Source of the DNA: Planctomycetota bacterium
GTDB taxonomy: Bacteria > Planctomycetota > Phycisphaerae > WQYP01
DNA: 64,000 bases
NCBI GenBank assembly: GCA_021831565.1
Contig: JAKBMM010000001.1
Coordinates: forward strand, 80,321 to 144,320
Direction of reading: 5' to 3'
Part shown: piece by piece, positions 1 to 64,000 of the stretch
Position numbering within the stretch: the stretch's first letter is position 1
Layout of the letters: every line of letters starts with the position of its first letter
Notes under the pieces: generated by a model
Database searches by the model: none
Told to the model about the DNA's origin: nothing
What the model saw: only the letters and a program-made list of their open reading frames with translations
Made by a program: the position numbers and the translations under genes

Positions 1-146
1 CGGCGCCTATCCCGGCGGGCCGGGATTGTGAAGAATTTTTTTGTTTGGCCATCAAGACGGGCATCATAAACGGAGCGGACTCCGATGCAAAATATGTTAT
101 AAAGAAGCTTCTCCGGCAACGTATAAAACAGCAAAGGGGATTCAAT

Positions 147-1730
147 ATGAAACGGTGTACACAACTAATGGTGGCGGCCGGTCTGGGCGGTCTGGCCTGG
201 GTCATGTCCGGTTTGTTCCGGCCCGCCATGGCGGCGAGCCAATCCCGACCCGCCGGGACCGCTCCGGTGGAACCGCATGGCGTCATTCTCACCGTTTATT
301 CTTCCGCTGATCCGGCCAGTTTCAACCCCCGCCAGTGGGCATACCAGACCGCGCATGGGTACGGCTCCAACCAGGTCAATCCCGACCAGGTTCCCGGTTT
401 CGGCGTGGTCAAGCAGTTCCGCATGATTCACCTGGCCGCCGGTCTGAACAAAGTTGATTTCACCGACGTCGCCGCATTGATCGATCCCACCTCAGTGAGC
501 TTTGAAGACCTTACCGTACCGGCCACGCAAGTACTCCAACAACAATTCAAATTCGACCTGGCGAATTCTGATTCCGTTCTGGCCAGGTACATCGGTCACA
601 AAATTTCCGTGCGACTGCCGGCGGGAAACCGGGGGTTGGAGACGGTTAGCGGAAGGCTTTTCCATGCCGGCCATTCCATGATTCTCCAGACCCAACATGG
701 CATCCGAATTCTTTATCCGAAGTTTCTCCAGCAGGTCCGCTTGCAATCGCTGCCGCGCGGCCTGATTACCCGGCCCACGCTCCAATGGCGGATCATTTCA
801 CCCAAGGCGGGCAAACAGGAGATTCTTACGTCGTACCAGACCAAGGGTCTCACCTGGATCGCCGATTACAACCTGATCCTGGGATCGGCTGATAAGCACG
901 CCAGCCTGGCCGCGTGGGTGACGTTGCTGAATCTTTCCGGTAAAACCTACCGCCATGCGCATCTGAAACTCATCGCCGGCAACGTGCATCGCGTACAGTC
1001 TCCCCAGTATTACCGCCCGGAGATGTTGGCCATGGCGCCGGCGGCAGCTCTGCAGTTCCAGGGATTCCAGCAGAAGAAATTCTTTGAATACCATCTATAC
1101 ACCCTGCCGCGCCGCACCACCATTCTCAATAACAGTACCGAACAGATCGCCCTGTTTGCCACGCGGCGGCATATCCGTGTGCACAAGGTGCTTATCTATT
1201 CCGGTCAAAGCCCCGTCAACGGCTATTGGAACGGTCCCAACCTGGACAATTCACCAGGCGTCCATTCCCGCGGGCCGGTGGCCGTGTTTATTTGTTTTCA
1301 AAATAGCAAGGCCAACGGGATGGGCATTCCGTTGCCGCGGGGTAAAATCCGTGTGTTCAAGGAAGACCCCGCCGACTCCACCCTGGAATTCGTCGGCGAG
1401 AATCTGATCCGCAATACGCCCAGGGACTCGCGTATTTCAACCAAAGTCGGCCATGCGTTCGACATCATCGGCAGCCGCACGCGTACGAACTTCCATATAG
1501 ATAATCAGGCACACATTCTGCACGAGAGTTTCCGGATTGTGATTCGCAATCACCAGAACAAGCAGGTGGACGTGCAGATACCACAATATCTGTACCGCTG
1601 GAATAATTGGAAAATCACCAGAAGCAGCGGCAAGTTCAAGAAGATTAATTCTGACACGATCCGGTTCAACGTCGCTGTGCCGAAAAATGGCCGAACCACC
1701 ATCGCCTACACCGTGCGCTATTCGTGGTGA
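147..1730 (+). CDS. Hypothetical secreted protein (N-terminal signal peptide; possibly DUF4139/MuiA-like family)
   Basis: Long ORF in frame 45..1730. The likely start is the internal MKRCTQLMVAAGLGGLAWVMSGLF...AMAASQ, which is followed by a hydrophobic signal-like segment. No catalytic motif was recognised. The family suggestion comes from the beta-rich C-terminus and is tentative. Confidence 0.5.
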   Translation: MKRCTQLMVAAGLGGLAWVMSGLFRPAMAASQSRPAGTAPVEPHGVILTVYSSADPASFNPRQWAYQTAHGYGSNQVNPDQVPGFGVVKQFRMIHLAAGLNKVDFTDVAALIDPTSVSFEDLTVPATQVLQQQFKFDLANSDSVLARYIGHKISVRLPAGNRGLETVSGRLFHAGHSMILQTQHGIRILYPKFLQQVRLQSLPRGLITRPTLQWRIISPKAGKQEILTSYQTKGLTWIADYNLILGSADKHASLAAWVTLLNLSGKTYRHAHLKLIAGNVHRVQSPQYYRPEMLAMAPAAALQFQGFQQKKFFEYHLYTLPRRTTILNNSTEQIALFATRRHIRVHKVLIYSGQSPVNGYWNGPNLDNSPGVHSRGPVAVFICFQNSKANGMGIPLPRGKIRVFKEDPADSTLEFVGENLIRNTPRDSRISTKVGHAFDIIGSRTRTNFHIDNQAHILHESFRIVIRNHQNKQVDVQIPQYLYRWNNWKITRSSGKFKKINSDTIRFNVAVPKNGRTTIAYTVRYSW

Positions 1731-1921
1731 ACGTCCAGGGCACAAGCGCCCATGGGCAAAGTGAAAACGCCCGCAGTCGGTAAGGATGAGTTTTTTTGTG
1801 GATCATTTCGCAAGGGCCTAAATGGGAGGCGGGCGTCTTGCCCGACTGTGGCGCAATCCAAATGGCGGCTGGGAAGGCCCTTCCCGGGGGATGTCAAAGG
1901 CCGCGGGACGTCGTCGCCGCA

Positions 1922-3262
1922 TTATCTTTGAAAATCGTAAATCGATCCCAGACCGATGATGCGCGTCAATTCATCCAGCGCCGTTCGGGATTCGCGCAGA
2001 AGTTGCGGGTCGGCCATATCCGCCGGATGAATCTCCGCGCGGTAATGCCTCTCGACCCATTGCACAAGGCGCCGGTAAAGCCGCGGCGAAAGCAGAACAC
2101 CCTGGTGCATGGCGGCGAGCTGCCGGGCATCTAGAACGACGCGCAACCGCAGGCATGCCGGTCCACCGCCGTTACGCATACTTTGGCGCACATCTGTAAA
2201 ATGCACCACATTCCAGACCCCGCCGGCGGTCAAATCCTCGATCAGGCGCCGCGCCGCGGCGTGGCGGCGACACTCCATCGGGGCGATCAGAGCGAAGCGG
2301 CCATCCGGCAGCGTAACCAATTGGCTGTTGAAAAAATACGTGCGCAAGGCGTCGGTCAGCGAAAGCTGTTCCGGCCCGATCTCCACCAGACGCGGCGCCT
2401 CGCCGGTTAAACGGCGGTACAGGCGTACGATATTGTTCATCGCGCGCGGTTCGTAAGCTTCGCGGTGATAAATCAACAGCGACTGGTTGCTCATCGCCAC
2501 CAGATCGTTGTGAAACGCCCCGGCGTCGATCGACCGGGGATCCCGCCCAATTGCGACAACGCAACGTGTGTTGGTTTTGTGGCGAAGCTGCACGGCCAGG
2601 CTGGCACCCAGGCTTTGCCGTGCCGGAAACCGATGCAGCCAGGGTTGTTGAACGAATGGTTCGCCGGAATCGAAAAAGAAAATCTCCAGCCCCCGCCGGC
2701 CGTGCAACGGAGCCAGACGCAGATGATTGGCGGCGCCCTCATCGCGCAGACCGATGGCCGCCGGCACGGGATCATGCACCACGAAACAATCGGCATCGTT
2801 GAAAATACGGCGCAACAGGCGCGTGGTCACCGGGGCCTCGATGCTGCGATGGAGTTGCGAAACAAGATTGGCCGGCGTGAAGTGCACGCGCCGGTCCGCC
2901 GTGTCGGCGGATGGAGAGACGGTGGCCGCATTGGCCGCCCACATCGCCGCCGCGCTGGAACAGTGGGAGAGCAGTTCTGGATCGCCACGCCAGACCTTTT
3001 CCAGAACCCGCTGATCCGATCCCTCGTAACCCAGCGCGCGCAGCAATGGCAAATAAGGCCTCTCGTGCGGCGGCAGAACCGCCTGGGGAATGCCCAATTC
3101 AATAAGCAGCCGCATTTTTTTCAATCCCTCCTGCGCTGCGCGACGCGGAAAAGACCGCCTTCCGCGGTTTCGCCGCGCGGGTATGTTTCCCCAGGCCAGA
3201 CCACCGTAGTTATGCGTTGGACCGACGATGCCGTCGAAATTCACTTCCCAGGCTTGGTTCAT
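1922..3262 (-). CDS. astB: Succinylarginine dihydrolase
   Basis: The internal start MNQAWEVNFDGIVGPTHNYGGLAWGN closely matches the AstB N-terminus. The C-terminal MRNGGGPACLRLRVVL...ADPQLLRES also matches AstB. A GGGAA Shine-Dalgarno lies 9 nt upstream, and the gene overlaps the astD stop by 4 nt (ATGA coupling). I trimmed the ORF-track start (3511) to the Met at 3262. Confidence 0.85.
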   Translation of the reverse strand: MNQAWEVNFDGIVGPTHNYGGLAWGNIPARRNRGRRSFPRRAAQEGLKKMRLLIELGIPQAVLPPHERPYLPLLRALGYEGSDQRVLEKVWRGDPELLSHCSSAAAMWAANAATVSPSADTADRRVHFTPANLVSQLHRSIEAPVTTRLLRRIFNDADCFVVHDPVPAAIGLRDEGAANHLRLAPLHGRRGLEIFFFDSGEPFVQQPWLHRFPARQSLGASLAVQLRHKTNTRCVVAIGRDPRSIDAGAFHNDLVAMSNQSLLIYHREAYEPRAMNNIVRLYRRLTGEAPRLVEIGPEQLSLTDALRTYFFNSQLVTLPDGRFALIAPMECRRHAAARRLIEDLTAGGVWNVVHFTDVRQSMRNGGGPACLRLRVVLDARQLAAMHQGVLLSPRLYRRLVQWVERHYRAEIHPADMADPQLLRESRTALDELTRIIGLGSIYDFQR

Positions 3263-4731
3263 ATCGTAATTCCCGGTAAAGGCGGCGTGGGCGTCCGCAC
3301 ACGCACGGACTCCAAGGTCGCCACCGGATAAGAACAATAATCCACCGCCCAGAAACCGCTGGGCCGATGATTTCCACTGTAGCCGACGCCGCCGAACGGC
3401 AGCGCGCCGCTGGCGCCGTTCGTAGGGCGGTTGAAGTGGAGCAATCCTGCGCGGACGCGGGCGTAAAACAGATCGAAAAGGTCCCGGCGATCGCTCAACA
3501 GAGCGGCGCAAAGGCCGAAACGGGTCTGATTCGCCTCGTCCAACCCCTGCTCAAAATCCGGCGTGCGAATCACCTGCAGGAGCGGTCCGAAAAGCTCCTC
3601 ATCGGCACGATCCGCCACGTCGGTGACATCCAAAATACCCGGCGCCAGCAGCAGACTATGGTCTGCGATACGCCGGGCGGGGGTCAACGGGCGGGCGCCG
3701 CGCGCGATAAGATCATTCTGGACAGCCAGCAGTTTCTCGACCGCCGCGGGTGTGATCACCGGTCCCATGAACGGTTCGGGTGTTTCCAACGGACCGCCGC
3801 AACGCACTCGGCCGGTCATTTCAACCAAGACGTCGATGAATCTCCGGCCGTCGGAGTTGGTGGGCACAATCAGGCGGCGGGCGCAAGTACAGCGCTGGCC
3901 CGCCGTTAAAAATGCCGACACAATGGTGTGATAGGCCGCGGCCTGCGCGTCGGCGCAATCGAACACGAGCAGCGGATTGTTTCCGCCCATTTCCAGTGCC
4001 AACAAGCGGTGGGGAAAAGGCTGATTCGCCCGCAGGATCGCCTGTCCGGCGGCAAAACTTCCGGTAAAAAAAATGGCGTCCAGACCGGGATGTTTCGCCA
4101 GAACTTCGCCAACCGATTGAGACCCTTGAACCAGGTTCATCACCCCCGGCGGCAAGCCGGCTTCCCGCCAGAGTTCGACGGTCAGTTCCGCCGTCCAGGG
4201 AGTCCTTTCGCTGGGTTTGAAAACGATGGTGTTCCCCGCCAGCAGCGCGGGCATGATGTGGCCGTTGGGCAGATGTCCGGGCATATTGAATGGTCCGAAC
4301 ACCGCCGCCACACCGTGCGGCTTGAAGCGCGTGCCTCCAACGGCGTCGGCGATTTGCCGCTGTTGGGGCGCACACCGCTGTTCAAACGCTTCCAGGGTAA
4401 GCTGCAATTTACCGATCATGGAGCTGATTTCGCCGCGGGCTTCCCACAAGGGCTTGCCGGTTTCCAGGGCGATGGCGCGGGCCAACTCTTCGCACCGCCG
4501 ATCCAGCTCGGTGGCGAATCTCGCGAGAATCCGTTGCCGCTCGAAAAAGTTTCGTCCCGCCCAGGATGGCAGCGCTTCGCGGGCGGCGAGTACCGCGGCG
4601 GAAACCTGTTCTTCATCAGCCTCCGTCCCGCGCCATAGCACGCCGCCATCCCACGGGCTAAGCGATTCAAAAATATCGCCCCGTCCCGGCGCCCAACGCC
4701 CCGCGATGAAAATGCCACGCGCGGTGCACAT
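3259..4731 (-). CDS. astD: Succinylglutamate-semialdehyde dehydrogenase (aldehyde dehydrogenase family)
   Basis: ALDH signatures are present: FTGS, ALEMGGNNP, the catalytic Cys in GQRCTCARR, and PFGGVGYSGNHR. The protein is collinear with E. coli AstD. A GGGAGA Shine-Dalgarno sits 5 nt before Met-8 (start at 4731), between astA and astB. Confidence 0.85.
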   Translation of the reverse strand: MCTARGIFIAGRWAPGRGDIFESLSPWDGGVLWRGTEADEEQVSAAVLAAREALPSWAGRNFFERQRILARFATELDRRCEELARAIALETGKPLWEARGEISSMIGKLQLTLEAFEQRCAPQQRQIADAVGGTRFKPHGVAAVFGPFNMPGHLPNGHIMPALLAGNTIVFKPSERTPWTAELTVELWREAGLPPGVMNLVQGSQSVGEVLAKHPGLDAIFFTGSFAAGQAILRANQPFPHRLLALEMGGNNPLLVFDCADAQAAAYHTIVSAFLTAGQRCTCARRLIVPTNSDGRRFIDVLVEMTGRVRCGGPLETPEPFMGPVITPAAVEKLLAVQNDLIARGARPLTPARRIADHSLLLAPGILDVTDVADRADEELFGPLLQVIRTPDFEQGLDEANQTRFGLCAALLSDRRDLFDLFYARVRAGLLHFNRPTNGASGALPFGGVGYSGNHRPSGFWAVDYCSYPVATLESVRVRTPTPPLPGITI

Positions 4732-4763
4732 AAAATTCTCCCGGTTCATCATGGGCCAGGCTC

Positions 4764-5813
4764 TCAGCTCCCTATGGTACGCCGGTCTGGCCGAACCGAC
4801 ACGAAACGAACCGCCTGGCCCGGCTCGATCCGCAAAGCCCGGGCGGTTGATGGATCGATGCAGACCCGGCCATCATCCAACACTCGCACGCCGCCCTTGC
4901 AGGCCCGAAATACCAGGTCCGTGTTCGATACCACGCAGTCCTCTCCCTGGCCAGTCCCGATAGCCATCGGGGCCAACGCCGCCACAAGCGCCTCGCGGCT
5001 TTCCCGCACCGCCCGAATTCGCGCGCGATCGCAGCCGAATACGGCGCCCGCTTCGAATATGTCGACGAGATCTTCAAAGGTAAAGCCCTCATCCTGAAGA
5101 ATTTTCAGCGCCGGCTGCGTTTCCGGATGAACTTTGCCGATCACCGCTTGTGCCGCCGCCGGCAACAGTGGTATGTACAATGGATGCTTGGGCATTAAAT
5201 CGGCGATAAAGCGTTTGTTAACCAGCGTTAAGTAATCAGCCTGGGGAAAATCAAGCTCAAAAAAATGCCGACCGACGGCATCCCAGAAGGGCGAGCGACC
5301 TTCGCGATCGATCACGCCGCGCATTTCCGCAATGACATGGGCGGCGAACCTTTGGGGAAACTGCGCCATGAAAACAAAGCGGCTCAGAGCGAGAAACCGG
5401 CCGTTGCCATCCTTGCGAAACTCCGGCAAAAGAAACAGGCTGCCGACAACCGCCGGCCCATCATGCAGCACGGTCAATTCCAGCAGTGAAATGGTCTTGT
5501 TGACCTTGAGCATTTCCGATACGCACGGTTCGCGCCGCAGACGGTATCCATAGAAGGGATCGCCCTCGCCCACCTTGGAAATAATGCCGCAAACGCCGAC
5601 AACCCGGCGGCTATCATTTTCCTGCATCACGAACAAATAGGTTTCACCACGCGGCTGGTCCGGATGGAAAGTAAAACTCTGCCGGCTTTCTTCAATTCGC
5701 CTGCTTAACACGGACCGGTTGGGCGGCAGCGTGGTCATACCATAACCAACCTGTCGGGATATCTCTAATAAGCTTTCGAGATCCGCCGTTTCAATGGGTC
5801 GAATGACAAGCAT
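4764..5813 (-). CDS. astA: Arginine N-succinyltransferase
   Basis: N-terminus MLVIRPIETADLESLLEI...GMTTLPPNRSVLSRRIEES parallels the AstA N-terminus. An AAGGA Shine-Dalgarno lies 8 nt upstream. It is the first gene of the astA-astD-astB block. Confidence 0.85.
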   Translation of the reverse strand: MLVIRPIETADLESLLEISRQVGYGMTTLPPNRSVLSRRIEESRQSFTFHPDQPRGETYLFVMQENDSRRVVGVCGIISKVGEGDPFYGYRLRREPCVSEMLKVNKTISLLELTVLHDGPAVVGSLFLLPEFRKDGNGRFLALSRFVFMAQFPQRFAAHVIAEMRGVIDREGRSPFWDAVGRHFFELDFPQADYLTLVNKRFIADLMPKHPLYIPLLPAAAQAVIGKVHPETQPALKILQDEGFTFEDLVDIFEAGAVFGCDRARIRAVRESREALVAALAPMAIGTGQGEDCVVSNTDLVFRACKGGVRVLDDGRVCIDPSTARALRIEPGQAVRFVSVRPDRRTIGS

Positions 5814-5913
5814 AAATATCCTTCATGATGTTCCGTGTGCCAGCAAAGTAGTTATCGGCTATCGGCGGAAAAAAACGGAACGAACGATTTCATCTGGAAT
5901 CAATAAATCAAAG

Positions 5914-6468
5914 TTATTGGATAGCCAGAACCATCTCGTGGTACGTGGTGCGGAATTGCGCCTGTTCGAAGAGGGCGCGCGCGGGGATATTCGCCTGGGC
6001 GACCATCAGCCGCAGTTGGGCAACGCCTTTCTTCGCCGCCCATTGCCGCGCGTACCAGAGCATGGCGCAAGCCACGCCGCGCCGCCGAAATTCCGGTTGG
6101 ACCGCCATGTCATGAATGAAGGCATATTCCTTGCAGGTATAAATCGGAATCTCCTGGGTGATGGCCGCCACCAAACCGCCGGCCAGGGTGGCAACCGCCC
6201 GCCCCGATGCTTTCCCCACCATCCGCCGTACCCGCGCCGCCAAAACCAACCAGTGCGGATTGTTCAAATTGCCGGTTAACCAGCGGACGTAGCGATCCCG
6301 AATATCAGGGCAGAGTTCCCAACGCAACGGCCAGTATTGTTCATGCTGCCGCTCCACCAGCAAGCATAATTCCACAAGCGCCGGTACGTCGCGTTCCCGG
6401 GCTGGTTCACAAACAATATCATCCTTTTGTTTCATACCGCCAATTTCACCACAAAGACCAGTTGTCAC
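5914..6468 (-). CDS. GNAT family N-acetyltransferase
   Basis: The acetyl-CoA binding motif region HDMAVQPEFRRRGVACAMLWYARQWAAKKG (Q/RxxGxG/A) is typical of GNAT enzymes. An alternative start exists at Met-12 (6435). Confidence 0.6.
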   Translation of the reverse strand: MTTGLCGEIGGMKQKDDIVCEPARERDVPALVELCLLVERQHEQYWPLRWELCPDIRDRYVRWLTGNLNNPHWLVLAARVRRMVGKASGRAVATLAGGLVAAITQEIPIYTCKEYAFIHDMAVQPEFRRRGVACAMLWYARQWAAKKGVAQLRLMVAQANIPARALFEQAQFRTTYHEMVLAIQ

Positions 6469-6712
6469 GGCGGATGGAACGCGATCCTACCTGTTCGTTG
6501 CGCCTGGAGTGCTTGCCCGATGCCGATTCCATATAGCCGTGCCGCCCAAGCGGATGAGCATAAGATCAGGAAAGCGGGAGAGCAAACGAAGAACCCGCCA
6601 AGCGGAGCATGGGATGGCGGTTTTCCGGGAGCGACTCCAAACCGGGTTCGGAAAAAGCTCCCTTAAACGCCGCACTAGCCGGGAACCTCCTTCACCGGTA
6701 TCTTTATCAAAC

Positions 6713-7582
6713 ATGCGAATAGGATTTATCGCCAATTCGGACAAGCCCGACGCCCTGGAAGCGGCGCGAAATCTGATGGAACGTATTCGCCGCCGGTCGG
6801 AGTGCGACGACATCCGGTTGATTGCCAACCCGTCGACTACGGAGCTGGCCGCTTGCAACCCCGATCTTCTGGTGCTGCTGGGCGGTGATGGAACTGTTCT
6901 TCGGACCGCCCGCTTTCTCGCGGAAACAGCAGCGGCGATCGTGGGGATTAATTTCGGTAAACTCGGTTATCTGGCCGCGTTTTCGATGGATCAGTTCCTG
7001 GAACACCTGGATTGCATTCTAATGAATCGCGCGCCGATCAGCCGGCGTCTGATGCTTCGCGGAGGCATCTACGAACGGGTCCCAGGCGCCAGGGGGAGTG
7101 CGGGAGCGGACCGGCTGATTTTTGAATGCGTCGCTCTGAACGATATCGTGCTCAACGCCGGCTGTCCGTTCCACATGGTGGAACTGGCGGTCCAGATTGA
7201 CGCCGAAGCCACCACGACTTTTCGCGGCGATGGCATCATCATATCGACATCATCCGGGTCGACGGGTTACAATCTTTCCGCCGGCGGGCCGCTGATCGCG
7301 CCGGACCTCGACGCCCTGGTGCTTACGCCAATTTGCGCCCATTCGCTCTCGTTCCGGCCGGTGGTTCTGCCGGAAAAAGCTGTCATTGGCGTGCTTCCCC
7401 GGCGTCTAAATGCCGGCTCCACGGTAAACTTCGATGGACAAGTGTCCCAGCCGCTTGCGGAAAACCAGTATGTGCTGGTAAAACGGGCATCCCAATCGCT
7501 GCGCGTGGTGGAAAATCCGTCGATGTCGCACTGGCAATTGCTGGCCAATAAACTGGCCTGGGCGCAAAGTCCGCGTCCCTGA
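6713..7582 (+). CDS. nadK: NAD(+) kinase
   Basis: GGDGT motif (LLVLLGGDGTVLRTA), NDIVLN motif, and the conserved C-terminal GSTGYNLSAGGPL. The start was trimmed to MRIGFIANSD, giving 289 aa, which is typical for NadK. Confidence 0.85.
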   Translation: MRIGFIANSDKPDALEAARNLMERIRRRSECDDIRLIANPSTTELAACNPDLLVLLGGDGTVLRTARFLAETAAAIVGINFGKLGYLAAFSMDQFLEHLDCILMNRAPISRRLMLRGGIYERVPGARGSAGADRLIFECVALNDIVLNAGCPFHMVELAVQIDAEATTTFRGDGIIISTSSGSTGYNLSAGGPLIAPDLDALVLTPICAHSLSFRPVVLPEKAVIGVLPRRLNAGSTVNFDGQVSQPLAENQYVLVKRASQSLRVVENPSMSHWQLLANKLAWAQSPRP

Positions 7583-7645
7583 GGATAAGAAACCCGTCTT
7601 CTTTTAAGATGGGTTCAAAGAGTTCTCCACCGGTTCGGAGCCATC

Positions 7646-9343
7646 ATGAATGAAAACCAGAATACCACCGGCGGATCTCCCGCGGAAACTTTTACGCTCC
7701 GCCGGGTGGATTGGTCGGCGGCATTCGAATTCAGTCTTCTGTTTCGGGCGTTTCGCCTGGCCATCGAACCTCCCTGCCTGCTGCTGGCTCTGCTGGCGAT
7801 TTTTTCCATCTACATTGCCGGCCGGGCGTTCGACGTTCTCTGGGGTCCGCAGGTTCTTCGGGGCGAAATCAGCGCCTTTCACTCCCCCGCTCCCGTGTAC
7901 CACGCCTTGCTCGTACAAGACAGAATCAATCGGCGGCGCATGTTCCGGCATTTGCTCCAGGAAAGTTCCACGGGCTTGTCCCGCGCCGCAATTGCACAGT
8001 TATGCCGGGACCCGGACAAAGCTTATGCGTTTCTTCGCAGCCGTTATAAGCGGCGGTTTCATGCGGCGATCCACGCCTTGAACGCCGCCCGTCCCGCCAC
8101 GGGCGCGGCAGCGGCGCCGACCAGCCTGTTGCGCCGCGCGGCGGCCCGTTCTCTTTTCGAACGAATGCGGACAATACGCAACGTGACGGGCCGGGGAATA
8201 TTTGACGCCCTTATGCGCTACGAAACGCGGCAGTTTGGCTTGTTGGTGAACAATACCCTGGGCTTGCTTCGCGTCGGGCGGCCGCGCGAACCGAACCGGC
8301 TATGGCGCCGCGCGGCGCGGCCGCGCGTTTCTATCGCTCTGGTTCCTCGTTCCACCAACCGGCTATGGCGCTCGCGGACGATCGCCGGCTGTTTGGCGAA
8401 CATGGCGCTCACGGGACCGTGCTGGCTGGTAACCGGCGCGGCGCCCATGCAGCGTTTTCCCGGCCAGAGCAATGCCGGGACGTGGTTGCGCCGCGGCGGG
8501 TACCTAGCCAGCGTGCTGGTTTTTTTGCTGATTGTCATCGTCTGCCTGGCCCTGACGGGCGCGTTTACCTGCCGTTTTGCCGCCCTTTCGCTGGCCGGCA
8601 AAAATCCCGACTTCAAAAATGTTCTTCTTTTTTCATGGACACATCTGCTAACATTTATCAAAGCGCCCCTGCTTCCATTTTTGACCATCATCGGCACGGG
8701 TCTGGTGCTGATTCTTCTGGCTCTCCCGGGAGCCATACCCATGTTGGGCGAAATCATGGTGGGAGCGGAATTCCTTATTTTTCTGCTCGGCGGATTCATC
8801 ATCATGCTTATGATTCTGGGGCTGATGGGCGGCGGTGCTCTGATTTACCCCACTCTGGCCGTGGAAGGATCCGATTCCTTTGATGCCATCAGCCGCAGTT
8901 TCAGTTACGTATACGCGCGGCCGTGGCGGACGCTTTTTTATTCGCTGATCGCTCTGGTCTACGGTGTATGGACGTATCTGTTTCTGACGGCGGCGCTGAC
9001 CTTGCTTCTGGCCACAACCCACCTGTGCGTCGGTTGGGGTATGAGTCTTTTCGGCCTGTTGCACGGCTGGTATTCCGGAGAGAATAAACTCGACGCATTG
9101 TGGGCGGCGCCCAAGTTCGGCCGGCTCATCGGACCGGTCAACTGGTGGGCCATGAACGGGTCGGAGTTCATCGGCGCACTGGCGATGTACTTCTGGCTTT
9201 TCCTGGGCGTGAGTCTGTTGGGCGCTTATGTGATCGTCTACTTCTTTACAAGCAATACTATTGTGTATCTGCTGTTGCGGCGTCGCGTGGACGGCCAACC
9301 AACCGATGAAATTTATCTGGAGCCGGCCCCGAGCGATGTCTAA
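7646..9343 (+). CDS. Hypothetical polytopic membrane protein (N-terminal Arg-rich soluble region followed by about 6 TM helices)
   Basis: 565-aa ORF. Hydrophobic helices are clustered in the C-terminal 300 aa. Its stop overlaps the rnd start by 8 nt. No recognisable catalytic motif. Confidence 0.5.
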   Translation: MNENQNTTGGSPAETFTLRRVDWSAAFEFSLLFRAFRLAIEPPCLLLALLAIFSIYIAGRAFDVLWGPQVLRGEISAFHSPAPVYHALLVQDRINRRRMFRHLLQESSTGLSRAAIAQLCRDPDKAYAFLRSRYKRRFHAAIHALNAARPATGAAAAPTSLLRRAAARSLFERMRTIRNVTGRGIFDALMRYETRQFGLLVNNTLGLLRVGRPREPNRLWRRAARPRVSIALVPRSTNRLWRSRTIAGCLANMALTGPCWLVTGAAPMQRFPGQSNAGTWLRRGGYLASVLVFLLIVIVCLALTGAFTCRFAALSLAGKNPDFKNVLLFSWTHLLTFIKAPLLPFLTIIGTGLVLILLALPGAIPMLGEIMVGAEFLIFLLGGFIIMLMILGLMGGGALIYPTLAVEGSDSFDAISRSFSYVYARPWRTLFYSLIALVYGVWTYLFLTAALTLLLATTHLCVGWGMSLFGLLHGWYSGENKLDALWAAPKFGRLIGPVNWWAMNGSEFIGALAMYFWLFLGVSLLGAYVIVYFFTSNTIVYLLLRRRVDGQPTDEIYLEPAPSDV

Positions 9344-10541
9344 ACCGCATACCCACCGTACCGCCGCCAAGCCAGCCGAATGGATCCATTCCCTCGGCGC
9401 TCTGGCCGAGTTGTGCACTCGCCTGCGTGCGGCGGGACGCTTCGGCATCGATACGGAATTCATCGGTGAAACCTCCTACTGGCCCATCCTTTGTCTTATC
9501 CAGATTTCCACAGATCATCATGTCGATCTGATCGATCCCCTGGCGCTGCCGAATCTGGACCCGCTGGGCGAACTGATCGCCGACCCCGGCATCGTTAAAA
9601 TCTGCCATGCCGGAGAACAGGACCTGGCGATCCTTTACCGCCATGGCGGACGTCGTCCGGCGGGCGTGTGGGATACCCAGCTTCTGGCCGGACTCATCGG
9701 CATAGGCTATCCACTTTCCTATGGCAAACTTGTTGAATATTTCTGCGGCGTAAACCTGGAAAAAGCCCATACCTACAGCGAATGGCGCCGCCGACCGCTC
9801 ACCCCGGCCCAGCTGGAATATGCCGTGGACGATGTGCTGTATCTGCCCTCCATGGAGCGGGCCATTTCGCAGCGGCTCACCGAACTTAACCGCAATAACT
9901 GGGCGACGGCGCTATGCGACGAGCTTTGCGCCTCCGCCAGCACGCCGCCCGATCCCCGGCAGATGTACTTGAAAATCAAGGTCTCCAAATCGTTTGGACC
10001 GCTGCAAATGGCCGTTTTACAGGCATTGGCCGCCTGGCGCGAGCAAATCGCTTTCGAGCACAACATGCCGGCTCGAACTCTATTACCTGATACGGTGCTG
10101 CGGGATATCGCCAAGCTCATGCCGCAAAGAATTCAGGTATTGAATCGCCTCGAGGATTTTCCCCATCGGGAACGTAAATCCTATGGGCCGGCGATCATGG
10201 AACTGATCCGGCAGGTAAAAGATTCTCCCCCCGAAAGCTATCCTCCCCCGCCGCATGAACTGGATGATTCACCCGATGGACGTTCTTTTGAAGAAACCAT
10301 CTGGGCGGCCGCCCAAGTGATTTGTCTCGGTCAATCGGTGTGTACACAGTTGGTGGAATCGCAGAGCCGGGTGATGGCGTTGGCCGACGCCCTGCGCGCC
10401 GGCGCGGACGTAAGCGGTCATCCCGTCATGCAAGGCTGGCGGTACGAGTGTCTCGGGCGCCACCTGGAGGCTTTTGCGCATGGCCGCAGCCAACTCAACC
10501 TCACCTGCTCTGGATCCAGGATGCAACTGCGGTTGCAGTAA
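9336..10541 (+). CDS. rnd: Ribonuclease D (DEDDy 3'-5' exonuclease plus HRDC domain)
   Basis: Exo I and II motifs are GIDTEFIGETSYWPILCLIQIS and ICHAGEQDLAILY. An HRDC-like C-terminal region (LLPDTVLRDIAKLMPQ) follows. The start was trimmed to MSKPHTHR. Confidence 0.75.
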   Translation: MSKPHTHRTAAKPAEWIHSLGALAELCTRLRAAGRFGIDTEFIGETSYWPILCLIQISTDHHVDLIDPLALPNLDPLGELIADPGIVKICHAGEQDLAILYRHGGRRPAGVWDTQLLAGLIGIGYPLSYGKLVEYFCGVNLEKAHTYSEWRRRPLTPAQLEYAVDDVLYLPSMERAISQRLTELNRNNWATALCDELCASASTPPDPRQMYLKIKVSKSFGPLQMAVLQALAAWREQIAFEHNMPARTLLPDTVLRDIAKLMPQRIQVLNRLEDFPHRERKSYGPAIMELIRQVKDSPPESYPPPPHELDDSPDGRSFEETIWAAAQVICLGQSVCTQLVESQSRVMALADALRAGADVSGHPVMQGWRYECLGRHLEAFAHGRSQLNLTCSGSRMQLRLQ

Positions 10542-10547
10542 AGTTTC

Positions 10548-12482
10548 ATGTGTGGAATAGCCGGCATCATTCAATGGTCGCAGACTCGAGCCGCTCGGGA
10601 CCAGCTCGGCGCGTCTCCGCCGCCCCTTGGCCCTTTTGAGAGCAATTCGCTGCGCCCAAGACTGGACGAACTGCTCCGCCACCGCGGGCCGGATGCCGCT
10701 GGAACCTGGACCACCAACGGACCGGAACAAGTTCTGCTGTTGCACCGGCGACTGGCCGTCATGGATCTGGCCGGCGGCAGCCAGCCCATGGGCAATGAAG
10801 ACGGGAACGTTCAAGTCGTATTCAACGGCGAAATTTATAATCACCGTGAACTGCGAGTTTCGCTGGAATCACGCGGCCACCGCTTTCGCAGCGATCACAG
10901 CGATACAGAAGTGCTGGTGCATGGGTGGGAAGAATGGTCCACCGCCCTGCCGGAAAAACTTCTTGGCATGTTCAGTTTCGCCATCTGGGATTCCCAAAAC
11001 CATGCGCTATTCATGGCTCGCGATCGTATGGGCCAGAAACCTTTATTTTATTCGCAGTTGCCCCGGCAAGTCGCTTTCGCCAGCACGCTACCGGCCCTTT
11101 TGGCCTGCCCCGGTGTTACGCCGCAATCTTCACCCGCCCTGATCCAGGCCTATTTAATACATGGCTATCTGCCCCCGGCGCATAGCATTTACACCGCCAT
11201 CCGACAGGTGGGTCCCGGCCGATGGCTTTGCTGGCGTCAGGGACACCGGGAAGAAGGGCAATATTGGCAGCCTGCCGCCGGTGACGAGCCAGGCCGCCAA
11301 GCCATCTCCGGCGATGACGCCGCCGCGCGTATCCGCAGGCAACTGCAAGCGGCAGTAACCTCGCAAATGGAAGCCGACGTGCCCATCGCCTGTTTTCTCT
11401 CCGGCGGAATCGATTCGGGCATTGTCGCGGCGCTCATGCAGAAAGAGCTTCGCGCCGCTGGCGGCAGGATCAAAACCATCAGCATCGGCTTCGCCGATGC
11501 GGTATTCAACGAATCCGGCCATGCCCGCACCATCGCCGCCGCCATAGGCTCGGAACACCATGAATTCCAACTGGCCCCATCCAACGGCGCGCTGGATACT
11601 CTTGCCTGGTTGATGAACTACAGCCTGGGGGAGCCATTCGCCGACTCCTCCATTTTACCGACCTATTACGCCGCCAACTGCGCTCGGATGGTGGCGCCGT
11701 GCGCCATCAGCGGCGATGGCGCCGATGAACTTTTCGGCGGTTACGATCGCTACCGAGCCATGCTGCTGCTTTCGCGTTATCGAAGGCTCATTTCCCCGGC
11801 TCTCACGGGCGCGTGGCTGGGCCGGTTATCACGGCGCGAGCGGTTATACCGGCTCCAGGCCGGGGCGGCGCAACGCCATTGGGCCGGTCAATACGCCAAT
11901 ATGCTCGCCGTGTTCAACCCTGCCCAGATTCGCGATTTATTTCCCGCGCTGCCGGCGCGCGATGTCGGCCTGGAATGGGACCGGATGGACTTGCCGCCCG
12001 GCCCGACTTTCCGGCAGGTCATGCGCCTGGATCAACGTCATTACCTGCCGGGCGACGTGCTCTGGAAGGTGGATGCGGCCTCCATGGCTTGCGCTCTGGA
12101 AGTGCGCAGTCCTTTTCTGGATCATCGAGTGGTGGAACTCGCCAACGCGCTTCCGGGGAAGCTTATTCTCAACGCCTGGCGGGGAAAACTGGCGCTGTGC
12201 CCCGCTTTTGGCGATCTGCTTCCCGCCCCGACATTCCGCCGGCGCAAACATGGCTTTGCCGTGCCGATCGGTTCGTGGTTGAAAAATGAATTAAAAGGGC
12301 CGTGGCATGATCTGGTATGCGGCGGCGATTCGTTGACAAGTCAATTCGCGCGACCGGGCGCGGCCGAACAGTTGCTCGCCGAGCACAGCGCGGATCTACG
12401 CGACCATACCCATCGGCTTTTTTCGCTGCTGATGTTGGAACTCTGGTATCGCCGTTTTCGACCGCAAATAACGGCTCATTGA
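10548..12482 (+). CDS. asnB: Asparagine synthase (glutamine-hydrolysing), AsnB family
   Basis: MCGIAGI N-terminus carrying the class-II glutamine amidotransferase catalytic Cys2. PP-loop SGGIDSG in the synthetase domain. 644 aa. Confidence 0.8.
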   Translation: MCGIAGIIQWSQTRAARDQLGASPPPLGPFESNSLRPRLDELLRHRGPDAAGTWTTNGPEQVLLLHRRLAVMDLAGGSQPMGNEDGNVQVVFNGEIYNHRELRVSLESRGHRFRSDHSDTEVLVHGWEEWSTALPEKLLGMFSFAIWDSQNHALFMARDRMGQKPLFYSQLPRQVAFASTLPALLACPGVTPQSSPALIQAYLIHGYLPPAHSIYTAIRQVGPGRWLCWRQGHREEGQYWQPAAGDEPGRQAISGDDAAARIRRQLQAAVTSQMEADVPIACFLSGGIDSGIVAALMQKELRAAGGRIKTISIGFADAVFNESGHARTIAAAIGSEHHEFQLAPSNGALDTLAWLMNYSLGEPFADSSILPTYYAANCARMVAPCAISGDGADELFGGYDRYRAMLLLSRYRRLISPALTGAWLGRLSRRERLYRLQAGAAQRHWAGQYANMLAVFNPAQIRDLFPALPARDVGLEWDRMDLPPGPTFRQVMRLDQRHYLPGDVLWKVDAASMACALEVRSPFLDHRVVELANALPGKLILNAWRGKLALCPAFGDLLPAPTFRRRKHGFAVPIGSWLKNELKGPWHDLVCGGDSLTSQFARPGAAEQLLAEHSADLRDHTHRLFSLLMLELWYRRFRPQITAH

Positions 12483-12519
12483 GTCACGAAAGGACACGGC
12501 GCGTTGCCGATGACGCAAC

Positions 12520-15075
12520 TCACCCGTCCACCGGCTCCAGTCGGGCGTGCTCCAGAAACAGCGACCGGCGCCCCGCGGATTGAAATTCCACCACCACGCG
12601 GGTCTTTTCGCCCACTGGCGTTAATTCCGCGATGCGTCCCACGCCGAATTTCTGATGACGCACCAGCGAACCTTTCCGGAATCGCGCCGGCGCGGAGGCC
12701 GGCTCCGCCGCGGCAATGGATCTCCTGGCGGAATCCCGATAGCTGGCGGGTTTCGTTCGCAAGGGCCGCGCCTGATCTATGGTTTCATCGCGATACCCAG
12801 GTGAACCGGCGAGTCTCTCCTGTGCCAACAAGTCGATCCTTACCACGCATTCATCCGGTATTTCTTTCAGGAAACGCGAGGCGACGCGTCCCTCCGAGCG
12901 CCCCATGATCATGCGATAGCAGCTATGACTGAGAATTAACTGCTGCATGGCGCGGGTCATGCCCACAAAACACAGACGCCTCTCTTCCTCCACATCCTGC
13001 GGCCGGCCTTGAAAACCGATCGCCCTTTCATGCGGCAAAATCCCTTCTTCCATAGCCACAATGGCGACCACGGGAAACTCCAGTCCCTTGGCGGCGTGGA
13101 GAGTCATCAATGTCACCGCCCCGCTTTTCTCGCCAAGCCGATCCACATCGGATACTAGAGCGACCTGCGTTAAATAATCCGACAGGCTGCCGGAGGGATT
13201 TTGCCGGCCGTCCTGGGCGTGGCGCGCAGACAGGTCATATTCCGTCGCGACGTTGATCAGTTCCTGAATATTGGATTGCCGCTGGAGCGATTCCTCATCC
13301 ATGGTCCTGGTCTTTGATTCACGGATGAATCCCGCCCGGTGAATAACTTCTTCCATGATGGCGGCGACCGGCGGGAAGCGGCGCGATCCGCCGGAGCCTT
13401 CTCCGGCGTGCGGAGATACACTCTGGTCTGTCGCGTCCCGATGGCTGGCAGGTCCTGGCGGGCTATTTTCATCGGCATCGGCGGAGAAATTGGAGAGTTC
13501 GGTGCAAGCCGTCGCTTCCGTGGCAAGGGCCGGATCATAAAGAGGGTCGAATTCATTGGTCCCGATAGCGCCTCGGTCCGCCTCTGGCGAGCCAGGGGGC
13601 AGCCTGTCTGCGTGCGACGCACAGGCGGGCGGGATCGCCAGGAGCCGCAACGAATCAATCAACGCCGCGAATTGTTGGAAAGCCTCCACGGCTCTTTTGG
13701 TCAGACCCGGTACTTCCTCCGCCCGCCGACATGCCGCCGGCAGACTGATGCCCGCATGGGCGGCGTAGTCGGCCAGGCGGGAAACACTCGTGCCGCCGAG
13801 TCCGCGGGCGGGCACGTTGATGACCCGTTGAAAGCTCAGAGTATCATCCGGATTCACCAGGAGTTTCAGATACGCCAGCACGTCCTTGACTTCCTTGCGG
13901 GCGTAAAATTCCGTGCCGCGAACAATCTGGTATGGCAGGCCGGCCTCCATCAGCGCTTCTTCGAGCACGCGCGAGATCGCATTGACGCGGTAAAAAACCG
14001 CCATTTTGTCCCAGGAAATTCCCTCCCGCTCGTGCCAGTCGCGCAGCCGTCGCACAATCTCCCGGGCCTCCTGCTTTTCATCGGCCGAGCAAATATGGAT
14101 AACCTTGGAGCCAATGGTATTTTCGGTCCATAAATCCTTGTGTTTTCGCTGACGATTGTGGGAAATCAGCGACGAAGCGGCCTGGAGAATTGTCTTCGTG
14201 CTCCGGTAGTTCTGTTCCAGAAGCACGACTTTGGCGCGGGGAAAAAACTTCTCAAACTCCAGAATATTGGAAAGATTGGCTCCCCGCCAGGCGTAAATCG
14301 ACTGATCCGGATCGCCGGTGGCGCAGATGTTTTCATGCTCCATGGCCAGCATGTGGGCAATGACGAACTGGGCGTGATTGGTATCCTGATATTCATCGAT
14401 CAGGATATAACGAAAGCGACCCTGGAGCTGGTTTCGGACTTCGGCATTGTCGCGCAGCAGCAGCGCGGTTTTCAGCAGCAGGTCATCAAAATCGACCGCT
14501 TGGCTCGCGCCGAGCAACTCTTCATACACCCGATAAACCCTGGCGACGCTGGTATCAAAATAGCCGGCAGCGGCGGCGGCGAAAGCGTCCACCCGCTGGA
14601 GCCGGTTCTTGGCGCCGCTGATTTTGTCCAACACCCGCGCCGGCGCGAAGTTTTCCGGAGAAAGCCCTATTTTTTCCAGAGCCTGCTTAATGAGCTTCAA
14701 CTGATCGGCGGTATCCAGGATACCAAAGGCGGCCGGCAGGCCGATCGCGGACGAGAATTCGCGCAGCAACCGGGCGCAAAGACTGTGGAAGGTTGAGACC
14801 GTGGGAGCACCGCCGTGGCGAAGGGATAACCCCGCCAGCAACGCCAGCGTGCGATGGCGCATCTCCGCCGCGGCTTTATTGGTAAACGTGACGGCCAAAA
14901 TGTTCATGGGCGCGATGCCTTGGGCCGCCAGGTAAGCCATGCGCCGGGTAATGGTGCGGGTTTTGCCTGAACCGGCACCGGCCAATACCAGCAGCGGACC
15001 GTCAACGTGCGTGACCGCCGCGCGCTGGGCCAGGGTCAAATCGCCAAGAATTGCATCCCCATTGTCGGCAGTCAT
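12520..15075 (-). CDS. uvrD: ATP-dependent DNA helicase, UvrD/PcrA (SF1) family
   Basis: Walker A AGAGSGKTRTITRR, motif II DEYQDTN, motif VI VGMTRA, and a C-terminal UvrD Tudor-like tail (FRKGSLVRHQKFGVGRI). The start was trimmed to MTADNGD. A low-complexity acidic insertion lies before the C-terminal domain. Confidence 0.8.
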   Translation of the reverse strand: MTADNGDAILGDLTLAQRAAVTHVDGPLLVLAGAGSGKTRTITRRMAYLAAQGIAPMNILAVTFTNKAAAEMRHRTLALLAGLSLRHGGAPTVSTFHSLCARLLREFSSAIGLPAAFGILDTADQLKLIKQALEKIGLSPENFAPARVLDKISGAKNRLQRVDAFAAAAAGYFDTSVARVYRVYEELLGASQAVDFDDLLLKTALLLRDNAEVRNQLQGRFRYILIDEYQDTNHAQFVIAHMLAMEHENICATGDPDQSIYAWRGANLSNILEFEKFFPRAKVVLLEQNYRSTKTILQAASSLISHNRQRKHKDLWTENTIGSKVIHICSADEKQEAREIVRRLRDWHEREGISWDKMAVFYRVNAISRVLEEALMEAGLPYQIVRGTEFYARKEVKDVLAYLKLLVNPDDTLSFQRVINVPARGLGGTSVSRLADYAAHAGISLPAACRRAEEVPGLTKRAVEAFQQFAALIDSLRLLAIPPACASHADRLPPGSPEADRGAIGTNEFDPLYDPALATEATACTELSNFSADADENSPPGPASHRDATDQSVSPHAGEGSGGSRRFPPVAAIMEEVIHRAGFIRESKTRTMDEESLQRQSNIQELINVATEYDLSARHAQDGRQNPSGSLSDYLTQVALVSDVDRLGEKSGAVTLMTLHAAKGLEFPVVAIVAMEEGILPHERAIGFQGRPQDVEEERRLCFVGMTRAMQQLILSHSCYRMIMGRSEGRVASRFLKEIPDECVVRIDLLAQERLAGSPGYRDETIDQARPLRTKPASYRDSARRSIAAAEPASAPARFRKGSLVRHQKFGVGRIAELTPVGEKTRVVVEFQSAGRRSLFLEHARLEPVDG

Positions 15076-15251
15076 GAATGTCACACACCCATCCAGGCGG
15101 CGTATCTTTGGTTCCGCCCCATACGCAAACTTTTCATCATATCCGATCTCGAAGACCGATGGCGTATCGTCACGGTTAAATTTGGCGGCATAGGCACGGC
15201 GGCATAAGCCATTCCCTTGACCGACAGCCGGAACCACGATATGTTAGGTAT

Positions 15252-16502
15252 TTGTACGGTATCGGGGAGTGGATGATGCTGCGTTATCTTTTTGTTGATA
15301 TGAACAGCTTTTTTGCGTCCGTCGAGCAGCAGGAATCACCGGAACTCCGCGGCCATCCGGTGGGAATCATCCCCATGCCCTGCTCCACAACCTGCTGCAT
15401 CGCCGCCAGCTACGAAGCCAAGGCCTACGGAGTCGGCACAGGCACGCCCGTGCGCCGGGCCAGGGAACTTTGTTCATCCCTCATCCTGATTGTGGCGCGC
15501 CCGCAAGTATACGTGGATTACCATCATCGCATCGTGGCGGCGGTGGAGTCATGCCTTCATGTCGATCAGATTTGTTCCATCGATGAAATGTACGGGCGGC
15601 TGCTGGGCGAGGAACAAAAGCCGGCGATGGCCGCGGCCATCGCTTACAAGGTCAAACATGCGATTCGTGACGCCGTCGGACCTTATATACGTTGTTCCGT
15701 CGGGCTTGGTCCCAATGTGTGGCTCGCCAAGGTGGCCAGCGACATGCAAAAGCCCGACGGCCTGACCATCATTCTGCCGGAGCAAATGCCCGCGGCGCTC
15801 TACCGCCTGAAACTGACCGACCTGCCGGGCATCGCCGCTCGGATGGAAAAGCGGCTGCGCCAACATGGCGTTGCGCACGTCCACCAACTCTGCCAATTGT
15901 CCGAGCCGATGCTGGCGGCGATCTGGAACAGCCAAGTGCTTGGTTCCATCTGGTGGCAACGGCTGCACGGGCAGGATCCGCCGTTCCGGCCCACCCATCG
16001 CCGCCTGGTGGGGCACTCCCACGTGCTGCCCCCGCCATGGCGCTCGGAGGATCGCTGCCACGCGGTGCTGGTGCGCATGATCCACAAAGCCGCGGCGCGC
16101 CTGCGGCGCCTGTGCTATTCGGCGGGCGATCTGCTTGTATTCGTCGACTACATGGATCGTCCGCCGTGGAGCCGGCGCGTTTTCCTGGGCCAGGCGCGCG
16201 ACACCCTTACCGCGGTGGAGGCGTTTAATTCAATCTGGCCGGCGCATCCGCCGGGCCGCCCGTTCCGTGTGGGCGTGGCATTCGAACGTTTATGCGCCGA
16301 TCACACGGGCACCCTGCCGCTGTACGCCCAGCAAGCGCAGCGTAACGTTCTGGCCGATGTGATGGACCGGATCAATCACAAGTATGGCCGCGATAAGGTC
16401 CATTGGGGAGAAATGATGGGCGCACAAGAAGCGGCGCCCACGAGAATCAGCTATACCCAAATACCCGCCTGGGAAGAGTTTGGCGGCGCGGAGTGTGGGT
16501 GA
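15252..16502 (+). CDS. dinB: Y-family DNA polymerase IV (DinB-like)
   Basis: N-terminal FVDMNSFFASVEQ and catalytic SIDEMYG (DE pair), typical of active DinB/UmuC-fold polymerases. Divergent from uvrD. Confidence 0.75.
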   Translation: MYGIGEWMMLRYLFVDMNSFFASVEQQESPELRGHPVGIIPMPCSTTCCIAASYEAKAYGVGTGTPVRRARELCSSLILIVARPQVYVDYHHRIVAAVESCLHVDQICSIDEMYGRLLGEEQKPAMAAAIAYKVKHAIRDAVGPYIRCSVGLGPNVWLAKVASDMQKPDGLTIILPEQMPAALYRLKLTDLPGIAARMEKRLRQHGVAHVHQLCQLSEPMLAAIWNSQVLGSIWWQRLHGQDPPFRPTHRRLVGHSHVLPPPWRSEDRCHAVLVRMIHKAAARLRRLCYSAGDLLVFVDYMDRPPWSRRVFLGQARDTLTAVEAFNSIWPAHPPGRPFRVGVAFERLCADHTGTLPLYAQQAQRNVLADVMDRINHKYGRDKVHWGEMMGAQEAAPTRISYTQIPAWEEFGGAECG

Positions 16503-16621
16503 GAAGATAACGACATACGCCGCGCGCCATTGCCGGCGGAGCTTTGGTTCACGGCTATTTGCCGCTAGAATACATTGTTTTGTACGCGACCTTACGCGGC
16601 AACAAATATGAGGAACCGTAT

Positions 16622-17878
16622 ATGATTTCCCGGCACAAAACCCGGCAGGTAAAAGTGGGCAATGTTCTTATCGGCGGCGGCGCTCCCGTGACGGTGCAGT
16701 CGATGACCAGCGGTTACACGCATGACATCGACAACTGCGTGCGCGAGATCAACAAGCTGGCCGCGGCCGGGGCGGACATGGTGCGCGTGGCCGTGCCGGA
16801 ACGAAAAGATACCGCGGCTCTCCCGGAAATCATCAAACAGGTAAGCGTACCCATTGTGGCCGACGTGCACTTCCATTTTCAGCGGGCGCTGGAGGCGATT
16901 GCGGCGGGCGTAAGCAAAATACGCCTGAATCCCGGCAATATCAATGACCGCAAACAGGTGGAAATGGTTATCGATGCCTGCCGCGAACGGGGCCTGCCCA
17001 TCCGTGTGGGTGTGAATGAAGGCTCCATCGTGGAGCGGCGCGACAAGCAGAAGCGCCGGCGCGAACTGGGCGCGGTATTCGGCGACAACCGGCACGGCCG
17101 GTTGCTGGCCATCATGATCAGCAAGCTCGAAGAATACCTGGATATTTTCTACGATCGGAATTTTTACGACATCGTGATTTCCGCCAAATCCATCGATCCC
17201 CTGCTGGTCATCGACGCCTACACCGAAATTTCCCGGCGATTCGATCATCCGCTGCACCTGGGCGTAACCCATGCCGGACCGCGGGAAACCGGAACCATTC
17301 GCAGCGTGGCGCCGCTGGGAACCCTGCTGGCCAACGGTATCGGCGATACCCTCCGCATCAGTTACGCCAGCGACCCGATTTACGAGGTGCAGGATGGCCT
17401 GGAACTGCTCTATGTACTGGGATTGCGCCAGCGCCGGGGCGCGGAACTGATCGCCTGTCCCACCTGCGGGCGCATCCAGGTGGACCTGTTCACACTGGTG
17501 CAGCAGGTAAACCGCAAACTCCAGCAGGAAATAACCCTGCCCATGAAGGTGGCGGTGATGGGCTGCGTGGTGAACGGTCCGGGCGAGTGCGAGGGAGCGG
17601 ACGTGGCGATTTTCGCCGGCGACAAACGCGGCATCATTTACGTGCAGGGTGAAAAGGTGGCCAATGTGCCGGAGGATCGGATCCTCGATACCCTTTTAGA
17701 GCACTGCAAGGCGTTTGAAGAAAAGGTGCGCCACGGCAAGGCTCGCCTGGGCGAGAAGGTGGTGGATATCATTCCTCCGGACCCGCTGGGGCAACTTGGT
17801 TCCGGTTACGCTAAAATATCCGCGGAAAAAAACGCCGGCGACTCCGGAGGCGTCGCCCTTCCGGTGGTCAACAAGTAA
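16622..17878 (+). CDS. ispG: 4-hydroxy-3-methylbut-2-en-1-yl diphosphate synthase (flavodoxin)
   Basis: KTRQVKVGNVLIGGGAPVTVQSMT N-terminus and the C-terminal Cys triad (CPTCGR ... GCVVNGPGE). A GAGGAA Shine-Dalgarno lies upstream of the MISRHK start. Confidence 0.9.
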   Translation: MISRHKTRQVKVGNVLIGGGAPVTVQSMTSGYTHDIDNCVREINKLAAAGADMVRVAVPERKDTAALPEIIKQVSVPIVADVHFHFQRALEAIAAGVSKIRLNPGNINDRKQVEMVIDACRERGLPIRVGVNEGSIVERRDKQKRRRELGAVFGDNRHGRLLAIMISKLEEYLDIFYDRNFYDIVISAKSIDPLLVIDAYTEISRRFDHPLHLGVTHAGPRETGTIRSVAPLGTLLANGIGDTLRISYASDPIYEVQDGLELLYVLGLRQRRGAELIACPTCGRIQVDLFTLVQQVNRKLQQEITLPMKVAVMGCVVNGPGECEGADVAIFAGDKRGIIYVQGEKVANVPEDRILDTLLEHCKAFEEKVRHGKARLGEKVVDIIPPDPLGQLGSGYAKISAEKNAGDSGGVALPVVNK

Positions 17879-17921
17879 AGTTAACGGGAGCCGGCGCCGC
17901 GATCGGGCCGGAAGAAATCTG

Positions 17922-19379
17922 ATGTTTGAGAATCTTACCGAGAGTTTTTCAACCCTGCTGCGTAACCTGTCCGGCCGCGGGCGCATCAGCGAGCAAAATG
18001 TCCGGGCGGCGATGGACGACATCCGCAACGCCCTGCTGGAGGCGGATGTTCATTATGAAGTGGTGCAGGATTTCACCCGGCGGGTGCTGGAAAAATCCAT
18101 TGGCGCACAAGTTCTCGCTTCGCTCCAGCCCGGCGAACAGATGGTCAAAATCGTCTTCGACGAGCTGGTCGCCCTCATGGGACCAGTCGATACCCGCATT
18201 TATTATGTCGATCCCCCCCCCACCATCATCATGATGTGCGGCCTGCAAGGGTCGGGAAAAACAACCACGTGCGGTAAATTGGCCCTGTACCTGAAGGGCA
18301 AGGGAAAAAATCCACTGCTGGTAGCGGCCGATACCCAGCGCCCCGCCGCTATCGATCAACTCGTTGCGCTGGGTGGACAGATTGAAACACCGGTTTATCG
18401 GGAGGATCCGCAGGCCGGTCCCGTGAGCATCTGCCGCCGGGCAATTGATTACGCCCGCCAAAACGGCCGGGACGTGGTTATTCTCGACACCGCCGGCCGC
18501 CTGCATCTGGACGCCCCCCTGATGGATCAGCTCCGGCAGATCGGCCAGGTGGTCAAGCCGCATCAAATTTATCTGGTGGTCGATTCCATGGTCGGCCAGG
18601 ACGCCGTCAATTCCGCCCGCGCGTTCAATGCCCAACTGGAACTCGACGGTGTGATTCTTACCAAATTCGATTCGGATACCCGCGGCGGCGCGGCGCTGTC
18701 GGTCAAGGCCATCACCGGAAAACCGATCAAATTTCTCGGCGTGGGCGAAAAACTTCAGATGCTCGAAGAGTTTCATCCGGATCGGATCGCCCAGCGCATG
18801 CTGGGCATGGGCGACGTCCTCACGCTGGTGGAAAAGACCCAACAGGAATTCGACCAGACCAGAATGGCCCGGATGCAGGAAAAACTGGCCAAAGCCACTT
18901 TCACGCTGGATGACTTCCTCGACCAGATGCGCTCCCTCCGGAAAATGGGACCGATGAAGCAGGTGTTGGGAATGTTGCCCGGCGCCGGCGCGGCGCTTAA
19001 GAACGCGCAGGTCCCGGAAGAAGAGCTCGACCGCGTCGAGGCGGTTATTCAAAGCATGACCCGCAAGGAACGTGAAAATCCGGATATAGTGGACGGTTCG
19101 CGCCGCCGGCGCATCGCCCGCGGCTCCGGCGCAGCGACCGAAGATGTTTCACGACTGATCAAGGGTTTCGCCGCGGCGCGCGATATGGCGAAGAAATTGG
19201 GCGGCCTTTCCATGGGCGGGCGCATGCGCCTGATGCAGAGTTTTGGCACGATGGACATGCAAGCCTTGGCCGCCGGCGAATTGCCTACTCCCCCCGCGGA
19301 TGAATTCAAGCCGCGCAGTGGGCGGTTAACGCCTCAACAGAAACGCCGCCTGCGGGATAAACGCCGACGGGGAAAATAA
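17922..19379 (+). CDS. ffh: Signal recognition particle protein
   Basis: MFENLTESF start, GTPase G1 GLQGSGKTTTCGKLA, DTAGR, TKFDSD, and a Met-rich M domain with basic tail (KRRLRDKRRRGK). Confidence 0.9.
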   Translation: MFENLTESFSTLLRNLSGRGRISEQNVRAAMDDIRNALLEADVHYEVVQDFTRRVLEKSIGAQVLASLQPGEQMVKIVFDELVALMGPVDTRIYYVDPPPTIIMMCGLQGSGKTTTCGKLALYLKGKGKNPLLVAADTQRPAAIDQLVALGGQIETPVYREDPQAGPVSICRRAIDYARQNGRDVVILDTAGRLHLDAPLMDQLRQIGQVVKPHQIYLVVDSMVGQDAVNSARAFNAQLELDGVILTKFDSDTRGGAALSVKAITGKPIKFLGVGEKLQMLEEFHPDRIAQRMLGMGDVLTLVEKTQQEFDQTRMARMQEKLAKATFTLDDFLDQMRSLRKMGPMKQVLGMLPGAGAALKNAQVPEEELDRVEAVIQSMTRKERENPDIVDGSRRRRIARGSGAATEDVSRLIKGFAAARDMAKKLGGLSMGGRMRLMQSFGTMDMQALAAGELPTPPADEFKPRSGRLTPQQKRRLRDKRRRGK

Positions 19380-19395
19380 AATTTCCTAAAAAACA

Positions 19396-19428
19396 GGGCC
19401 GCCGCTCAGAGGCCATCCGCGGCGGCCC
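19396..19428. terminator. GC-rich hairpin (10-bp perfect stem GGGCCGCCGC/GCGGCGGCCC) between convergent ffh and recombinase genes
   Basis: Perfect inverted repeat with a 13-nt loop, followed by GGTTGTTGTGTT. It is positioned between two convergent stop codons and is a likely bidirectional terminator. Confidence 0.5.
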
Positions 19429-19455
19429 GGTTGTTGTGTTATCGGGAAACTATGC

Positions 19456-20487
19456 CTACGACCCGGCTGGTTCGTGCGACTCGTTGGCCCGGGGATGGGC
19501 CTTTTCATAGGAATCCTGGAGTCGCTTGGTGGTCAAGTGCGTGTATATCTGGGTGGTGCTCAGGCTCTGGTGGCCGAGCAGTTCTTGGACCGCCCGCAGG
19601 TCCGCGCCATGGTTGAGCATGTGCGTGGCGAAGCTATGCCGCAGCGTATGAGGGCTGATATCCAGGTCCAGATGCGCCTCGATGAGGTATTTATCGAGTT
19701 TGCGGCGGACGGAACGGGTACTCAGTCGCTGGCCGTGCTTGTTGATGAACAAAGGCGCGCCGGTCGGGTCGCCGGAGTTCGCCGCGCCGCGCATCCGCAC
19801 GTATTTCTCAATCGCCGCCAGGGCGGTCGGACCTACCGGAGTCAGACGTTCCTTGCGGCCTTTTCCACGAACTTTGAGCACCGTCCCAACAAAATCCACA
19901 TCCTGTATATTCAAACCGACAAGCTCGCTCACGCGCAAACCACTGCTGTAAATTACTTCAAGCATGGCCTTGTCGCGGGCGCCGAGCAGATCGGTATCTT
20001 TGGGAGTCCCCAAAAGCTGGGTGACCTGATCTTCGGTCATGAACCGGGGCAGGCGTTTTTCCAGCTTGGGAGTCCGGATCGTCAGCATCGGGTTGTTGCC
20101 GGTCAAACCGCGTTTATTGAGAAACTTAAAGAAACTGCGAAGTGTGGCCAGCTTACGGGCAACCGTCGCCTTGGAATAATCATGCTCGCGCATGTGGCGG
20201 AGATAATTCCGCACGTCGTCGGCGTTCGAGTTCAACAGAAGCCGTTCGATATCTTCCGGCGGAGGTTCGGGAACGGCTGGAGTGTGATCATTGATGTTTG
20301 AAGTCGAAGGCGGTGTCACCGGATGGCCGCCGGGCAGCGTGAATGTATCGGGCACTCCCGCCAGGAATCGTCCGAACTGGCGTAAATCGGCGCTGTAGCA
20401 TTTGCTGGTGTAATTCGAGAAGTGCCGCTCAAATTGCAGATAATTCAGGAATTCCACAACGCGCTGGGGCAGAGTAACCGTATCCAT
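19456..20487 (-). CDS. Tyrosine site-specific recombinase, XerC/XerD family
   Basis: SAM-like core-binding N-domain (YLQFERHFSNYTSKCYSADLRQF). The catalytic C-terminal HTLRHSFATHMLNHGADLRAVQELLGHQSLSTTQIYTHL carries the R..HxxR..H..Y signature. The start is uncertain (20487 or 20589). A Pro-rich insertion lies between the two domains. Confidence 0.7.
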   Translation of the reverse strand: MDTVTLPQRVVEFLNYLQFERHFSNYTSKCYSADLRQFGRFLAGVPDTFTLPGGHPVTPPSTSNINDHTPAVPEPPPEDIERLLLNSNADDVRNYLRHMREHDYSKATVARKLATLRSFFKFLNKRGLTGNNPMLTIRTPKLEKRLPRFMTEDQVTQLLGTPKDTDLLGARDKAMLEVIYSSGLRVSELVGLNIQDVDFVGTVLKVRGKGRKERLTPVGPTALAAIEKYVRMRGAANSGDPTGAPLFINKHGQRLSTRSVRRKLDKYLIEAHLDLDISPHTLRHSFATHMLNHGADLRAVQELLGHQSLSTTQIYTHLTTKRLQDSYEKAHPRANESHEPAGS

Positions 20488-20884
20488 GAGCAATACGCCT
20501 CGTGACCGGATGCGCAAGCCCCCACCATCCTCGGCGCGGAGCCGCGGCCATACGGTCGGGTTTTCGACCAATTTACGAGCCACATCCATCTCGGCTCACT
20601 TACCCAGGTTCGCGGACGGGCGCCATGGTCAACGCGAGCGGGCGAACGGACGTCGATGCCTCCGCCCTTGCCTTCGATTGCTCGACTCGCACCGCCAAAC
20701 GCCCCCGACTAATTCAAACTATTTATCGGCTTTTTATCGTTTGAACCTGAAGTTGCGCAGATTCCCCACAACGACTTTACGTGAATATCGCGATCATCAT
20801 GAATTTTTGCGGCGCACACGGCGTCAAATATCGGACGCCCAGAGCGTATGCAAAAGATATTTTTCGGGGAAACCTAAAGAGAAA

Positions 20885-22438
20885 TCAGTTGTCGTATCCC
20901 TCGGCGCGCCGTGCGGCCCGATCCAGAAAAAACTGTTTGGCTTCGCCGATGAGATAGAACGATCCGGTTACCGCGACCAGATCTTCACGGGTGATGGCGC
21001 GCGCGGCTATTTCCATGGCCTCCCGGAAGTTCGCCGCCACCTGGGCCATTTTGCCAAATCGTTCCACGTAAACGGCGGAAAGCTCTTCCGGTGGAACACA
21101 TTTGGGATTGTTATGCGCTCGGGTAAAAATAACCTTGTCCGCTCCGAGCGACACCTGTTCGAGTATTCCGTCGATGTCCTTGTCGCTGTTGCAGCCGAAG
21201 ATAACCACCATGCTGTCATACGGAATGTACTGGCTGATACCCCGAAACAACGCCTGGATGGAGGCGGCGTTGTGGGCGCCGTCGATGATCACACGCGGAT
21301 CGCGCCACACCAGTTCAAGCCGCCCGGACAAATCCACGCGCTGCAGGCCGGCGACGGCCTGGGCGTCATCGAAGCGCAATCCCCGGGTCTTGAGTTTATC
21401 GAGCATGGCCAGCGCCAAACCGCAGTTGATCGCCTGATGTTCGCCGATCAGTGGAACCATCAAATGTTCAAACCGCGACCGCGCCGTGGCCAGCGATACG
21501 CGCACGTGCGGTCCCTGCGCACGGGTGACTTCAAAGCGATGGCTGAATTCAATGTCCCGACCGACAAACTCCAGCGGTGCGTGCACCCGCCGCGCCGCTG
21601 TTTCCAGAACGGCCTGAACCTCCGGCGGTTGAAGGCAGGAGAGCGCCGGCACATTTTGCTTGAAGATGCCGGCCTTTTCCGCGGCAATTTTCGCCAGGGT
21701 ATTGCCCAAAACCGACGCATGATCCATGCTGATGCTGGTGATGGCGGTGACTTCCGGCATAATGACATTGGTTGAATCCAGCCGGCCACCCAGGCCGGTT
21801 TCAATTACAGCGATGTCCGCACGCTGCTGGGCAAAGTAACAAAATCCGATGGCGGTGAATATTTCAAAGAAAGTCGGATGATCATATCGCATTTTGGCCA
21901 GAGCGGCTTCGACCCGCCGTACCAGGCGAATCACGTCGCCCTGTGAAATCATCTGGCCGTTGATCCGAATACGCTCGCGAATATCAATCAGATGGGGACT
22001 GGTATACAGCCCCACTTTGAATCCGGCGCTTTGGAGCATGCTGGCAAGCATGTGGCAGGTGCTGCCTTTGCCCTTGGTCCCGGCCACGTGCGCGGTCTTG
22101 AACTGCAGGTGCGGATCACCCAACAACTTGAGCAGCCGGCGCATCCGGTCCAAGTCAAACGTGGTGGTGTTGTAGCGGACGATGCGCATCCGCTCATAAT
22201 CTGTTTGTTGACGAAGAAATTCCAGGGCCTGTTGATACGCGCGATTCTCCCGTCTTGACCGCTCCGCCGCCTGGTGTTGACCCCGGTGTTCTGGAACTGG
22301 TTGGCGATGGCCGTTGGCGCCGGCGCGTCTGGTTTTTTTCAATTTAAGATGACGTTTTTTTTCAACGGCATGGCGATCGGCGGTTCGCCCATCTTTGCCG
22401 CGGAGTTTGGTTTTTTTGGATTTTCCGGATACAACCAT
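20885..22438 (-). CDS. folC: Bifunctional folylpolyglutamate synthase / dihydrofolate synthase (Mur ligase family)
   Basis: P-loop AHVAGTKGKGST, Mur-ligase middle and C domains, collinear with E. coli FolC. There is no internal ATG before the conserved core, so the ORF implies a K/R-rich N-terminal extension of about 55 aa. Confidence 0.8.
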   Translation of the reverse strand: MVVSGKSKKTKLRGKDGRTADRHAVEKKRHLKLKKTRRAGANGHRQPVPEHRGQHQAAERSRRENRAYQQALEFLRQQTDYERMRIVRYNTTTFDLDRMRRLLKLLGDPHLQFKTAHVAGTKGKGSTCHMLASMLQSAGFKVGLYTSPHLIDIRERIRINGQMISQGDVIRLVRRVEAALAKMRYDHPTFFEIFTAIGFCYFAQQRADIAVIETGLGGRLDSTNVIMPEVTAITSISMDHASVLGNTLAKIAAEKAGIFKQNVPALSCLQPPEVQAVLETAARRVHAPLEFVGRDIEFSHRFEVTRAQGPHVRVSLATARSRFEHLMVPLIGEHQAINCGLALAMLDKLKTRGLRFDDAQAVAGLQRVDLSGRLELVWRDPRVIIDGAHNAASIQALFRGISQYIPYDSMVVIFGCNSDKDIDGILEQVSLGADKVIFTRAHNNPKCVPPEELSAVYVERFGKMAQVAANFREAMEIAARAITREDLVAVTGSFYLIGEAKQFFLDRAARRAEGYDN

Positions 22439-22600
22439 AGACTATTTATACTAACATTTTCTCAAACAATCTGCAAATGACCTGCGCGCCGGTTGTGGCG
22501 TTTCAAAAGAAATGTCAGGGGTTAACGTTTCAATAGAATTGTCTGTAGCGCCGGCTTGTTGATGGTTGCGGCGAATCTTATGATGGCGGGTCAGGAAAGT

Positions 22601-22662
22601 ACCTAGGATTGCGGTTTAGAACCTATCTCGAAAGATAGCCGGAGCCGCAATCTCTTTTGTTA
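22601..22662. promoter_or_regulatory. Nested inverted repeats in the folC/dxr divergent intergenic region
   Basis: GGATTGCGG...CCGCAATC(t)C outer arms. Inner perfect hairpin ATCTcgaaAGAT. A second pair TAGAACCTAT...ATAGGTTCT ends 10 nt before the dxr start. Confidence 0.35.
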
Positions 22663-22671
22663 TAGGTTCTT

Positions 22672-23874
22672 ATGAGCACCCCCGGTTCCGGTGAACCCCA
22701 GGCAAGAAAAAGCAAAGAACCTCGCCGCATGGCACTGCTCGGCAGCACGGGTTCCATTGGCGTTGGCACGTTGGAGGTGATCCGGCACCTGGACGGCGAG
22801 TTTGAAATTACCGCCTTGGCCGCCTCCCAAAACTGGCGAAAACTCGCTCAGCAGGCGCTGGAATATCGACCCCGTGTGGTGGTGCTCAGCCAGCCGGCAA
22901 GCAAACACGATGCGGCCGCGCTCGAACACGCCTTGCGCGGCCGGCGTATTGAGGTTCGCACCGGGCCGGCGGCGATGGAAGAAGTAGCCGCGCGTGATGA
23001 TGTGGATATTGTGGCGGTGGCGGTAGTGGGCGCGGCCGGACTCAAACCGGCGCTGGCGGCGGCGCGTGCGGGTAAATGGATCGCCTTGTCCAACAAGGAA
23101 TCGCTGGTGGTGGCCGGCGGGGTGGTCATGCCGTTGGCGCGCCGGTATGGCGCCAAGATTTTGCCGGTGGATTCCGAGCATTCCGCCATTTTTCAGGCCT
23201 TACGCTGCGGCCGGCAAAAGGAAATCCGGCGGATTATCCTTACGGCCAGCGGCGGCCCTTTTCGCACCTGGCCGCGGGAAAGAATGAATCGAGCCACCGT
23301 CGCGGAGGCTCTGGACCATCCGAACTGGCGAATGGGTCCGAAAATCACCGTTGATTCGGCCACACTAATGAATAAAGCGCTGGAAATTATTGAGGCGCAC
23401 TGGCTTTTCGATCTGCCAGCCGAACGAATTGACGTGCTTATCCATCCCCAGTCCATTATTCACAGCATGATCGAATTCGTGGATGCCAGCATCATCGCCC
23501 AGCTTGGCGCACCGGACATGCGCACGGCGATTCAATATGCGTTGACCCATCCGCACCGCAGCCAAAGCTGCAGCCGACGGGTGGATTGGTCGAAGATACA
23601 GGAAATGACCTTCGAGGAACCGAAAGACCATTTTCCCGCTCTGGCTCTGGGTTACGAGGTGGTTCGCCGCGGTGGAACCAGTGGCGCCGTGCTCAACGCG
23701 GCCAACGAAACGGCCAATGCCCTGTTTCGGGAAGGTAAAATACCGTTCGGGCGGATTGTTCGGCAAGCCGCGCGAGTGTTGGAAAAGCATCTCCAGAGCG
23801 GTTTTATCGCCCAGCCGACGCTTGCCGATCTGCTGGCGGCTGATGCCTGGGCGCGGCGTGAGGCGATGCCATGA
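22672..23874 (+). CDS. dxr: 1-deoxy-D-xylulose 5-phosphate reductoisomerase
   Basis: MALLGSTGSIGVGTLEV NADPH-binding N-terminus and the conserved LANKESLV / SEHSAIFQ motifs. An alternative start exists at Met-20 (22729). Confidence 0.9.
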   Translation: MSTPGSGEPQARKSKEPRRMALLGSTGSIGVGTLEVIRHLDGEFEITALAASQNWRKLAQQALEYRPRVVVLSQPASKHDAAALEHALRGRRIEVRTGPAAMEEVAARDDVDIVAVAVVGAAGLKPALAAARAGKWIALSNKESLVVAGGVVMPLARRYGAKILPVDSEHSAIFQALRCGRQKEIRRIILTASGGPFRTWPRERMNRATVAEALDHPNWRMGPKITVDSATLMNKALEIIEAHWLFDLPAERIDVLIHPQSIIHSMIEFVDASIIAQLGAPDMRTAIQYALTHPHRSQSCSRRVDWSKIQEMTFEEPKDHFPALALGYEVVRRGGTSGAVLNAANETANALFREGKIPFGRIVRQAARVLEKHLQSGFIAQPTLADLLAADAWARREAMP

Positions 23875-25997
23875 AAACAGGTGGTGATATGCATACGGCG
23901 GCACAGCTCAGACGTCATCTGACAATGGGCCGGACAATTCTACTGACAATGGGACTGCCCCTGTTTGTGGGCGCTTCTCTTCTGGGGGTGATGGACAGCG
24001 TGCGTAAATCTCTGCTGCTGCTGGTGGGATTCGGTTCGGTGATTTTTTTCCATGAACTGGGGCATTTTCTGGCCGCTAAATCGTTCGGTATCCGTTGCGA
24101 TGTGTTTTCCCTGGGGATTGGACCGCGGCTCTGCGGCTGGAGAAGGGGCGTGGGGTTTGCCTTTGGGGCTGTGCCGATTGGACCACGCAACGAAAGTGAA
24201 CAAGAAAGTGAACAAGAAAAAATTCCGGCGACCGGAGGGAAGAAAAAAATCGGGGAAACAGACTATCGGCTGGCCTGGCTGCCGTTTGGCGGCTATGTGC
24301 GAATGCTCGGCCAGGATGACCTGGATCCGAGCAAGGCCAGCGCCGATCCGGCGTCGTTTGGGAAAAAGCCGATCTGGCAGCGGATGGTGGTGATTTCCGC
24401 CGGTGTGGTTATGAATTTGATTTTTGCCGTGATTCTTTTCGCGGCGATTTTCCGCATGGGTGTGAAGTTCCCGCCGGCGGTGGTCGGATCAGTAGCCTAT
24501 AACAGCCCCGCGCAAAAGGCCGGCCTGCACGCCGGCGACCGTATTATTTCCATCGATCACCACAAACCACGCGGATTTCTGGAATTCACGGACTTGGGTG
24601 TCGCCGCGGCGCTGGACAGCCCCGGCCGGCCGGTACGTTTGCAATACGTCCGTCCAGGAAGCGCCCGGACGCACAGCGTTCGACTGATTCCAGTGAATAA
24701 TCCCGATACCGGCCTGCTGGCGTTCGGTATCAGCGAGGCGCCCCGGTTGAAAATTCCCCAATTCACTCCCGCGGGTTTGAAAACTTTCGTCAGGGAAAAC
24801 CCCGAATTCAAAGGGCTTGTTCCCGGTGCGAAAATTGTTTCGGTCAACGGAGTAAAAATTCGCAGTTGGGCCGGCCTTCATCAGATGATTGAGCGCTCCG
24901 GTGGCAAGTCGTTGCGGGTCAAGCTGGTGCGGCCGGTCCCACCGGTGCGGACAGCGACACTGGTTCTCCCGGCGCACCTGACCTTGCGCGACTGGGTTAA
25001 TCAAACACCGGACATCCTGGGGATGCATCCCCTGACGAAAATCGCCGAGGTTCTTCCCGGAGGCGCGGCGGCCGCGGCGGGCGTCAAAAAAAATGATCTG
25101 GTTGTGCGGTTGGGAACTCTGGCCTACCCGACCATTCACCAGTTCATAAAACTGATAGAATCGAGCGCCGGCAAGCCGCTGGCCATGATTGTTCTTCGCG
25201 GCGGCAAACAAACAAAGTTATTCGTTAAACCGAAAATATCCTCCTGGTCCATTTTTTCAACGCCCCCTCGAATCGGTGTCGCCTTGACGCCCTGTTTTGA
25301 CCGGGCAATCGTCGGCCAAGTAAATAAACGGGCGCTCCAGGCCGGCGTCAAACCCGGCCAGATGCTGGTGGGAATTGCCCTGGGGTCGCACGCGACCAAA
25401 GTATTGCCCATTGGCAGTTGGGGCCAACTGGTTAATGATCTGGGAGGATACGACGGAAAGACGGTGGTTTTACATTTCGCAAACCGGGGCGCTCCAGTGA
25501 CTACCGCGTTTACCTCCGCCGAGAAACTGGGCTTGCGCCAATTCCAGTATCAAATCGGATTGCCGCTGGAACCGCTGCTGGAACTCCAGCGAAGCCGCTC
25601 CCTGGTGGGAGCGGCGATCATGGGAATCGATCACACCTGGCGGTGGATTGTCCGTACGTACCTGACACTGCGGGGACTGGGCGTGGGAACCATTTCACCG
25701 CATCAACTTCACAGCGTCATTGGAATCGCCAAGGTGGGATATGAATTTGAGAGCCGGGGTTTTACCTATCTCTTGTATTTTCTGGGACTTATTTCAGTTA
25801 ATCTGGCGGTCATCAATTTTCTGCCGTTGCCGATTCTGGACGGCGGATTGTTTGTTCTTCTGATTGTCGAAAAGTTCCGCGGAAAACCGCTTTCGGTACG
25901 CGTGCAGACGGCGATTCAGGTGGCGGGAATCGCCTTGATTGGCGCTTTATTTTTGTATATCACCATTTTCAACGATCTGCCGACACTTTTTAAATAA
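23871..25997 (+). CDS. rseP: Regulated intramembrane zinc metalloprotease (site-2 protease, M50) with PDZ domains
   Basis: HELGHFLAAKSFGI HExxH motif in TM1, multiple PDZ-like segments, and the C-terminal LDGG motif (NFLPLPILDGGLFV). ATGA overlap with dxr, which matches the conserved dxr-rseP synteny. Confidence 0.85.
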   Translation: MKTGGDMHTAAQLRRHLTMGRTILLTMGLPLFVGASLLGVMDSVRKSLLLLVGFGSVIFFHELGHFLAAKSFGIRCDVFSLGIGPRLCGWRRGVGFAFGAVPIGPRNESEQESEQEKIPATGGKKKIGETDYRLAWLPFGGYVRMLGQDDLDPSKASADPASFGKKPIWQRMVVISAGVVMNLIFAVILFAAIFRMGVKFPPAVVGSVAYNSPAQKAGLHAGDRIISIDHHKPRGFLEFTDLGVAAALDSPGRPVRLQYVRPGSARTHSVRLIPVNNPDTGLLAFGISEAPRLKIPQFTPAGLKTFVRENPEFKGLVPGAKIVSVNGVKIRSWAGLHQMIERSGGKSLRVKLVRPVPPVRTATLVLPAHLTLRDWVNQTPDILGMHPLTKIAEVLPGGAAAAAGVKKNDLVVRLGTLAYPTIHQFIKLIESSAGKPLAMIVLRGGKQTKLFVKPKISSWSIFSTPPRIGVALTPCFDRAIVGQVNKRALQAGVKPGQMLVGIALGSHATKVLPIGSWGQLVNDLGGYDGKTVVLHFANRGAPVTTAFTSAEKLGLRQFQYQIGLPLEPLLELQRSRSLVGAAIMGIDHTWRWIVRTYLTLRGLGVGTISPHQLHSVIGIAKVGYEFESRGFTYLLYFLGLISVNLAVINFLPLPILDGGLFVLLIVEKFRGKPLSVRVQTAIQVAGIALIGALFLYITIFNDLPTLFK

Positions 25998-26294
25998 GCC
26001 TCTCCCTCCATCCTGCCTCCGACGGCGCGTGGATAAGAGTGTCGCTTACGTTCTTACGTTCTTACGTTACACCGACGCATGGTTGCTTCGCCGGAGGTTA
26101 CGGAAGAGTTAAATCCGCGGACGCGTGTCGCAAGGCGACGCCGCAAAACCGAATGTGAATAGCATGCGAATATACGCGGCACAAGGGGCGGATAAGAACC
26201 GCCTATGAACCCATGCCGCTCCGGATAATTCTGGGGTACATAGTCCCCTACTGATTCTCCGTGTCCTCGCGCCATACCCGCTCTCTTGATATTT

Positions 26295-27374
26295 TTACTC
26301 CCAGTAATAGTTTCCATCATAATAATTACAATGCAAATTAGACGGGCCTTTCCACTCCACCGATCCGTCGTTATACAGAATATTCGCCCCCCGCGCGCCA
26401 CCCTGGCCCATGTGGTTGGATATGGGATAAGGTCCTGGCGAAAAAGAGGGGCCAAATCCCCAGTATGGCTTCGTCGCATTAGTAATCGTAAGATCGCTGC
26501 CCAAAATAGAATCAACCGAGCGATGGATATTGTTCTCCGATGTGAACGGATGCTGCGGATCAGGAAGATAGGTGCTTGCCGTCAGGCCCGTCCAGGGATT
26601 GGTTACATTTATGGTTGTGGATCCCGGAACCGCTCCTGTTCCTGACGGATTGGAAAACGAGCTCTGGGAAAATCCAAACCAGTAATTGTAGCTGAAGAAG
26701 ATGGCCTGTAGAAAAGCCGAACCATGCGCCGAAGTAAGGGTAGCTTGCCAAGCCGTAGGCTGTTCAAACCCATTGGCCACCCAGGTGTTGGGGTGAGTTA
26801 GATATGGCATCGGAATCCACGACATGGGAAAGGTTCGAGCTTCTTGCCCACCAGCATTGATTGGGCCGCCAACCAGACTGGTATTCCCATCAAGCGTGAA
26901 ATAACTCGACTGCGGGCAGAAAAAGACCGCCGGATTCTTGATGATGCCGGTGGTATACAACATGCCAAAACCAAATGGATAACCACCATAGTTATTCATC
27001 CCGCCACCGCCGCCGCTGCCGCTGGAGTTCATATTGCCGAACGGACCAAGGGCCTCGTGTATATATCCCCCCCCGTGATCCGCCGGAGTCCATCCCGCCG
27101 GATAAGGATAGTTTTTGTATGAAGCGTCATACTCGGCCACCCCCTGCCCGAGCGACTTCAAATTCGAAGAGCAGATCACCTGGTATGCCAGGTTTTTAGC
27201 CTTGGCCAGCGCGGGCAGCAACAGCGAGATCAGAATGGCGATGATCGAAATGACCACCAGCAGTTCAATGAGCGTGAATCCCGAGAGCCAGCGGGATCGG
27301 TTTTGGGGCTGGCGTCCGCGCCGGTCAATCGTATTGCCAGCGGATTCCTGCGTGTTGGTTGTGCGCGGCAGCAT
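26295..27374 (-). CDS. Prepilin-type N-terminal cleavage/methylation domain protein, DUF1559 (H-X9-DG) family, copy A
   Basis: [29 protein letters not shown] class-III signal / pseudopilin helix. C-terminal [21 protein letters not shown]9-DG motif. Strong AAGGAG Shine-Dalgarno. Gly-rich central insert. Confidence 0.8.
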
Positions 27375-28768
27375 GATAAGAACTCCTTCTTTACACTACT
27401 ATTGTCACAATATATCACCCTTTCTTACTGGGCGTCAAGTCAATTGCGGATTTTTTTTCTCACGAAATGGTACGGCTCGTCCGATATCCCCGACTTCTCG
27501 CCGTTCCGAGACAAATACCTAAACTCTTGCGCTCGTGAAGTTGTTACTCCCAGTAGTAGTTTCCATCATAATAATTACAATGCAAATTAGACGGGCCTTT
27601 CCACTCCACCGAGCCGTCGTTATATAGAATATTCGCCCCCCGCGCGCCACCTTGGCCCATATGGTTGGATATGGGATATGGTCCCGGCGTACCCAAACCA
27701 GCGCCGAATCCCCAGTACGGCTTTGTCGCATTAGTGATTGTAAGGTCGCTGCCCAAAATAGAATCAACCGAGCGATGAATATTGTTCTCCGATGTGAACG
27801 GATGCTGCGGATCCGGAAGATAGGTGCTTGTCGTCAGGCCCGTCCAAGGATTGGTTACATTTATGGTTGTGGATCCCGGAACCGCTCCTGTTCCTGACGG
27901 ATTGGAAAACGAGCTCTGTGAAAACCCAAACCAATAATTGTAGCTGAAATAGATAGCCTGTAAAAACGACGAACCATGCGCCGAAGTAAGGGTAGCTTGC
28001 CAGGCCGTAGGTTGTTCAAACCCATTGGCCACCCAGGTGTTGGGGTGGGTTAGATACGGCATCGGAATCCATGACATGGGAAAGGTTCGAGCTTCTTGCC
28101 CACCAGCATTGATTGGGCCGCCAACCAGACTGGTATTCCCATCAAGCGTGAAATAACTCGACTGCGGACAAAAAAAGACCGCCGGATTCTTGATGATGCC
28201 GGTGCTGTACAGCATGAAAAAACCAAATCCATAACCACCATAGGCATTCATCCCGCCACCGCCACCAGTCCCGCTCGAGTCCATACTGCCGAACGGAGCA
28301 CAGGCCTCGTGTATATACCCTCCCCCGTGATCCGCCGGACACCATCCCCCCGGGTAAGGATAGTTTTTGTATGAAGCGTTATACTCGGCCACCCCCTGCC
28401 CGAGCGACTTCAAATTCGAAGAGCAGATCACCTGGTATGCCAGATTTTTCGCCTTGGCCAGCGCGGGCAGCAACAGCGAGATCAGAATGGCGATGATCGA
28501 AATGACCACCAGCAGTTCAATGAGCGTGAATCCCGAGAGCCAACGGGATCGTTTATGGTACCTACTTCCCCGCCGGTCAATCGTATTGTTGGCGGATTCC
28601 TGCATGTTGGTTGTGCGCGTCAGCATGATAAGAACTCCTTCTCTTTACTACTATTGCCACAATGTATCACCCTTTCTTACTGGGCGTCAAGTCAATTGCG
28701 GATTTTTTTCCTCACGAATATGGTACGGCTCGTCCGATATCCCCGACTTCTCGCCGTTGCGGGAGACA
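26296..28768. repeat. Tandem direct duplication (two units of about 1.22 kb) comprising the DUF1559 gene plus its 5' UTR and promoter
   Basis: Unit 1 is about 26296-27515 and unit 2 about 27543-28768. Near-identical nucleotide stretches were visible by eye, including TACTCCCAGTA(A/G)TAGTTTCCATCATAATAATTACAATGCAAATTAGACGGGCC and the upstream TTCTTACTGGGCGTCAAGTCAATTGCGGATTTTTTT. Confidence 0.8.
27544..28626 (-). CDS. Prepilin-type N-terminal cleavage/methylation domain protein, DUF1559 (H-X9-DG) family, copy B
   Basis: About 90% identical to copy A over the whole length, with the same N-terminal pseudopilin helix and H-X9-DG C-terminus. Confidence 0.8.
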   Translation of the reverse strand: MLTRTTNMQESANNTIDRRGSRYHKRSRWLSGFTLIELLVVISIIAILISLLLPALAKAKNLAYQVICSSNLKSLGQGVAEYNASYKNYPYPGGWCPADHGGGYIHEACAPFGSMDSSGTGGGGGMNAYGGYGFGFFMLYSTGIIKNPAVFFCPQSSYFTLDGNTSLVGGPINAGGQEARTFPMSWIPMPYLTHPNTWVANGFEQPTAWQATLTSAHGSSFLQAIYFSYNYWFGFSQSSFSNPSGTGAVPGSTTINVTNPWTGLTTSTYLPDPQHPFTSENNIHRSVDSILGSDLTITNATKPYWGFGAGLGTPGPYPISNHMGQGGARGANILYNDGSVEWKGPSNLHCNYYDGNYYWE

Positions 28769-28959
28769 AAATCATGGCGCCCTTGTAATTTATGAAAAAG
28801 GTGTTAAGTTTTTCTTTCAAGAGGTACCGGGCGGAACGTTCCGCGGAACGGGGAGTATCCGAAGGCGCGGCGATTCAGCCGGATTTTGTGGTTATTTTTA
28901 CGACCGTCGCGGACGGAAAAGGGGGTATCATGATCCTTCCATACAATTGGAAAGAAAAA

Positions 28960-29454
28960 ATGAATTTTTCCAACATTCGCCAGGCGATTAACAAGAATGC
29001 GGCTGTGGCGGGCATCATTGCGGCGGTCGTTATTATTGTGATGATAGCGTATCTTATCCGGCAAATGGGTCCGCCAGCCTTTAAACCGGGGGGGGCTTAT
29101 TATTTCAATACCGCCCCGGGCAGGCATTACGGCGATATCAGCATTCATTCCGCCGCCAAATATCCGCCTTTGATCGACCCCAAGACAGGTAAGCCAACCC
29201 TTGTCTTGGCCATGTTCTATACCTGCGGAAGCTGCAAGAACAAAAAGCTGGTATATCTGCAGAAATACACCAGACAGGCTAAAGCCCTGATAAAGGAAAA
29301 AGGCTCCCGCGCCCTGCTGAAGATGGGCATTGCCGGTTTGGTGGTTCGTAAGCCGGCGAAAGGATCGCGGTGGTATCCATTGAACAGTCCGCAGGGACAA
29401 CGCATCACCACCCCGCCGAAATGCGCCAAATTGAAGCCATGTGTCCCTGGATAA
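28960..29454 (+). CDS. Hypothetical small single-pass membrane protein with Cys-containing C-terminal domain
   Basis: The ORF frame spans 28792-29454. The likely start is MNFSNIRQAINKNAAVAGIIAAVVIIVMIAYLI (one TM helix), or MILPY at 28930. The C-terminal region contains CGSCKN ... CAKLKPC. No homolog recognised. Confidence 0.4.
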   Translation: MNFSNIRQAINKNAAVAGIIAAVVIIVMIAYLIRQMGPPAFKPGGAYYFNTAPGRHYGDISIHSAAKYPPLIDPKTGKPTLVLAMFYTCGSCKNKKLVYLQKYTRQAKALIKEKGSRALLKMGIAGLVVRKPAKGSRWYPLNSPQGQRITTPPKCAKLKPCVPG

Positions 29455-29496
29455 AAATGATCCCTCCGCTGTTCTCCAAAGAGGTTAACGAGGTCG

Positions 29497-30690
29497 ATGT
29501 CTTTTGCGCCGATCGATGAAGTGCTCGCGGCGCTGCGGCGCGGGAAAATGGTGGTGCTGGTTGACGATGAAGACCGCGAAAATGAGGGAGACCTGGTTTG
29601 CAGCGCGGAGTTTGTCACACCGGAAATCGTCAATTTCATGTTGCGCGAGGCGCGGGGGGTTTTATGCGTGGCGCTGACCCCGGAAAATTGCCGGCGGCTG
29701 GAACTCTATCCCCAAGCCACCTATAACACCGCGCCGCTGGGAACCGCCTTTACCGTAAGCGTCGACGCCCACCCGCGTTTTGGCATCACCACGGGCGTAT
29801 CCGCCCGCGAGCGGGCCGCAACCATTCAGGTTCTCATTGATCCGAAATCCACACCGAATGACCTGTGCCGTCCCGGGCACGTCAATCCGCTGCAGGCCCG
29901 ACCCGGCGGTACGCTGGAACGCGCCGGTCAAACCGAAGGATCGGTCGATCTGGCGCGGTTGGCCGGGCTTTATCCCGCCGCTGTCATTATTGAAATCATG
30001 GCTGCGGACGGCAGCATGGCCCGCCTCCCGCAGTTGCGGGATTTCTGCCGGCGGCGCCATCTGCCCCTTTGCTCCATCGCCCAGGTGATTCAGCACCGGC
30101 TGCAACGCGAGGCACTGGTGCGGCGGGTGGACTTCATGCCGATCCACACTACATACGGAAAATTTGATCTTGTTGTCTACGAAACCGTGCAGGACCCTCT
30201 TTTGCACGTGGCGTTGTGCTGCGGAGGCGTGGGCCGGCTGGATCCTGTTTCCGGAAAGCCGCTCGGGCATGAGGAACCGGTGCTGGTCCGGGTTCACTCG
30301 GAGCATCTGCTGGGCGATGTGTTCCAGGCGGATTTCACCGCAAGCGGGCGCGAACTCCAGAACTCATTGCGAATGATTCACAAACAGGGAAAAGGAGCCG
30401 TTGTGTACCTTCGGCAGGAATCGCGCGGCCTGGCCCTTTTAGGCAGGCTGCAAGATCTTAAAACGCGAGATCGGCGAACCGCGCCGCTTGGGCCACAACC
30501 AACTGGTCCCATGCGCAAGTCCCATCGTGCGGCGATGACGCGACGGGATATCGGCATCGGCGCGCAGATTCTACGTGACCTGGGGCTGACCCGGTTGATT
30601 CTGTTGACCAATCGGCCTAAGAAACTTCATGGCCTGGATGGGTTTGGGCTATCGGTCGCCGAACAGCGGCCTATTCCTACCGCGATCTAA
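29497..30690 (+). CDS. ribBA: 3,4-dihydroxy-2-butanone 4-phosphate synthase fused to a GTP cyclohydrolase II-like domain
   Basis: The RibB half shows LVDDEDRENEGDLV and conserved DHBP synthase motifs. The C-terminal half aligns to RibA (PVLVRVHSE...RQE.RG..LL...GIGAQILRDLG..LLTN.PKK), but the zinc-ligand Cys positions are replaced (see findings). Confidence 0.8.
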   Translation: MSFAPIDEVLAALRRGKMVVLVDDEDRENEGDLVCSAEFVTPEIVNFMLREARGVLCVALTPENCRRLELYPQATYNTAPLGTAFTVSVDAHPRFGITTGVSARERAATIQVLIDPKSTPNDLCRPGHVNPLQARPGGTLERAGQTEGSVDLARLAGLYPAAVIIEIMAADGSMARLPQLRDFCRRRHLPLCSIAQVIQHRLQREALVRRVDFMPIHTTYGKFDLVVYETVQDPLLHVALCCGGVGRLDPVSGKPLGHEEPVLVRVHSEHLLGDVFQADFTASGRELQNSLRMIHKQGKGAVVYLRQESRGLALLGRLQDLKTRDRRTAPLGPQPTGPMRKSHRAAMTRRDIGIGAQILRDLGLTRLILLTNRPKKLHGLDGFGLSVAEQRPIPTAI

Positions 30691-30709
30691 CGCCGGGTTT
30701 TTCGGCGAC

Positions 30710-30780
30710 TGGAGACGAGGGGAATCGAACCCCCATTTGCGCATTGCGAACGCGCCGTCCTCCCATTGAACGACGTCCCC
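30710..30780 (-). tRNA. tRNA-Ala (anticodon CGC)
   Basis: Hand-folded cloverleaf GGGGACG-TC-GTTC-AATGGGA-GGAC-G-GCGCG-TTCGCAA-TGCGC-AAAT-GGGGG-TTCGATT-CCCCT-CGTCTCC-A. The G3:U70 alanine identity pair is present. No encoded CCA. Confidence 0.8.
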
Positions 30781-30851
30781 ATTTCTCAACTGTTACCATA
30801 GTCATTTCCGCAGCCGCTGGCAAGGCCCAAGGCCGCTATGGGAACGGGATT

Positions 30852-31775
30852 TTAGACCTGGTACATTTTCATGCTTGTTTCCAAAGACGCCAGCGTCAGC
30901 GGAGCGAAATCGCCCAGCAGCGGACGCACATCGCACGTGTTGTCCTGCGCGGCCATGATGACCTGATCGATCTGGAACGGCAGTCCCGGTAAGGCCAAAC
31001 GGGCCAGGATCCGGCCCAGCCAGAAGGGAATTCCCACCGCCGCGCGCGACCGGCCACGCACTATGGCGCTGGCGATGGAAAGCATTTCGGGCCAGGTCAT
31101 GGCCCGCGGCCCGCCTACGACGTAGGTTTTTCCCATCGTCCGGTCGTTTTCCAGCGAGCGGACGAATATTTCCGCCACGTCGCCGACATAGACAGGCTGA
31201 ATTTTCGTAACGGCGCGCTGTCCGAAAAAACCGCCGCCGAAAAATGGCATAAACAGAAACGGTGGAGCTTGCCCAAGGCTCCAGGCGCGGAGCATGGCCG
31301 TGAATTCACCACCCGGACCATGAATAAGACTGGGGCGGAAAATGGTCCAGGCCGGCGAGCCGGCACGAACCAGTTGCTCTCCCCCCCACTTGGTGCGATG
31401 GTACGCCGAAGGAGCCTGCGGTGCCGCCCCCAGCGCCGACATCTGAATATAACGCCGCACACCGGCCTGTTCGGCGGCATGCAACACGTTGGCCGTCGCC
31501 TGCACGTGGGCTTGCTCGAATCCCAGCTCCGGCGTGGGACGAATAATCCCGATCAGGTGAATGACCGCGTCGCAGCCCGCGACGGCGCGAATCAACGAGC
31601 CGGGATCGAGCGCGTCCGCCCTTATCCATTCGATATTGGCCAAGGTTGGATCGGATACACTCCGCCGCGCCGCCGCCCGTACGCGGTATCCGCCGGCCGC
31701 GAGTCGCGCCACGACATGCCGGCCGACAAAACCGGATGCTCCGGTGACCAGAACTGTTTTGCCAATCATACGCAA
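30852..31775 (-). CDS. NAD(P)-binding epimerase/dehydratase-family (atypical SDR) protein
   Basis: N-terminal Rossmann motif KTVLVTGASGFVGRHVVARL, 307 aa. Confidence 0.7.
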   Translation of the reverse strand: MRMIGKTVLVTGASGFVGRHVVARLAAGGYRVRAAARRSVSDPTLANIEWIRADALDPGSLIRAVAGCDAVIHLIGIIRPTPELGFEQAHVQATANVLHAAEQAGVRRYIQMSALGAAPQAPSAYHRTKWGGEQLVRAGSPAWTIFRPSLIHGPGGEFTAMLRAWSLGQAPPFLFMPFFGGGFFGQRAVTKIQPVYVGDVAEIFVRSLENDRTMGKTYVVGGPRAMTWPEMLSIASAIVRGRSRAAVGIPFWLGRILARLALPGLPFQIDQVIMAAQDNTCDVRPLLGDFAPLTLASLETSMKMYQV

Positions 31776-31896
31776 ACCCTATTCCACCGCCGGCGGCGCT
31801 ATTCCTCCTCAGACATTCATATCCGGAGTTCCGGACACACACAGAACAGGAAATCCACCAATGACTTATGGCTAAAGTTAAGGACCTTGGCGGATG

Positions 31897-33423
31897 TCAC
31901 TTTTTCTGTTCGACAACGCTTTGGAATGACCCGTCGGCCAGGCGCGTGGTAACGCGCCGGCCGGAAACCGCCTGCTGTACGCGGCTGATAATCGCGCCAT
32001 GTTCATCCATGGTAATGGAAAAACCTCTCTCCAGGACGCGGTGCGGACTGGCCAAATCCAAACGATTCGCCAAGCTGGAAAGCTCCATCCGTGCGCGTTC
32101 GAGCCGTCCGGTCGCCGCCGCCGGCAGCGCCGTTTCCAAGGGTTTCAAACGCGAGAAAAACTCCACGAATCGCCAACGCGGCGAGGCCGCCTGCATCCGG
32201 CCGGCGGTCGTATGCAAGCCGGCCAGCGCTTCTTTCACGCGCCGCAAAAGCATTTCCGCCAGCCGCCGCTGGGCATCCTCCAGTCGCCGCCAACCTTGCG
32301 CGACCGCATGTCGCGGCTCAATCCGCCGCACCTGAACGGCGCGCTGTTCGGTTCTGCGCTGGTTGATGGCCAAGGCGCGCCGCAATCCATCCACCACCCG
32401 GCCGCGGAGCATGGTCAAGAAATGATTTTTTTCCGCCAGTAGCCGGGAAACGTGCGTTTGCATCAGTTCCCGGTGCGAAGCGAGTTGATCCCGGAACACC
32501 CGCACGTCCGGGATGCTCAGCTCCGCGACGCCCGTCGGAGTCGAACCGCGCAGATCGGCCACCAGGTCGGCAATGGTGGTATCCGGCTCATGGCCGATGC
32601 CGGTGGCGATCGGAATCCGGCTCGCCGCCATGGCGCGGGCGACGACCTCTTCGTTGAAGGCCCATAGATCTTCCAGGGAACCACCGCCGCGCACCAACAG
32701 GATCAAATCCACGCCGCCGATTTGTGCGGCATGGCGATTGACCATTTCAATCGCCTGGGCGATCTGCCCCGCCGCTACCGCTCCCTGCACCTGCACCGGC
32801 AGGAGCATCGTATGGAGTCCTGGAAAACGCCGATATGCCGTGCTCAGCACGTCGTGGAGGACATCGCCGGTGAGGCTGGTAATGATGACCACGTGCCGGG
32901 GCAGCTTGGGTAAAGGCCGCTTGCGGCCCGGATCAAAAAGTCCCTGGCCCCGGAGTTTTTCGTAAAGCCGGCGAAAAGCCAGCTCCAACTCGCCCGCTCC
33001 CCGCGGCAGCAATCGATTCACGTAGAGTTGCACCTTCCCCTGCGACTCATAGACGCGAATCGTCCCTTGCGCCACCACCGCCAAACCATCCCGCGGAGAA
33101 AAGCCCAGGCGAGCAAGGGCATCGCGCCACAGCACGCAGGGCAATTCGGAGGCGGAATCCTTAAGCGTGAAAAAGGCATGTCCCTTCGAATAAACTTTGA
33201 AATTGGATATCTCCCCCTGCACCAGCAAAACCGCCGGCAACTGCGCGGCCAGCGCCTGCTGAATCATGCTGTTAACCTGACTGACGGTTCGAATCGGCCC
33301 AAGCTCGGGCACAGACGGCTCCACCGCAGGCGCCGCGGCGTTTGTCCGACGCGACGACCCCCGGTCCCGGTCGGGGGAATCGTCCGGTTCAAAAAGATTG
33401 GGAATCATGTTTGTCCGTTCCAA
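31897..33423 (-). CDS. xseA: Exodeoxyribonuclease VII large subunit
   Basis: N-terminal OB-fold region (VQGEISNFKVYSKGHAFFTLKD), central catalytic region (ITSLTGDVLHDVL, LLVRGGGSLEDLWAFN) and the long C-terminal coiled segment typical of XseA. The start is 33423 or 33408. Confidence 0.85.
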   Translation of the reverse strand: MERTNMIPNLFEPDDSPDRDRGSSRRTNAAAPAVEPSVPELGPIRTVSQVNSMIQQALAAQLPAVLLVQGEISNFKVYSKGHAFFTLKDSASELPCVLWRDALARLGFSPRDGLAVVAQGTIRVYESQGKVQLYVNRLLPRGAGELELAFRRLYEKLRGQGLFDPGRKRPLPKLPRHVVIITSLTGDVLHDVLSTAYRRFPGLHTMLLPVQVQGAVAAGQIAQAIEMVNRHAAQIGGVDLILLVRGGGSLEDLWAFNEEVVARAMAASRIPIATGIGHEPDTTIADLVADLRGSTPTGVAELSIPDVRVFRDQLASHRELMQTHVSRLLAEKNHFLTMLRGRVVDGLRRALAINQRRTEQRAVQVRRIEPRHAVAQGWRRLEDAQRRLAEMLLRRVKEALAGLHTTAGRMQAASPRWRFVEFFSRLKPLETALPAAATGRLERARMELSSLANRLDLASPHRVLERGFSITMDEHGAIISRVQQAVSGRRVTTRLADGSFQSVVEQKK

Positions 33424-33620
33424 GCGGTCAACAGCAGTCAGGAACCTTGCCCATGTTTAGGGGCCGTCAAGAAATAACCTTTCCAATCTGACTTGGTCTT
33501 ATGGCCTCTGGCTACGTTGCCCGCTCGTTACAGATCCCTGCGGATATGCTCCTCGCTGGCGCCTTGCCAGAGGCCAAAATCCCCGCGTCATATTTGTAAA
33601 CCTTATTTATTGACGGCCCC

Positions 33621-34901
33621 TTATTCTTCGCCGGCGATTAAATCCCGGTAGGTTTCACGGCGGCGGATGACGCGCCAGACTGAACCGTCCACAAGAACCT
33701 CCACGGCGCGCGGGCGGGTGTTGTACTGGCTGCTCATGGCGAAGCCGTAGGCCCCCGCCGAAAATACGGCCAGCAACGCACCGCGTTGCAAGACCGGCAG
33801 CCAGCGATCGCGCGCCAGGTAATCGCCGCTTTCGCAGATGGGGCCAACCACGTCGACTTTTTCATCGCCGGGGATGCGCAGCGAGCTGAGCCGCCGCGGC
33901 GGGACCCGCGCCGCGCCGGGATTCACCGGCCAGATAAAATGATAACTTTCGTAGAGCGTCGGGCGGATCAGATCGTTCATGGCGGCGTCGACGATAATGA
34001 ACTTTTTTTTCCCCCCCTGCTTAACGTATTGGACGCGGCTGACCAGAATTCCGGCGTTGCAGGATATGGAGCGGCCCGGTTCGAGAATGACCCGCAGGTT
34101 CCGGCCGGCGAGCAACGGAACGATGGCGGCGGCGTATTCGGCGGCGGACGGGGCTTCATTTCCTTCGTAAAAAGCGGCAAAACCTCCGCCGAGGTTGATG
34201 GTATCGATCGCCACGCCCCGGTGGGCCAGACGATCGATCAGCGCCAGCGCTTTGCCGATGGCGTTTACATAAGGCCGGGGCGATTGGATCGGCGAGCCGA
34301 TATGCAGATGCAGCGCGTGCAGGCGGGCGTGGGCGGCGCGGGAGGCCTGGCTATAAAAATCGGCGGCACGATCAATATCAATGCCGAACTTGGTTTCTTT
34401 TTTTCCGGTCAGCGTCTTGCGGTGTGTGCCGCGGCTGGACACGTCCGGATTGATACGCAGCGCGGCCTGGGCCACGACGCCGCGCCGACCAGCGAGGCGA
34501 TCAAGGTTCCAGAACTCCTCTTCGCTTTCGATGTTGAACCAGCCGATGCCGGCGGCGAGCGCTTCGTTGATTTCTCCATCGGTTTTGCCCACACCGGCAA
34601 AGACAATTGTGGCCGGATCGGCGCCGATCCGGAGCACGCGAAACAGTTCTCCGCCGGAGACCACGTCAAACCCGCTGCCGCACCGGCGAAGTTCGCGCAG
34701 GATGGACAAGTTGCCGCAGGATTTGACGGAATAGCAGATCAACGGCCGCAACGGCGCGAACGCCTCGGCGAACCGCTGAAAATGGACGCCCAGGGTGGCC
34801 TTGCTGTAAATGTATGCGGGGGTGCCGACGGATCGGACAATGTCGTCCACGGCGACGTTTTCGCAATACAGCTTCCCGCGGCGATATTGGAAATGGTCCA
34901 T
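33621..34901 (-). CDS. lysA: Diaminopimelate decarboxylase
   Basis: PLP fold III decarboxylase. TPAYIYSKATL N-terminus, the PLP-lysine region ICYSVKSC, HIGSPI, the GGGF motif (INLGGGFAA) and the C-terminal EPGRSI and CESGDYL motifs. Confidence 0.9.
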   Translation of the reverse strand: MDHFQYRRGKLYCENVAVDDIVRSVGTPAYIYSKATLGVHFQRFAEAFAPLRPLICYSVKSCGNLSILRELRRCGSGFDVVSGGELFRVLRIGADPATIVFAGVGKTDGEINEALAAGIGWFNIESEEEFWNLDRLAGRRGVVAQAALRINPDVSSRGTHRKTLTGKKETKFGIDIDRAADFYSQASRAAHARLHALHLHIGSPIQSPRPYVNAIGKALALIDRLAHRGVAIDTINLGGGFAAFYEGNEAPSAAEYAAAIVPLLAGRNLRVILEPGRSISCNAGILVSRVQYVKQGGKKKFIIVDAAMNDLIRPTLYESYHFIWPVNPGAARVPPRRLSSLRIPGDEKVDVVGPICESGDYLARDRWLPVLQRGALLAVFSAGAYGFAMSSQYNTRPRAVEVLVDGSVWRVIRRRETYRDLIAGEE

Positions 34902-34922
34902 AACGAAATCATACCCGCGGAT

Positions 34923-35747
34923 TCAGGAAAAAAATCGATGCAGATAATCGAAGGCTTCCCGGGCGGCCTGCTCGGCGGTGGTTTCATAGGGATATAGTTC
35001 GACGGTAACCCAGCCGTCGTAATCAATTTCCCCCAGGGCGGTGAACAGAGCGGAAAAGTTGATCGCGCCATGGCCCGGGATCAGGTGCTGGTGCACGCGA
35101 TTGGGGGCGATGTCCTCCAGGTGCACGTGGGCGATCCATTGCCGCTGCGCGCGGAGCACGGCGGCGGGATCTTCGCCGACGCAGAAAAAGTGACCCACGT
35201 CGCAATTCATTTTCAGATTCGGATGCGCAACGCGCTGGAGAAAATCGACGCACTGGCGGCTGTTCTGTATCAGAAGGCCCGGTTCGGGTTCGACCAGCAG
35301 CATGACGCCGGCTTGCCGGGCCGCCGGCAGAACCTGGCGCAGGCCGTCTTCGTAAAGCGCCAGGGCCTCCGGGCGATTCATATCGGAAAGCGGTCCACCC
35401 GGCTCCAGCGACATGGTACGGGCGCCGAGTTTTGCCGCCAGGCGAATGCAGTCGAGGGTATGATCGATGCGCATTTGGCGCTGGCGCGGATCTTTTTCAA
35501 TCCAGGAGGGATGGTAGGTGTCGCCCAGAGCGAAAAGCGTAAAGGCATTGATGTTGGATACGCGGAGTCGATAGTCGGCGATCGTTTTCACCAGGCCGGC
35601 TACGCGCTCGTCCGGCATGTGCGGGGGCCAGGCGTGGGGGATATCCGCCATGATTTCGACGCCGCCGTAGCCGGTCCGCGCGATCACGGCAATAGCATCC
35701 TCCAGCGAGATTCGTTTGAACGCATTGGTAGAGAAGGCGAGTTTCAT
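34923..35747 (-). CDS. Sugar phosphate isomerase/epimerase (xylose isomerase-like TIM barrel)
   Basis: MKLAFSTNAF start and 274 aa with the metal-binding His/Glu pattern typical of AP-endonuclease-2 / xylose-isomerase-like TIM barrels. Confidence 0.7.
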   Translation of the reverse strand: MKLAFSTNAFKRISLEDAIAVIARTGYGGVEIMADIPHAWPPHMPDERVAGLVKTIADYRLRVSNINAFTLFALGDTYHPSWIEKDPRQRQMRIDHTLDCIRLAAKLGARTMSLEPGGPLSDMNRPEALALYEDGLRQVLPAARQAGVMLLVEPEPGLLIQNSRQCVDFLQRVAHPNLKMNCDVGHFFCVGEDPAAVLRAQRQWIAHVHLEDIAPNRVHQHLIPGHGAINFSALFTALGEIDYDGWVTVELYPYETTAEQAAREAFDYLHRFFS

Positions 35748-35843
35748 GATGGAGGATTCTCACGGAGCGGTTGCGGCGGCGGGTGCGGATCCACGCGGGG
35801 GCGCCCCGGCTCACCGGAACGCGGCGCCCTGGCCGCGGAATCG

Positions 35844-36275
35844 TCAATCGGTGATCTCGACGCCCATGGACCGGGCGGAACCGGCGAGAATTTTTTCCGC
35901 GGCTTGCACCGAGGAGGCGTTGAGATCGGGAATTTTTTCCTGGGCTAATTTGCGAAGCTGGGCTTTGGTAAGTTTGCCCACTTTATTCTTGTTCGGTTCT
36001 CCGCTGCCTTTTTCGAGGCCGAGCAGATCTTTTATCATGACCGACGCGGGCGGCGTCTTGACGAGGAAATCAAAGGTGCGGTCGCTATAGACCGTCACTT
36101 CGACGCCAACCACCTTGCCCTTGAGTGCGGCGGTGGCGGCATTGAACCGCTGGATGAATTGACCGGGATTGACGCCGTTGGCGCCCAGCACGGGACCGAT
36201 GGGCGGAGCCGGGGTCGCGGTTCCGCCGGGGGCCTGCATTTTGAATTTTTTGACTACTTCTTTGACTTTAGCCAT
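35844..36275 (-). CDS. rplK: 50S ribosomal protein L11
   Basis: MAKVKEVVKKFKMQAPGGTATPAPPIGPVLGANGVNPGQF is near-identical to the bacterial L11 consensus. GAAGGA Shine-Dalgarno and an AT-rich promoter-like stretch lie upstream. Confidence 0.95.
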   Translation of the reverse strand: MAKVKEVVKKFKMQAPGGTATPAPPIGPVLGANGVNPGQFIQRFNAATAALKGKVVGVEVTVYSDRTFDFLVKTPPASVMIKDLLGLEKGSGEPNKNKVGKLTKAQLRKLAQEKIPDLNASSVQAAEKILAGSARSMGVEITD

Positions 36276-36720
36276 GTTTGCATCCTTCTATCACATATTT
36301 ATACTTATAAATTAAAGCATATGGTCCCGCGGGTTTCCGCAACCCGCTTCGGATCCACCGCCCTGAACCACACGCACGTTCCAGCGGCCATCGTCAGGGC
36401 GGGGCGCGCGCCATTGTCGCCAGCGGCGTTTGATCGCCATGGTTCCAGCCGCCAGGGCGGTTAGAGCCGCCGCGCCCAGGAGCAGTATGCAAAACACAAA
36501 CAACCCGGCCAGCAGCAGGGGCGCCAGCACGAGCAACGCCACAAGAATCCCAATCCCGCGCGGCGTATGCGGGAACCGACCGGGGCGGGAGGCGGGATGC
36601 GACTGGTGAAATACTATACGAACCATATTTTCAACCCGCCTCGGCCGCGATCAAGGCTTTGGCCATCCCGGCGGACCGGAACGGATCGCACGGCCGGAAC
36701 GATGGACCGCGCCGGGCTCC

Positions 36721-37308
36721 TTACTGCATTTTCTCAAGCTGCCAGTATTCCACTTCCAAAGGTGTGGCGCGGCCGAAAATGGTGACAATGACGCGCACCA
36801 CACCCTTGTCGGGAAAAATCTCGTCCACATTTCCCTCAAAATTTTCGAACGGACCTTCCCATATCTTGACCCGGTCTCCCTTCTGAAAATCGACCTTGAC
36901 GGTGGGGCCGGCCTCCGGTTTTTCGGCTTCGGCAATAATCTTTTCAACCTCCTTGGGCTTGATTGGTTCGGGGCGATTCTTCTGACCGATAAAGTCGCCG
37001 ACATCCCGGGTTTCCTTAAAAAGGTCCCAGGCCCGTTCCTCCATCTCGCCGTCGCTCTTGAGCTGCATTTCCACAAACACGTAGCCGGGATAAAGCTTGT
37101 GTTCCGCAACCTTCTGCTGACCGGACTTCACCCGCTTGATGCGTTCGCGCGGCACCAGTATCCGGCCGATGAGATCGCCGAGATTTTCCATTTTGACTTT
37201 TCGTTCGAGCGCCTCGCGCACCTGGTCTTCGCGGTTGGACGCGACGCGCAAGACGAACCACTGTTTGGTCGATTCCGTCGTCTGGACCTGCGATGGCTGG
37301 TCTGTCAT
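36721..37308 (-). CDS. nusG: Transcription termination/antitermination factor NusG
   Basis: NGN domain (WFVLRVASNREDQV) and C-terminal KOW (FQKGDRVKIWEGPFENFEGNV). The start was trimmed to MTDQPSQ with GGGAA upstream. Confidence 0.9.
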   Translation of the reverse strand: MTDQPSQVQTTESTKQWFVLRVASNREDQVREALERKVKMENLGDLIGRILVPRERIKRVKSGQQKVAEHKLYPGYVFVEMQLKSDGEMEERAWDLFKETRDVGDFIGQKNRPEPIKPKEVEKIIAEAEKPEAGPTVKVDFQKGDRVKIWEGPFENFEGNVDEIFPDKGVVRVIVTIFGRATPLEVEYWQLEKMQ

Positions 37309-37328
37309 TCGATTTTTCCCGCTGTGAA

Positions 37329-37718
37329 TCACCTGATTACATGGATGGCCTTGAAAAACTGCACGAATCCGCCATCGATAAGAAACAGCAGCAACGCCAG
37401 GCCCAGCGTAAGCATAATCACCAGCCGGGTGGCCCGAAACACGGCCGGTGGAGTCGGCCAAACCACTTTGCGCATTTCACTTTCCGCAAGGATCATAAAA
37501 TCGGCATAGCGCGGCTTGTTGACCACCCAGAAGCAGAGCCAGGCTCCCAGAAGGGCGATGATCAAGGCCACCACCGCCTTGACGTAACCGGGATCAAGAG
37601 CCATGAAAGTGTTCAAGGCCCAGCGCATCCCCAGCAGAATCACGCAACCGATTCCGATGACCGTTCCCAGGCGGACATACTTACCCTGTCCCTTTTTGTA
37701 AATACTGAATGCCGACAT
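37329..37718 (-). CDS. secE: Preprotein translocase subunit SecE (3-TM long form)
   Basis: C-terminal SecE signature EMRKVVWPT plus a terminal TM helix. It sits between tRNA-Trp and nusG, as in the canonical operon. Confidence 0.8.
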   Translation of the reverse strand: MSAFSIYKKGQGKYVRLGTVIGIGCVILLGMRWALNTFMALDPGYVKAVVALIIALLGAWLCFWVVNKPRYADFMILAESEMRKVVWPTPPAVFRATRLVIMLTLGLALLLFLIDGGFVQFFKAIHVIR

Positions 37719-37803
37719 GAGCTATCCGCCGTTCCTGTTCATTCGAGTTTCCGCGGGCGGTTTCCTATTCGCCGGAACCAACCCAAAACCGCCGATTCAG
37801 AAA

Positions 37804-37876
37804 CACGACAGGCGGGATTCGAACCTGCAACCCCCGGTTTTGGAGACCGGTGCTCTGCCAATTGAGCTACTGTCGT
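37804..37876 (-). tRNA. tRNA-Trp (anticodon CCA)
   Basis: ACGACAG-TA-GCTC-AATTGGCA-GAGC-A-CCGGT-CTCCAAA-ACCGG-GGGTT-GCAGG-TTCGAAT-CCCGC-CTGTCGT-G. The D-arm and anticodon arm are near-identical to E. coli tRNA-Trp. One A:C mismatch occurs in the T-stem. Confidence 0.8.
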
Positions 37877-38284
37877 ATGTACCGGCTCAATCCATGACGA
37901 CCATCCTGTTCGCCCGGAGATCGATCACCCTCGCCGGGACGACCAGCTAAAGTATAGCACCCGATGTTCAAACCCCGAAGCGGAATTCATCGCTCCCGGG
38001 ACGATCGCCCGGGGATTACTTACCTTTCTTCATGCGATGATCGGTATGTTTCCGCAGTCGTGGCGAAAACTTCCGAAACACCTTTTTCATATCCATCTCT
38101 TTCGGATTTATACTAATCCGGTAATTCAGGTCCTTGGTCTGACTACACTGCAACCATACCCATTCACGTGCCATGAGAGAAAACTCCAAGCATCGGCGGC
38201 CGGGTGAAACAATAAAAAATACCTCGCCCAACCCCGGCCGGCTGCGCCGCTGAGGCCAAATCATGTCGCCATGATCCGGTCCAA

Positions 38285-39496
<1,212 letters not shown>

Positions 39497-39682
39497 GGAT
39501 GCAACCTCCTGTGGTCAAGAAAATCCTTACATTACCAGCGGTGGCGCCGAAAACTTCTCGGGACCAGCGCAACATATAATCTGTTTCTCTACCCGCCGCC
39601 AGAGAACTCCCGGCCACCCGTCTGTCCCGCCGGTTATTCGGAAGGCGGAGGGGTCCGGGCTCATCGGCACAGTCCCGCGGAA

Positions 39683-39755
<73 letters not shown>

Positions 39756-40082
39756 GCTCGCCCGCGGCGAATCGAATGCCGCCATCCCGACCGTTTCCCC
39801 GCCACCAAGCCGCGATGACTCTCCACCGCAGGGAAGAACCGGCCAAGCGGAGTAAGTCTACCGGCTTAAAACGCGGTTCGCAACCCGTGCGTTAGCGGTA
39901 TCGCCCGGCTTGGCAATTTTTTCGGCCGGCAGGGAAATACCCGCCCGGGCGCTTTCGCACGCAAAGAGGCCCACGTGGAAACGGCAATCTAGTGCTCTGT
40001 CAGGACGACACCCGGTCCCGCGCCGGCTATCGGGATTCCCCGGCTGCTCCCGAAAAGAATGCCGCACCCGGTAACAGCCACG

Positions 40083-40159
40083 GGTGGATTACGGGATTCG
40101 AACCCGCGACCCCGAGGACCACAACCTCGTGCTCTAACCAACTGAGCTAAATCCACCGT
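40083..40159 (-). tRNA. tRNA-His (anticodon GUG) with encoded G-1
   Basis: G(-1)-GTGGATT-TA-GCTC-AGTTGGTTA-GAGC-A-CGAGG-TTGTGGT-CCTCG-GGGTC-GCGGG-TTCGAAT-CCCGT-AATCCAC-C. G-1 pairs with C73, the His identity element. Confidence 0.85.
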
Positions 40160-40289
40160 CCGAAATATCATAGAACCCATCTCAAAATAGATTGCGGCCG
40201 CGACGGCGAGACTATCCATTGAGAGAAGTTCCAGGCTCTGTCCGAAAAAAACGCGGCGGGATCACAAAATTCCGGTATCCTCCCGGATT

Positions 40290-40994
40290 TCAGCGCAACA
40301 CCACGATTTCCACTCGCCGATCCAACGCCAGGTCCGTAGTGGAGACCATATCGTGGTCGCCAAAACTTACCGCTTTCATGCGGCGCCGGGATATGCCATG
40401 CCGGGCCAGGAAGTTCTCCACCGACCGCGCCCGCGCCAGCCCCAGCAAATAGTTGTTGCGATAAGGATGGTGAATGGGGCGGTTATCGGTAAATCCTTCG
40501 ATGCGAATTCGCCGGCGGGCGTAACGGGTTCGTAGCAAATAGGCTACATGCAACAATACGTGGAGCGATCGTGGTTGCAACCGCGCGCTGGCGGAGGCGA
40601 ACAGCAAGTCGCTGGAAAGTACGAAGCGGTGCATTTCGCGGCGCCGGTGACGAACCAAACGGCGCGGGGCGACCCTGGCTCCGGCGGAAGTTCGATTTCT
40701 GAATGTCGGCAACATGGTCGTGTAACCGGTCGACCGGGCAGCCTGCGTGCTTGCGGCTTGTTGCGCCTGGGCCGCCTGCTGGGCCGCGGCGGCGATCTGC
40801 TGTTGCTGCGCGAGCTGCGCTCGCGTGGACGCCAGACCGGCCTTGGCCTCGCGCAACTGCTGCTGGAGCTGCTGATTCTGTTGGAGAAGCTGGTTGCGTT
40901 CCGCCTGGAGTTTGTTCTGGGCGCACCCGCCGACGAACACCGCCAACAGCAGCGCCATGGAACCGCCAAGGGACCACCGAATGAAACGTGTCAT
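40290..40994 (-). CDS. OmpA/MotB-domain lipoprotein (Pal-like) with Gln-rich coiled-coil linker
   Basis: Lipobox LLAVFVGGC after the signal peptide, a Q-rich coiled coil, and a C-terminal OmpA-like peptidoglycan-binding domain (IRIEGFTDN...LGLARARSV...RRVEIVV). Confidence 0.65.
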   Translation of the reverse strand: MTRFIRWSLGGSMALLLAVFVGGCAQNKLQAERNQLLQQNQQLQQQLREAKAGLASTRAQLAQQQQIAAAAQQAAQAQQAASTQAARSTGYTTMLPTFRNRTSAGARVAPRRLVRHRRREMHRFVLSSDLLFASASARLQPRSLHVLLHVAYLLRTRYARRRIRIEGFTDNRPIHHPYRNNYLLGLARARSVENFLARHGISRRRMKAVSFGDHDMVSTTDLALDRRVEIVVLR

Positions 40995-41264
40995 GGTGGA
41001 AAACTCCTTTATACCACTGGAAACTTTCGGCCGGTCTACCTGACCTCGGCCCGAATTTACGGTTGTTTGGTCCTTCGCCGAGCCTGGGTTGAGTCATCAA
41101 GCCACATAGACGGCATATCAAACCGTGCCTACCCGGCTTTGTCAAAAGCCCGACAACGCAGAGTATAGTCGAAAACCATCCTTCCGGAAGCTCGTGCCAC
41201 CATACTCTATATGTGCGCTCATTCTACTTGAAATGCCAGGCTTGGCAAGCATGCCCAAGCGGGG

Positions 41265-42002
41265 TCAATCGTCGATCACCACCGCGTATAAAAACTTCGG
41301 TCCATGTACGCCGGTGACCAGGTTCATTTCAATATCGGCCGTTTTACTTGGACCATTGATGATGACCACATTGGAGGGCATTTTCCCAGCGGTGTCGCGC
41401 AGGATCCGCGGCATCGCGTCGATCATATCGGCTACGATGCGACCGGCCGGAAGCAGCACGATGTGCAGCGGAACCGTCAGCGTTGTCGAACGCCCGAAGC
41501 CGGGGTCGCTCCAGACCATCATCGCACCGGTGTCGGCCAGGCCATAGCGGCAATCGGTGATCGACGCATCACACTCGAAAACGGTCCGGGAGCAGTTTTC
41601 CTCGGTCCAGCGATGCAGCCGGTAGCCTTGGTCCCGCAAGTGCGCGGCGATCTGGTCATCAGGAAGATCGGCCAAATTGAGCATGATGGACTGGATTTTC
41701 GTCACGGCCATTTCCGCCTGTGCGGCGCCCGCGGACAGGCACGCATCAATCGCCGCGGTGATTCCGGCGTTTCGCGTTCGTCGCACCTGGACGCCATTTT
41801 TAGAGGCCAGATCGATCCATCGCTCCACCCGCTTTGGATCATCCGCCCGCACCTGCCGGAGGAATCGTTCCTGACGCTGCGGTCTTTCCGACGGCGCAGG
41901 GGCCTCGCCCCGCGCCGAGTGCCCCAAGGCATGACGGATGCGGGCAAGAAACTCTTCGCGGGCGTCCTGAGGTTGGTCGGTGGCCATCGAGTCTTGCGGC
42001 AT
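41265..42002 (-). CDS. LUD-domain protein (LutC/YkgG-like)
   Basis: 245 aa. The central and C-terminal conservation pattern (GIAETGT-like LADTGAMMV, HIVLLPAGRIV, NVVIINGPSKTADIE) resembles lactate-utilization protein C / DUF162. Confidence 0.55.
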   Translation of the reverse strand: MPQDSMATDQPQDAREEFLARIRHALGHSARGEAPAPSERPQRQERFLRQVRADDPKRVERWIDLASKNGVQVRRTRNAGITAAIDACLSAGAAQAEMAVTKIQSIMLNLADLPDDQIAAHLRDQGYRLHRWTEENCSRTVFECDASITDCRYGLADTGAMMVWSDPGFGRSTTLTVPLHIVLLPAGRIVADMIDAMPRILRDTAGKMPSNVVIINGPSKTADIEMNLVTGVHGPKFLYAVVIDD

Positions 42003-42215
42003 GGGGGTGGCTCCTGGTGTGACAATTTTTCGGGGTGGTACAATTTTCCGCTATTGGAACGGTATTCGGCCGGATCGCGGTTTCCGCGACCGGCTGACCC
42101 ATGCGGACGGGGTCGTCCGCGTTCCCGGGCGCCCCCGAAAATTGTCACACCCCTGGTTCCTGGCGGAACGCTTCTTGTTTGAGCGGTTCCCCGCCGGTAC
42201 TATAAAATTTTAATT

Positions 42216-44642
42216 ATGCACAAAAAACTGCTTTCTACCAGCGTTTATTTCCTGTGGACGTGGGCGGCGGTAGTACTGGCGGCAAGCGGCCTGTCCGCCG
42301 GCGGCGCGGTGCGGGCAGTCCCGATCGGCCAGGGGGCGCGCAGACCGGCAGCCATCGGGATGGCCGCCAGGGCGGATCGGCTATTGGGCCGGCAGGTCGA
42401 TCTCCAGTGCCCGGCGCAATTCATCACGGCCCTGGCGCTGGACCGGCAAGGCAATCTCTGGGTGGGAACGGAAGATCACGGTGTGTACCGCTATGACCCG
42501 CGGCTACCGGTCCGACGGCGGTGGACGCAATTCGGCGCCGCAAGCGGCGTGGGCGACAACAACGTATACGCCATTGTGTGCGACCGGCGCGGTCGCATTT
42601 GGGTGGGCACGCTCACGCATGGCGTGGCGGTTTATAACGGGCAACACTGGCGGCGGTACAACGTGATTCCGCATCCGCGCCGGAAGGTGCTTGCCGGGCC
42701 GATCGGATCGCGCATTTTTGCCATGGCGGCTAACCCCGTGAACGGGGATGTATGGATGGCCACGGACGCCGGTATAAGCCGGTATCGGGGGCGTACCGAT
42801 CGTTGGCAATACATCACTCGCGCCGGCGGTTTGCCCGGCGCGCAAGCGATGGCGCTGGCGTTGGGGCCGCACGGCCGGCTTTATGTAGCCTTGCAGGTGG
42901 GAGGCATTGCCATCTCCACTCCGGCGCGCCATTACCGAAACTGGCGTGTAGTTACCGGCCCGCGTGATATGCCGGGGCGGGCTACAGGCACGGGCTTGCC
43001 ATGCCGGATGATTAACGCCTTGCTGGTGCTGCCGGACGGGCATGTTTATGCGGCTACCGACAACGGCCTGGCCAACAGCGCCGATCATGGCCGGACATGG
43101 CGTTTTGTGCATGGTCGCGATTTTTCTCTGGAAATAGGCGGAATGGCCAAGCCGCCGCGCAATTTCCGCCGGCCTTCCGCGGCCGAGGAAGCGCGAATGC
43201 CGCCCGATGATTATGTCACCTGCCTGGCGGCGATGCCGGGAAGCGCCGTGCAGAATCTCTGGCTGGGCTGCCGGCGCAACGGTTTTGCGGATTTGCATGT
43301 AAATACAGGCCTGATGACTCCGGAGACTCTGTGGAAGACGCCCCCCGCCACGCGGCCGGCGGGGCCGGGAGCGGCCGGCCCCAAGCGGGCGGCCCCGGCG
43401 ATCGGTGCGCCGGCGGAACTGGACGTGGGAACCAATTTTATTTCCGCGCTGCTGGCGCTGCCGGACGGGTCCGTGATTGTCGGGCGCTACGGCGGCATGT
43501 TGACGCGCTACGAGCCGCGGGGTTATGCCAAGTCGTTGGGCGATGTTCTCGCCACCGGTTCCAACGGTAACGCCAGGTCCGTCGGCGAACGATTTCCAGC
43601 GCCGGCGGCAACCTGGACGCCGGCGGAGTTCGCCCGGGCACTGACACATCTCACCCGCCTGCGACAATCACTTCCCAGGAAAAGGACTCCAGCCTTTTTC
43701 CTGGGCGACGACTGGACGACCAAAGGGGATTGGATCGAACATTATGGACTGACGTATACCGATCTGTTCGGCACCAATGGTCAGTTTCACGATGTGCGTG
43801 ATTTCCAGGTGCAGGTTTATACCGGGCCACATGTCGGCGCCCGCGGCGCGGTGTATGGGTATACGATGTGGTTGCATACGAATAAACCGAATTGCCTGTT
43901 TGATCCGCAGACTGGAACACGACGCTACTCGGAAGTCAATGACGGCGGGTGGAGGTTGCCGTGGTACTGGCAGGGGCCGAACCTGTGGATCGCGGTGAAG
44001 TTTCCGAAGGGCAACTATGTCGCCGATTGGTATTTATACAACAAGGACGGTCACAGCGGCGGCAACCGGCGTCGCGATTTTGTGATGAATGTGCGACCTC
44101 CGGCGGCGAACCGACAGGCGGCAATGCGGGAAAAACCGCTGGATACCACACGGGTCGTGCACTTCTGGGGTGGAGTGTATAAGCGGTTTCTGGTGCGCGG
44201 TCCGGGGCGATACTGGTTTCACATCCGGCGGAATCATGGCGAATGCGTGACCGTGTCGGGCTTGATGATTGATCGTTGGAAGCGGAACAGCGCCGCCGGG
44301 AAGATCAAGGCGCCGGCGGCCTTGCGGCCGGCGGTGGCGTTGTGGCGGGCATGCCGTAGAAGAGCGCCGCCGGATGCGGCCTGGGCGGATCAGGCCCATG
44401 TATGCCAGGTGGAGTGTCTGCGGGCGGCGGTGGCGGCGGCGGCCCCCTGGCAGGCGCGATGGCGAAGTGTTCTGAACATCTGGTGGCGGCGGGATCGGGA
44501 GAATCTGCGCAAACTGATTCAGAAGAAGCTCTCCCAGGCGGTCCGGGCCGATCCACAATTGTACTCGTTCATTCTCAGTCCGGCCCAGCGGCACAAATGG
44601 TGGCCGAACAATCGGGTTCGGTCCGGCTCCCAAGCACGGTGA
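42216..44642 (+). CDS. Secreted protein with two-component-regulator-propeller (Reg_prop) type repeats
   Basis: Signal peptide MHKKLLSTSVYFLWTWAAVVLAASG. Repeated GNLWVGTEDHGVYRYD / GRIWVGTLTHGVAVYNG / GDVWMATDAGISRY beta-propeller blades. Long C-terminal region without a recognised domain. Confidence 0.6.
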   Translation: MHKKLLSTSVYFLWTWAAVVLAASGLSAGGAVRAVPIGQGARRPAAIGMAARADRLLGRQVDLQCPAQFITALALDRQGNLWVGTEDHGVYRYDPRLPVRRRWTQFGAASGVGDNNVYAIVCDRRGRIWVGTLTHGVAVYNGQHWRRYNVIPHPRRKVLAGPIGSRIFAMAANPVNGDVWMATDAGISRYRGRTDRWQYITRAGGLPGAQAMALALGPHGRLYVALQVGGIAISTPARHYRNWRVVTGPRDMPGRATGTGLPCRMINALLVLPDGHVYAATDNGLANSADHGRTWRFVHGRDFSLEIGGMAKPPRNFRRPSAAEEARMPPDDYVTCLAAMPGSAVQNLWLGCRRNGFADLHVNTGLMTPETLWKTPPATRPAGPGAAGPKRAAPAIGAPAELDVGTNFISALLALPDGSVIVGRYGGMLTRYEPRGYAKSLGDVLATGSNGNARSVGERFPAPAATWTPAEFARALTHLTRLRQSLPRKRTPAFFLGDDWTTKGDWIEHYGLTYTDLFGTNGQFHDVRDFQVQVYTGPHVGARGAVYGYTMWLHTNKPNCLFDPQTGTRRYSEVNDGGWRLPWYWQGPNLWIAVKFPKGNYVADWYLYNKDGHSGGNRRRDFVMNVRPPAANRQAAMREKPLDTTRVVHFWGGVYKRFLVRGPGRYWFHIRRNHGECVTVSGLMIDRWKRNSAAGKIKAPAALRPAVALWRACRRRAPPDAAWADQAHVCQVECLRAAVAAAAPWQARWRSVLNIWWRRDRENLRKLIQKKLSQAVRADPQLYSFILSPAQRHKWWPNNRVRSGSQAR

Positions 44643-44716
44643 TCCATATCGGCCCCGGCGCTATTTTCACCCCATCGCCGCGGACATGGCTATCGGGCGG
44701 GAACGTCTGGAGCGGA

Positions 44717-45010
44717 TTACGGTTCCACGCCCACCACCACCAGCGGCACGGCCGGCGTGCCGCGGCCCTGGCGCAGAAGATCGTAGAGGCCCCCTTCGTA
44801 GTAACCGACGCCGGATGACATCCGGGATTGCAGGGATTTCATGGGCAGAATCTCGATGCCCACGTCGATCACGTCACCGACAAAAAAGGCCATGTGCTTG
44901 ACGAACATGTCGTATGCGACAAACGCATACTTGCCAAACTGTATTTCGAGCGCAATTCGATCTTTGACGAAATCAGTTTGATTGTACGAATACATCGCCT
45001 GAATTTTCAT
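44717..45010 (-). CDS. Small hypothetical protein downstream of, and overlapping, the DNA methyltransferase (possible restriction endonuclease remnant)
   Basis: 97-aa ORF. Its ATG overlaps the methyltransferase stop (ATGA). GC is about 50% versus a flank of about 65%. It contains D...EIQFGK and DVIDVGIEILPMK segments that loosely resemble PD-(D/E)xK strands, which is not conclusive. Confidence 0.35.
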   Translation of the reverse strand: MKIQAMYSYNQTDFVKDRIALEIQFGKYAFVAYDMFVKHMAFFVGDVIDVGIEILPMKSLQSRMSSGVGYYEGGLYDLLRQGRGTPAVPLVVVGVEP

Positions 45011-45954
45011 CGATGACCACCGTTCGGCAGTGTAGGATCGTAAACGGGGCGTTCCATGGGACGGGTTTGCAGCACACCGGTCCGGTAGTCCGCAATACGG
45101 GCGCGGGCAATCTTTACATATTTCTCTTCGATATCACAGCCATAACCGTCGCGATTGTTCTTAATCGCGGCGATAACGGCGGAACCGACACCCATGTAGG
45201 GGTCGAAAACACCATCCCCGGCGCGCGTCATGGAGAGGACAAGCCGTTCAACAAGCTCCACGGGAAATTGGCAGGGATGAATCGTCTTTTCAACGTGGTT
45301 GGCTTTTACATTTGGAATAACCCACACGTCGCCGGGATTTTTCCCCAGCGGATTGCACGAGAACATACCGGCTTTGGGGCCTTTGAAGTATTTCTTTCCG
45401 GGGTATTTTGGTGGGATACGGATCGGGTCAACATCGAAGACAAACTGGTCGGACTTGGTAAACCACAGGATCGTTTCGTAACGTCCCGAAAAACGCCGCG
45501 TGCAATGCAGGCCGTGTTCGAAATGCCATATAATGCGGTTCCGTAGTTTCATTCCAAGCTTTTTGAAAATCGGGTGGAACATGATGTCCAGCGGGACCAC
45601 CTCGCCGTCGATGGTGATATGGTTGCCAACCTGCCAACAAATCGATCCCGCCGGTTTGAGCAGACGTACACAGTGGCTTATCACCCGTTCCTGTGTTTCG
45701 AGATAACAAGTCAGTGAATCCCGCCGCTCGTATTCTTTACCGATGTTGTAGGGGGGAGAGGTGACGATCAACTGGAAGCTCTGATCCGGAAATTTCGCCA
45801 TGAACTCGAGGTTGTCGGCACACGCAACAGCGTGCTTGCCGACACCGGAACCTAAGCTATTCCGTTTGATTTCGCCGATCGGAAAAAGCGTCTGGCCGAT
45901 CATGATGGATACCCCGAGTTCCAAAAGCCAGTGGTTAATATACCCGAATCTCAC
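45007..45954 (-). CDS. Beta-class DNA methyltransferase (SPPY motif IV preceding FxGxG motif I; probably N4-cytosine or N6-adenine specific)
   Basis: LIVTSPPYNIGKEY (motif IV) lies N-terminal to VFDPYMGVGSAVIAA (motif I), which is the circular permutation of beta-class amino-MTases. SPPY rather than DPPY favours N4-cytosine. Locally low GC. Confidence 0.8.
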   Translation of the reverse strand: MRFGYINHWLLELGVSIMIGQTLFPIGEIKRNSLGSGVGKHAVACADNLEFMAKFPDQSFQLIVTSPPYNIGKEYERRDSLTCYLETQERVISHCVRLLKPAGSICWQVGNHITIDGEVVPLDIMFHPIFKKLGMKLRNRIIWHFEHGLHCTRRFSGRYETILWFTKSDQFVFDVDPIRIPPKYPGKKYFKGPKAGMFSCNPLGKNPGDVWVIPNVKANHVEKTIHPCQFPVELVERLVLSMTRAGDGVFDPYMGVGSAVIAAIKNNRDGYGCDIEEKYVKIARARIADYRTGVLQTRPMERPVYDPTLPNGGHR

Positions 45955-46083
45955 CCCTGGAGGGATAGGCCGACTTCGCCGACGCTTTCAATTTCATTGC
46001 CCCATTGCAACCAGCCGGGGGGCGTGCCGGGCGAAAAATTCTAGGTACGGTCCATCACTGCATCGGCGGAGGGTGGCCCCGGC

Positions 46084-47700
46084 TCACTTCCATCTCCGCC
46101 AGGGGCGGAAACCTTCGTTGACGACCACGTTGCGCACCGGGCCGAGCACCTGTGAGTTGAGCATGTCGAACATGTTGCCCATGATGTAGCGGATGGCATA
46201 GCGAACCGGTTTGGCGTCGGGGTCGTGGATGAACGGCAGGATGGCGTAATCCGCCACGCATTTAATCCCCAGCGTCAGGGCGAAAAGAACGTTGTAACGC
46301 GTCAGGTTCCGCCCCAGCACGTGCAGGATCGGATGATGGCGCTGCATCCACATGGCGAAGACTCCCGCGCCCAGTCCCGCCAGCAGACCGGCGACGTTGG
46401 CCAGGATGGCCAGCACCGCCTGGTAGGCCGCTCCGCCGCGGCGGGTAAACGCCAGCACCAGATTGAAATTGGCGATTTCAATGGCGCTCCACGCCGCGCC
46501 GCCGAAAAACGCGCCGGCGAAACCCATGTCAAACGTGCGCACGCTGATGAAAATCCAGACCAGCAGCGTCAGGCTGTGCAGCGTCGAAGAGATCATAATC
46601 ACCGGCTTGCAGCCAAGACGATCAATCAGCCGGCCCCAGAACGGATAGCCGAGAATCTGCCCGAAGTTGGTGGTAAGCATCAGCATCAGACATACGGCCA
46701 GATTCGGATTGGCGGCGAACCAGGAATGTCCCCCGCCATGGCGCACCAGGCTGAGCATCATGACCCAACTGAATGTGCCGGCGAAGGCGATGGCGAACGT
46801 GAATAACATCGAATACAGCACGTAAAGCAGAAACGGCCGATCGCGCAGGGGTAAAAGCAGATGCCGCCAGACACCCTCGGATTGAGGGTGCGGTTCCAGC
46901 GGCGGTTCCGCGACGCGGTGATAACTCTGGATGTCGATTACACCGCTGATAGTCGCCAGCAAAAACAGGCCGCTGATGGTGAAAATAAGCGGCGGCATTC
47001 CCGCCCAGCGGCTCACAGGGCCCAGCAGCCGATCCAGGCCGCCGCGATGCGCGGCATCCAGCAGCACGCCGACCACAATGGCGGTAACCGCCGAGACCAT
47101 GATGCCCAAGCGGTTGCGCCGCGAAAAATATTTGCCACGCACGCGAGCCGGAACCAGTTGGGCCATCCACTGCGTCCAGGCGGGGCTGCCGATATTGCCC
47201 GCGGCCGAGGCGACAAACAAAAGGATCACCATGGTCAGAGCGCCCGCGCGATCGGCGGCGGGAAACAGCCAGGGCAGCAGGGCCAGCGGCAAATAAAGCA
47301 CGCGCTGAGTGGTCAGGCTCCAGAGGAATATGTTCTTCACCTTTCCGGTTCGCTGGGTGTAGAGTGAGCCGGCAAGCTGGAAAATGGCGCCGAGGTAACC
47401 GGCCGCCGCCAGATAACCGAAGATCAGGTCGTTGGCGCCCAGGTATTGCGCCAGCAGGGTGGCGGTGGCGCCCGTGGTGGAAAACATCCAGAAGGCGCCG
47501 AAAAACCAGGCGAAAATGATGTAATAAAGGCTGCGGCGAAGACCCGCCCCGCCGATGCGCCCGGGCGGGTGACGCTTCCGGTGGTCCGGCGGCGATGGGG
47601 GCGAGTCTTTATTGCCATCGGGACCGGCAATTGGTCCCGGCGAAGCCGCGGCGTCCCGCGCTGACGGCGCCGCGGATCGCAGCGCCCGGTTAAGATTCAT
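46084..47700 (-). CDS. Major facilitator superfamily-type transporter (about 12 TM)
   Basis: 538 aa with a cytoplasmic N-terminal tail, then 12 predicted hydrophobic helices in a 6+6 arrangement. No specific substrate family could be recognised. Confidence 0.55.
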   Translation of the reverse strand: MNLNRALRSAAPSARDAAASPGPIAGPDGNKDSPPSPPDHRKRHPPGRIGGAGLRRSLYYIIFAWFFGAFWMFSTTGATATLLAQYLGANDLIFGYLAAAGYLGAIFQLAGSLYTQRTGKVKNIFLWSLTTQRVLYLPLALLPWLFPAADRAGALTMVILLFVASAAGNIGSPAWTQWMAQLVPARVRGKYFSRRNRLGIMVSAVTAIVVGVLLDAAHRGGLDRLLGPVSRWAGMPPLIFTISGLFLLATISGVIDIQSYHRVAEPPLEPHPQSEGVWRHLLLPLRDRPFLLYVLYSMLFTFAIAFAGTFSWVMMLSLVRHGGGHSWFAANPNLAVCLMLMLTTNFGQILGYPFWGRLIDRLGCKPVIMISSTLHSLTLLVWIFISVRTFDMGFAGAFFGGAAWSAIEIANFNLVLAFTRRGGAAYQAVLAILANVAGLLAGLGAGVFAMWMQRHHPILHVLGRNLTRYNVLFALTLGIKCVADYAILPFIHDPDAKPVRYAIRYIMGNMFDMLNSQVLGPVRNVVVNEGFRPWRRWK

Positions 47701-47814
47701 TTTTTCCCACCTGCGCGGCGGATGCCAGCCTGGCTTTTCCCGCTATTGCCATACTTGGAAGCGAAGGATTTCTGTAACACCAGACCAGCCGGCGAGCGGC
47801 GCGCTGGCGCCGCA

Positions 47815-48825
47815 TTACGGCATACACAAATATTCAAAACGCGGGCGGGCCAGATTAAAGAGCGTCTTCGGCGAGACTTCCAGCGCCGGCGATTGCAGCG
47901 ATCCTTGCGCCTTGATTAGGTTGAAGATATTTTGGGGAGGTTTGAGTTCCACGATGGTCGGATTATAAATGTTGGCCTTCTTGGCCACCCAGTGATACGC
48001 GGCCGAAAGATAACCAATGTGGTCCACGAGGCCCTTTTTGAGAGCCGCCTGGGCGGCCCATATTTTGCCGTTGGCGATTTGCGCCACCGGCTCGGCCAGA
48101 CGCGAGCCTCGTCCCTTTTGCACAATACTTTCAAAACGCCGGTGGTCGATATCCAGCAGGTGCTGGATATACGCTTTGACTTGGGGTGTAAACTGTGAAA
48201 AGGGCGAACCGGCCTCTTTCCACACCGCCGGCTTGCTGGTGATAAATTCCGGTTGCACACCGATTTTTTTCATCAGACCCGTCAATTGAAAGCCCGGCAT
48301 CATCACGCCGATGCTTCCCGTGATGGTGGTCGGCTCGGCGTATATCTCTTGAGCAGCCATGGAGATGTAATACGCCCCGCTGGCCGCGAGCGAACCCATG
48401 CTTACCACGATGGGTTTGTTCAGCATTCGCAGCTTCAAAAGCTCATGATAACACTCGTCGGCGTCGGTCACGCCGCCGCCCGGAGAATCCACCCGCAGCA
48501 CCACCGCCTTGATATTCGGATCGTGCTCAATGGCTTGCACGTCGGCGCGCACCTGCTCCACCATGGCGCCGTCAACAAGACCGGAAATGGGAATAACCGC
48601 CACCTTATCCTGCGTACCGCGGCGAATCACGATTTCGCGGACATGGCCGGTGTACATCAGCGTGGTGTTCAGAGCGCACAGTCCACCCAGCGCGAGAATC
48701 AACACAAAATTCAGAACAATCGACGCCAAAAGAATCAGGTACAGCAGACCGCGCAGGAACCAGCGGCCCGCTTTGGGCGCATTCTGATATACCACCACCG
48801 GTGAAGGTCCGCCGCTCTGAGTCAT
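47815..48825 (-). CDS. sppA: Signal peptide peptidase A (S49 family, 36K type)
   Basis: N-terminal TM anchor, AVVLRVDSPGGGVTDA, and a catalytic Ser region (SMGSLAASGAYYIS) typical of SppA / ClpP-fold S49 peptidases. Confidence 0.8.
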   Translation of the reverse strand: MTQSGGPSPVVVYQNAPKAGRWFLRGLLYLILLASIVLNFVLILALGGLCALNTTLMYTGHVREIVIRRGTQDKVAVIPISGLVDGAMVEQVRADVQAIEHDPNIKAVVLRVDSPGGGVTDADECYHELLKLRMLNKPIVVSMGSLAASGAYYISMAAQEIYAEPTTITGSIGVMMPGFQLTGLMKKIGVQPEFITSKPAVWKEAGSPFSQFTPQVKAYIQHLLDIDHRRFESIVQKGRGSRLAEPVAQIANGKIWAAQAALKKGLVDHIGYLSAAYHWVAKKANIYNPTIVELKPPQNIFNLIKAQGSLQSPALEVSPKTLFNLARPRFEYLCMP

Positions 48826-48882
48826 GGGCAGTCTCCTGATCGCGCGCGTCGCCTTTTCCCGGCAAAAGCCGTTGCTTTAGCT

Positions 48883-49647
48883 TTAGACGAGCGCCATTTT
48901 CTTGAGGTTTTCCAAACTGATACGCACGGCGTCAAGCGGCGGCGTCTCGTAACAGTTATCCTGTTCGACAATCCACCAGTGCAGATTGGCCTTTTCGGCG
49001 GCGGCGGCAAGGGCTTTCCAGTTTAAAATACCGCTGCCCACCGGTGCAAAGCGCCGCGGTGATCCAGCCGCCATATCTTTGGCGTGCAGCAGCGCGACCC
49101 GCGCCGCGTGCCGGTTAAGGTAAGCCACCGGATCCTCACCGCCGGCCTGCACCCAGAAGGTGTCGAGCTCCAGCTTGAGATTTTGCGCGTCGGAGTTGGC
49201 CAGCAGAATATCGAAACCGGATTTGCCATCGAATTTCTGGAATTCAAAATCATGATTATGGTAAGCCAGCGTCACTCCGCGCTGCCGGCACGCGGCGCCG
49301 ATGTCGGAGAGCTTGCGCGCCGCGGTGGCCCAGTCGGCGCCCGACTGGCGCCGACTTTTCGGCATTGACGGGCAGGTAATGCTGGTCAGCCCCGCCCGCG
49401 TGTAGTAATCCAGAACCGCCGGGAGGTTTGATTCGAGATTTTCAAATCCAACGTGTACGCCCACAAGGGACAGGCCCATATCCGCCGTCTTGGCGCGAAG
49501 TTCATCGGCGGGGAGGGCGGACCGCATATCAAGAAGTTCGATGCCCTGGTAGCCTATCTGAGCCACTTTCCGGCACGTTCCCAGAAAATCTTTCTCCGAC
49601 ATGGAACCCAACGTGTACATCTGAAGAGCCGCTTTCATCTTAGCCAC
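48883..49647 (-). CDS. Sugar phosphate isomerase/epimerase (xylose isomerase-like TIM barrel)
   Basis: 254 aa. The LHAKD / WWIVEQD metal-binding pattern of AP-endonuclease-2-type TIM barrels. Confidence 0.7.
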   Translation of the reverse strand: MAKMKAALQMYTLGSMSEKDFLGTCRKVAQIGYQGIELLDMRSALPADELRAKTADMGLSLVGVHVGFENLESNLPAVLDYYTRAGLTSITCPSMPKSRRQSGADWATAARKLSDIGAACRQRGVTLAYHNHDFEFQKFDGKSGFDILLANSDAQNLKLELDTFWVQAGGEDPVAYLNRHAARVALLHAKDMAAGSPRRFAPVGSGILNWKALAAAAEKANLHWWIVEQDNCYETPPLDAVRISLENLKKMALV

Positions 49648-49835
49648 GGAACCGTTCTCCTAAAAAAGAATCTCCCCGGCGTTGCAACGCCGGGGGTTAA
49701 CCTACAACAGAGCGCTATTATAGGAGACGATATCTAACTTCGCCAGCAAGCGCTCGGGCGGGTCCGCGGGTTGCTCTCCCACCGGGTTGATCTTATGCTC
49801 ACCCGCGCCTGCGGCAAGCCGCGTGGCTGGTCGTT

Positions 49836-50684
49836 TTGAGTCCAGGAGAAGCCATGCCAAGTTCTTCATCCCGGTTCCGATCCTGGCGCCGTTTCATTTT
49901 ATGGGCCGGCGCTTTTGTGTTGGCCGCCTTGGTACCGGATTCTGCGGTAATGGCCGGTGGCGCCGCCGCGGCCGGGGGAATCGCGTACTACTACCCCAAT
50001 CCTATCCTTATGGCGCTGGACATCGTGGTGATCGTGATGTTGGCGAGCGCTTCGCTGGCCAGCGTGGCGCTGATCATTGACGCCGCCATCCATCTGCGCG
50101 CGGCGAAAATCGCGCCGGTGGAAACCACCCGGCGTCTCCAAGCCCTTATCGAAGCTCGCCAATTCCGGGAGTTGATGGATTTCACCGCCACCGACGCGTC
50201 GTTCGTAAGCAAGGCCCTGCACGCCGGCGTGCGGCGCGCCCACCTTGGCTATGCGGCCATGCGCGAAGGACTGGAAAACTCAGCCACCGAACAGGCTTCC
50301 AACCTTTTCCGCCGTATTGAAATGCTTAACGTCATCGGCAATATCGGTCCGCTGATCGGGCTGCTCGGCACGGTTCTGGGAATGATCATGGCCTTCTACG
50401 CGCTGCATCATGCCGGCGGCCAGGCCCGGGTAACCGATCTATCCGCCGGCATCGCCACCGCCCTCTGGCATACCTTCGGCGGCCTGGCTGTCGCCATTCC
50501 CTCGCTGATCGCCTTTGGCTTTTTCCGCACCCGCCTGGACAAGATCGTTACGCGCGCGTCGTTAAGCGCCGATGAGCTTCTGGAAAGTCTCCGACCGTCC
50601 GAACGACCCCCGGCCGCCGCCGGCGAAGCCGATATTCCGGCGGAGCGGGTTGAAAATCGCCATAAGGAGCCGGTTGAACCATGA
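49836..50684 (+). CDS. exbB: MotA/TolQ/ExbB proton-channel family protein
   Basis: C-terminal three-TM core with conserved IGPLIGLLGTVLGMIMAF and ATALWHTFGGLAVAIPSLIAF motifs. Confidence 0.8.
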   Translation: MSPGEAMPSSSSRFRSWRRFILWAGAFVLAALVPDSAVMAGGAAAAGGIAYYYPNPILMALDIVVIVMLASASLASVALIIDAAIHLRAAKIAPVETTRRLQALIEARQFRELMDFTATDASFVSKALHAGVRRAHLGYAAMREGLENSATEQASNLFRRIEMLNVIGNIGPLIGLLGTVLGMIMAFYALHHAGGQARVTDLSAGIATALWHTFGGLAVAIPSLIAFGFFRTRLDKIVTRASLSADELLESLRPSERPPAAAGEADIPAERVENRHKEPVEP

Positions 50685-51124
50685 AACTCCGCGGCATTTC
50701 CCCCATGGAAAGCGAGCACGTCAACATTACGCCGCTGATCGACGTGGTGATGTGTCTGATCATTTTTTTTCTTCTGGTGGGTCACTTCGCCCGAAAGGCC
50801 GCCGTGAAAGGCGTAAAAATTCCCGTGGCTAAAAACGGCGGGGCGATGGGCGATAAAAGCGGCGAGTTGATCATCAACGTCGTGCCGCGACCGGGAAAAA
50901 TTCCGGGCGTCCAGCCCCGGCCCAGAATCGTGATCTGGGGCGAACCGTTGACTTATCCCGTTCTGGCCGGCGTCCTGCGGGCTTACAAGGCGAAACATCC
51001 CGACTTGAAAATCGTGATCCGCGCCGACCGCTCCATCCACTACCAGTTCATTGCGCCGATTCTCAGCGATTGCGCGCAGGCGGGCATCGCGAGCATCCAT
51101 TTTATGGCCCGTCGTCCGTCCTGA
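50681..51124 (+). CDS. exbD: ExbD/TolR biopolymer transport protein
   Basis: NITPLIDVVMCLIIFFL single TM with the conserved ExbD N-terminal pattern. ATGA overlap with exbB. Confidence 0.8.
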   Translation: MKLRGISPMESEHVNITPLIDVVMCLIIFFLLVGHFARKAAVKGVKIPVAKNGGAMGDKSGELIINVVPRPGKIPGVQPRPRIVIWGEPLTYPVLAGVLRAYKAKHPDLKIVIRADRSIHYQFIAPILSDCAQAGIASIHFMARRPS

Positions 51125-51438
51125 GTGAAAATAGGGACGCGAATTCCGGATCAATTATCAGTCGGATCAATTATCAGACCTTCGGAAATTTTTCTTCACT
51201 TGACATCTCTTGGATTATGGCTACACTTGCACATTGAGGGCTAAGTGGTATTCCTTTCTTTAATGGGCGAGAGAGAGAATCGCCACTGTTCTCACCGAGA
51301 GCGCTGTATTTCATGCGCTCATTAAGTTTTCTGACAAACGGCGGTCGGCGCCAGCGCTATGTGGTGCTGCGCGCGACGGACCGCCGCTTATAGGCAGGCT
51401 GCGCCATCCGCCGGATGCCGCGCCTTTTTTGAGGGTAC

Positions 51439-52248
51439 ATGGTTATGTCCACATTCACTGGTAAATTCCGACATCTTCTCCCTGTGATGGTCGCTGCGGT
51501 CGCGGCGGCGGGAGCGCTCGCGGCGCCGGCCGGGGCGGACACCATCCAGACCATCAGTGTGTCGGCGACCAACGTCGGCGGTTCAGACTTTGCGGCCAAC
51601 GCCGTCATTCAGTTCGATCTGAATTCGACGGCGGGTACGATATCGGTGTCCGTCGACAACACGACGGCGGATACGGTTGCGGCCAACCAGTTGCTGCGGA
51701 GCGTCTACTTCGAGATCGGCAATAATAGCGCCGACCTGACGACCGCTTCGCCTTCCATAACGGATTTCCAGAACGGGGAATTGGTACAGGTGAACTCCAC
51801 CGCCACCGGCGGCTATAGCATCACTTCCACAACCACTGATCCCTGGTCGGTCGCATCGTCGGTTTCCACATTCAACTACTCGTATGGCAGCGGGACTTAC
51901 AGTATCTCCAATGCCTACCGGCTCGGTGTTACGAGCATGCCGAAGCATTTGATTATCGGTCCGCCGAATGGCACGCCCCCAAGGTACAGCAACGCCAATG
52001 GCAGCATTGCCGGCAACGGAGCCCATAATCCTTTTCTTGGCGATACGCCCACATTTGTTTTGTCCGCTTCGGGTTTGACATCCAGCGACAAAATTGAAGC
52101 CGCGGCGGTCGGTTGGGGTACAGTGGGAGGCAGCGGTTACACACCAACGCTTGTCACAACCACCATTCCCGAACCGGCCACGATCGGTTTGCTGGCTGCG
52201 GGCGGTTTGGGGTTGCTGGTGGGCAAGCGGCGCCGGCGGGGCTCTTAA
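51439..52248 (+). CDS. PEP-CTERM sorting-domain secreted protein (Ser/Thr-rich)
   Basis: Signal peptide. S/T/N-rich body. C-terminus TIPEPATIGLLAAGGLGLLVGKRRRRGS, which is PEP motif, TM helix and Arg cluster, the exosortase recognition signal. Confidence 0.75.
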   Translation: MVMSTFTGKFRHLLPVMVAAVAAAGALAAPAGADTIQTISVSATNVGGSDFAANAVIQFDLNSTAGTISVSVDNTTADTVAANQLLRSVYFEIGNNSADLTTASPSITDFQNGELVQVNSTATGGYSITSTTTDPWSVASSVSTFNYSYGSGTYSISNAYRLGVTSMPKHLIIGPPNGTPPRYSNANGSIAGNGAHNPFLGDTPTFVLSASGLTSSDKIEAAAVGWGTVGGSGYTPTLVTTTIPEPATIGLLAAGGLGLLVGKRRRRGS

Positions 52249-52329
52249 CGTCGCAACGTTTCCTGTGGCGGCGCCGCGGATGACGGCGCCGCCACATTCC
52301 GACCACATTTATAAGAACATATATGTTAT

Positions 52330-52362
52330 AGCTCTCCATCATGGAGAGCTTTTCTTTTTTTT
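52330..52362 (+). terminator. Rho-independent terminator after the first PEP-CTERM gene
   Basis: Perfect palindrome AGCTCTCCAT-c-ATGGAGAGCT followed by TTTCTTTTTTTTC. A second GC hairpin (GGCGGCGCCG...CGGCGCCGCC) lies at 52269-52294. Confidence 0.6.
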
Positions 52363-52607
52363 CTTAACTTCTCCGCCCCGCCTGGCCGAAGAATAAGACA
52401 GTCACATTCCGTGGAGTTACACATCCTCCACAACCGCCGTCCGGGAAGGCGGCGGTCGGATAATAGGACAATATCCATCGGCGGCCGGAAGGAAGGATCG
52501 AACGGTGTCCCGCTCGCTTCGGGTTCGGTTCGGTTACAGGCCGTCACGACAAGTAAAACGCGCCGCCGGGTTGCCGGCGGGCGGAAAACATATCTGAATT
52601 ATAAGTA

Positions 52608-53360
52608 TTGTTATTGCGCAAAGGAGCGTTTATGAAAAGTTTCGCGGGTTCTAAGACTTCATGCTGTGTATATGCGGCGATTATTGCGGCGGGGCTCGCC
52701 GCGCCGGCGGCACAGGCGAGCTTTGTGGTGCAGTTCGAAGCCAACAACAAAGGCGCCATCACCAGTTTCACAGGCGTCGGCGGCGTTATTAATCAGTCGA
52801 ATGTGACGGTCGGCACATTTGACATCAGCATCTACGACGCCACATCCAATTCCGGCACATCGCGGACACCGCAAATCAGCACGGTGAGCGTGAGCATCGC
52901 CAAGAAAGGTAGTTCAAAAAAAACCGACATACTTGCGATCAATTTATGGGACACCGGCTTTTTGCCGATTGGTTCTCCGCTGACTCTGGCCGGTTCCGGA
53001 AGCGTCACGTTTAACGCCGCCACCAGCGGCGATTCCGCCACATTTGCCAGCGGCGCCGATCCGCTCGACGGCACATACTCTCTGACCACTCCGTCGCCGC
53101 CGGTGCAGACGGGTTCCTCCACCGCGACCTATTCAAGCGGGGGTTTTCCCCAAACACAGACACTGGTTGAGCAAACGGCCGTGTTCAGTCCCAATGGAAC
53201 CAATCCCTTTTCCATGGGCAACAACTTGGAACTGAGTCTCGCTGGCGGTTCGAACGTCACGCTCAGCTACACCACCACCGTTCCCGAAACAGCCTCGCTG
53301 GAGCTGCTGGCCGTGGGCGGCCTGGGATTGCTGCTCAAGCGCAGGCGGAAGGGGCAATAG
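52608..53360 (+). CDS. PEP-CTERM-like sorting-domain secreted protein (variant VPETAS motif)
   Basis: AAGGAG Shine-Dalgarno, signal peptide, S/T-rich body. C-terminus TTVPETASLELLAVGGLGLLLKRRRKGQ, with the same architecture as the upstream paralog. Confidence 0.7.
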   Translation: MLLRKGAFMKSFAGSKTSCCVYAAIIAAGLAAPAAQASFVVQFEANNKGAITSFTGVGGVINQSNVTVGTFDISIYDATSNSGTSRTPQISTVSVSIAKKGSSKKTDILAINLWDTGFLPIGSPLTLAGSGSVTFNAATSGDSATFASGADPLDGTYSLTTPSPPVQTGSSTATYSSGGFPQTQTLVEQTAVFSPNGTNPFSMGNNLELSLAGGSNVTLSYTTTVPETASLELLAVGGLGLLLKRRRKGQ

Positions 53361-53816
53361 CTTAAACGACTATGCACTTGGCCCGGCCCGTGTTTTTGCA
53401 AGGGCCGGGCTGCGGGGAAAGAGAGTAGAAAGTTGGTAACCGTTCACGCACCGGATGTTTTTGGCGCACGTCCCGGCGGGCATGGGTTTTCCCGGTGTGC
53501 CGGGACCGCCAATCACCGCGCCGCCCCAGTCACGCAGCCGAGTGGTGGAATCCCGCGGCCGTTTTGCGTCCACCTTCGGGCGGCTTTTCACGGTCGTGGA
53601 TGGTAATAGAGCGGTGGTTGGATTACGAGGCATGATGGTTTGCGGTTACGGACGGCCGTGGATTTCCATCCACGGCTGCGGGGGGGGGCGACCATGGGGC
53701 AGCCGCGAGGATCGCAATCCCGCGGCCGTTTTCCGCGCCGCCGTGAACGGTTACGGAGAAACAACAATGGCTCCTACAGTACGGCTCGGAACGAGCCTTT
53801 CTCAATAGATATACTA

Positions 53817-54929
53817 TTAAAGCTCGCGCACCAGATCATCGCGATGCACCACTTCATCGTACCACGTGTCGCATTGCAGCAACCGTGCGAATTCCCGCGA
53901 TCGATGGCCCTTGATTTTTTCGACGTCGGCGCGGCTGTAATTGCTAAGCCCGCGGGCGATGAGTTTGCCGCTTTCGTCCAGGATCGCCACCGGGTCGCCG
54001 GGCGTAAAGTCGCCGTCGGTTCCGATGATTCCTCCGGCCAGGAGCGATTTATTGTTGCGCAGCGCCGCCGCCGCGCCCGCATCCACCACCATTGTCCCGC
54101 ACACCCGCGCCGTCAGACCGATCCAGCGGCTGCGGGCGGAAAGGCGCCGCTTGCCCGGCAGCACCAGCGTACCCAACGGTTCTCCGGCCAGCAGGCGGCG
54201 GACAATCCCGGGCACTTTCCCATTGGCGATAATTACCGGTTCGCCGGCGGTTCGTACCGTTCCCGCCGCCAGCAATTTTCCGCCCATTCCGCCTGATCCC
54301 CGGCTGCTTTTGCGATCCCGCACCAACTGCGTAACCGATTCGTCCACGTCTTCCACCAGCGGTCGCACCTTCCCCGCCGCATCCAGCAGACCATCGACCA
54401 CGGAAAGCAGGATCAATAAGTCCGCCTGCAGCAGATTGGTTACATGCGCCGCAATCAGGTCGTTGTCGCCGAAACGGATTTCTTCCACCGCCACGGCATC
54501 ATTTTCGTTGATGATGGGAAGCGCCGCGCAGCGGTGCAGGGCATGGATGCAGTTTCGCAGGTTCAAATAGCGCGGGCGGTCTTCAAAATCATACCGCGTC
54601 ACGAGAATTTGCCCCACGTGCAGGCCATGCGGTTTGAAGGCCGCGGCGAAATAATTCATCAACAGGCCCTGACCGACGGCGGCGGCGGATTGCAGCATCG
54701 GCAGGTCCCGGGGACGGGTCTTGATCTCCAGCTCGGTCATTCCCGCGCCTATGGCCCCGCTGGAAACCAGCGTGATGCGAATTTGTTCCCGCCGCCACAG
54801 GCCCGCAAGGTCCGCGGCCAGCGCCACGATCACGTCATGATCCAGTCTGCCGTCCGGTCCGGTGAGCGCATTGGTGCCGATTTTGACTACCAGGCCGGAC
54901 ACCTTCGCCAGAAACGCCGCTCGGTCCAT
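53817..54929 (-). CDS. proB: Glutamate 5-kinase with C-terminal PUA domain
   Basis: VVKIGTNALT, LVSSGAIGAG, amino-acid kinase fold, and a C-terminal PUA (GDPVAILDESGKLIARGLSNYS). The start was trimmed to MDRAAFL, giving 370 aa. Confidence 0.85.
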   Translation of the reverse strand: MDRAAFLAKVSGLVVKIGTNALTGPDGRLDHDVIVALAADLAGLWRREQIRITLVSSGAIGAGMTELEIKTRPRDLPMLQSAAAVGQGLLMNYFAAAFKPHGLHVGQILVTRYDFEDRPRYLNLRNCIHALHRCAALPIINENDAVAVEEIRFGDNDLIAAHVTNLLQADLLILLSVVDGLLDAAGKVRPLVEDVDESVTQLVRDRKSSRGSGGMGGKLLAAGTVRTAGEPVIIANGKVPGIVRRLLAGEPLGTLVLPGKRRLSARSRWIGLTARVCGTMVVDAGAAAALRNNKSLLAGGIIGTDGDFTPGDPVAILDESGKLIARGLSNYSRADVEKIKGHRSREFARLLQCDTWYDEVVHRDDLVREL

Positions 54930-55096
54930 CGCATTTGCTTCGCCGGTGCTCATCGCCGATATTGGAGCATAAATCGCGCTGCGGAACCAGCGATCCGAAT
55001 GGCATGAACCGCAAGTACTGGCGGAGAATACGATAGAATCCCGATACCCGCCTGCCGGCAGGCGCGGGCTATCAAAAAGGCTTTCCAAGAGTTTCG

Positions 55097-56206
55097 ATGA
55101 GGCCGCTGAAACTTACATCGCGCACCATGGTCGGGGGGCTGTACTTTGGCCGGCCGGCATGGCGGGTCATGGCGTGGCCGGAACCACCGGATACTCCGGC
55201 GACGGAGGAAAAGAATCCGGAGATTTCGCGGCCGGAAAATCGCCGGCAGCTTGGCGATTTACTCCTGCGCGTATGCCCCGGTACAACTGGTTCCTGGACT
55301 CCCGCGCTGGTTCGGCAACTTGCGGACTTGGCGGACCGGCGCGCCCGGCTGTTGATTCTCAATATGCTGCCGGTTCAGCCGGAATCGTTGCTGCCGGCCG
55401 CCATGACGCAGTTTCAATCCCGGGATCTGGTGGCCGGCGTGGAGCTGGTCGCGCAGTGTCTCGACTCGCCGCGGGTGATGGTGGCGCTCGATCGCCATGA
55501 TCGCCCCACTTGGCGGGCGTGGCGGCGGCTGGCGGACGGGCGGCGCTTTCGCATCCATACCCTGGTCAATCGTTACCCGCAGGCGCACCCAGTGATCCTG
55601 GCGCGGTGTTTGACGGGAACGGTTCTATCACCCGCGAGTCTTCCATCCGGCAGGGACATCGTGCTGTTGGATCCCGTCACGTGCTGGGCGCTGGGAAGAT
55701 TTCTGCGGTGGGGCCGCGCGACGACGCGCCCCGTGCAGGTATTTGTCAGTGGGCGGGAACCTTGCCTGGCCGAGGCCCGTGTGGGACAGCGGGTGGCCGA
55801 TTTCCTGCGGACACTGGGCATTCCGCCGGACGCGGGAGAGTGCATCCTCAATGGCATGCTCGCCGGCGAATGGATCGATCCGGAGCGAACCGCTATCCGC
55901 TGGGATACGGAATTGATTTCCTTGCGCCCGCCGGCCGCACATGAGCCGGCCGTGGACTGCATCCGCTGCGGCTGGTGTGTGGGCGCTTGTCCCGTGGGCC
56001 TTAATCCAGTGTCATTGCTGGCGGCGGCGCGGATTCATGACGGGTTGCCGGTGGGAGATCGGCGGGAAGCGGTAGCGTGTATTGATTGCGGCTTGTGCAG
56101 TTACGTGTGCCCGTCGCGCCTGGATCTGGCCGCGACGATTCGCACGCTGCGTGTGGAGCAGTTGGGCATGGCCGCCGCGGCGGCGGAACTCGTCTCCAAG
56201 GGATGA
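55097..56206 (+). CDS. RnfC-like protein: SLBB-like domain plus two [4Fe-4S] ferredoxin motifs, lacking the NADH-binding (51K) fold
   Basis: C-terminal CIRCGWCVGACP and CIDCGLCSYVCP (2x CxxCxxCxxxCP). The preceding VFVSGREPCLAEARVGQRVADFLRTLGIPPDAGECILNGMLAGEWIDPERTAIRWDTELISL resembles the RnfC SLBB region. No GGAGFP/Rossmann motif was found. The start is ambiguous (55097, 55127 or 55169). Confidence 0.55.
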   Translation: MRPLKLTSRTMVGGLYFGRPAWRVMAWPEPPDTPATEEKNPEISRPENRRQLGDLLLRVCPGTTGSWTPALVRQLADLADRRARLLILNMLPVQPESLLPAAMTQFQSRDLVAGVELVAQCLDSPRVMVALDRHDRPTWRAWRRLADGRRFRIHTLVNRYPQAHPVILARCLTGTVLSPASLPSGRDIVLLDPVTCWALGRFLRWGRATTRPVQVFVSGREPCLAEARVGQRVADFLRTLGIPPDAGECILNGMLAGEWIDPERTAIRWDTELISLRPPAAHEPAVDCIRCGWCVGACPVGLNPVSLLAAARIHDGLPVGDRREAVACIDCGLCSYVCPSRLDLAATIRTLRVEQLGMAAAAAELVSKG

Positions 56207-57486
56207 AAACGGGAGAAACAATTCCCGATGGCTTTCGGGATGGCTTTGGCTGTTTTATAGGAGGCATCAAGCTCCTGCTTCTGGATCATCCATCCTCTAT
56301 AGACGCCGGCGTTGACCCGGCGCCCGCGACGCGAGATGAATCGCCCGGAGCTATTCTCGGACGACATCCTCCGTTTCTTCTTTGGCCGGCGGCGCGGCGC
56401 GAGTTCTATCAAACCATCGCTTATACGGCATTGCTGCCGTTGGCCTGGGGCATGGTGGTGTTTGGGCGCTGCGCCATCGCCGTGGTGGCCTGCTATGCCG
56501 CCGGCGCTATCGTCGCTTACGCGCTGCTTCAATGGCTGTTCCGGCGAAATCTCGGCAAGGCGGCATTGACATTTCACCATACCCTGGCTTGTGCATTGAT
56601 CGCCGCGGCCTTGGCCTACCCCCTGATGCCGTGGTACATAGCCTTGGGCGCGGGTGCCGGGGTAACGCTGCTGATGGCGGCGACCGGTTCCATCAGGCGC
56701 CCGTGGCTGCATGTGGGATTGCTTGCCGCCCTTCTGTTGGTGGTGCTGTATCCCACGCCGCGTCGCTGGCCGTTGTTGGCCAGAAACCACCTGGTGCTCG
56801 GCAACGCGGCGCATAATCGAAGCGGATCAATTTACCGCTGGCCGCGCTCCGGCGGGCCGGGCGGTGTCGACGCGGTGCGGTTCGAGCGCCCCGGCCTGGT
56901 CCTTCAATCGCTCTATGCGACCATCGCGGCGAATCCCCTGAGTGGCCCATCGCGTTTACGGCTGCAACGGGCATTCGCCTTGGATTTGCCGGCGCCGGGC
57001 GATCTGTTCCTCGGCGCTGTTCCGGGCCGTATTGGAACGGTCGGCCTGCTAGCGATCGTTCTGGCGGGGTTATGGTTGTCCTGCCGGCACATCCTGCTTC
57101 CCGGCGCCTGGGCGCTGTTTTTGCTCGGCGTGGTGGTGGGGCTGGTGCTTGGACCATTCTCGTCGCACGTGTTTGATCACGAATTCTGGCAGAGCCTCGG
57201 AGGTCTTTGGTACCTGCCACCGGAACGGGCGTTGACCTTGGTGGTTGATGAGTTATGCAGCGCCGATTTTCTGTTTGCATCGGTCTTCGTGCTGGCTCTG
57301 CCGGGGACGATGCCGATGGAACCGATGGCCCGGCGCGTATTTCTTCTCGCCGCGGGAATTCTGGCGGCCTTGGCGCACCGGCTGGCCGTCCCGGCGCTGC
57401 CCGCAACGCTCACGCTGCTGCTGCTCCAACCGCTGACCCCGACCTTGGACGTTCTGTTTCACCGTCGTTCGTGGGTGAGACCGTGA
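56203..57486 (+). CDS. RnfD/NqrB-family-like polytopic membrane protein
   Basis: ATGA-coupled to the upstream gene. The segment PLMPWYIALGAGAGVTLLMAATGSIRRPWLHVGLLAALLLVVLYP parallels RnfD [43 protein letters not shown]. Eight or more TM helices. The FMN-Thr region looks non-canonical (VDELCSAD instead of TDPVTAS). Confidence 0.5.
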   Translation: MKTGETIPDGFRDGFGCFIGGIKLLLLDHPSSIDAGVDPAPATRDESPGAILGRHPPFLLWPAARREFYQTIAYTALLPLAWGMVVFGRCAIAVVACYAAGAIVAYALLQWLFRRNLGKAALTFHHTLACALIAAALAYPLMPWYIALGAGAGVTLLMAATGSIRRPWLHVGLLAALLLVVLYPTPRRWPLLARNHLVLGNAAHNRSGSIYRWPRSGGPGGVDAVRFERPGLVLQSLYATIAANPLSGPSRLRLQRAFALDLPAPGDLFLGAVPGRIGTVGLLAIVLAGLWLSCRHILLPGAWALFLLGVVVGLVLGPFSSHVFDHEFWQSLGGLWYLPPERALTLVVDELCSADFLFASVFVLALPGTMPMEPMARRVFLLAAGILAALAHRLAVPALPATLTLLLLQPLTPTLDVLFHRRSWVRP

Positions 57487-57666
57487 TTTGCTGTTTCCCG
57501 CGGCGGAAGGGACAGTAGCACAGCGGAATGGAATGCAAAAGGCACCGGCGGAGGCCCGGCTCGCCGCCTGCCTGTCCCGACCGCCCGCGGGCAGGCGGGT
57601 AACTATCGGGGTAGCCAGCGAGGCGCAAACAGGCCGGGACATCGCACGACGCAATGGAAGATTCTC

Positions 57667-58953
57667 ATGCAACAAATATTTTCCGGATGGCGGCTGTGGC
57701 GCCTGGCTTGGGTGGTCCCGATAGCCATTGGGATTTTATCGGCCATGTTGTCGCCGGCGGCGCCCGCCACGAACCCGGCGATCCCCCCTCCGCTTAAAAA
57801 TCGGCAAATCCCGGCGCGTGGCAAAGGTCTGTCTCCCGATGAATCGGTACGGACCTTGTCCATCGGGAGACGAGTCCCAACACGTTTGGAGGAGGCTTTA
57901 ACGGATCTTTCTTCCGATCGTTATGCGGTGCGTCAACGCGCCAGCGCGGCGATCCGCAAGGATTTAGCCGGGCAATTGGGGGCGATCATCCAGGCGGTTG
58001 GACCGGAAAAGAAGAATCGCCTGATCAAACTGCTCCGATTCGACTCGCAACTATCGCGCTGGGCGCGGGCGGTGCTCGCTCTACCGCCGCGACAACGCAC
58101 GGCGATGTTCGCCTGGGGGCTTCAGAGCAAGGTACTGCCTTGGGCGGCGGGAGCGTTTTCATCGCGATCGACCCGGCGCGCCGCGGCGGCCCGCCGGCTG
58201 GCGAAAATACCAGGCTCCCAGGCCGATTGGCTTCTCCAGCGGCTGCTGGCCAGCGGGCATCGTCTGGTCTATCTCTCGGCGATGGCCGCGGTGTGGGATC
58301 GTCCGCCAACCCCGGCAATGGTGCGGATCGTCTGGCGGCGCGCCTTCTCGACCGGCAATCCTATGCCGCCCTACGATGCGAACCAGCGAAGCGTGTGGTT
58401 TCACGGCCGGCGGATATTCGTGCCGAAAAGTGTGAACTTCTGGCAACAGTCGCCGGACAGCGGTTTTGCCCGGCAGCTTCTGGCGCATTGGAAGCCGCCG
58501 GAGCTGGCTGAACTGCTGGTGGACTTCCTGCGCAGTGCGGCGCAAACGCGCCCTTTGGAGAATCCGTTCTCGAACCCCGGTATGATGCAGATTCCCAACT
58601 ACATCCGTTTGTTCCGACTATACAAGCCGCCGGCGGCGGCGCCATACCTGCTGCGCCTGCTGGCCACGCCCCCGTTCAACAATATTAATTTCAATTTCAA
58701 CAACACTCCCTTGCACTGGGACAATCACCTCACGCCCCTGTACCTGTTGATTCTGGCCGCCGGGCAGGATCCGGCGAAATACCATTTTTACCGGTCGAAC
58801 CTTTACGGCGGGCGATGGCTGCTGCATACCCAGAGAGAGGAAAACAAGGACATCAAAAAAATGATCTCTTGGTGGAAAAAACGGGGCGTCCTGGCGTGGA
58901 CTCCGGCGACGGACGCTCGGCCGGCGACTCGCCCGGGAACGATCCCGCCATAA
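57667..58953 (+). CDS. Hypothetical secreted protein (signal peptide, alpha-helical repeat-like)
   Basis: MQQIFSGWRLWRLAWVVPIAIGILSAMLSPAAPA signal peptide. 428 aa. No recognised catalytic motif. Confidence 0.5.
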   Translation: MQQIFSGWRLWRLAWVVPIAIGILSAMLSPAAPATNPAIPPPLKNRQIPARGKGLSPDESVRTLSIGRRVPTRLEEALTDLSSDRYAVRQRASAAIRKDLAGQLGAIIQAVGPEKKNRLIKLLRFDSQLSRWARAVLALPPRQRTAMFAWGLQSKVLPWAAGAFSSRSTRRAAAARRLAKIPGSQADWLLQRLLASGHRLVYLSAMAAVWDRPPTPAMVRIVWRRAFSTGNPMPPYDANQRSVWFHGRRIFVPKSVNFWQQSPDSGFARQLLAHWKPPELAELLVDFLRSAAQTRPLENPFSNPGMMQIPNYIRLFRLYKPPAAAPYLLRLLATPPFNNINFNFNNTPLHWDNHLTPLYLLILAAGQDPAKYHFYRSNLYGGRWLLHTQREENKDIKKMISWWKKRGVLAWTPATDARPATRPGTIPP

Positions 58954-59025
58954 GAGCTTTTCCCGGATAGGATCTAAAACCGATTCTCCCGCCCCATGAT
59001 TATCCTCCGCTTGCGGTGCGGATAT

Positions 59026-59796
59026 TCACGCATAAGCAATGATAAACAACCGGCGAAAGGGAAACAGCAGTCGGCCATCGGGGCGGCGCGGATAGGCGCC
59101 GGCAATGGCCTGAAGATAATCAGCCAGGAACCGCTCGCGATCGGCCGGCAAAGCCAGCGCATCGAGAAACGGTCGCAAACCCGTTCCCTTGTACCATTCC
59201 ACAATAGCTTCCGGACCGGGCAGAACATGCTGGTATTCGACGGCCCATAAGTCGATACGCGCCGCGTGGGCGCAAAGCGCGTCGTAGTAGAATGGCAACT
59301 CATGGACATGCCAATCTCGAATATTGCCGTTGAAGCGTGCTTTCCACTCCGGCGCTGCCGCCATCCGGCGGATCAAGCGCTGGGCCGGCGGCTGGTTATT
59401 GGCCGGCAACTGCACCGCCAGGGCGCCGCCGGGCGCAACCTGCCGCAGCAGGCGGCCCAACAGCTCGGCATGTTCGGGCAGCCATTGCAGGGCGGCGTTG
59501 GAAAATACCAGGTCATACGGGCGGTCGGTTTTCCAGGCGGTGATGTCGCCGACGATAAATTCCAGTTGCGGATAGTTGCGCCGGGCGACGGCGATCATGT
59601 CCGTTGAGCTATCCAGCCCGGTAATGGCGGCCCAGGGCCAACGTTGCGCCAGCACATGCGTGCTGTTGCCCGGTCCGCATCCCAGGTCTATGAGCCGCCG
59701 GGGATTATCCAACAGGACGCGATGGAGCAGATCACGACAGGGCTGCGTGCGTTCCTCGGCGAAGCGGAGATATTGTTCGGCGTTCCACGTCGGCAT
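59026..59796 (-). CDS. tam: Trans-aconitate 2-methyltransferase (class I SAM-dependent MTase)
   Basis: MPTWNAEQYLRFAEERTQPCRDLL is collinear with the Tam N-terminus. SAM motif I IDLGCGPGNST. Confidence 0.8.
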   Translation of the reverse strand: MPTWNAEQYLRFAEERTQPCRDLLHRVLLDNPRRLIDLGCGPGNSTHVLAQRWPWAAITGLDSSTDMIAVARRNYPQLEFIVGDITAWKTDRPYDLVFSNAALQWLPEHAELLGRLLRQVAPGGALAVQLPANNQPPAQRLIRRMAAAPEWKARFNGNIRDWHVHELPFYYDALCAHAARIDLWAVEYQHVLPGPEAIVEWYKGTGLRPFLDALALPADRERFLADYLQAIAGAYPRRPDGRLLFPFRRLFIIAYA

Positions 59797-59871
59797 GGCT
59801 CCATGGTACAGCAGTCCGCTTGGCAGGGGAACAGCGGGCGTTTAATCTACACCTGTTTTCGGGGGATTTTC

Positions 59872-61404
59872 ATGCTGGCCAAGGTGCACAGTTTCGTCCT
59901 GCAGGGCATTGACGCCCTGCGCTGCGAGGTTGAAGTCAACATCGCCAATCGCGAATATGGCGATCCGTTGATTGTTGGCCTGGCGGATAAGGCGGTGAGC
60001 GAATCGCTCGATCGTATTCACACCGCGATGGTCAACAGCGGTTTTCCGTTTCCGCAGCAGCAGTTGCTGGTCAACCTGGCGCCGGCGGACATTCGCAAGG
60101 AAGGCAGCGCCCTGGAATTGCCGATCGCCCTGGGAATTCTCCAGGCCGGACGGACCATCACCGGCGAAGGCCACAAAAAATTTCTGGTCGCGGGAGAATT
60201 GGCGCTCGACGGTTCGGTACGCCCCATCAAGGGCGCGTTATCGATGGCCATGCTTGCGGCGCAGAGCGGTTTTGCCGGCGTGCTGTTGCCGCCGGCCAAT
60301 GCCCGCGAAGCCGCCGTGGTGCCGGGTGTCGATATTTTCGCCATCGACTCTCTGACGGCCCTGGTCGGATTTTTCAACGGTCAACTGGAACTGGAGCCGG
60401 AAGCCGCCGAAGACGCCGGGAGCAACGCCGACACCATCAACTACGACGTGGATTTCGCCGACGTACGCGGCCAGGAGTTGGCCAAGCGCGCACTGACGAT
60501 CGCCGCCGCCGGCCGGCACAATGTACTGCTGCTGGGCCCGCCGGGGGCCGGCAAGACCATGCTTTGCCAGCGCCTGCCGACCATTCTGCCGCCGCTGACC
60601 CGCCAGGAAGCGCTGGAAACATCGCGGGTTTACTCGGCTTGCGGCCTCCTGCCGAAAGAAACCAGCCTGCTGCGCACGCGACCGGTGCGCACGCCCCATC
60701 ACACGGCCAGCGGCGCGGCCATGGTGGGCGGCGGAAGCATTCCGCGACCCGGTGAAGTGTCTCTGGCTCATCACGGCGTGCTGTTTCTGGATGAATTGCC
60801 GGAGTTTTCCCGCCACGTGCTGGAAATGCTGCGCCAACCGCTCGAATCGGGCACGGTCACGATCGCCCGGTCGCATTCGAGCACAAGTTTTCCGGCGCGT
60901 TTCATGCTGGTGGCCGCGATGAATCCCACCGCCGGCGGCAAGGGCACGCTGGATCGACGCAAGGCCAGGAGCACCGAACTGGCCGCGATGGACAAATACA
61001 TGGGTAGACTTTCCGGACCCCTGTTGGATCGCATCGACATTCATCTGGAAGTGCCCGCGGTCACCTATCGCGACCTGACAAGCAAGGCCGCCGGCGCCAG
61101 TTCGGCCCAGATGCGCCGGCAGGTGCAGCAGGCGCGGGACGTGCAGGCCAAACGCTTCGGACCGCAGAGCACCATGACCAACGCCGCGATGAAAACGCAA
61201 CAGATCAAGGAATTCTGTCCGTTGGATGACACCTGCCTGTTGCTGATGAAACAGGCGATGGAGGAACTCGGCTTGAGCGCCCGAGCTTTCGATAAAGTCC
61301 GCCGGCTTTCGCGAACCATCGCCGATTTGGACGGGGTGGAGCACATTGGTCCGCCACACATCACAGAGGCGATCGGCTACCGGCTGCTGGACAGGAAGTA
61401 TTGA
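59872..61404 (+). CDS. comM: Mg-chelatase-like AAA+ ATPase YifB/ComM family
   Basis: N-terminal Lon-protease-like domain, Walker A LLLGPPGAGKTML, Walker B VLFLDELPEF, and a C-terminal ChlI domain. The start was trimmed to MLAKVHSFVLQG. Confidence 0.85.
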   Translation: MLAKVHSFVLQGIDALRCEVEVNIANREYGDPLIVGLADKAVSESLDRIHTAMVNSGFPFPQQQLLVNLAPADIRKEGSALELPIALGILQAGRTITGEGHKKFLVAGELALDGSVRPIKGALSMAMLAAQSGFAGVLLPPANAREAAVVPGVDIFAIDSLTALVGFFNGQLELEPEAAEDAGSNADTINYDVDFADVRGQELAKRALTIAAAGRHNVLLLGPPGAGKTMLCQRLPTILPPLTRQEALETSRVYSACGLLPKETSLLRTRPVRTPHHTASGAAMVGGGSIPRPGEVSLAHHGVLFLDELPEFSRHVLEMLRQPLESGTVTIARSHSSTSFPARFMLVAAMNPTAGGKGTLDRRKARSTELAAMDKYMGRLSGPLLDRIDIHLEVPAVTYRDLTSKAAGASSAQMRRQVQQARDVQAKRFGPQSTMTNAAMKTQQIKEFCPLDDTCLLLMKQAMEELGLSARAFDKVRRLSRTIADLDGVEHIGPPHITEAIGYRLLDRKY

Positions 61405-61585
61405 GCCGCGGCTCATCCCATTGCAATTGGGAATTCAAACTTTATGGATGGGATAATGCCGTACCCCCATTAGAGCCTATCCTGGATAGGCTCTATGCCG
61501 GTCATAATAAACCGGCCACCCTGGTGGCCGATTACTTGTGGTCGTGAAATCGCGGCATGCGGGGACTGACCGAACTATTCATTAA

Positions 61586-61632
61586 CCCGCGGCGGGAACC
61601 CGCGGCGGGCAAGGCCCGCCCGCTAAACCGGG
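61586..61632. repeat. REP-like GC-rich palindromic element (orientation L), distal copy 3' of the RAYT gene
   Basis: CCCGCGGCGGGAACCCGCGGCGGGCAAGGCCCGCCCGCTAAACCGGG. It shares the GGCCCGCCCGCTAAACCGG core with the other copies. Confidence 0.6.
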
Positions 61633-61930
61633 ATGTACTTGATTGCGTCTATGACGATCATATATGGTCATCCACGGCGGGGCCGCGCCCCCGATGAAAT
61701 GGTTTATCCAAAGCACAAAACCGCAGGTGAGCCAGTTTCAATCCGCATCGGGGCCGCGAGCCCCTCGATCTGATGCAGCGCACAACGGCGGTTGCAGTAA
61801 AGGTGATCATTCAACGAGGAAATGGATACCGGGTCAGGATGTTCCATATTCATACCCCTGCATCATTTCCAAATCACCGCAAACTCCGTTTAGCGCCATC
61901 GCCCGGCAAGGGGTGTCCCCGTTACGACCA

Positions 61931-61963
61931 CGCGGCGGGGCCGCCCCGCCCGCTAAACCGGGG
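61931..61963. repeat. REP-like GC-rich palindromic element (orientation L), abutting the RAYT 3' end
   Basis: CGCGGCGGGGCCGCCCCGCCCGCTAAACCGGGG, the same core motif. A partial inverted copy of the GTTTAGCG tail lies at 61886-61895. Confidence 0.6.
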
Positions 61964-62531
61964 TACGCGGCCACGGCCGGACAAATTCCCAACGCTGCCG
62001 CGGCAGACCCGCCTTAACCGGGTTGGCGTTGGTGTATTGGATCGCGAGCTGGATGGCATCCACATCATTGAGAAACACATGCCATCCGCCGCGCGCCCAT
62101 ATCGGCTGATCCGGGCGGAGGCCTTGAGCGCCGAGTTGTTTGGTCGCGCGGCTCTTGAGGTGGCCGACAACTTCCTCGATCGTCCGCTGATGCCGCAATA
62201 TCACCGCGTGCACGTGATCCGGCATGATGGCGCAGGCCACCATCCGAAAATCAGCCTCATCGCACGCCACCTGAAATCCACGGCTGATGGCAGCAATCTG
62301 CGCGTTGGTAAACCGCATCGGGGTGGAGGCAAGGGCGTTTTTAGTCCGCAGCCGGTCCGCGCGGTCGTGTGGGATCGCGGCGACGGATCGCCGGGCGCCG
62401 CAGGCAGTCCCGCCGCCGGCGGCGTAAAAAAGGTCCCACGATCGCACATAATCCGACCATGATCCGCGCGGATCATTGGGCAACCAAAATCCGTAGGCAC
62501 AAAAAATGCTGTGATACGCCAGCACCGCCAT
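61953..62531 (-). mobile_element. REP-associated tyrosine transposase (RAYT; IS200/IS605-like HuH Y1 transposase, TnpA_REP)
   Basis: 192 aa. HuH motif in MPDHVHAVIL. Catalytic Tyr in the conserved AIQYTNANPVKAGL (Y..NPV.AGL). N-terminal YHSIFCAYG typical of the IS200 fold. Flanked by inverted REP clusters. Confidence 0.75.
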
Positions 62532-62540
62532 GTATGAATC

Positions 62541-62637
62541 CCCGGTTTAACGGCATCGCCCGCGATACGTCAACGCCCCGTTTGGCGGGTCCGCCATGCA
62601 CAAATCCGTGTTTAGCGGGGCCGCCCGGCGGTCCGCG
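62541..62637. repeat. Cluster of three REP-like elements (orientation R, inverted relative to the copies on the other side of the RAYT gene)
   Basis: CCCGGTTTAACGGCATCGCCCGCG, CCCCGTTTGGCGGGTCCGCC and CCGTGTTTAGCGGGGCCGCCCGGCGGTCCGCG. The core GTTTAGCGGG.GCCCGCC is the reverse complement of the left-side core. Confidence 0.6.
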
Positions 62638-62715
62638 AACGGCCCATTTATCGCGGCGTGTCGGAACCGCGAGGCGCGATCGTTCATGCCGGCGGCCCGT
62701 TTTTCACCGGCAACA

Positions 62716-62752
62716 CCCGTTTACGTTTAGCGGGCGGGCCTGCCCGCCGCGC
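62716..62752. repeat. REP-like element (orientation R), distal copy 5' of the RAYT gene
   Basis: CCCGTTTACGTTTAGCGGGCGGGCCTGCCCGCCGCG, containing the same core plus an internal GCGGGCnnGCCCGC palindrome. Confidence 0.6.
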
Positions 62753-62851
62753 CATTCCCGGCATGCCGGGATTCAACGCGCGAGATCTGGAATTTTCGGT
62801 CCATATAATAAATATCATACGATCTCCGACATGAGAGGCCCTTTCCTGGCG

Positions 62852-62874
62852 ACGCCCGAATGCGGGCGTTTTTC
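62852..62874 (+). terminator. Candidate intrinsic terminator (ACGCCC-gaatgc-GGGCGT followed by TTTTT) in a region without convincing ORFs
   Basis: 6-bp perfect GC stem, 6-nt loop and T5 run on the plus strand. No annotated plus-strand gene lies upstream, so it may end a small RNA or a read-through transcript. Confidence 0.35.
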
Positions 62875-63380
62875 ATAAGCGGCGGCGCACAGCAGCCGGA
62901 TCATTCGGTGAATTGCCTGCCGCTGGGATTTTACCGCGCGCCACGACGCCGTCACAACTGGAAATATCATCCCCTTCCGCGCTCCGCGCGGGCTTGGCAA
63001 TTTTTCCGGACTGGGCGGAATTCCCGCAAAACAAGCCCTGTTCGTCACGCCGCAGAGCCTTCCCGATGGGTACAAGCGGGTGGGGACATCCGCGTTCGTT
63101 AAGGATGCCCGGAAAAATCGCCACACCCATCCGCGCCCGGTTGCCGGTTCATGCTGGCGAGGGTGTGTAGAATCGTTTATTGTTACGCCCAGGTTCGGGA
63201 TCGGAGTTGATACCGCCGGCCGCGGCTTGCGACCGATGCCCGGCCGGGATCGCGTTCCGGGCCGAACCGTTGACGAATCGACGAAATGCCCGTCGTGGAC
63301 GACGCGGATCGACCCATGGGTATGATGGACATATAAAATTTGGTTTCGCCGTGGATCAGGCAATAGCGGGAGTGTCTCAC

Positions 63381-63926
63381 ATGAATGAACTGGAACCGGT
63401 CAGTGGCGCCCCACCGGCGGTTTTAACCCCCGAAATTCAACTGCTGGTCATGGACGTGGACGGCGTGCTGACCGATGGCGGCATTATCCGCGACGACAGC
63501 GGCCAGCAGATCAAGCGATTCCACGTGCGTGACGGAACCGGCCTGGTGATGTGGCGGCGGCTGAACCGTCAGACGGCGCTGCTCACCGGAAAGGAAAGTC
63601 TGGTGGTCCAGCACCGCGCCGAAGAACTCGGCATTCAATACGTCTACCAGAACGTAAATAACAAGCTCGAAATCTACGGCGATCTGCTTGCGCAACTTGG
63701 CTTGAACGACGCCCAGACGGCTTACATCGGCGACGATTTGCCGGACCTGCCGGTGATGCGGCGCTGCGGCTGCCCCATCGCCGTGGCCGACGCGGCGGAG
63801 GAAGTTCGCGCCGCCGCGCGGTACGTCACCAAATATCCCGGCGGCTACGGCGCCGTGCGCGACGCCGTGGAATGGCTCTGCAAGCGAATGGGCCTGTGGA
63901 ACCAGGTGCTTGCCCGCTACACTTGA
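63381..63926 (+). CDS. kdsC: 3-deoxy-D-manno-octulosonate 8-phosphate phosphatase (HAD superfamily, YrbI family)
   Basis: HAD motif I LLVMDVDGVLTDG, motif II (TGKES), and motif IV GDDLPDLPVMRRCG. 181 aa after trimming to MNELEPV. GGGAG Shine-Dalgarno upstream. Confidence 0.8.
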   Translation: MNELEPVSGAPPAVLTPEIQLLVMDVDGVLTDGGIIRDDSGQQIKRFHVRDGTGLVMWRRLNRQTALLTGKESLVVQHRAEELGIQYVYQNVNNKLEIYGDLLAQLGLNDAQTAYIGDDLPDLPVMRRCGCPIAVADAAEEVRAAARYVTKYPGGYGAVRDAVEWLCKRMGLWNQVLARYT

Positions 63927-64000
63927 ACCAGGCCATACCGCGGCTGACTTTCGGCCGTTCTTCGGCGGCGGACAGGGATGGACGGTAGTCTGTCTCAAAA

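Follow-up and report, generated by a model that had tools for sequence, protein, structure and literature searches.

A tandem pair of prepilin-type genes at the periphery of the DUF1559 family in a Planctomycetota bacterium

Two adjacent genes on the minus strand of a 64,000-nt stretch of DNA, hereafter the window, from an uncultured Planctomycetota bacterium near the Phycisphaerae are very probably ordinary tandem paralogues that encode pilin-like proteins at the periphery of the DUF1559 family, were duplicated together with their promoter, and have both been kept by selection. A first-pass annotation of this DNA had proposed that a prepilin-type gene was duplicated in tandem along with its promoter region and ribosome-binding site, and alignment of the two units, in which both open reading frames are intact, indicated that this duplication is genuine. 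The locus is an ordinary gene-family expansion. The genes, designated copy A and copy B, and the sequences that adjoin them are as follows.

26295..27374, minus strand: copy A, a 359-aa prepilin-type protein (ORF and translation)
27067..27074, minus strand: G8 run (C8 on the plus strand) in the copy A coding sequence, codons H100-G103 (homopolymer list and unit alignment)
27375..27511, minus strand: copy A upstream region inside the repeat (unit alignment)
27512..27543, minus strand: junction at which the 3' end of unit B meets the 5' end of unit A, with only weak similarity to either outer flank (alignments)
27544..28626, minus strand: copy B, a 360-aa paralogue of copy A (ORF and translation, BLASTP)
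28627..28764, minus strand: copy B upstream region inside the repeat (repeat block and unit alignment)

The repeat units are direct and lie head to tail with a period of about 1.25 kb, and they are 92% identical in both DNA and protein. A repeat search of the window returned three collinear blocks of direct repeat, spaced 1249-1253 nt apart and 93-96% identical, and comparison of one unit with the other by blastn gave 92.3% identity across 1227 nt (88 mismatches, 4 gaps). This similarity is far above chance. The two copies of about 90% identity described earlier were thus recovered at 92%, while the unit size given with them, about 1.22 kb, was replaced by the longer period; the approximately 140 bp of upstream sequence assigned to each unit agreed with the unit alignment, in which homology extends for about 137 nt.

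The copy A and copy B proteins are 92% identical by BLASTP. Copy A has a 32-residue leader, the cleavage motif G32/F33TLIE and a C-terminal SNH-x8 motif, and the residues RWLSG before the predicted cleavage point are common to both copies. Copy B has two extra cysteines (C96 and C109), and its loop at residues 309-313 is longer by one residue. The amino acid differences cluster in a Gly-rich loop, and the claim that a Gly-rich insert differs between the copies was borne out by the BLASTP comparison, in which copy B carries SMDSSGTGGGGGMNAYGGYGFGFF. In the unit alignment the G8 run of copy A is broken in copy B (GGGGGAGGG), and no frameshifted variants of copy A were found among the 15 cluster members listed. 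Identical copy A protein is encoded on at least 16 public contigs, and identical copy B protein on 15.

By sequence, both proteins are type IV pilin-like (pseudopilin-like). Each copy has the class III signal arrangement of Gly at -1, Phe at +1 and Glu at +5 ahead of a hydrophobic helix of about 20 residues, and FTLIELLVV stands directly after the 32-residue leader. The prepilin signal scored 23.9 bits against PF07963 (N_methyl; cut-off 21.2) and 25.8 bits against TIGR02532 (cut-off 16.3). Sequence matches to solved pilins (GspG, PilA and geopilin; E 1e-8 to 1e-12) covered the N-terminal helix only. The proteins share the class III signal peptide and alpha-1 helix with GspG/PulG and PilA, and the alpha-beta loop of GspG and PilA is the counterpart of the region that varies between the copies; however, the mature protein is about 327 residues long here and 130-150 in those pilins, and the leader has 32 residues rather than 6-8. 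Identity with GspG was rejected, since the TIGR01710 scores of 32.2 and 32.8 bits covered the N-terminal 60 residues only and fell far below the equivalog cut-off of 88.85, and the neighbours are RseP, Dxr and RibBA rather than a gsp operon.

The globular domain of about 270 residues lies, on profile and motif comparison, at the periphery of the planctomycete DUF1559 or 'H-X9-DG' family. Copy A reached 17.9 bits against PF07596, over residues 67-101 only and below the gathering threshold of 23.3 bits, and copy B had no match at E <=0.01; 8 of the 21 subfamily members matched PF07596. Alignment of the subfamily with PF07596-bearing proteins by hhalign gave a probability of 100% and E 2.2e-61 over 259 columns, including the C-terminal motif, for an alignment of PF07596-bearing proteins (A4) drawn from matches to the same query as the subfamily alignment (A3). 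In both copies the C-terminal motif is H-X14-DG and not the H-X9-DG of TIGR04294, and the canonical nine-residue spacing is present in P0071 (NPHEGGANVLYADG). The NCBIfam scan returned no TIGR04294 match even at E 10, and no family at all on the C-terminal 130 residues. Identical proteins are named 'prepilin-type ... H-X9-DG protein' by JGI/IMG. The DUF1559 (H-X9-DG) assignment of the first-pass annotation consequently stood as profile-profile homology to DUF1559-bearing proteins, but not at the Pfam cut-off or in the spacing of the motif.

Other likenesses to DUF1559 (PF07596, SBP_bac_10) are the leader, the G/FTL(I/V)E motif, the hydrophobic helix, a conserved Cys-x2-N-L, a C-terminal SNH...G-x-N-x-L-Y-x-DGSV-x-W strand, occurrence in the same phylum, and genes that stand as orphans away from secretion operons; the differences are the His-to-DG spacing of 14 rather than 9 and the scores under the Pfam gathering cut-off. 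The subfamily is small, as only 7 clusters at 50% identity reached E 1e-30 among 1.84 billion representatives. A peptide-pattern scan of the genome collection with copy A matched 53 stretches, none of which encoded a relative. AlphaFold2 (AF2) prediction gave a pLDDT of 75.8 with 114 sequences and 52.6, which is unusable, with 21, and a Foldseek search of the predicted structure against the PDB returned nothing significant. DUF1559 is the largest planctomycete paralogue family, with 68-74 copies per genome and unknown function (PMC10632474, PMC2754498), and the literature that mentions DUF1559 gave no function for it.

The flanking genes encode RseP, Dxr and RibBA. Among about 20 long ORFs outside the centre and the central 21 kb of the window, examined up to about 50.7 kb, there were no pilus or type II secretion genes and no prepilin peptidase (peptidase A24), and no other GFTLIE-type gene was present in the window. 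Because neither machinery nor a peptidase gene was found nearby, processing and assembly are read from the signal motif only. Rfam and tRNA scans placed nothing in or beside the repeat, the nearest tRNA (Ala) being 2 kb away. The depressed local GC noted earlier (about 50%) was confirmed, with 51-52% measured at 26-29 kb and 54-64% elsewhere in the window. GC3 of the copies is 0.59-0.60, compared with 0.62-0.67 in neighbouring genes, and the low GC comes mostly from amino acid composition and non-coding DNA. With GC3 close to normal, the low GC was not taken as decisive for a foreign origin.

Between copy A and copy B, dS is 0.21, dN 0.044 and omega 0.21. By region, omega is 0.76 in the leader and 0.49 at residues 83-142 and is otherwise zero or close to it, and no region had dN/dS above 1 between the copies. 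Both copies are under purifying selection, and the description of the family as rapidly evolving was contradicted by these values. Synonymous divergence is uneven, at 0.05 for residues 33-82 and up to 0.27 in some regions, and the upstream regions have diverged by only about 7%. Since the dS between this organism and its sister species is 0.17-0.21, equal to that between the copies, the duplication is not very recent and is about as old as the species; the inter-copy dS is also about 200 times the variation among assemblies of the same population. The word 'recent' in the earlier account was therefore supported in part.

The two-copy locus was present in at least six independent public assemblies, namely L001-L005, which are 99.9-100% identical over 3 kb, and L014. 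The two-copy contigs are 25-165 kb long and come from JGI, ENA and NCBI; two further contigs begin within copy B and continue into copy A, and 23 of the 24 contigs of the first look-up had the canonical two-copy gene neighbourhood. That the duplication is absent and two strain alleles were misplaced in tandem by assembly would fit three MAG contigs with one gene at the site, yet the order B-junction-A recurs in L001-L005 and L014 from independent sources, and assemblers do not make 8%-diverged copies with a specific junction. Because the two-copy order recurs in this way, the duplication is not an assembly artefact, and we consider that explanation exceedingly improbable. The assemblies also contain variants of the pair. 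Copy B of the 165-kb contig L014 carries three A-type sites at coding positions 325-329, between B-type sites at 309 and 341, and further short mosaic patches occur in L006 and L013. In L010, L011 and L012 a single hybrid gene, B-type in its 5' part and A-type in its 3' part, is bordered by the same genes as the pair; in both L010 and L012 the switch falls in the interval 624-658, which has only 33 nt of identity. It is possible, though rather unlikely, that the copies are actively exchanging by gene conversion and unequal crossover in a population with mosaic and one-copy hybrid alleles. The L014 patch, at most 31 nt long, cannot be an assembler chimera, and the other patches, the hybrids, the unevenly low dS of the 5' part and the slight upstream divergence point the same way. 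Against active exchange, the L010 flanks match the window at 100% identity over 10.5 kb, which would require several independent deletions to have risen to dominance in a population that is otherwise clonal; the hybrid contigs L011-L013 are no longer than 2.6-3.2 kb, and short-read assemblers are known to collapse repeats this similar; and the first look-up was almost uniformly canonical. The mosaic and hybrid genes may represent real gene conversion or unequal crossover, or collapse in short-read assembly. Gene conversion among pilin paralogues has its extreme case in pilE/pilS of Neisseria. The present locus resembles that system in its two adjacent copies of high identity and in the mosaic variants in public assemblies, but both copies here are complete, have predicted promoters and are under purifying selection, silent cassettes and a known recombination-initiating element are absent, and some of the mosaic evidence may be an assembly artefact. 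It is improbable that the mosaic and hybrid alleles are real and that the pair serves as a small module which diversifies a surface-exposed pilin-like protein by recombination in a natural and otherwise clonal population; such a module would shuffle variable loop segments and change copy number, and would give a first hint of selective pressure on the enigmatic DUF1559 family.

The upstream regions of the two copies contain the following elements, all on the minus strand.

27383-27388: copy A Shine-Dalgarno AAGGAG (unit alignment)
27409-27414: copy A predicted -10 box TATATT with TG extension (promoter scan)
27433-27438: copy A predicted -35 box TTGACG (promoter scan)
27451-27458: copy A T8 tract, A8 on the gene strand (homopolymer list)
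28635-28640: copy B Shine-Dalgarno AAGGAG (unit alignment)
28661-28666: copy B predicted -10 box TACATT (promoter scan)
28685-28690: copy B predicted -35 box TTGACG (promoter scan)
28703-28709: copy B T7 tract (homopolymer list)

The AAGGAG Shine-Dalgarno attributed to each unit was found 8 nt ahead of the ATG in both. The predicted promoters are sigma-70-like, TTGACG-18-TATATT in copy A and TTGACG-18-TACATT in copy B, with the tract upstream of the promoter; the copy A prediction has 10/12 matches to consensus, and promoters of this phylum are poorly characterised. Transcription is predicted to begin near 27402 for copy A and near 28654 for copy B. The terminator scan found no convincing intrinsic terminator between the copies or after copy A. 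The first-pass annotation had placed a homopolymer of differing length about 65 nt upstream of the start and had suggested a slipped-strand expression switch. The tract actually lies 77-84 nt upstream of the ATG, and T8/T7 reflects an A/G substitution at the edge of the tract (GAG-A8-TCC versus GAGG-A7-TCC on the gene strand) with no change in total length in the unit alignment, so the supposed length polymorphism is a base substitution. The sole genuine 1-nt indel is located 6 nt upstream of the tract (CCAT-TTCG versus CCATATTCG). A frequent change of tract length that switches each copy on or off would fit the presence of a 7-8 nt homopolymer of unequal length in the promoter region of both copies. 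However, the substitution leaves the total length unchanged; by the promoter prediction the tract is 12 nt upstream of the -35 box, outside the -35/-10 spacer; and population-level variation in length was absent, with A8 in 8/8 copy-A and G-A7 in 9/9 copy-B promoters from 11 assemblies, these 17 promoter copies being assembly consensus sequences that include one strain with 0.9% flank divergence. The tract is also unexceptional, because the window contains 27 A/T runs of at least 7 nt and 8 runs of 8 nt, such as A8 at 25086 and T8 at 22355. Tracts of 7-8 A/T are at or below the length of appreciable instability. Phase-variable homopolymer promoters, such as those of Neisseria porA/opc and Bordetella fim, likewise have a homopolymer in the promoter region of a surface-protein gene, but their tracts are long (usually at least 9 nt), occupy the -35/-10 spacer or the interval from an activator site to the -10 box, and vary in length among cells, whereas the tract here has 7-8 nt, is upstream of the predicted -35 box and is constant in the 17 promoter copies. 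A slipped-strand switch is thus unsupported and very unlikely, and the tract and -10 differences make no reversible switch. On consensus prediction, the A8/A7 tract would occupy a position like that of an UP-element enhancer, and the point substitutions in the tract and in the -10 box may give the copies somewhat different fixed promoter strengths.

A sister species was found by a genome-collection scan with the neighbouring RseP protein, and blastn of its contig (L015) against the window delimited one further feature.

26030..28775, no strand assigned: 2746-nt segment with both genes and 265 nt past the copy A stop (blastn of the window versus L015)

The sister contig aligned to 22551-26029 at 93.3% and to 28776-30691 at 89.4%, and has only about 27 nt in place of the segment; the site is likewise empty in L033, a second contig of the sister lineage. 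One reading is that the 2.75-kb segment was inserted after the sister split, by transfer or transposition of a paralogue, and underwent immediate duplication; the other is that the segment is ancestral and the sister has lost it. The empty site in two sister-lineage contigs, a GC below the surroundings and the closest homologues (55-63% identity) in unrelated genomic contexts favor insertion. On the other hand, the inter-copy dS, even at its overall value, is at least as high as that between the species, which fits a pair that the common ancestor already had and the sister has deleted; GC3 is close to normal, and neither mobile-element features nor a target-site duplication were seen at the segment boundaries. 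In outgroups Dxr-RseP is conserved and RibBA is not adjacent, and because synteny is lost downstream of RseP, the outgroups give no polarity for insertion or loss. We regard insertion after the split as quite possible, while leaning slightly against it.

The reading of the pair as ordinary tandem paralogues suggests the following course. The precursor would be inserted in the inner membrane, and a prepilin peptidase encoded elsewhere in the genome would cleave it after G32 and N-methylate it, so that the predicted mature N-terminus is N-methyl-Phe33. The mature protein, predicted in each case to have a long N-terminal helix and the globular domain, would then enter a fibre via a type IV pilus or type II secretion-like machine, or be retained as a membrane-anchored periplasmic or surface protein. 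The unit of promoter, ribosome-binding site and coding sequence would have been duplicated head to tail roughly at the sister-species split, and both copies would since have been kept by purifying selection, with replacements concentrated in the cleaved leader and in loops matching the variable alpha-beta loop of pilins. In this scheme the copies have probably also undergone occasional gene conversion.

Tandem duplication is the expected route of growth for a DUF1559-type family and carries little weight alone. What is useful here is largely negative: a real duplication whose age is about that of the species, two copies under purifying selection, and a homopolymer that is no switch. Hints of inter-copy gene conversion in public assemblies are of modest value, as is the locus itself, in which an expansion of the family is dated and a sister species has the site empty.

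The region was found to be a head-to-tail direct repeat, in which a repeat search identified three collinear blocks of 300, 161 and 45 nt, with spacings of 1252, 1249 and 1253 nt and 93-96% identity. The two units were 92.3% identical over 1227 nt by blastn, and each contained a single complete minus-strand ORF, preceded by AAGGAG 8 nt 5' of the ATG. The encoded proteins were 92% identical. Homology between the units extended from ~137 nt upstream of each ATG to within ~20 nt past each stop codon, where similarity faded. The repeat search, the blastn alignment and the two intact ORFs confirmed the tandem duplication described in the first-pass annotation.

Features of the window
1922-5813, minus strand: AstB, aldehyde dehydrogenase and AstA, an arginine succinyltransferase pathway cluster
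26295-27374, minus strand: copy A, ORF of 359 aa
27451-27458, plus-strand reading: T8 tract of copy A
27512-27543: junction between the units, 32 nt
27544-28626, minus strand: copy B, ORF of 360 aa
28703-28709, plus-strand reading: T7 tract of copy B
45007-45954, minus strand: N6/N4 DNA methylase gene, in a local GC dip (52%)

The exact copy-A protein was present on at least 24 contigs. Public contigs L001-L005 were 99.9-100% identical to the window across the whole 3-kb region, and the 165-kb contig L014 had the same two-copy arrangement. Two-copy contigs came from JGI, ENA and NCBI sources and were 25-165 kb long. Because the structure recurred in independent contigs, we concluded that it is real, which removed the concern that it was an assembly artefact.

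The 90% cluster included mosaic sequences. Copy B of L014 carried three A-type sites within 5 nt (CDS 325-329), with the nearest B-type sites at distances of 16 and 12 nt. The patch is so short that it is not a k-mer or assembler chimera, and it looks like a short gene-conversion tract. Further mosaic patches were found in contigs L006 and L013, and short A-in-B or B-in-A patches occurred across public assemblies of this same population. Contigs L010, L011 and L012 each carried one hybrid gene, 5' B-type and 3' A-type, with three different junction sets. Such one-copy hybrids could reflect real unequal crossover or assembly collapse. The flanks of L010 matched the window at 100% identity for 10.5 kb and hybrid contigs L011-L013 were short, which favours collapse; we consider collapse the more probable explanation and a real crossover the less probable one.

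Both copies matched models of the prepilin-type N-terminal cleavage/methylation motif, PF07963 (23.9 bits, cut-off 21.2) and TIGR02532 (25.8 bits, cut-off 16.3), with a 32-residue leader and the residues G(-1), F(+1) and E(+5). Every equivalog model for pilins or pseudopilins matched the first ~60 residues only and scored far under its cut-off, and likeness to GspG, PilA and geopilins (PDB sequences) was confined to the alpha-1 helix. The AF2 model, computed from 114 sequences (pLDDT 75.8), comprised a helix at residues 35-86, a mixed middle and a confident C-terminal beta-sheet.

The pair had been assigned to DUF1559 with an H-X9-DG motif. The DUF1559 model PF07596 scored copy A at 17.9 bits, under its cut-off of 23.3, and did not match copy B in the Pfam profile search. 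When the 21 closest full-length relatives were compared with PF07596-bearing proteins (hhalign of alignments), a match of 100% probability (E 2e-61) was obtained over 259 columns that take in the C-terminal strand motif, and 8 of the 21 matched PF07596 individually. Identical sequences bear the JGI/IMG label 'prepilin-type ... H-X9-DG protein'. The C-terminal motif of copies A and B is H-X14-DG, whereas P0071, a canonical member, has a shorter His-to-DG spacing (H-EGGANVLYA-DG). The claimed relatedness to DUF1559 was upheld, the Pfam cut-off was missed and the spacing differed; profile comparison places both copies as peripheral relatives, not members by curated criteria. A search of 1.84 billion cluster representatives returned 191,922 at E ≤1e-3, mostly via the N-terminus, and only 7 at E ≤1e-30, so the subfamily is small. 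The nearest homologues (55-63% identity) were single genes in unrelated contexts. The homologue P0006 (58% identical; contig L007, 186-1268; MAG GCA_027429195.1) has an in-frame stop that splits it into products of 261 and 75 aa, possibly a pseudogene or a sequencing error.

Expression switching by slippage at a T7/T8 tract ~65 nt upstream of the start had also been proposed. Measured from the start codons, the tracts are 77-84 nt upstream; on the gene strand they read CGTGAG-AAAAAAAA-TCCGC in copy A and CGTGAGG-AAAAAAA-TCCGC in copy B. Since the total length of both tract regions is equal, the copies differ by an A/G substitution at the edge of the tract, not by slippage. The sole nearby indel, of 1 nt, lies 6 nt further upstream (CCAT-TTCG vs CCATATTCG). 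A consensus scan predicted a near-consensus sigma-70-type promoter in both units, with TTGACG, an 18-nt spacer with a TG extension and TATATT in copy A, and TACATT as the -10 box in copy B. The tract is 12 nt upstream of the predicted -35 hexamer, at roughly -49 to -56, where UP-element-like A-tracts sit. A one-base change at such a position leaves the -35/-10 spacing unaltered. The window held 27 A/T runs of at least 7 nt, including eight runs of 8. Tract length was constant across public assemblies in all eight copy-A and all nine copy-B promoters. The edge substitution, the position upstream of the predicted -35 and the invariant lengths argue against a promoter length polymorphism or slipped-strand switch.

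The copy A CDS contains a G8 run (gene strand, window 27067-27074, codons H100-G103) that is interrupted in copy B (GGGGGAGGG). As a slippage candidate, this coding tract would rank above the promoter T-tract; the 15 cluster members listed included no copy-A variant with a frameshift. The longest G/C homopolymers in the window were C9 at 18213 and G9 at 53680.

Between copies, dS was 0.21, dN 0.044 and dN/dS 0.21 (Nei-Gojobori). Replacements were concentrated in the cleaved leader (omega 0.76), in residues 83-142 including the Gly-rich loop (omega 0.49), and in a third cluster at residues 301-316; elsewhere dN was zero or near zero. Omega exceeded 1 in no region, so both copies are held by purifying selection, and the description of a rapidly evolving family does not apply to them overall. 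The variable segments fall in low-confidence loops of the AF2 model. At the positions of T and L in copy A, copy B has two extra cysteines, C96 and C109, which could form an additional loop disulfide; in the L014 variant of copy B, residues 109-110 are back to A type and C96 is left unpaired. Divergence was unevenly low in the 5' part, where dS was 0.05 across residues 33-82, and it was only ~7% in the 136 nt upstream. Constraint or past gene conversion would fit this pattern, and the dS heterogeneity was only marginally significant by a rough chi-square estimate.

One flank of the pair encodes the housekeeping proteins RseP, Dxr, FolC-like, XerC/D-like, Ffh and IspG; the other encodes an unknown 170-220 aa protein, then RibBA, epimerase, XseA, L11, NusG and SecE. 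The window ORFs that were examined (~20 long ORFs outside the centre, plus the central 21 kb) included no pilus or secretion genes. The first gene beyond copy B (28792-29454, plus strand) is divergent, lacks a Pfam match and has a G8 run at 29088; a 170-aa sister-lineage call and conservation suggest a true start at the ATG near 28931, not 28792. GC was 51-52% at the repeat vs 54-64% elsewhere in the window. Because GC3 of the copies (0.59-0.60) is near that of neighbouring genes (0.62-0.67), the dip is attributable to amino-acid composition and non-coding DNA, not clearly to foreign DNA.

An RseP-based genome scan identified a sister species, 'Planctomycetota bacterium DBS1-1.bin115' (L015; RseP 94% identical); further RseP relatives (~50% identity) were titled Phycisphaerae or Phycisphaerales. 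In L015, and likewise in L033, an independent contig of the same lineage, the small unknown gene and RibBA come immediately after RseP. There, ~27 nt (L015 4275-4303) stand in place of window 26030-28775, leaving the sister lineage without the two genes and the 265-nt 3' flank. This lineage-specific segment, between the RseP and copy A stops, contains a small tandem repeat, CGTTCTTA (~3 copies, 26046-26073), and no terminator was predicted for these convergent gene ends. Between the window and L015, dS was 0.17 for Dxr, 0.20 for RseP and 0.21 for RibBA. The between-copy dS matches these values, which places the duplication, on synonymous divergence, at about the age of the species split. The options are loss of an ancestral pair from the sister, or arrival in the window lineage followed almost at once by duplication; outgroups lacked downstream synteny and gave no verdict between the two.

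The duplication as first observed stands, its interpretation stands in part, and phase variation is not supported. Each copy is probably transcribed from its own predicted promoter; with no terminator predicted between the two genes, transcription of B could run on into A. A prepilin peptidase from another locus is predicted to cut the precursor after G32, and the mature protein would either join a fibre of the type IV pilus or T2SS-like kind or be membrane-anchored via its N-terminal helix. The paralogues differ mainly in exposed loops, and point substitutions also separate their -10 boxes and the edges of their A-tracts. They are thus likely to be two constitutively distinct isoforms that differ slightly, not a switch. 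DUF1559 proteins outnumber every other paralogue group in Planctopirus limnophila (68 copies, 2 essential; PMC10632474) and in Rhodopirellula baltica (74 copies; PMC2754498). Copies A and B add a new prepilin-like pair to a DUF1559-related planctomycete family that grows by tandem duplication.

What the first reader, a model, noticed from the sequence alone, without database searches (positions are those of the whole stretch)
30050..30690. RibBA whose GTP cyclohydrolase II half has lost all three zinc-ligand cysteines
Aligned to RibA, the [10 protein letters not shown]...R-C-D-C-G segment reads RVHSE-H-LLGD...F-T-A-S-G here (Cys to His, Thr, Ser). The Tyr-containing catalytic loop is replaced by a basic insertion (LKTRDRRTAPLGPQPTGPMRKSHRAAMTRRD). 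The downstream GIGAQILRDLG...LLTN.PKK scaffold is retained. The RibB half looks intact. The C-terminal domain therefore cannot perform the zinc-dependent ring opening of GTP and is probably a regulatory or structural pseudo-enzyme. A separate functional ribA must exist, or riboflavin synthesis starts differently.
Basis: partly seen in the sequence, partly recalled or inferred. Interest (0 to 1): 0.5.

Follow-up and report, generated by a model that had tools for sequence, protein, structure and literature searches.

The report
RibB enzyme with dead RibA domain
This planctomycete gene encodes an intact riboflavin-pathway enzyme (DHBP synthase) fused to a GTP cyclohydrolase II-like domain that has lost its zinc site, a state already known in Proteobacteria as RibBX, so it is a new lineage of a known kind, not a new one.

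Summary
ORF 29497..30690 (+, 397 aa) is DHBP synthase (RibB) fused to a GTP cyclohydrolase II (GCHII)-like domain. The three zinc ligands (E. coli C54/C65/C67) read His270/Thr281/Ser283, and Tyr105 reads Leu321. The segment up to Arg128 is a non-conserved, low-confidence linker, and the C-terminal tail of true GCHII is missing.

It is not an error. All 114 sequences of the surrounding clade (Planctomycetota, mostly labelled Phycisphaerae) lack all three Cys. The domain is nevertheless about as conserved as the RibB half. The RibB half keeps 57 of 61 near-universal columns.

This is the RibBX state described in Proteobacteria (A. baumannii structure 6MNZ, Shewanella, Aeromonas, Bradyrhizobium) and in Arabidopsis RIBA2. 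NCBI already names the orthologues DHBP synthase only.

A distance tree nests this clade among planctomycete RibBA, so the loss looks independent of A. baumannii RibBX. Unlike other Cys-less lineages, the clade keeps 16 GCHII consensus residues outside the zinc site, including Arg128. That leaves nucleotide binding or GTP-to-GMP hydrolysis possible.

I could not find a separate functional ribA. There is none in the window or in any fetched flank, and the rest of the genome was out of reach.

The parts
29497..30690 (+). Whole gene, 397 aa: DHBP synthase fused to a zinc-less GCHII-like domain (RibBX-like).
   Evidence: ORF list. Pfam finds two domains. The same gene was called on 24 contigs. AF2 model has mean pLDDT 86.6, and the best PDB matches are 4I14 (RibA2) and 6MNZ (RibBX).
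29518..30093 (+). DHBP synthase (RibB) domain, residues 8-199; looks catalytically intact.
   Evidence: PF00926 scores 259 bits. TIGR00506 scores 213.7, above its cut-off of 177.45. The query keeps 57 of 61 columns that are >=90% conserved in 70 canonical RibBA; the four changes are A->S, D->E, V->T and Y->H. DDEDRENEGD, PGH and G-Q-T-E are present, and Q145 is the majority state in canonical RibBA.
30136..30672 (+). GCHII-derived domain, residues 214-392; fold retained, zinc site lost.
   Evidence: PF00925 scores 140 bits. TIGR00505 ribA scores 83.6, below its cut-off of 205.85. The query keeps 58 of 87, or 40 of 75 in a second alignment, of the conserved canonical columns. Identity within the clade is 64% (core) and 76% (C-terminal part), against 77% for the RibB half.
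30304..30306 (+). His270 codon, at the position of zinc ligand Cys54 (E. coli numbering).
   Evidence: Alignments to 2BZ0 and 4I14. Among the query and its 120 best hits: H 82, N 33, C 4. All 4 Cys belong to the canonical RibBA P0114, P0115, P0117 and P0120. None of the 114 clade sequences has Cys here.
30337..30345 (+). Thr281-Ala282-Ser283, at the position of Cys65-Asp66-Cys67 (zinc ligands 2 and 3).
   Evidence: All 70 canonical RibBA have Cys at both ligand positions.
30457..30543 (+). Residues 321-349: Leu321 in place of Tyr105, then a variable, basic linker of low predicted confidence that replaces the conserved 23-residue segment before Arg128.
   Evidence: length 9-34 in the clade; query net charge +7. 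pLDDT block means are 46-61 for residues 311-350, and below 50 for 334-344. Loop identity within the clade is 15%, against 66% in canonical RibBA.
30544..30549 (+). Arg350-Asp351, equivalent to E. coli Arg128-Asp129 (the alpha-phosphate contact); retained.
   Evidence: R128 and D129 are kept in 10 of 10 sampled clade members, while A. baumannii RibBX has Q and T.
28792..29454 (+). Small upstream ORF (TM segment, CGSC...C.....C) ending 43 nt before the gene; a possible operon partner of unknown function.
   Evidence: Homologues lie just upstream of the clade gene, on the same strand, in L085, L098, L104, L094 and L099. No Pfam hit is on record. Any link to the gene's function is not shown.

Best explanation
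The gene encodes a RibBX-type protein. [quoted passage not shown] The C-terminal half descends from GTP cyclohydrolase II but has lost the CX2GX7CXC zinc site, Tyr105, the conserved segment before Arg128 and the C-terminal tail. It therefore cannot open the imidazole ring of GTP (inferred). It is kept under purifying selection as a non-catalytic or partly catalytic partner of the RibB domain. The likeliest role is to hold the two-domain assembly together and tune RibB activity, as reported for Shewanella RibBX. In this clade it may do so by still binding a guanine nucleotide, because 16 GCHII consensus residues outside the zinc site survive. The GCHII step would then be supplied by another gene elsewhere in the genome (inferred, not shown).
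For: - Domain calls and cut-offs: only the RibB model passes its curated threshold. All bifunctional RibBA models and all ribA models fail.
- Ligand loss is shown against solved structures and holds in 114 of 114 clade members.
- All 70 canonical RibBA from many phyla keep the three Cys.
- Literature: loss of any one Cys ends zinc binding and activity, while zinc is not required for pyrophosphate release.
- RibBX proteins lack the zinc-binding and ring-opening residues. They fail to complement an E. coli ribA mutant, coexist with a monocistronic ribA, and the X domain modulates RibB.
- The predicted fold matches 4I14 and 6MNZ, the latter titled 'RibBX, a two domain DHBPS'.
- The C-domain is constrained in the clade: 64-76% identity against 77% for RibB.
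- A ribD lies 5 kb from the clade gene in L099, so the pathway downstream of GCHII exists in at least one clade genome.
Against: - No enzyme assay exists for this clade.
- No second GCHII gene was found in the 64-kb window, in the flanks of 20 clade loci, or next to two related ribD genes.
- The clade keeps R49, H51, S52, E53, D58, R90, Q91, E92, R94, R128, D129, T149, N150, P152, K153 and K154. A. baumannii RibBX and the other Cys-less lineages have lost most of them. A purely structural role does not obviously require these residues.
Confidence: 0.75

Rival explanations
1. The C-domain is a half-active enzyme or a nucleotide sensor. It still binds GTP at the surviving magnesium/triphosphate half of the site. 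It either only senses GTP, coupling the ribulose-5-phosphate branch to GTP supply, or hydrolyses GTP to GMP plus pyrophosphate without ring opening.
For: - Sixteen GCHII consensus residues outside the zinc site, including Arg128-Asp129 and the LLTN.PKK motif, are kept in 8-10 of 10 sampled clade members. Sister Cys-less lineages and A. baumannii RibBX have lost them.
- Zinc is not needed for pyrophosphate release by GCHII, and GMP is a known side product.
- In L099 a MazG-like NTP pyrophosphohydrolase ORF overlaps the stop codon of the clade gene.
Against: - Which of these residues actually contact GTP rests on my recollection of the 2BZ0 structure paper, which I could not read.
- The 106-125 segment and the C-terminal tail are gone, and G93, G97, N100 and K101 are changed. 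Any of these changes may break the pocket.
- The conservation could be structural.
- The MazG neighbour is seen in one locus only.
Confidence: 0.2
2. The domain is a zinc-independent but complete GCHII. It uses another metal or no metal, so the protein is truly bifunctional and no other ribA exists.
For: - No second GCHII was found in any sequence I could reach.
- Many GCHII residues are retained.
- ribD is present in a clade genome.
- My own knowledge: zinc-independent paralogues exist for other GTP cyclohydrolases (FolE2).
Against: - The replacements (H or N, then T/A/S/G, then S/T/A) do not form a conserved metal site; position 54 is Asn in many members.
- Tyr105 and the conserved segment after it are lost as well.
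- Single Cys replacements kill E. coli GCHII.
- Only about 64 kb of a multi-megabase genome was searched.
Confidence: 0.03
3. The gene is a decaying pseudogene or an assembly artefact.
For: Some database 'GCHII-only' proteins did turn out to be frameshift or gap artefacts, so such errors do occur in these collections.
Against: - The reading frame is uninterrupted, and the same protein is found on 24 contigs from independent assemblies.
- The same substitutions recur in 114 homologues down to 56% identity.
- The C-domain is about as conserved as the RibB half.
Confidence: 0.01

Closest known systems
RibBX of Proteobacteria (Shewanella oneidensis, Aeromonas salmonicida, Bradyrhizobium ORS285, Acinetobacter baumannii; structure 6MNZ)
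   Same: The architecture is the same: a functional DHBPS N-domain plus a GCHII-derived C-domain that lacks the zinc ligands and ring-opening residues. The predicted fold matches 6MNZ (Foldseek E 4.9e-35). Both lack the C-terminal tail. Both are named DHBPS only.
   Different: Descent differs. On a distance tree of the RibB half, the clade's nearest relatives are other Planctomycetota sequences, and A. baumannii RibBX is not among its 28 nearest sequences. The C-domain is less eroded: 40 of 75 conserved columns against 32 of 75. It keeps E53, R90, E92, R94, R128, D129 and K153/K154, which A. baumannii RibBX has lost. It is not in a rib operon and has no FMN riboswitch. No experiments exist.
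Canonical bifunctional RibBA (e.g. M. tuberculosis RibA2, PDB 4I14)
   Same: It is the best sequence and structure match (phmmer 2e-85; Foldseek 2.4e-38). Domain order is the same, and the RibB active-site motifs are the same.
   Different: RibBA has CX2GX7CXC, Tyr105, the conserved 23-residue segment and the C-terminal tail. The query has none of them. The query scores below every NCBIfam bifunctional cut-off.
Arabidopsis thaliana RIBA2
   Same: It is a RibBA homologue that has lost zinc-binding residues and carries a C-terminal deletion in the GCHII part, while another isoform supplies GCHII.
   Different: It is a eukaryotic, plastid-targeted protein and a recent paralogue of a bifunctional RIBA1. 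The loss is restricted to A. thaliana RIBA2, whereas here a whole bacterial clade shares it.
E. coli RibA Cys54/65/67 replacement mutants (Kaiser et al. 2002, as cited in PMC10366380)
   Same: They are a laboratory equivalent of the natural state: no zinc and no ring opening, with the pyrophosphate-release chemistry independent of zinc.
   Different: The mutants keep Tyr105, the 106-125 segment and the C-terminal tail. The natural protein has lost them.
Other natural Cys-less RibBA lineages seen here (Phycisphaerales L005/L009/L010; 'Planctomycetes' P0116/118/119; Acidobacteria L014 and others; the ~360-aa family L105-L164)
   Same: All have an intact RibB half and no zinc ligands.
   Different: Each has a different pattern of further losses. 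The Acidobacteria keep Tyr105. The L005 type has lost the PKK motif and R94. The L105 type has lost R90-R94. The query clade is among the least eroded overall and best keeps the 16 non-zinc residues tabulated.

Membership tests
RibBX (DHBPS fused to an inactive GCHII-derived X domain) | Intact N-terminal DHBP synthase domain | tested here: met
   PF00926 scores 2.5e-77. TIGR00506 scores 213.7, above 177.45. The query keeps 57 of 61 conserved columns, and all acidic-loop and PGH/GxTE residues are present.
RibBX (DHBPS fused to an inactive GCHII-derived X domain) | C-terminal domain homologous to GCHII | tested here: met
   PF00925 scores 5.9e-41. The domain aligns to 2BZ0 and 4I14. The predicted fold matches 4I14, 6MNZ and 2BZ0.
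RibBX (DHBPS fused to an inactive GCHII-derived X domain) | Zinc-binding and ring-opening residues missing | tested here: met
   C54H, C65T, C67S and Y105L. All 114 clade members lack all three Cys.
RibBX (DHBPS fused to an inactive GCHII-derived X domain) | No GCHII activity; fails to complement a ribA mutant but complements a ribB mutant | not testable with these tools
   This needs expression and complementation, as was done for A. salmonicida.
RibBX (DHBPS fused to an inactive GCHII-derived X domain) | A separate functional GCHII gene in the same genome | tested here: inconclusive
   There is no second GCHII in the 64-kb window. There is none in the flanks (up to 10 kb each side) of the 164 loci held, 20 of them from the clade, and none next to two related ribD genes.
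RibBX (DHBPS fused to an inactive GCHII-derived X domain) | Common descent with the proteobacterial RibBX | tested here: not met
   In NJ trees of the N-domain, the nearest relatives are planctomycete sequences (P0116 type, the L005 type, canonical L008 and P0114-120). A. baumannii RibBX is not among the 28 nearest sequences. The tree is distance-based only, without support values.
Bifunctional RibBA (DHBPS/GCHII) | CX2GX7CXC zinc motif in the C-domain | tested here: not met
   The query reads H..G.......T.S. All 70 canonical sequences have the motif.
Bifunctional RibBA (DHBPS/GCHII) | Score above the curated NCBIfam equivalog cut-off | tested here: not met
   The best score is 415 against a cut-off of 764 (NF006806). 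Next is 402 against 569 (NF006803). All six bifunctional models fall below their cut-offs.
GTP cyclohydrolase II (RibA, TIGR00505 / NF001591) | Score above the curated cut-off; Tyr105 and the C-terminal tail present | tested here: not met
   The scores are 83.6 against 205.85 and 80.3 against 148. Tyr105 is Leu. The tail is 0-12 residues in the clade, against 22-24 in true GCHII.
DHBP synthase (RibB, TIGR00506) | Score above the curated cut-off for the equivalog domain | tested here: met
   The score is 213.7, above 177.45.

The most novel reading that the evidence does not exclude
In this planctomycete clade the zinc-less GCHII-like domain is not dead. Having kept Arg128 and 15 other GCHII consensus residues outside the zinc site, it binds GTP, and perhaps cleaves it to GMP plus pyrophosphate. 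It would use this to set the activity of the fused DHBP synthase. One polypeptide would then balance the two converging branches of riboflavin synthesis against the guanine-nucleotide pool.
Probability: 0.2. Interest if true: 0.5.

Novelty: new member of a known kind. Interest (0 to 1): 0.3.

Why it matters
Practically, JGI and similar pipelines label these proteins 'DHBP synthase / GTP cyclohydrolase II'. Metabolic reconstructions of Phycisphaerae MAGs that trust this label would credit them with a GCHII step the protein almost certainly cannot perform. They could then misjudge riboflavin prototrophy.

Evolutionarily, the data add several further Cys-less lineages beyond the RibBX known from Proteobacteria: Planctomycetota, Acidobacteria, and a large ~360-aa family of unknown taxon. 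In each, RibBA lacks the zinc site but keeps the domain. This argues that the X domain has a selectable non-catalytic role.

The planctomycete forms range from mildly to strongly eroded. That makes them a natural series for working out what the X domain does, which is still unknown even in Shewanella.

Tried and rejected
1. **Stand-alone ribA in the window.** tblastn with E. coli RibA and with a canonical planctomycete GCHII domain hit only the gene itself.

2. **ribD, ribH and ribE in the window.** None was found.

3. **GTDB genome scan with the whole protein.** Only 6 Planctomycetota loci came back, so the scan says nothing about paralogues in the same genomes.

4. **Metagenome scan with a clade-specific alignment.** It returned 20 clade loci. 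None has a second GCHII in its flanks.

5. **Profile search with canonical planctomycete GCHII domains, hoping for short stand-alone RibA.** It returned many 200-290-aa 'GCHII-only' proteins, some labelled Phycisphaerae. The DNA of three of them (L165, L166, L167) shows frameshifted or N-gapped full-length canonical RibBA, so I rejected them as partners.

6. **RibD orthologues as a route to a rib operon.** The two loci inspected have no rib neighbours.

7. **FMN riboswitch upstream of the gene.** None was found at the gathering threshold or at E<=1.

8. **Literature.** Brutinel 2013 (PMC3889622) and Ren 2005 are not held. No paper on riboflavin genes in Phycisphaerae was found.

9. **His145-to-Gln in the RibB GxTE motif as a possible defect.** Rejected, because Gln is the majority state (50 of 70) in canonical RibBA.

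Full report
**What is there**

The finding lies in ORF 29497..30690 on the + strand, 397 aa. Pfam finds a full-length DHBP_synthase domain (residues 8-199, 2.5e-77) followed by a full-length GTP_cyclohydro2 domain (214-392, 5.9e-41). Against NCBI's curated models only the RibB domain model passes its cut-off (TIGR00506, 213.7 against 177.45). All six bifunctional RibBA equivalogs and all ribA models fall far below theirs; for example TIGR00505 scores 83.6 against 205.85.

**The observation**

HMMER alignments to solved chains put the query's RVHSEHLLGDVFQADFTASG against [20 protein letters not shown] of M. tuberculosis RibA2 (4I14) and [20 protein letters not shown] of E. coli RibA (2BZ0).

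I also ran a data-driven test against 70 canonical RibBA from many phyla, fetched.
- In the RibB half, 61 columns are at least 90% conserved. The query keeps 57; the four changes are A->S, D->E, V->T and Y->H.
- In the C half, 87 columns are conserved. The query keeps 58 and loses 29.
- The losses include the three Cys, T56, R64, D66, G93, G97, N100, K101, Tyr105 (Leu321), nearly every conserved residue between 106 and 126, Y130 and N151.
- Gln145 in the RibB G-x-T-E motif is not a defect. Gln is the majority state in canonical RibBA, 50 of 70.

The query also lacks the 22-24-residue C-terminal tail (N..YL.TKK.K.GH.L) of true GCHII.

The conserved 23-residue segment is replaced by 29 residues. 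In relatives this segment is 9-34 residues long with about 15% identity. Its +7 net charge is an oddity of this species, ranking 2nd of 114. AlphaFold gives it low confidence (block means 46-61 for residues 311-350; below 50 for 334-344) in an otherwise confident model with mean pLDDT 86.6.

**Not an artefact**

The identical protein was read on 24 contigs from JGI and ENA assemblies, and the index lists it in 49 blocks of the collection. The look-up of its 90%-identity cluster lists it from NCBI, JGI/IMG, Logan and ENA. Of the 120 best database homologues (56-94% identity), those that carry a name are labelled Phycisphaerae, Phycisphaerales or Planctomycetes. One member of the query's own 90% cluster is labelled Planctomycetia. 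Of these 120, 113 form one clade with the query, and none of the 114 has a Cys at any of the three positions; the commonest triplet is H-T-S, in 69.

Inside this clade the C-domain is nearly as conserved as the RibB half. Identity is 64% in the core and 76% in the C-terminal part, against 77% for RibB. Only the linker has decayed. So the domain has been zinc-less for a long time and is still under selection.

**What it is**

This is the state described as RibBX.
- The A. salmonicida gene does not complement an E. coli ribA mutant.
- In A. salmonicida, GCHII activity comes from a monocistronic ribA.
- In Shewanella, the X domain modulates RibB by an unknown mechanism.

A. baumannii RibBX has a crystal structure, 6MNZ. 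It is the third-best structural match of the model, after the two chains of 4I14. Arabidopsis RIBA2 shows the same loss, including a C-terminal deletion. Reviews citing Kaiser et al. [quoted passage not shown] **Same kind, different descent**

In neighbour-joining trees of the RibB half, the clade's sister groups are two other Cys-less planctomycete types: P0116/118/119, and the Phycisphaerales MAGs L005/L009/L010. Canonical planctomycete RibBA (L008, P0114-120) come next. A. baumannii RibBX is not among the 28 nearest sequences. This suggests one loss inside Planctomycetota, independent of A. baumannii RibBX. The tree is distance-based and has no support values.

Canonical RibBA with all three Cys also exist in Phycisphaerae-labelled MAGs (L006, L007, L167). 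I could not tell whether the two forms are orthologues in different genomes or paralogues in the same genome.

Zinc-ligand loss turned up in further lineages as well:
- Acidobacteria (Pyrinomonadaceae, Blastocatellales, Chloracidobacterium), which keep Tyr105.
- A large ~360-aa family from soil, peat and lake metagenomes, L105-L164.

**What sets this clade apart**

By the count of retained canonical columns, the query (40 of 75) is only slightly less eroded than A. baumannii RibBX (32 of 75). The identity of the survivors is telling. R49, H51, S52, E53, D58, R90, Q91, E92, R94, R128, D129, T149, N150, P152, K153 and K154 are kept in 8-10 of 10 sampled clade members. The sister planctomycete types, the L105 family and A. 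baumannii RibBX have lost many or most of them.

Arg128 contacts the alpha-phosphate. That the others line the magnesium/triphosphate half of the site is my recollection of the 2BZ0 paper, which I could not read. Zinc is dispensable for phosphoanhydride cleavage, and GMP is a normal side product. The domain may therefore still bind GTP or convert it to GMP. This is the most novel reading the data allow. I give it about 0.2.

**Where GCHII comes from: not settled**

- The window holds no second GCHII and no ribD, ribH or ribE.
- No FMN riboswitch precedes the gene.
- None of the 164 loci held at that point, 20 of them from the clade, has a second GCHII in its flanks.
- In L099 a ribD lies 5 kb upstream of the clade gene, so the step that consumes the GCHII product exists in at least one clade genome.
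- Short 'GCHII-only' proteins from planctomycete MAGs looked like the missing partner. They proved to be frameshifted or gapped full-length canonical RibBA.
- The two related ribD loci I inspected have no rib neighbours.

By analogy with every characterised RibBX organism, a separate GCHII gene is expected. It remains a prediction.

**Verdict**

The protein is a new, probably independently derived, member of the RibBX kind. Interest is modest at 0.3. The main values are correcting 'bifunctional' annotations in Phycisphaerae MAGs and offering a graded natural series for finding out what the X domain does.

Noticed in passing
window 28792..29454 (+): A small ORF ends 43 nt before the gene. The likely real start is near Met57. 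It has one hydrophobic segment and a CGSC...C.....C cysteine pattern. Homologues sit just upstream of the clade gene, on the same strand, in L085, L098, L104, L094 and L099, so the gene pair is conserved. No Pfam hit is on record.
   Followed up: partly
L099 8413..8796 (+): A MazG-like NTP pyrophosphohydrolase ORF overlaps the stop codon of the clade's RibB-X gene by 4 nt. It is seen in this locus only, not in the window.
   Followed up: no
L105-L164 (e.g. L115 10001-10180, L136, L138): A second large family of ~360-aa RibBA-like proteins lacks the zinc ligands (RVHSENLLSDVF, VLYMEP, LLSNSTRK). It comes from peat, soil and lake metagenomes. It scores below all NCBIfam bifunctional cut-offs, and its taxon was not determined.
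   Followed up: partly
L014, L016, L021, L050, L061, L067, L069: Acidobacteria MAGs (Pyrinomonadaceae, Blastocatellales, Chloracidobacterium) carry RibBA with all three zinc ligands replaced but Tyr105 kept. This is a different pattern of erosion.
   Followed up: partly
L005, L009, L010: Phycisphaerales MAGs have a much more eroded C-domain (RMHRRHLLGD; LITNSKRD). On the distance tree they are close relatives of the query clade, which suggests progressive decay after a single loss of the zinc site.
   Followed up: partly
L165 9478-10705; L166 9501-10726; L167 9481-10699: Database proteins that look like stand-alone or 'partial' GCHII (P0178, P0145, P0216) are full-length canonical RibBA genes. 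They are split by frameshifts in what look like error-prone long-read assemblies, or by a run of N. This is a trap for pathway reconstruction.
   Followed up: yes
window 26295..27374 (-) and 27544..28626 (-): Two tandem ~360-aa paralogues carry a prepilin-type N-terminal motif ([21 protein letters not shown]). No Pfam hit is on record for them. From my own knowledge they resemble the DUF1559-type proteins that are abundant in Planctomycetota.
   Followed up: no
window 30709..30781 (-): A tRNA-Ala(CGC) gene lies 19 nt after the stop codon on the opposite strand. Three more tRNAs (Trp, Thr, His) lie at 37.8-40.2 kb, beside the tuf-rpmG-secE-nusG-rplK cluster.
   Followed up: no
L170 4887..9905: A 1672-aa alanyl-tRNA synthetase gene call in a Phycisphaerae MAG has weak Y1 transposase (PF01797) hits between the synthetase segments. 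It could be an insertion inside the gene or a miscall.
   Followed up: no
L099 1888..3521; L168 10001..12084: In two related genomes ribD is followed by a peroxiredoxin (AhpC-TSA) gene, directly in L099 and after a small ORF in L168. No other rib gene is adjacent, so rib genes are scattered in these genomes.
   Followed up: no

What the first reader, a model, noticed from the sequence alone, without database searches (positions are those of the whole stretch)
44643..45960. Low-GC restriction-modification islet: beta-class SPPY methyltransferase plus overlapping 97-aa downstream ORF
A 315-aa amino-methyltransferase has motif IV (SPPY) N-terminal to motif I (FDPYMGVGS). That is the beta-class permutation, and SPPY is typical of N4-cytosine enzymes such as the PvuII/BamHI methylases. 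It is followed by a 97-aa ORF whose start overlaps the methylase stop (ATGA). Both genes are about 50% GC in a flank of about 65%, indicating horizontal acquisition. 97 aa is too small for a canonical type II endonuclease, so the partner is either a truncated nuclease (leaving an orphan methylase) or an unusual small nuclease subunit. There is no C-protein or other specificity gene nearby.
Basis: partly seen in the sequence, partly recalled or inferred. Interest (0 to 1): 0.55.

Follow-up and report, generated by a model that had tools for sequence, protein, structure and literature searches.

The report
Decayed BstYI-type restriction-modification unit
This is a horizontally acquired BstYI-type restriction-modification gene pair in an uncultured Phycisphaerae bacterium; an in-frame 318-bp deletion has removed the front half of the restriction enzyme, leaving an intact, now solitary DNA methyltransferase, which is an ordinary way for such systems to decay.

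Summary
A beta-class PF01555 methyltransferase (motif IV SPPY before motif I FDPYMGVGS) lies at 45007-45903(-). It is probably 298 aa, not 315. Its stop overlaps (ATGA) the start of a 97-aa ORF at 44717-45010(-).

The small ORF is a nuclease remnant. Residues 4-97 are 71% identical to residues 110-203 of the 203-aa endonuclease BstYI (RGATCY). In 72 of 80 related genome loci, and on a plasmid and a phage, a homologous methylase is followed directly by an intact 203-codon BstYI-family gene.

The window ORF keeps codons 1-8 (MKIQAMYS) joined to codons 115-203. This is an in-frame loss of 106 codons at a TATTC(G/C) microhomology that the closest full-length relative has at both breakpoints. Helix H1 and strand S1 of the conserved nuclease core are gone, so it is almost certainly not an endonuclease.

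The methylase keeps 95 of 98 family-conserved positions and all its motifs. It most likely still methylates RGATCY, probably as N4-methylcytosine.

Acquisition by transfer is supported. GC is 52.8% against 62-64% in the flanking genes, and a sister lineage (93.8% identical flank) diverges exactly at the neighbouring gene's stop and carries unrelated DNA.

Verdict: an ordinary decaying type II R-M system, a new member of a known kind, of low interest.

The parts
45007..45903 (-). Methyltransferase gene, 298 aa from ATG 45903 (the longest ORF, from GTG 45954, would give 315 aa). Beta-class amino-methyltransferase of the family that partners BstYI-type endonucleases. Intact.
   Evidence: PF01555 E 4.5e-52. 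PADLOC MTase_II E 1.4e-83. 57-73% identical to methylases sitting directly upstream of 203-aa BstYI-family genes. 95 of 98 columns that are at least 95% conserved are kept, and the 3 changes are conservative. The 298-aa start is supported.
45748..45759 (-). Motif IV, SPPY (residues 49-52 of the 298-aa form): the catalytic motif.
   Evidence: Coordinates. SPPY is present in 66 of 66 family members taken from related loci and in the plasmid and phage copies.
45181..45207 (-). Motif I, FDPYMGVGS (residues 233-241): AdoMet binding. It lies C-terminal to motif IV, which is the beta-class order.
   Evidence: The order definition (IV...TRD...X-I) is quoted in PMC2890505.
45007..45010 (-). ATGA overlap of the methylase stop codon and the remnant's start codon. 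This is the original M-R junction of the module.
   Evidence: The same junction type occurs in intact modules, for example L020 CATCGATGAGAATC against window CATCGATGAAAATT.
44717..45010 (-). R' : 97-aa remnant of a 203-codon BstYI-family restriction endonuclease gene. It consists of codons 1-8 fused in frame to codons 115-203.
   Evidence: Residues 4-97 match BstYI 110-203 at E 6.5e-45, 67/94 identical. Pfam PF09195 positions 70-163/163.
44987..44992 (-). Deletion junction: TAT TCG (Tyr7-Ser8), followed directly by TAC AAT CAA (Tyr-Asn-Gln, canonical codons 115-117).
   Evidence: The closest full-length relative (L094) has TAT TCG at codons 7-8 and TAT TCC at codons 113-114. A 318-bp in-frame deletion between these two copies yields the window sequence.
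44939..44974 (-). Retained catalytic motif D13-X8-E22-X-Q24. It corresponds to BstYI D119/E128/Q130 by the alignment, and has the same spacing as BglII D84/E93/Q95.
   Evidence: Coordinates. These positions are invariant in the family alignments. The catalytic role of these residues is from my knowledge of the BglII/BstYI structure papers and was not re-derived here.
45904..46083 (-). Upstream intergenic stretch and left edge of the islet. Similarity to the sister lineage stops at 46082, the stop codon of the MFS transporter gene.
   Evidence: L090 (93.8% identical over window 51125-46082) diverges at this point and carries an unrelated 266-aa ORF.
44643..44716 (.). 74-bp spacer between the remnant's stop codon and the stop codon of the convergent 808-aa gene. 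The right edge of the islet lies here or nearby but was not mapped.
   Evidence: Sister-lineage contigs end before this point.

Best explanation
The locus is a two-gene BstYI-type type II restriction-modification module, with the methylase first and the endonuclease translationally coupled behind it. It entered this Phycisphaerae lineage by horizontal transfer and has lost its endonuclease.

A 318-bp in-frame deletion, most likely slippage or illegitimate recombination between two TATTC(G/C) copies at codons 7-8 and 113-114, removed codons 9-114 of the 203-codon gene. The 97-aa product keeps the D-X8-E-X-Q catalytic strands and the C-terminal DNA-contact region. It lacks strand S6, helices H2 and H1, and strand S1 of the fold. 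It therefore cannot form the conserved nuclease core and is inferred to be inactive.

The methylase is intact and now solitary. It is inferred still to methylate RGATCY sites across the genome, most probably as N4-methylcytosine on the GATC cytosine. This would incidentally protect the host from incoming BstYI/BamHI/BglII-type enzymes.

Shown: the homology, the canonical 203-aa architecture, the deletion and its junction, the intact methylase motifs, and the insertion site relative to a sister lineage. Inferred: loss of nuclease activity, continued methylase activity, the target sequence and base, and whether the deletion happened in this host or before transfer.
For: 1. R' matches only the C-terminal half of the family: Pfam 70-163/163, PADLOC REase_II 110-203/203, and BstYI 110-203 at 71% identity.
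2. The canonical unit is M followed by a 203-aa R. This holds in 72 of the 80 genome loci fetched, on Sphingobium plasmid p2 and Burkholderia phage BcepIL02, and beside the closest methylase relatives L094 and L097.
3. Window codons 1-8 (MKIQAMYS) match the canonical N-terminus MKIxAxYSHLNG. The rest matches from canonical codon 115 on. L094 carries TATTC at both breakpoints.
4. No N-terminal half is present in any frame of the window.
5. BstYI topology is S6-H2-H1-S1-S2-S3-H4-S4-H3-S5, and the common conserved core is H1 plus S1-S4 (PMC1874628). The elements predicted in R' correspond to S3, H4, S4, H3 and S5 only. The fragment folds with low confidence: pLDDT 49.7, pTM 0.34.
6. The methylase keeps SPPY and FDPYMGVGS and 95 of 98 conserved columns.
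7. Independent decay of R with M retained recurs in the family. Frameshifts occur in L002-L006, L035, L039, L047 and L072. N-terminal loss occurs in L034, L058 and L066. L098 has a complementary in-frame deletion of codons 105-194.
8. The deletion allele is not an assembly artefact. The identical 97-aa protein is on 21 contigs from four sources, and three independent assemblies match the window at 99.86% or better.
9. Horizontal origin is supported by GC of 52.8% against 62-64% in the flanks, and by the sister lineage that lacks the islet at the same site.
Against: - No activity data exist for either protein.
- R' is still an intact ORF with its original start and translational coupling. It keeps 49 of 50 family-conserved C-terminal positions, so selection for some residual role cannot be excluded. 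Recency explains the same facts.
- The ancestral full-length allele was not found. The nearest relatives are 89% identical (R, C-terminal half) and 71% identical (M). The breakpoints are therefore inferred from relatives, and the deletion could have happened before arrival.
- A second, intact endonuclease elsewhere in the genome cannot be excluded from one 64-kb window.
- The N4-cytosine assignment rests on SPPY, on the report that BstYI is insensitive to 6mA, and on 'possibly N4mC' for M.BstYI. Several characterised RGATCY systems make m6A instead.
Confidence: 0.88

Rival explanations
1. The 97-aa protein is a functional miniature or unusual endonuclease subunit. On this reading the islet is still a working restriction-modification system.
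For: It keeps the D-X8-E-X-Q motif and the family-invariant C-terminal residues. It has an intact ORF with translational coupling to the methylase. RGATCY is under-represented in the window, 37 observed against 58 expected.
Against: Helix H1 and strand S1 of the common conserved core are missing, as are S6 and H2. All intact relatives are 203 aa. The deletion junction shows it is a derived lesion. The fragment is predicted with low confidence. The RGATCY depletion (ratio 0.63) is weaker than that of many other palindromes, for example CAGCTG at 0.13 and GGGCCC at 0.14, so it is not specific.
Confidence: 0.03
2. The remnant is retained for a non-nuclease role. One example is a dominant-negative partner that forms dead heterodimers with incoming BstYI-type enzymes. 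Another is a DNA-binding fragment acting on GATC-containing sites.
For: The ORF is intact and in frame. Conserved C-terminal positions are kept at 49 of 50. The allele is fixed in every sampled assembly of the species.
Against: The sampled population is nearly clonal (99.86% identity or more, with 0-2 differences in R'), so fixation and conservation carry no weight. Other decayed copies keep different pieces. L098 keeps the N-terminal half instead, and others are frameshifted, so no particular fragment is recurrently preserved. The isolated fragment is not predicted to fold.
Confidence: 0.05
3. The methylase is an N6-adenine enzyme making RG(6mA)TCY, as automatic annotation says, rather than an N4-cytosine enzyme.
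For: JGI names it 'adenine-specific DNA-methyltransferase'. The best NCBIfam and PDB matches are adenine enzymes: PRK11524, and M.RsrI at E 1e-33. Characterised RGATCY systems in Acinetobacter A118, a Nitratiruptor phage, Azospirillum and Casimicrobium are m6A.
Against: The NCBIfam hit is far below its cut-off (111 against 292 bits). Motif IV is SPPY in all 66 family members examined, not the DPPY of M.RsrI. BstYI, the 71%-identical reference for the partner nuclease, is reported as not blocked by 6mA, so adenine methylation would not protect against it. NEB authors list M.BstYI as possibly N4mC alongside M.BamHI and M.BglII.
Confidence: 0.25
4. The short ORF is an assembly or binning artefact, for example a collapsed or chimeric contig, and the real genome has a full-length gene.
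For: The window comes from metagenome-type data. Same-species contigs break about 2.6 kb away, near 42020-42063.
Against: The identical junction appears in independent assemblies from different samples and pipelines: GCA_027429315.1, GCA_027429195.1 and ERZ27236945. The exact 97-aa protein is on 21 contigs from NCBI, JGI, Logan and ENA. No full-length protein more than 85% identical to R' turned up in the protein search.
Confidence: 0.02

Closest known systems
BstYI restriction-modification system of Geobacillus stearothermophilus Y406 (R.BstYI, PDB 1sdo/1vrr/2p0j; recognises R^GATCY)
   Same: R' residues 4-97 are 71% identical to R.BstYI residues 110-203, including the D-X8-E-X-Q motif. The partner is a beta-class SPPY methylase. 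The family is PF09195.
   Different: The window copy lacks the equivalent of residues 9-114, so it is not a complete enzyme. The host is a Phycisphaerae bacterium, not a Firmicute. The target sequence and the methylated base are inferred, not measured.
Intact M-then-R BstYI-family modules on Sphingobium sp. CAP-1 plasmid p2 and Burkholderia phages BcepIL02 and DC1, and in MAGs such as L094 and L097 (Phycisphaerae)
   Same: Same gene order and strand, with overlapping or abutting genes. The methylases are 65-71% identical. The closest full-length R (L094) is 89% identical over the retained part.
   Different: Those carry the full 203-codon endonuclease gene. The window has the 97-codon deletion derivative.
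Solitary (orphan) type II methyltransferases that arise by loss of the cognate endonuclease
   Same: An intact methylase next to a recognisable endonuclease remnant. This is the degradation route discussed by Oliveira, Touchon and Rocha 2014 (PMC4176335).
   Different: That study found in-situ degradation to be the minority route: 9-13% of pan-genome families contain both states. Here the remnant makes the origin explicit. No regulatory role, as in Dam or CcrM, is indicated.
L098 (GCA_027357495.1): the same module with a 113-aa endonuclease remnant
   Same: The methylase is 69% identical. The remnant also starts at the overlapped M stop and is also an in-frame internal deletion.
   Different: The deletion is complementary. 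Codons 105-194 are lost, so the N-terminal half is kept and the catalytic half is gone. It is therefore an independent event.

Membership tests
BglII/BstYI family type II restriction endonuclease (Pfam PF09195) | Significant sequence match to the family profile or to a solved member | tested here: met
   PF09195 E 5e-24, 85 bits against a cut-off of 26. BstYI 1sdo E 6.5e-45. PADLOC REase_II E 1.3e-47.
BglII/BstYI family type II restriction endonuclease (Pfam PF09195) | Complete domain, including the common conserved core (helix H1 and strands S1-S4) of the S6-H2-H1-S1-S2-S3-H4-S4-H3-S5 topology | tested here: not met
   Only profile positions 70-163/163 and BstYI residues 110-203/203 are covered. 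Predicted elements correspond to S3, H4, S4, H3 and S5, compared with the topology in PMC1874628. 106 codons are missing relative to 203-aa relatives.
BglII/BstYI family type II restriction endonuclease (Pfam PF09195) | Catalytic D-X8-E-X-Q motif | tested here: met
   D13, E22 and Q24 are present and align with family-invariant columns.
BglII/BstYI family type II restriction endonuclease (Pfam PF09195) | Sequence-specific DNA cleavage (RGATCY or a related site) | not testable with these tools
   This needs expression and a cleavage assay. Inactivity is inferred from the missing core.
Beta-class N4/N6 amino DNA methyltransferase (Pfam PF01555) | Profile match above the gathering score | tested here: met
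   177.6 bits against 26.7, residues 61-283 of the 315-aa form, profile positions 2-219/221.
Beta-class N4/N6 amino DNA methyltransferase (Pfam PF01555) | Circular permutation with motif IV ((S/D)PPY) N-terminal to motif I (FxGxG-type) | tested here: met
   SPPY is at residues 49-52 and FDPYMGVGS at residues 233-241 of the 298-aa form. The class definition is in PMC2890505.
Beta-class N4/N6 amino DNA methyltransferase (Pfam PF01555) | Family-conserved residues intact (no disabling lesion) | tested here: met
   95 of 98 columns conserved at 95% or more are kept. The three changes (L109F, Y154F, L158V) are conservative. There is no frameshift or internal stop.
N4-cytosine-specific subgroup (M.BamHI, M.BglII, M.BstYI type) | The product is N4-methylcytosine rather than N6-methyladenine | not testable with these tools
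   Indirect support only: SPPY in 66 of 66 family members, BstYI reported insensitive to 6mA, and M.BstYI listed as 'possibly' N4mC.
Complete type II restriction-modification system | Both an intact methyltransferase and an intact cognate endonuclease | tested here: not met
   The methylase is intact. The endonuclease is reduced to 97 of 203 codons. No other BstYI-family sequence is in the window.
Solitary methyltransferase derived from a degraded R-M system | An intact methylase adjacent to a recognisable endonuclease pseudogene or remnant | tested here: met
Solitary methyltransferase derived from a degraded R-M system | No functional cognate endonuclease elsewhere in the genome | not testable with these tools
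   Only 64 kb of the genome is available. None was found in it.

The most novel reading that the evidence does not exclude
The in-frame 97-aa remnant is not junk. On this reading it is kept and translated through its original coupling to the methylase as a catalytically dead BstYI fragment. It would interfere with incoming BstYI-, BamHI- or BglII-type endonucleases by forming poisoned heterodimers or occupying sites. Together with the methylase, this would make a two-layer 'vaccine' against re-invasion by related selfish R-M modules.
Probability: 0.04. Interest if true: 0.6.

Novelty: new member of a known kind. Interest (0 to 1): 0.2.

Why it matters
- Annotation. Pipelines will label the 97-aa ORF 'BglII/BstYI family type II restriction endonuclease' and count a complete R-M system in this organism. 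In fact only a methylase is likely to be active.
- R-M decay. The locus is a clean, base-resolved example of how a type II system decays to a solitary methylase: a microhomology-flanked in-frame deletion. A large survey judged this route uncommon (PMC4176335).
- Methylome prediction. It predicts an RGATCY methylation mark, probably m4C, in an uncultured Phycisphaerae lineage. This can be checked in long-read metagenomes and could help methylation-based binning.
- Beyond these points it is an ordinary finding.

Tried and rejected
1. A widespread family of naturally short BstYI-like proteins. The first protein search listed only 97-169-aa hits, with recurring lengths of 109, 111, 144 and 155 aa. 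In genome DNA the same genes are open for 203 codons in 72 of 80 loci. Many start with GTG or TTG, and the recurring short lengths are the first in-frame ATG. The short entries are therefore mostly gene-calling and ranking effects. Rejected.
2. The N-terminal half encoded elsewhere or in another frame. None was found in the window.
3. A longer ORF from an alternative start. Impossible.
4. Mobile-element signatures at the islet edges. Only short repeats at chance level were found.
5. Promoter and terminator scan. Nothing beyond shuffled expectation.
6. RGATCY avoidance as a trace of past restriction. The site is depleted (ratio 0.63), but less so than many other palindromes, so this is uninformative.
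7. Selection test within the species. Carriers are 99.86% identical or more, with 0-2 differences in R' and none in M, so there is no power.
8. Mapping the right-hand islet edge in sister lineages. The relevant contigs end at the LutC gene.
9. Fold search with the fragment model. Not run, because the model confidence was too low to be meaningful.
10. Identity of the 266-aa ORF occupying the site in the sister lineage. No Pfam or PADLOC match.
11. Separating m4C from m6A by comparison with plasmid and phage homologues. All carry SPPY, so this gives no discrimination.
Full report
**1. What is in the sequence**

One runs 45007..45954 (315 aa from GTG). The other runs 44717..45010 (97 aa from ATG). 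The stop codon of the first and the start codon of the second overlap as ATGA at 45010-45007.

The larger protein is a PF01555 N6_N4 DNA methylase (E 4.5e-52). SPPY lies at 45748-45759 and FDPYMGVGS at 45181-45207, so motif IV precedes motif I. That is the beta-class order, as defined in PMC2890505.

The start is more likely the ATG at 45903 (298 aa). The nearest homologues are 297-299 aa long and cover 98-100% of that form. An independent gene call in a 99.86%-identical assembly also gives 298 aa.

The two genes have 52.8% GC. The flanking genes have 63.7% and 62.3%, and the window as a whole 59.2%. Only 5.3% of same-size windows are as low.

**2. What the 97-aa ORF is**

However, it matches only the back half of that nuclease:
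- Pfam Endonuc-BglII, positions 70-163 of 163.
- PADLOC REase_II, positions 110-203 of 203.
- BstYI (PDB 1sdo, 203 aa), residues 110-203, E 6.5e-45, 67 of 94 identical.

The reading frame is closed 44 codons upstream with no start codon in between. tblastn with longer relatives finds no N-terminal half anywhere in the 64 kb.

**3. The canonical architecture**

They come from many phyla, and the top 80 loci are 73-82% identical to the ORF.

In 72 of the 80 fetched loci the gene is open for 203 codons. It usually lies directly behind, and often overlaps, a methylase that is 57-73% identical to the window's, on the same strand. The same M-then-203-aa-R pair is annotated on Sphingobium sp. CAP-1 plasmid p2 and in Burkholderia phage BcepIL02.

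The first protein search appeared to show a family of short proteins of 109, 111, 144 and 155 aa. These lengths turned out to be the first in-frame ATG of genes that really start with GTG or TTG. The ranking also favoured short entries. I reject that lead.

**4. The lesion**

Full-length relatives begin M(K/R)IxxxYSHLNG. About 105 residues later they read ...PI(F/Y)SYNQTDFVKDR. The window ORF reads MKIQAMYS|YNQTDFVKDR.

Its first eight residues fit the N-terminus of the closest relatives: L094 LKIRAVYS and L098 MKIKALYS. The rest continues from canonical codon 115.

In L094, the nearest full-length gene (89% identical over the retained part), codons 7-8 are TAT TCG and codons 113-114 are TAT TCC. 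The window has TAT TCG at 44992-44987, followed by TAC AAT CAA. The simplest history is a 318-bp in-frame deletion of codons 9-114 between the two TATTC copies. Because of the repeat, the breakpoints could equally be placed two codons earlier.

The M-R junction itself (CATCGATGAAAATT) is the ancestral one. Compare L020, CATCGATGAGAATC.

**5. Consequence for the protein**

Niv et al. give the BstYI topology as S6-H2-H1-S1-S2-S3-H4-S4-H3-S5. They define the common conserved core of type II endonucleases as H1 plus S1-S4 (PMC1874628).

The AlphaFold model of the fragment has low confidence (mean pLDDT 49.7, pTM 0.34). Its elements are E19-24, H30-44, E48-54, H57-64/H72-81 and E89-95, which correspond to S3, H4, S4, H3 and S5. 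S6, H2, H1 and S1 are therefore missing.

The catalytic D13-X8-E22-X-Q24 motif is retained. The assignment of these residues to BstYI D119/E128/Q130, and their roles, comes from my knowledge of the structure papers.

Without half of its core, the product is very unlikely to fold or cleave DNA. This is an inference, not a measurement.

**6. The methylase**

Against 70 family members it keeps 95 of 98 columns that are at least 95% conserved. The three changes (L109F, Y154F, L158V) are conservative. This count sits in the upper tail of the family, which may be a faint hint of relaxed constraint, but nothing is disabling.

SPPY is present in all 66 members taken from related loci, and in the plasmid and phage copies.

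I infer that the methylase is active on RGATCY. The evidence for N4-methylcytosine is indirect:
- The motif is SPPY rather than DPPY.
- BstYI is reported as not blocked by 6mA (PMC10734518).
- NEB authors list M.BstYI as possibly N4mC, beside M.BamHI and M.BglII (PMC2890505).

Several characterised RGATCY systems make m6A instead. The JGI name for this protein is 'adenine-specific'. I therefore give the adenine alternative about one chance in four.

**7. Origin and age**

EF-Tu in the window is 93-94% identical to Phycisphaerae/Planctomycetes MAG proteins, so the host is an uncultured Phycisphaerae bacterium.

Three independent same-species assemblies are 99.86-99.99% identical to the window and carry the identical M plus 97-aa pair. 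The exact 97-aa protein is recorded on 21 contigs from four sources. The deletion is therefore real and fixed in the sampled population.

A sister lineage (L090, GCA_021790475.1) is 93.8% identical across the MotA-to-MFS flank. It diverges exactly at the MFS stop codon (window 46082) and carries an unrelated 266-aa ORF there. That ORF has no Pfam or PADLOC match. Together with the GC dip, this supports horizontal acquisition at a variable spot.

The surrounding genes encode an MFS transporter, an S49 peptidase, LutC, OmpA and the EF-Tu/ribosomal cluster. These are housekeeping genes, not a defence island.

The remnant keeps 49 of 50 conserved C-terminal columns. This fits a recent deletion. 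It would equally fit selection, and the near-clonal sample cannot separate the two.

The pre-deletion allele and the donor were not found. The next-best R is 89% identical and the next-best M 71%. The deletion could therefore have happened before arrival.

**8. Context in the family**

Decay of R with M retained recurs:
- Frameshifts in L002-L006, L035, L039, L047 and L072.
- N-terminal loss in L034, L058 and L066.
- In L098, among the window's closest methylase relatives, a complementary in-frame deletion removes codons 105-194 and leaves a 113-aa N-terminal remnant.

Different lineages keep different pieces, so there is no sign that a particular fragment is preserved for a function.

Oliveira et al. 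concluded that solitary methylases only rarely come from in-situ degradation (PMC4176335). This locus is a clear instance of that minority route, or of transfer of an already degraded unit.

**9. Verdict**

The locus is a decayed BstYI-type R-M module, a new member of a well-known kind.

Its value is mainly in correct annotation and in a testable methylome prediction. Interest is low, at 0.2.

The most novel reading not excluded is that the translated remnant acts as a dominant-negative decoy against related incoming endonucleases. I give that about 4%.

Noticed in passing
L098:5894-6235 (GCA_027357495.1, DAHVUP010000014.1): A related M-R module (methylase 69% identical) carries a 113-aa endonuclease remnant. 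It was made by a complementary in-frame deletion of codons 105-194, so the N-terminal half is kept and the catalytic half is lost. This is an independent inactivation of the same gene.
   Followed up: partly
L090:5321-6121 (GCA_021790475.1), equivalent to the window site just below 46082: In a sister lineage (93.8% identical flank), the spot occupied here by the M-R' islet holds an unrelated 266-aa ORF with no Pfam or PADLOC match. The site downstream of the MFS gene appears to be a small variable-cargo spot.
   Followed up: partly
related loci L007-L088: The BstYI-type M-R pair is unusually widespread and conserved for a restriction enzyme. The top 80 loci are 73-82% identical over the C-terminal half and span many phyla. 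Copies also sit on a Sphingobium plasmid and in Burkholderia phages BcepIL02 and DC1.
   Followed up: partly
protein database entries P0002-P0120 against loci L009, L026, L046, L055, L073: Many public protein entries of this family are 109, 111, 144 or 155 aa long. In several genome loci these lengths are the first in-frame ATG of 203-codon genes that start with GTG or TTG, so the entries look like miscalled starts. This makes intact enzymes look truncated.
   Followed up: yes
window 26295-27374 (-) and 27544-28626 (-): Two tandem ORFs of about 360 aa each carry a prepilin-type N-terminal methylation motif (PF07963). They lie in the lowest-GC stretch of the window (about 51-52%).
   Followed up: partly
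whole window: Several palindromic hexamers are far more depleted than RGATCY. CAGCTG is 1 observed against 7.7 expected, and GGGCCC is 2 against 14.8. This may reflect other present or past restriction systems in this lineage.
   Followed up: no
window about 42020-42063 (ends of L091 and L092): Two same-species assemblies have contigs that end between the LutC gene and the 808-aa Reg_prop gene, about 2.6 kb from the islet. This hints at strain heterogeneity or an assembly problem in this neighbourhood.
   Followed up: no
window 42216-44642 (+): The 808-aa ORF convergent with the remnant matches only the short Reg_prop (two-component regulator propeller) repeat. It is otherwise uncharacterised and has no PADLOC hit.
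   Followed up: no

Follow-up and report, generated by a model that had tools for sequence, protein, structure and literature searches.

What can an RnfC-like protein and an RnfD-like protein accomplish as a pair, when the remaining subunits of the Rnf complex are missing from their surroundings? This question is raised by two adjacent genes within a 64-kb stretch of planctomycete DNA, here called the window, whose genes around the pair are otherwise housekeeping. The locus is laid out as follows:

54953..55096, no strand assigned: intergenic region between proB and gene 1, presumed promoter region from reading the sequence
55097..56206, + strand: C-like gene (gene 1), encoding a 369-aa RnfC homologue
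56203..57486, + strand: D-like gene (gene 2), encoding a 427-aa, 10-TM membrane protein of the RnfD/NqrB family
57469..57496, + strand: weak terminator-like hairpin with T-rich tail from a consensus scan, overlapping the gene 2 stop codon
57667..58953, + strand: gene 3, whose 428-aa product is free of Cys and has a signal-like hydrophobic segment at its N-terminus

The three plus-strand open reading frames of the initial annotation were confirmed at these coordinates, as was the ATGA (56203-56206) in which the stop codon of gene 1 overlaps the start codon of gene 2 and by which the D-like gene is translationally coupled to the C-like gene. The true start of the latter may be Met11 (55127), directly before the family-conserved motif M-x-GGLYFGPPxW. 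Upstream and divergent on the minus strand lies proB, encoding a glutamate 5-kinase with AA_kinase and PUA domains (378 aa if it begins where its start was called in contig L010, which is 99% identical); a sigma-70 consensus match was not found in the intergenic region. As terminator-like hairpins occur in the region as often as expected by chance, the one at the gene 2 stop is weak evidence for an operon end. Gene 3, which begins 180 bp past gene 2, does carry the signal-like N-terminus ascribed to it, matched no Pfam or NCBIfam family and showed a dN/dS of 0.29. Since its homologues are confined to near-identical contigs (L010-L013), it is probably a lineage-specific neighbour and not part of the C+D module.

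The C-like protein could be aligned with three Rnf complexes of known structure over RnfC residues ~139-434 (E 2e-19 to 3e-15), and residue-by-residue comparison with the RnfC proteins of A. woodii, A. vinelandii and C. tetanomorphum, complemented by a family alignment (A2) with two canonical RnfC references (rows P0128 and P0134), located its diagnostic motifs:

55280..55387, + strand: degenerate FMN/NADH-site motifs (RnfC alignments and A2 comparison)
55958..55993, + strand: first [4Fe-4S] motif CIRCGWCVGACP (C288-P299), invariant in A2, with Fer4 family matches
56078..56113, + strand: second [4Fe-4S] motif CIDCGLCSYVCP (C328-P339), invariant in A2, with Fer4 matches

The protein retains Complex1_51K-like and SLBB-like folds as well as the 2x[4Fe-4S] ferredoxin domain. 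At the profile level, Complex1_51K scored below the Pfam cut-off, and an SLBB region claimed previously could not be confirmed, as the Pfam SLBB family went undetected, although the RnfC alignment does span that region. The RnfC_N domain is missing, with no PF13375 match and an alignment that begins only at RnfC residue ~139. The previously noted absence of the NADH/FMN site held against RnfC of all three species: residues 62-69 read GTTGSWTP in place of G(L/M)GGAGFP, and residues 88-97 read LNMLPVQPES in place of (I/L)NGAECEPYL. The tandem ferredoxin motifs were likewise borne out as two Cx2Cx2Cx3CP motifs, and none of their eight Cys and two Pro varies among 29 sequences sharing 20-52% identity with the window protein. 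The C-like subunit is cytoplasmic; neither a Tat nor a Sec signal was present.

Membership of the second protein in the RnfD/NqrB family was upheld by a PF03116 (NQR2_RnfD_RnfE) score of 60.4 bits against a gathering cut-off of 27.7, by a match of the family profile (alignment A1) to the RnfD chain 8ahx_D (E 1.3e-10) and by 289 columns aligned to E. coli RsxD with hhalign. Hydropathy gave 10 TM segments, the same number as in RnfD. The AF2 model was poor (pLDDT 57), so pocket geometry is unavailable; its best four Foldseek matches were RnfD/NqrB. RnfD/NqrB alone topped both fold and profile searches, and similarity to transporter families, which would have placed the protein elsewhere, did not emerge. 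Mapping of the flavin sites by hhalign and by a MAFFT alignment in which 146 D-like proteins were combined with E. coli RsxD, together with segment conservation, defined these features:

56368..56409, + strand: cytoplasmic N-terminal motif PPFLLWPAARREFY (residues 56-69), conserved in A1
56710..56712, + strand: His170, at the riboflavin-Asn position (A. woodii RnfD N123, E. coli RsxD N122)
56869..56892, + strand: periplasmic loop DAVRFERP (223-230), aligned by hhalign onto DGISQATP and in the 146-sequence alignment
57184..57225, + strand: Trp-rich periplasmic TM7-TM8 loop FWQSLGGLWYLPPE (328-341), from segment conservation in A1
57292..57324, + strand: LALPGTMPMEP (364-374), equivalent of the RnfD (A/L)TDPVTSP motif by HMM alignment to 8ahx_D and the 146-sequence alignment

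RnfD binds riboflavin through the Asn of an NPA motif and the Asp of a TD motif (PMC11889175). The initial annotation had read TDPVT as the flavin-attachment site and VDELCSAD (348-355) as its equivalent; both statements required correction, because TDPVT holds the riboflavin-binding Asp (PMC11889175) and aligns with LALPGTM (364-370). Here, Leu366 replaces this Asp (A. woodii D249, E. coli D289), and the riboflavin-Asn position, Asn in canonical RnfD, is occupied by His or Gln in almost every D-like protein. The actual counterpart of the RnfD flavinylation loop D-x-x-[ST]-x-A-T-P is DAVRFERP, with Arg229 at the position of the covalent-FMN Thr (A. woodii T156, E. coli T187). No clade member in the 146-sequence alignment carries the [ST]-x-A-T flavinylation motif; apart from a single sequence, the Thr position always reads R, P, A, M, V or S, and within the Phycisphaerae clade it reads R, P, A or M. 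The sole Thr (P0009) sits within DGIRVRTP. Flavin might conceivably still be bound in some other way, and the Asp-to-Leu and Asn-to-His exchanges suggest that the former riboflavin pocket has become more hydrophobic.

The pocket segments, namely the end of TM8 (343-366) and the loop that follows it (367-377), are the most conserved part of D. The family-specific loop FWQSLGGLWYLPPE, preceded by H322 and H326, also ranks among the most conserved segments, at a place where the canonical RnfD loop is short; the periplasmic loops in general are conserved, family-specific and longer than those of RnfD. On the cytoplasmic side, motif PPFLLWPAARREFY (family consensus PFLxWPVARREFY) may form a contact with the C-like subunit.

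The orphan character of the pair extended well beyond the window: tblastn searches with E. coli RsxA, RsxB, RsxE and RsxG recovered no rnfA, rnfB, rnfE or rnfG, either from the window or from ~50 related loci taken with 10 kb on each side, and Pfam scans of the window ORFs returned no Rnf-Nqr, FMN_bind, ApbE or nqrC-F-like families. A flavin-transfer device, as once suggested, is unsupported, since the window lacks apbE and the flavin-binding residues are not retained. The C+D-only arrangement recurred in 36 GTDB species, every one from Phycisphaerae/Planctomycetota, as well as in numerous metagenome contigs whose neighbouring genes are otherwise unrelated and in more distant pairs, the surrounding genes varying widely among loci. 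Thr-less RnfD-like proteins form more than 100 clusters at 50% identity. Four related loci encode D but, within 10 kb, neither a C-like gene nor a ferredoxin motif.

Such a distribution bears on the earlier suggestion of a remnant, here taken as a decaying rnf operon with no function, a reading that the loss of four of six subunits and of all flavin and NADH motifs might favour. Both genes are under purifying selection, with dN/dS values of 0.18-0.20 against a 93%-identical relative (0.18 for the D-like gene). Furthermore, intact ORFs and the ATGA coupling are kept among relatives 33-59% identical in D and ~39-51% identical in C, family-specific motifs are invariant, natural C::D fusions occur (P0179, P0189, P0203 and P0224) and a library clustered at 50% identity yielded 24 matching clusters at E<=1e-30 and 173 at E<=1e-10. 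Taken together with the 36 species, these observations effectively refute the remnant.

A conventional ion-translocating NADH:ferredoxin oxidoreductase is excluded as well, as already proposed from the sequence, by the degenerate C motifs, the missing FMN Thr and riboflavin Asp and the absence of RnfA/E from the window and all related loci. Our leading, though tentative, explanation is that C+D works on its own as a redox module of two subunits in the membrane, descended from the RnfC-RnfD arm of the Rnf/Nqr machinery and dedicated to non-pumping electron transfer; judging by its motifs, it would be unable to oxidise NADH or pump ions. A cytoplasmic low-potential donor, with ferredoxin or flavodoxin as candidates, would dock on the vestigial nucleotide domain of C, and single electrons would pass through the two [4Fe-4S] clusters, the only cofactors assignable to the module, into the remodelled former riboflavin pocket of D. 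The acceptor there would most plausibly be (mena)quinone or another non-covalent cofactor. Against a route across the membrane stands the composition of D, which keeps neither known flavin anchor and offers no invariant His or Cys that could ligate haem or a metal, so that a candidate intermediate carrier is missing. The widely varying neighbours of the pair, the four loci that have D alone and the want of a globin in the window also weigh against this reading.

Examination of related loci revealed a further component overlooked by the initial annotation. In 21 of them, the gene directly upstream of C is a group-1 truncated haemoglobin of the lipoprotein type, a predicted haem protein that matched PF01152 (Bac_globin) with 49.9 bits and the PDB group-1 structure 8tls with E 1.4e-13, its proximal His aligned. 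Of ~33 evaluable genome loci, 21 have the order globin-C-D on one strand, and so do all four metagenome loci that have an at least 46%-identical globin and enough downstream DNA. Every C+D-linked globin carries the lipobox Cys, and 20 of the 21 genome-locus globins carry the proximal His; the exception (L029) is a His-less variant that recurs in a metagenome locus (L063). In the two-thirds of relatives that bear a globin, electrons may continue from D to this periplasmic lipoprotein, which would dock where RnfG docks in Rnf.

From here it is a short step to regarding C+D as a dedicated reductase of the exported globin, which would replace RnfG, the relay holding its haem in the ferrous state to support NO dioxygenation or O2 scavenging in the periplasm. 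The operon-like gene order, the universal lipobox and the long, conserved periplasmic loops of D favour this idea, as does the precedent of RnfD, which in Rnf wires RnfG, a membrane-anchored periplasmic redox domain, to the RnfC clusters (PMC11889175). We nonetheless consider it unlikely: no globin was found anywhere in the 64-kb window, about a third of loci likewise have none, and C+D pairs of the wider family lie next to other genes, so that the window lineage's globin would have to be encoded elsewhere or replaced. In addition, Sec-exported truncated haemoglobins of other taxa have no adjacent C or D, the L029/L063 globin dispenses with the proximal His, and the lost flavin anchors, with no evident replacement cofactor, leave the membrane gap unbridged.

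That same loss of every known redox cofactor anchor in D counts in favour of a non-redox role, with D having reverted to, or turned into, a channel, transporter or cofactor handler and C acting as a regulatory or redox-sensing FeS cap. One example would be haem delivery to the exported globin through the Trp-rich, His-flanked loop of D, which may loosely resemble the WWD haem-handling motif; a periplasmic b-haem globin requires haem export, and four loci have D but no C. We judge this quite improbable, given that two complete, strictly conserved [4Fe-4S] motifs and the fusions to D suggest that electrons are passed into D, that His near the loop is not strictly kept in A1 and that transporter-like similarity is absent. 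Equally hard to credit are alternative or accessory subunits, that is, a paralogous swap into a canonical Rnf or Nqr complex whose genes lie at another locus. Clear homology to RnfC and RnfD speaks for it, together with an nth gene upstream in three loci (L042, L044 and L045), reminiscent of the rsx-nth linkage of E. coli. However, the FMN Thr, which takes up electrons from RnfG/NqrC, is lost as a motif, the NADH site is absent, rnfA/B/E/G are missing within 10 kb in ~50 loci, C::D fusions argue for a self-sufficient unit and the family, which comprises more than 100 50%-identity clusters and has conserved motifs of its own, is both large and old.

Among known systems, the closest relative of the proposed redox module is Rnf itself (RnfABCDGE/RsxABCDGE), with which it shares both folds, the gene order C then D, a cytoplasmic C with two [4Fe-4S] motifs in an RnfC fold and a D with the 10-TM layout, the TM6 segment 'G..PG.IG..S...L..GGL.L.YR' and the C-terminal 'PL.D' segment. 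In contrast to Rnf, the pair is not accompanied by RnfA, B, E or G, C has neither the RnfC_N domain nor the FMN/NADH motifs (GTTGSWTP, NMLPVQP), and D, ~80-110 residues longer with its family-specific periplasmic loops and N-terminal motif, carries Arg229 instead of the flavinylated Thr, Leu366 instead of the riboflavin Asp and His170 instead of the riboflavin Asn. Owing to these losses, and as RnfA/E carry the Na+ path in Rnf (PMC11889175), C+D cannot couple NADH, ferredoxin and ion translocation in the manner of Rnf.

Na+-NQR offers precedents for both subunits. NqrA is an RnfC homologue minus the NADH/FMN site, although it lost the FeS clusters whose motifs the C-like protein strictly keeps; NqrB, among the top fold matches of the D-like model, is an RnfD homologue with a cytoplasmic-side pocket that hands electrons to quinone, but it retains covalent FMN and riboflavin, whereas D has no FMN Thr and scored only 19.6 bits against the NCBIfam nqrB cut-off of 349.9. 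Window Pfam scans placed no nqrC-F beside it. The proline reductase-associated PrdC likewise exemplifies an RnfC homologue working outside the Rnf complex; its profile (TIGR04481) matched the C-like protein weakly (23.9 bits against a cut-off of 490), the window locus has no prd gene context and the C-like protein here is always paired with or fused to an RnfD-like membrane protein. Finally, NrfCD, PsrBC and DmsBC combine a poly-[4Fe-4S] protein with a cofactor-less membrane subunit that exchanges electrons with the quinone pool, their FeS subunits usually being periplasmic, Tat-exported and at the service of a catalytic subunit, a partner that C+D is not known to have. The NrfD-family fold is unrelated to the RnfD-family fold of D, and C+D would resemble these modules by functional analogy only, as FeS proteins seated on a membrane partner.

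The region at 55097-58953 contains three open reading frames, all on the + strand:

55097-56206, + strand: gene 1, C-like (RnfC-like) protein, 369 aa
56203-57486, + strand: gene 2, D-like (RnfD/NqrB-like) membrane protein, 427 aa
at the gene 2 stop codon: weak hairpin with T-rich tail, from a consensus scan
57667-58953, + strand: gene 3, 428 aa, 180 bp beyond gene 2

Genes 1 and 2 share the overlap GGATGAAA, the ATG of gene 2 lying within an ATGA that includes the TGA of gene 1; the coupling reported in the initial annotation can thus be read directly in the sequence. A promoter and terminator scan of the region returned nothing above chance expectation. Upstream of gene 1 lies proB, which is transcribed divergently, and the remaining 64-kb window consists of housekeeping genes (astAB, NAD kinase, asnB, uvrD, dinB, ffh, dxr, rseP, ribBA, xseA, lysA, nusG, tuf, exbBD, sppA, comM). 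Beyond the pair, the window holds no Rnf, Nqr, ApbE, haem or quinone genes, confirming that no companion rnf or nqr genes are present and showing that no ApbE flavin transferase is encoded nearby. Its nearest public relatives are metagenome-assembled genomes of Phycisphaerae/Planctomycetota, for example GCA_027429255.1 at 99%.

Several other features of the window were recorded in passing. At 44717-45954 (- strand), a 97-aa ORF whose match to the BglII restriction endonuclease is confined to the C-terminal part (profile 70-163 of 163) adjoins an N4/N6 DNA methylase gene; the two may be what is left of a type II restriction-modification system that has decayed, the methylase now being an orphan. 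Downstream of exbB-exbD, at 51439-53360 (+ strand), two neighbouring genes encode exported proteins rich in Ser, Thr and Gly, each with a C-terminal anchor of the PEP-CTERM type, the Pfam threshold being reached by the first protein only. A tandem paralogue pair of about 360 aa each, with an N-terminal prepilin-type methylation motif (N_methyl), lies at 26295-28626 (- strand). The sole mobile-element-like genes are those for an IS200-like Y1 transposase of the REP-associated type (61953-62531, - strand) and a XerC/D-type tyrosine recombinase (19456-20589, - strand).

Gene 2 belongs to the RnfD/NqrB family, as had been proposed from its sequence. It scored 60.4 bits against PF03116 (cut-off 27.7), its hydropathy profile shows ten transmembrane segments in the RnfD arrangement, and its hhalign alignment with E. 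coli RsxD covered 289 columns. A phmmer search of the PDB with the single gene 2 sequence gave no match; a profile of 22 D-like family sequences matched the PDB RnfD entries of A. vinelandii, C. tetanomorphum and A. woodii (E 1e-10 to 8e-7). The AlphaFold2 model obtained from this family alignment was poor (pLDDT 57, pTM 0.40), and its top four Foldseek matches were RnfD/NqrB, at low TM-scores.

In A. woodii RnfD, FMN is covalently bound to T156 in a periplasm-facing pocket, and riboflavin occupies a cytoplasm-facing pocket with hydrogen bonds to N123 and D249; the subunit serves electron transfer only, the Na+ path lying in RnfA/E (PMC11889175). When the cofactor positions were mapped through an alignment of 146 sequences with E. 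coli RsxD (N122/T187/D289) as reference, and independently with hhalign and HMM alignments, His170, Arg229 and Leu366 of gene 2 fell at the three sites. Its DAVRFERP loop aligns with D-G-I-S-Q-A-T-P, the flanking Asp and Pro being kept. The initial annotation had taken TDPVT of RnfD as the flavin-attachment region and read it as VDELCSAD in gene 2, which proved incorrect: TDPVT is the riboflavin-Asp motif and aligns with LALPGTM (364-370), not with VDELCSAD (348-355). The former riboflavin-pocket region (TM8 and the loop 367-377) is the most conserved part of the protein, followed by a periplasmic loop that is rich in Trp and particular to the family, HxxxHEFWQSLGGxWYLPPE. The D-like protein is unlikely to ligate haem, a role that was also considered, because the family alignments contain no invariant His or Cys.

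Gene 1 scored 102 bits against the NCBIfam rnfC subfamily model, well below the 246-bit cut-off, and aligned with residues ~139-434 of RnfC from three solved Rnf complexes (E 2e-19 to 3e-15). An AlphaFold model built with 29 homologues was confident (pLDDT 80.8, exceeding 90 across residues ~45-285). Given these alignments and this model, the Rossmann-like Complex1_51K fold is retained; the earlier statement that no NADH/FMN Rossmann fold is recognisable therefore fails for the fold itself but stands for the cofactor motifs, which the alignments show to be replaced (G(L/M)GGAGFP by GTTGSWTP, NGAECEPYL by NMLPVQPESL). The N-terminal RnfC_N domain is missing. Both Cx2Cx2Cx3CP motifs, recognised from the outset as the tandem ferredoxin motifs of RnfC, are invariant among C-like sequences just 20-52% identical to the window protein, and the family has conserved motifs of its own (N-terminal GGLYFGPPxW, LNLLPxQPES, DRHD, NRYPQAHP, RPVQVF). 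This conservation pattern is that of a working protein with altered function. Gene 1 has neither a Tat nor a Sec signal and is therefore expected to be cytoplasmic, like RnfC. An assignment to PrdC was rejected (23.9 bits against a cut-off of 490, no prd context).

When one genome per GTDB species was scanned with a degenerate pattern, 36 loci were found, all in Phycisphaerae/Planctomycetota, so that the C+D-only pair does recur in relatives. Except at four loci, the C-like gene lies directly upstream of the D-like gene wherever upstream DNA was available, and the 4-nt overlap of the window is frequent. The four exceptions (L041, L046, L047, L048) belong to one divergent subclade at about 33% identity and carry the D-like gene alone; all frames within 10 kb are free of a C-like gene and of the Cx2Cx2Cx3CP motif. 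Examination of synteny showed that the genes flanking the pair vary by clade (pheT, nifU-iscS-fur, plsY, nth, dxr-rseP, pyrD-type DHODH, sod). At three related loci (L042, L044, L045), the C-like gene has just upstream of it a gene resembling nth (endonuclease III) and one for a small membrane protein; in E. coli (L049), nth is directly 3' of rsxE, and its position beside the pair could be a vestige of a common operon ancestry. Gene 3 had no family match and was rejected as a member of the module, as its homologues are confined to contigs with a D-like protein at least 94% identical.

A profile of the D-like family was searched exhaustively against 1.84 billion cluster representatives. It drew 24 matches at E<=1e-30, 173 at E<=1e-10 and 822 at E<=1e-3; of the top 150, the majority are 380-430 aa long and align end to end, and a further homologue search with a wider alignment recovered mostly the same clade. 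Among the 146 aligned sequences, the N/T/D combination at the three cofactor sites is confined to the few canonical RnfDs. The canonical [ST]-x-A-T loop is absent from almost all of the non-canonical D-like proteins, the Thr usually being replaced by R or P, and the riboflavin-site Asp or Glu is kept in some subfamilies, not in others. Four representatives (P0179, P0189, P0203, P0224; 790-860 aa), at least two of them from Phycisphaerae, are natural C-like::D-like fusions with both FeS motifs and a Thr-less D half. A comparable fusion, P0284, joins a canonical RnfC to an RnfD that keeps the Thr. In three distant pairs (L050, L054, L056), C retains RnfC_N but its FMN motifs are already degenerate, and D lacks the Thr. 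Taken together, the sequences suggest a series leading from canonical RnfCD via an FMN-less C with a Thr-less D (riboflavin Asp kept) to the fully flavin-less Phycisphaerae form of the window, a series that can help in understanding how Nqr-like devices arose from Rnf. In a distant C+D pair, the gene next downstream (L050:1664-2830, L052:1543-2706) encodes a protein of the MRJP/Yellow family (PF03022).

In many relatives, a Bac_globin gene directly precedes the pair on the same strand. This holds for 21 genome loci (non-redundant, all Phycisphaerae) and for 4 more from metagenomes. The genome loci are:

L001, L007, L009, L014-L016, L018-L022, L024-L027, L029, L031, L034, L036, L037, L040: globin gene directly upstream of the C-like gene, for example L007:8231-8713

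The product is a group-1 truncated haemoglobin (trHb; PF01152; PDB 8tls, E 1e-13) with the proximal His aligned; this His is missing from one divergent variant (L029, recurring in metagenome locus L063). The signal peptide present in every copy ends with a lipobox Cys, and the globin is therefore predicted to be an exported, membrane-anchored lipoprotein. The globin is absent from the whole 64-kb window, from its closest relatives and from about a third of the loci, and the genes flanking globin-less loci include no consistent exported neighbour. In other taxa, Sec-exported group-1 globins have no C/D neighbours, nor did their neighbours include any other recurrent membrane redox partner. More distant group-1 trHbs, encoded on lower-GC or unrelated metagenome contigs lacking C/D (L064-L069), have signal peptides of the classical Sec kind (type I), and periplasmic trHbs may thus be more widespread than assumed. 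A literature search on exported lipoprotein truncated haemoglobins found nothing relevant, and we know of no prior description of an exported, lipid-anchored trHb.

Our favoured, still tentative, reading is that the pair is a generic, non-pumping module for electron transfer from FeS clusters to the membrane or periplasm. A soluble one-electron donor would reduce the two [4Fe-4S] clusters of C, which would in turn supply the remodelled cytoplasmic pocket of D, where the Asp-to-Leu and Asn-to-His replacements would favour a quinone head group over a ribityl chain. From what is known of Rnf (PMC11889175), there would be no ion path because RnfA/E are missing, no NADH chemistry because FMN-C is missing, and no ApbE-type flavinylation because the Thr is missing. 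The initial view that the pair cannot be a conventional ion-translocating NADH:ferredoxin oxidoreductase is borne out: A/B/E/G genes are lacking nearby, C has no FMN/NADH motifs, and the flavin-ligand Thr, Asp and Asn are gone from D. We consider it rather unlikely that the pair is instead a dedicated trHb reductase, with the globin in RnfG's place as periplasmic partner and electrons passing from the cytoplasmic [4Fe-4S] subunit through a flavin-less RnfD-type membrane wire to a periplasmic lipoprotein trHbN. The globin gene upstream and the conserved periplasmic loops of D allow such a relay. No cofactor was found that could carry electrons across the membrane, and we therefore rate it below the generic module.

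If such a relay exists, Phycisphaerae would possess a haem protein in the periplasm that detoxifies NO or O2 with power drawn from the cytoplasm. Similarly doubtful is the broader proposal that the more than 100 Thr-less RnfD-like clusters constitute a new class of non-pumping, Rnf-derived membrane electron conduits with a cofactor still to be found. To our knowledge, the reductase partners of truncated haemoglobins are largely unknown, and a functional globin link would identify an electron supply for this class of globins. A non-redox or transport role for the pair appears improbable, and service as swap-in subunits of a canonical complex no more probable than that; homologues of RsxA/B/E/G were found in none of the related loci. 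The idea of a remnant, raised initially, is rejected by the dN/dS values against a 93%-identical relative (0.20 for C, 0.18 for D), which place both genes under purifying selection, and we assign it hardly any weight.

Rnf and Nqr are regarded as obligate six-subunit, redox-driven ion pumps. Here, a large, selection-maintained family preserves the C-D arm alone, with every known flavin/NADH site replaced and the FeS clusters strictly kept, which implies a different, undescribed use of the RnfD scaffold. Neither NCBIfam nor Pfam holds a dedicated model for either protein, and public annotation names the pair 'RnfABCDGE type electron transport complex subunit D' and '4Fe-4S dicluster domain-containing protein'; such names may mislead metabolic reconstructions into giving Phycisphaerae an Rnf complex. 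Our literature search found no paper on the pair and none using the terms 'RnfC-like' or 'RnfD-like'; among the papers on Rnf that it listed, none had a two-gene module.

The nearest known systems are the RnfC-RnfD arm of Rnf and NqrA-NqrB of Na+-NQR. P0145-P0153 (one labelled Thermodesulfobacteriota) are NqrA-type proteins (PF05896/PF24836/PF11973) that still have a 4Fe-4S dicluster domain and look like intermediates between RnfC and the cofactor-less NqrA. The pair shares fold and family with both systems and departs from each in every test of cofactors and of subunit set. In NqrB, the same pocket region hands electrons to ubiquinone, paralleling the role proposed here for the pocket of D.
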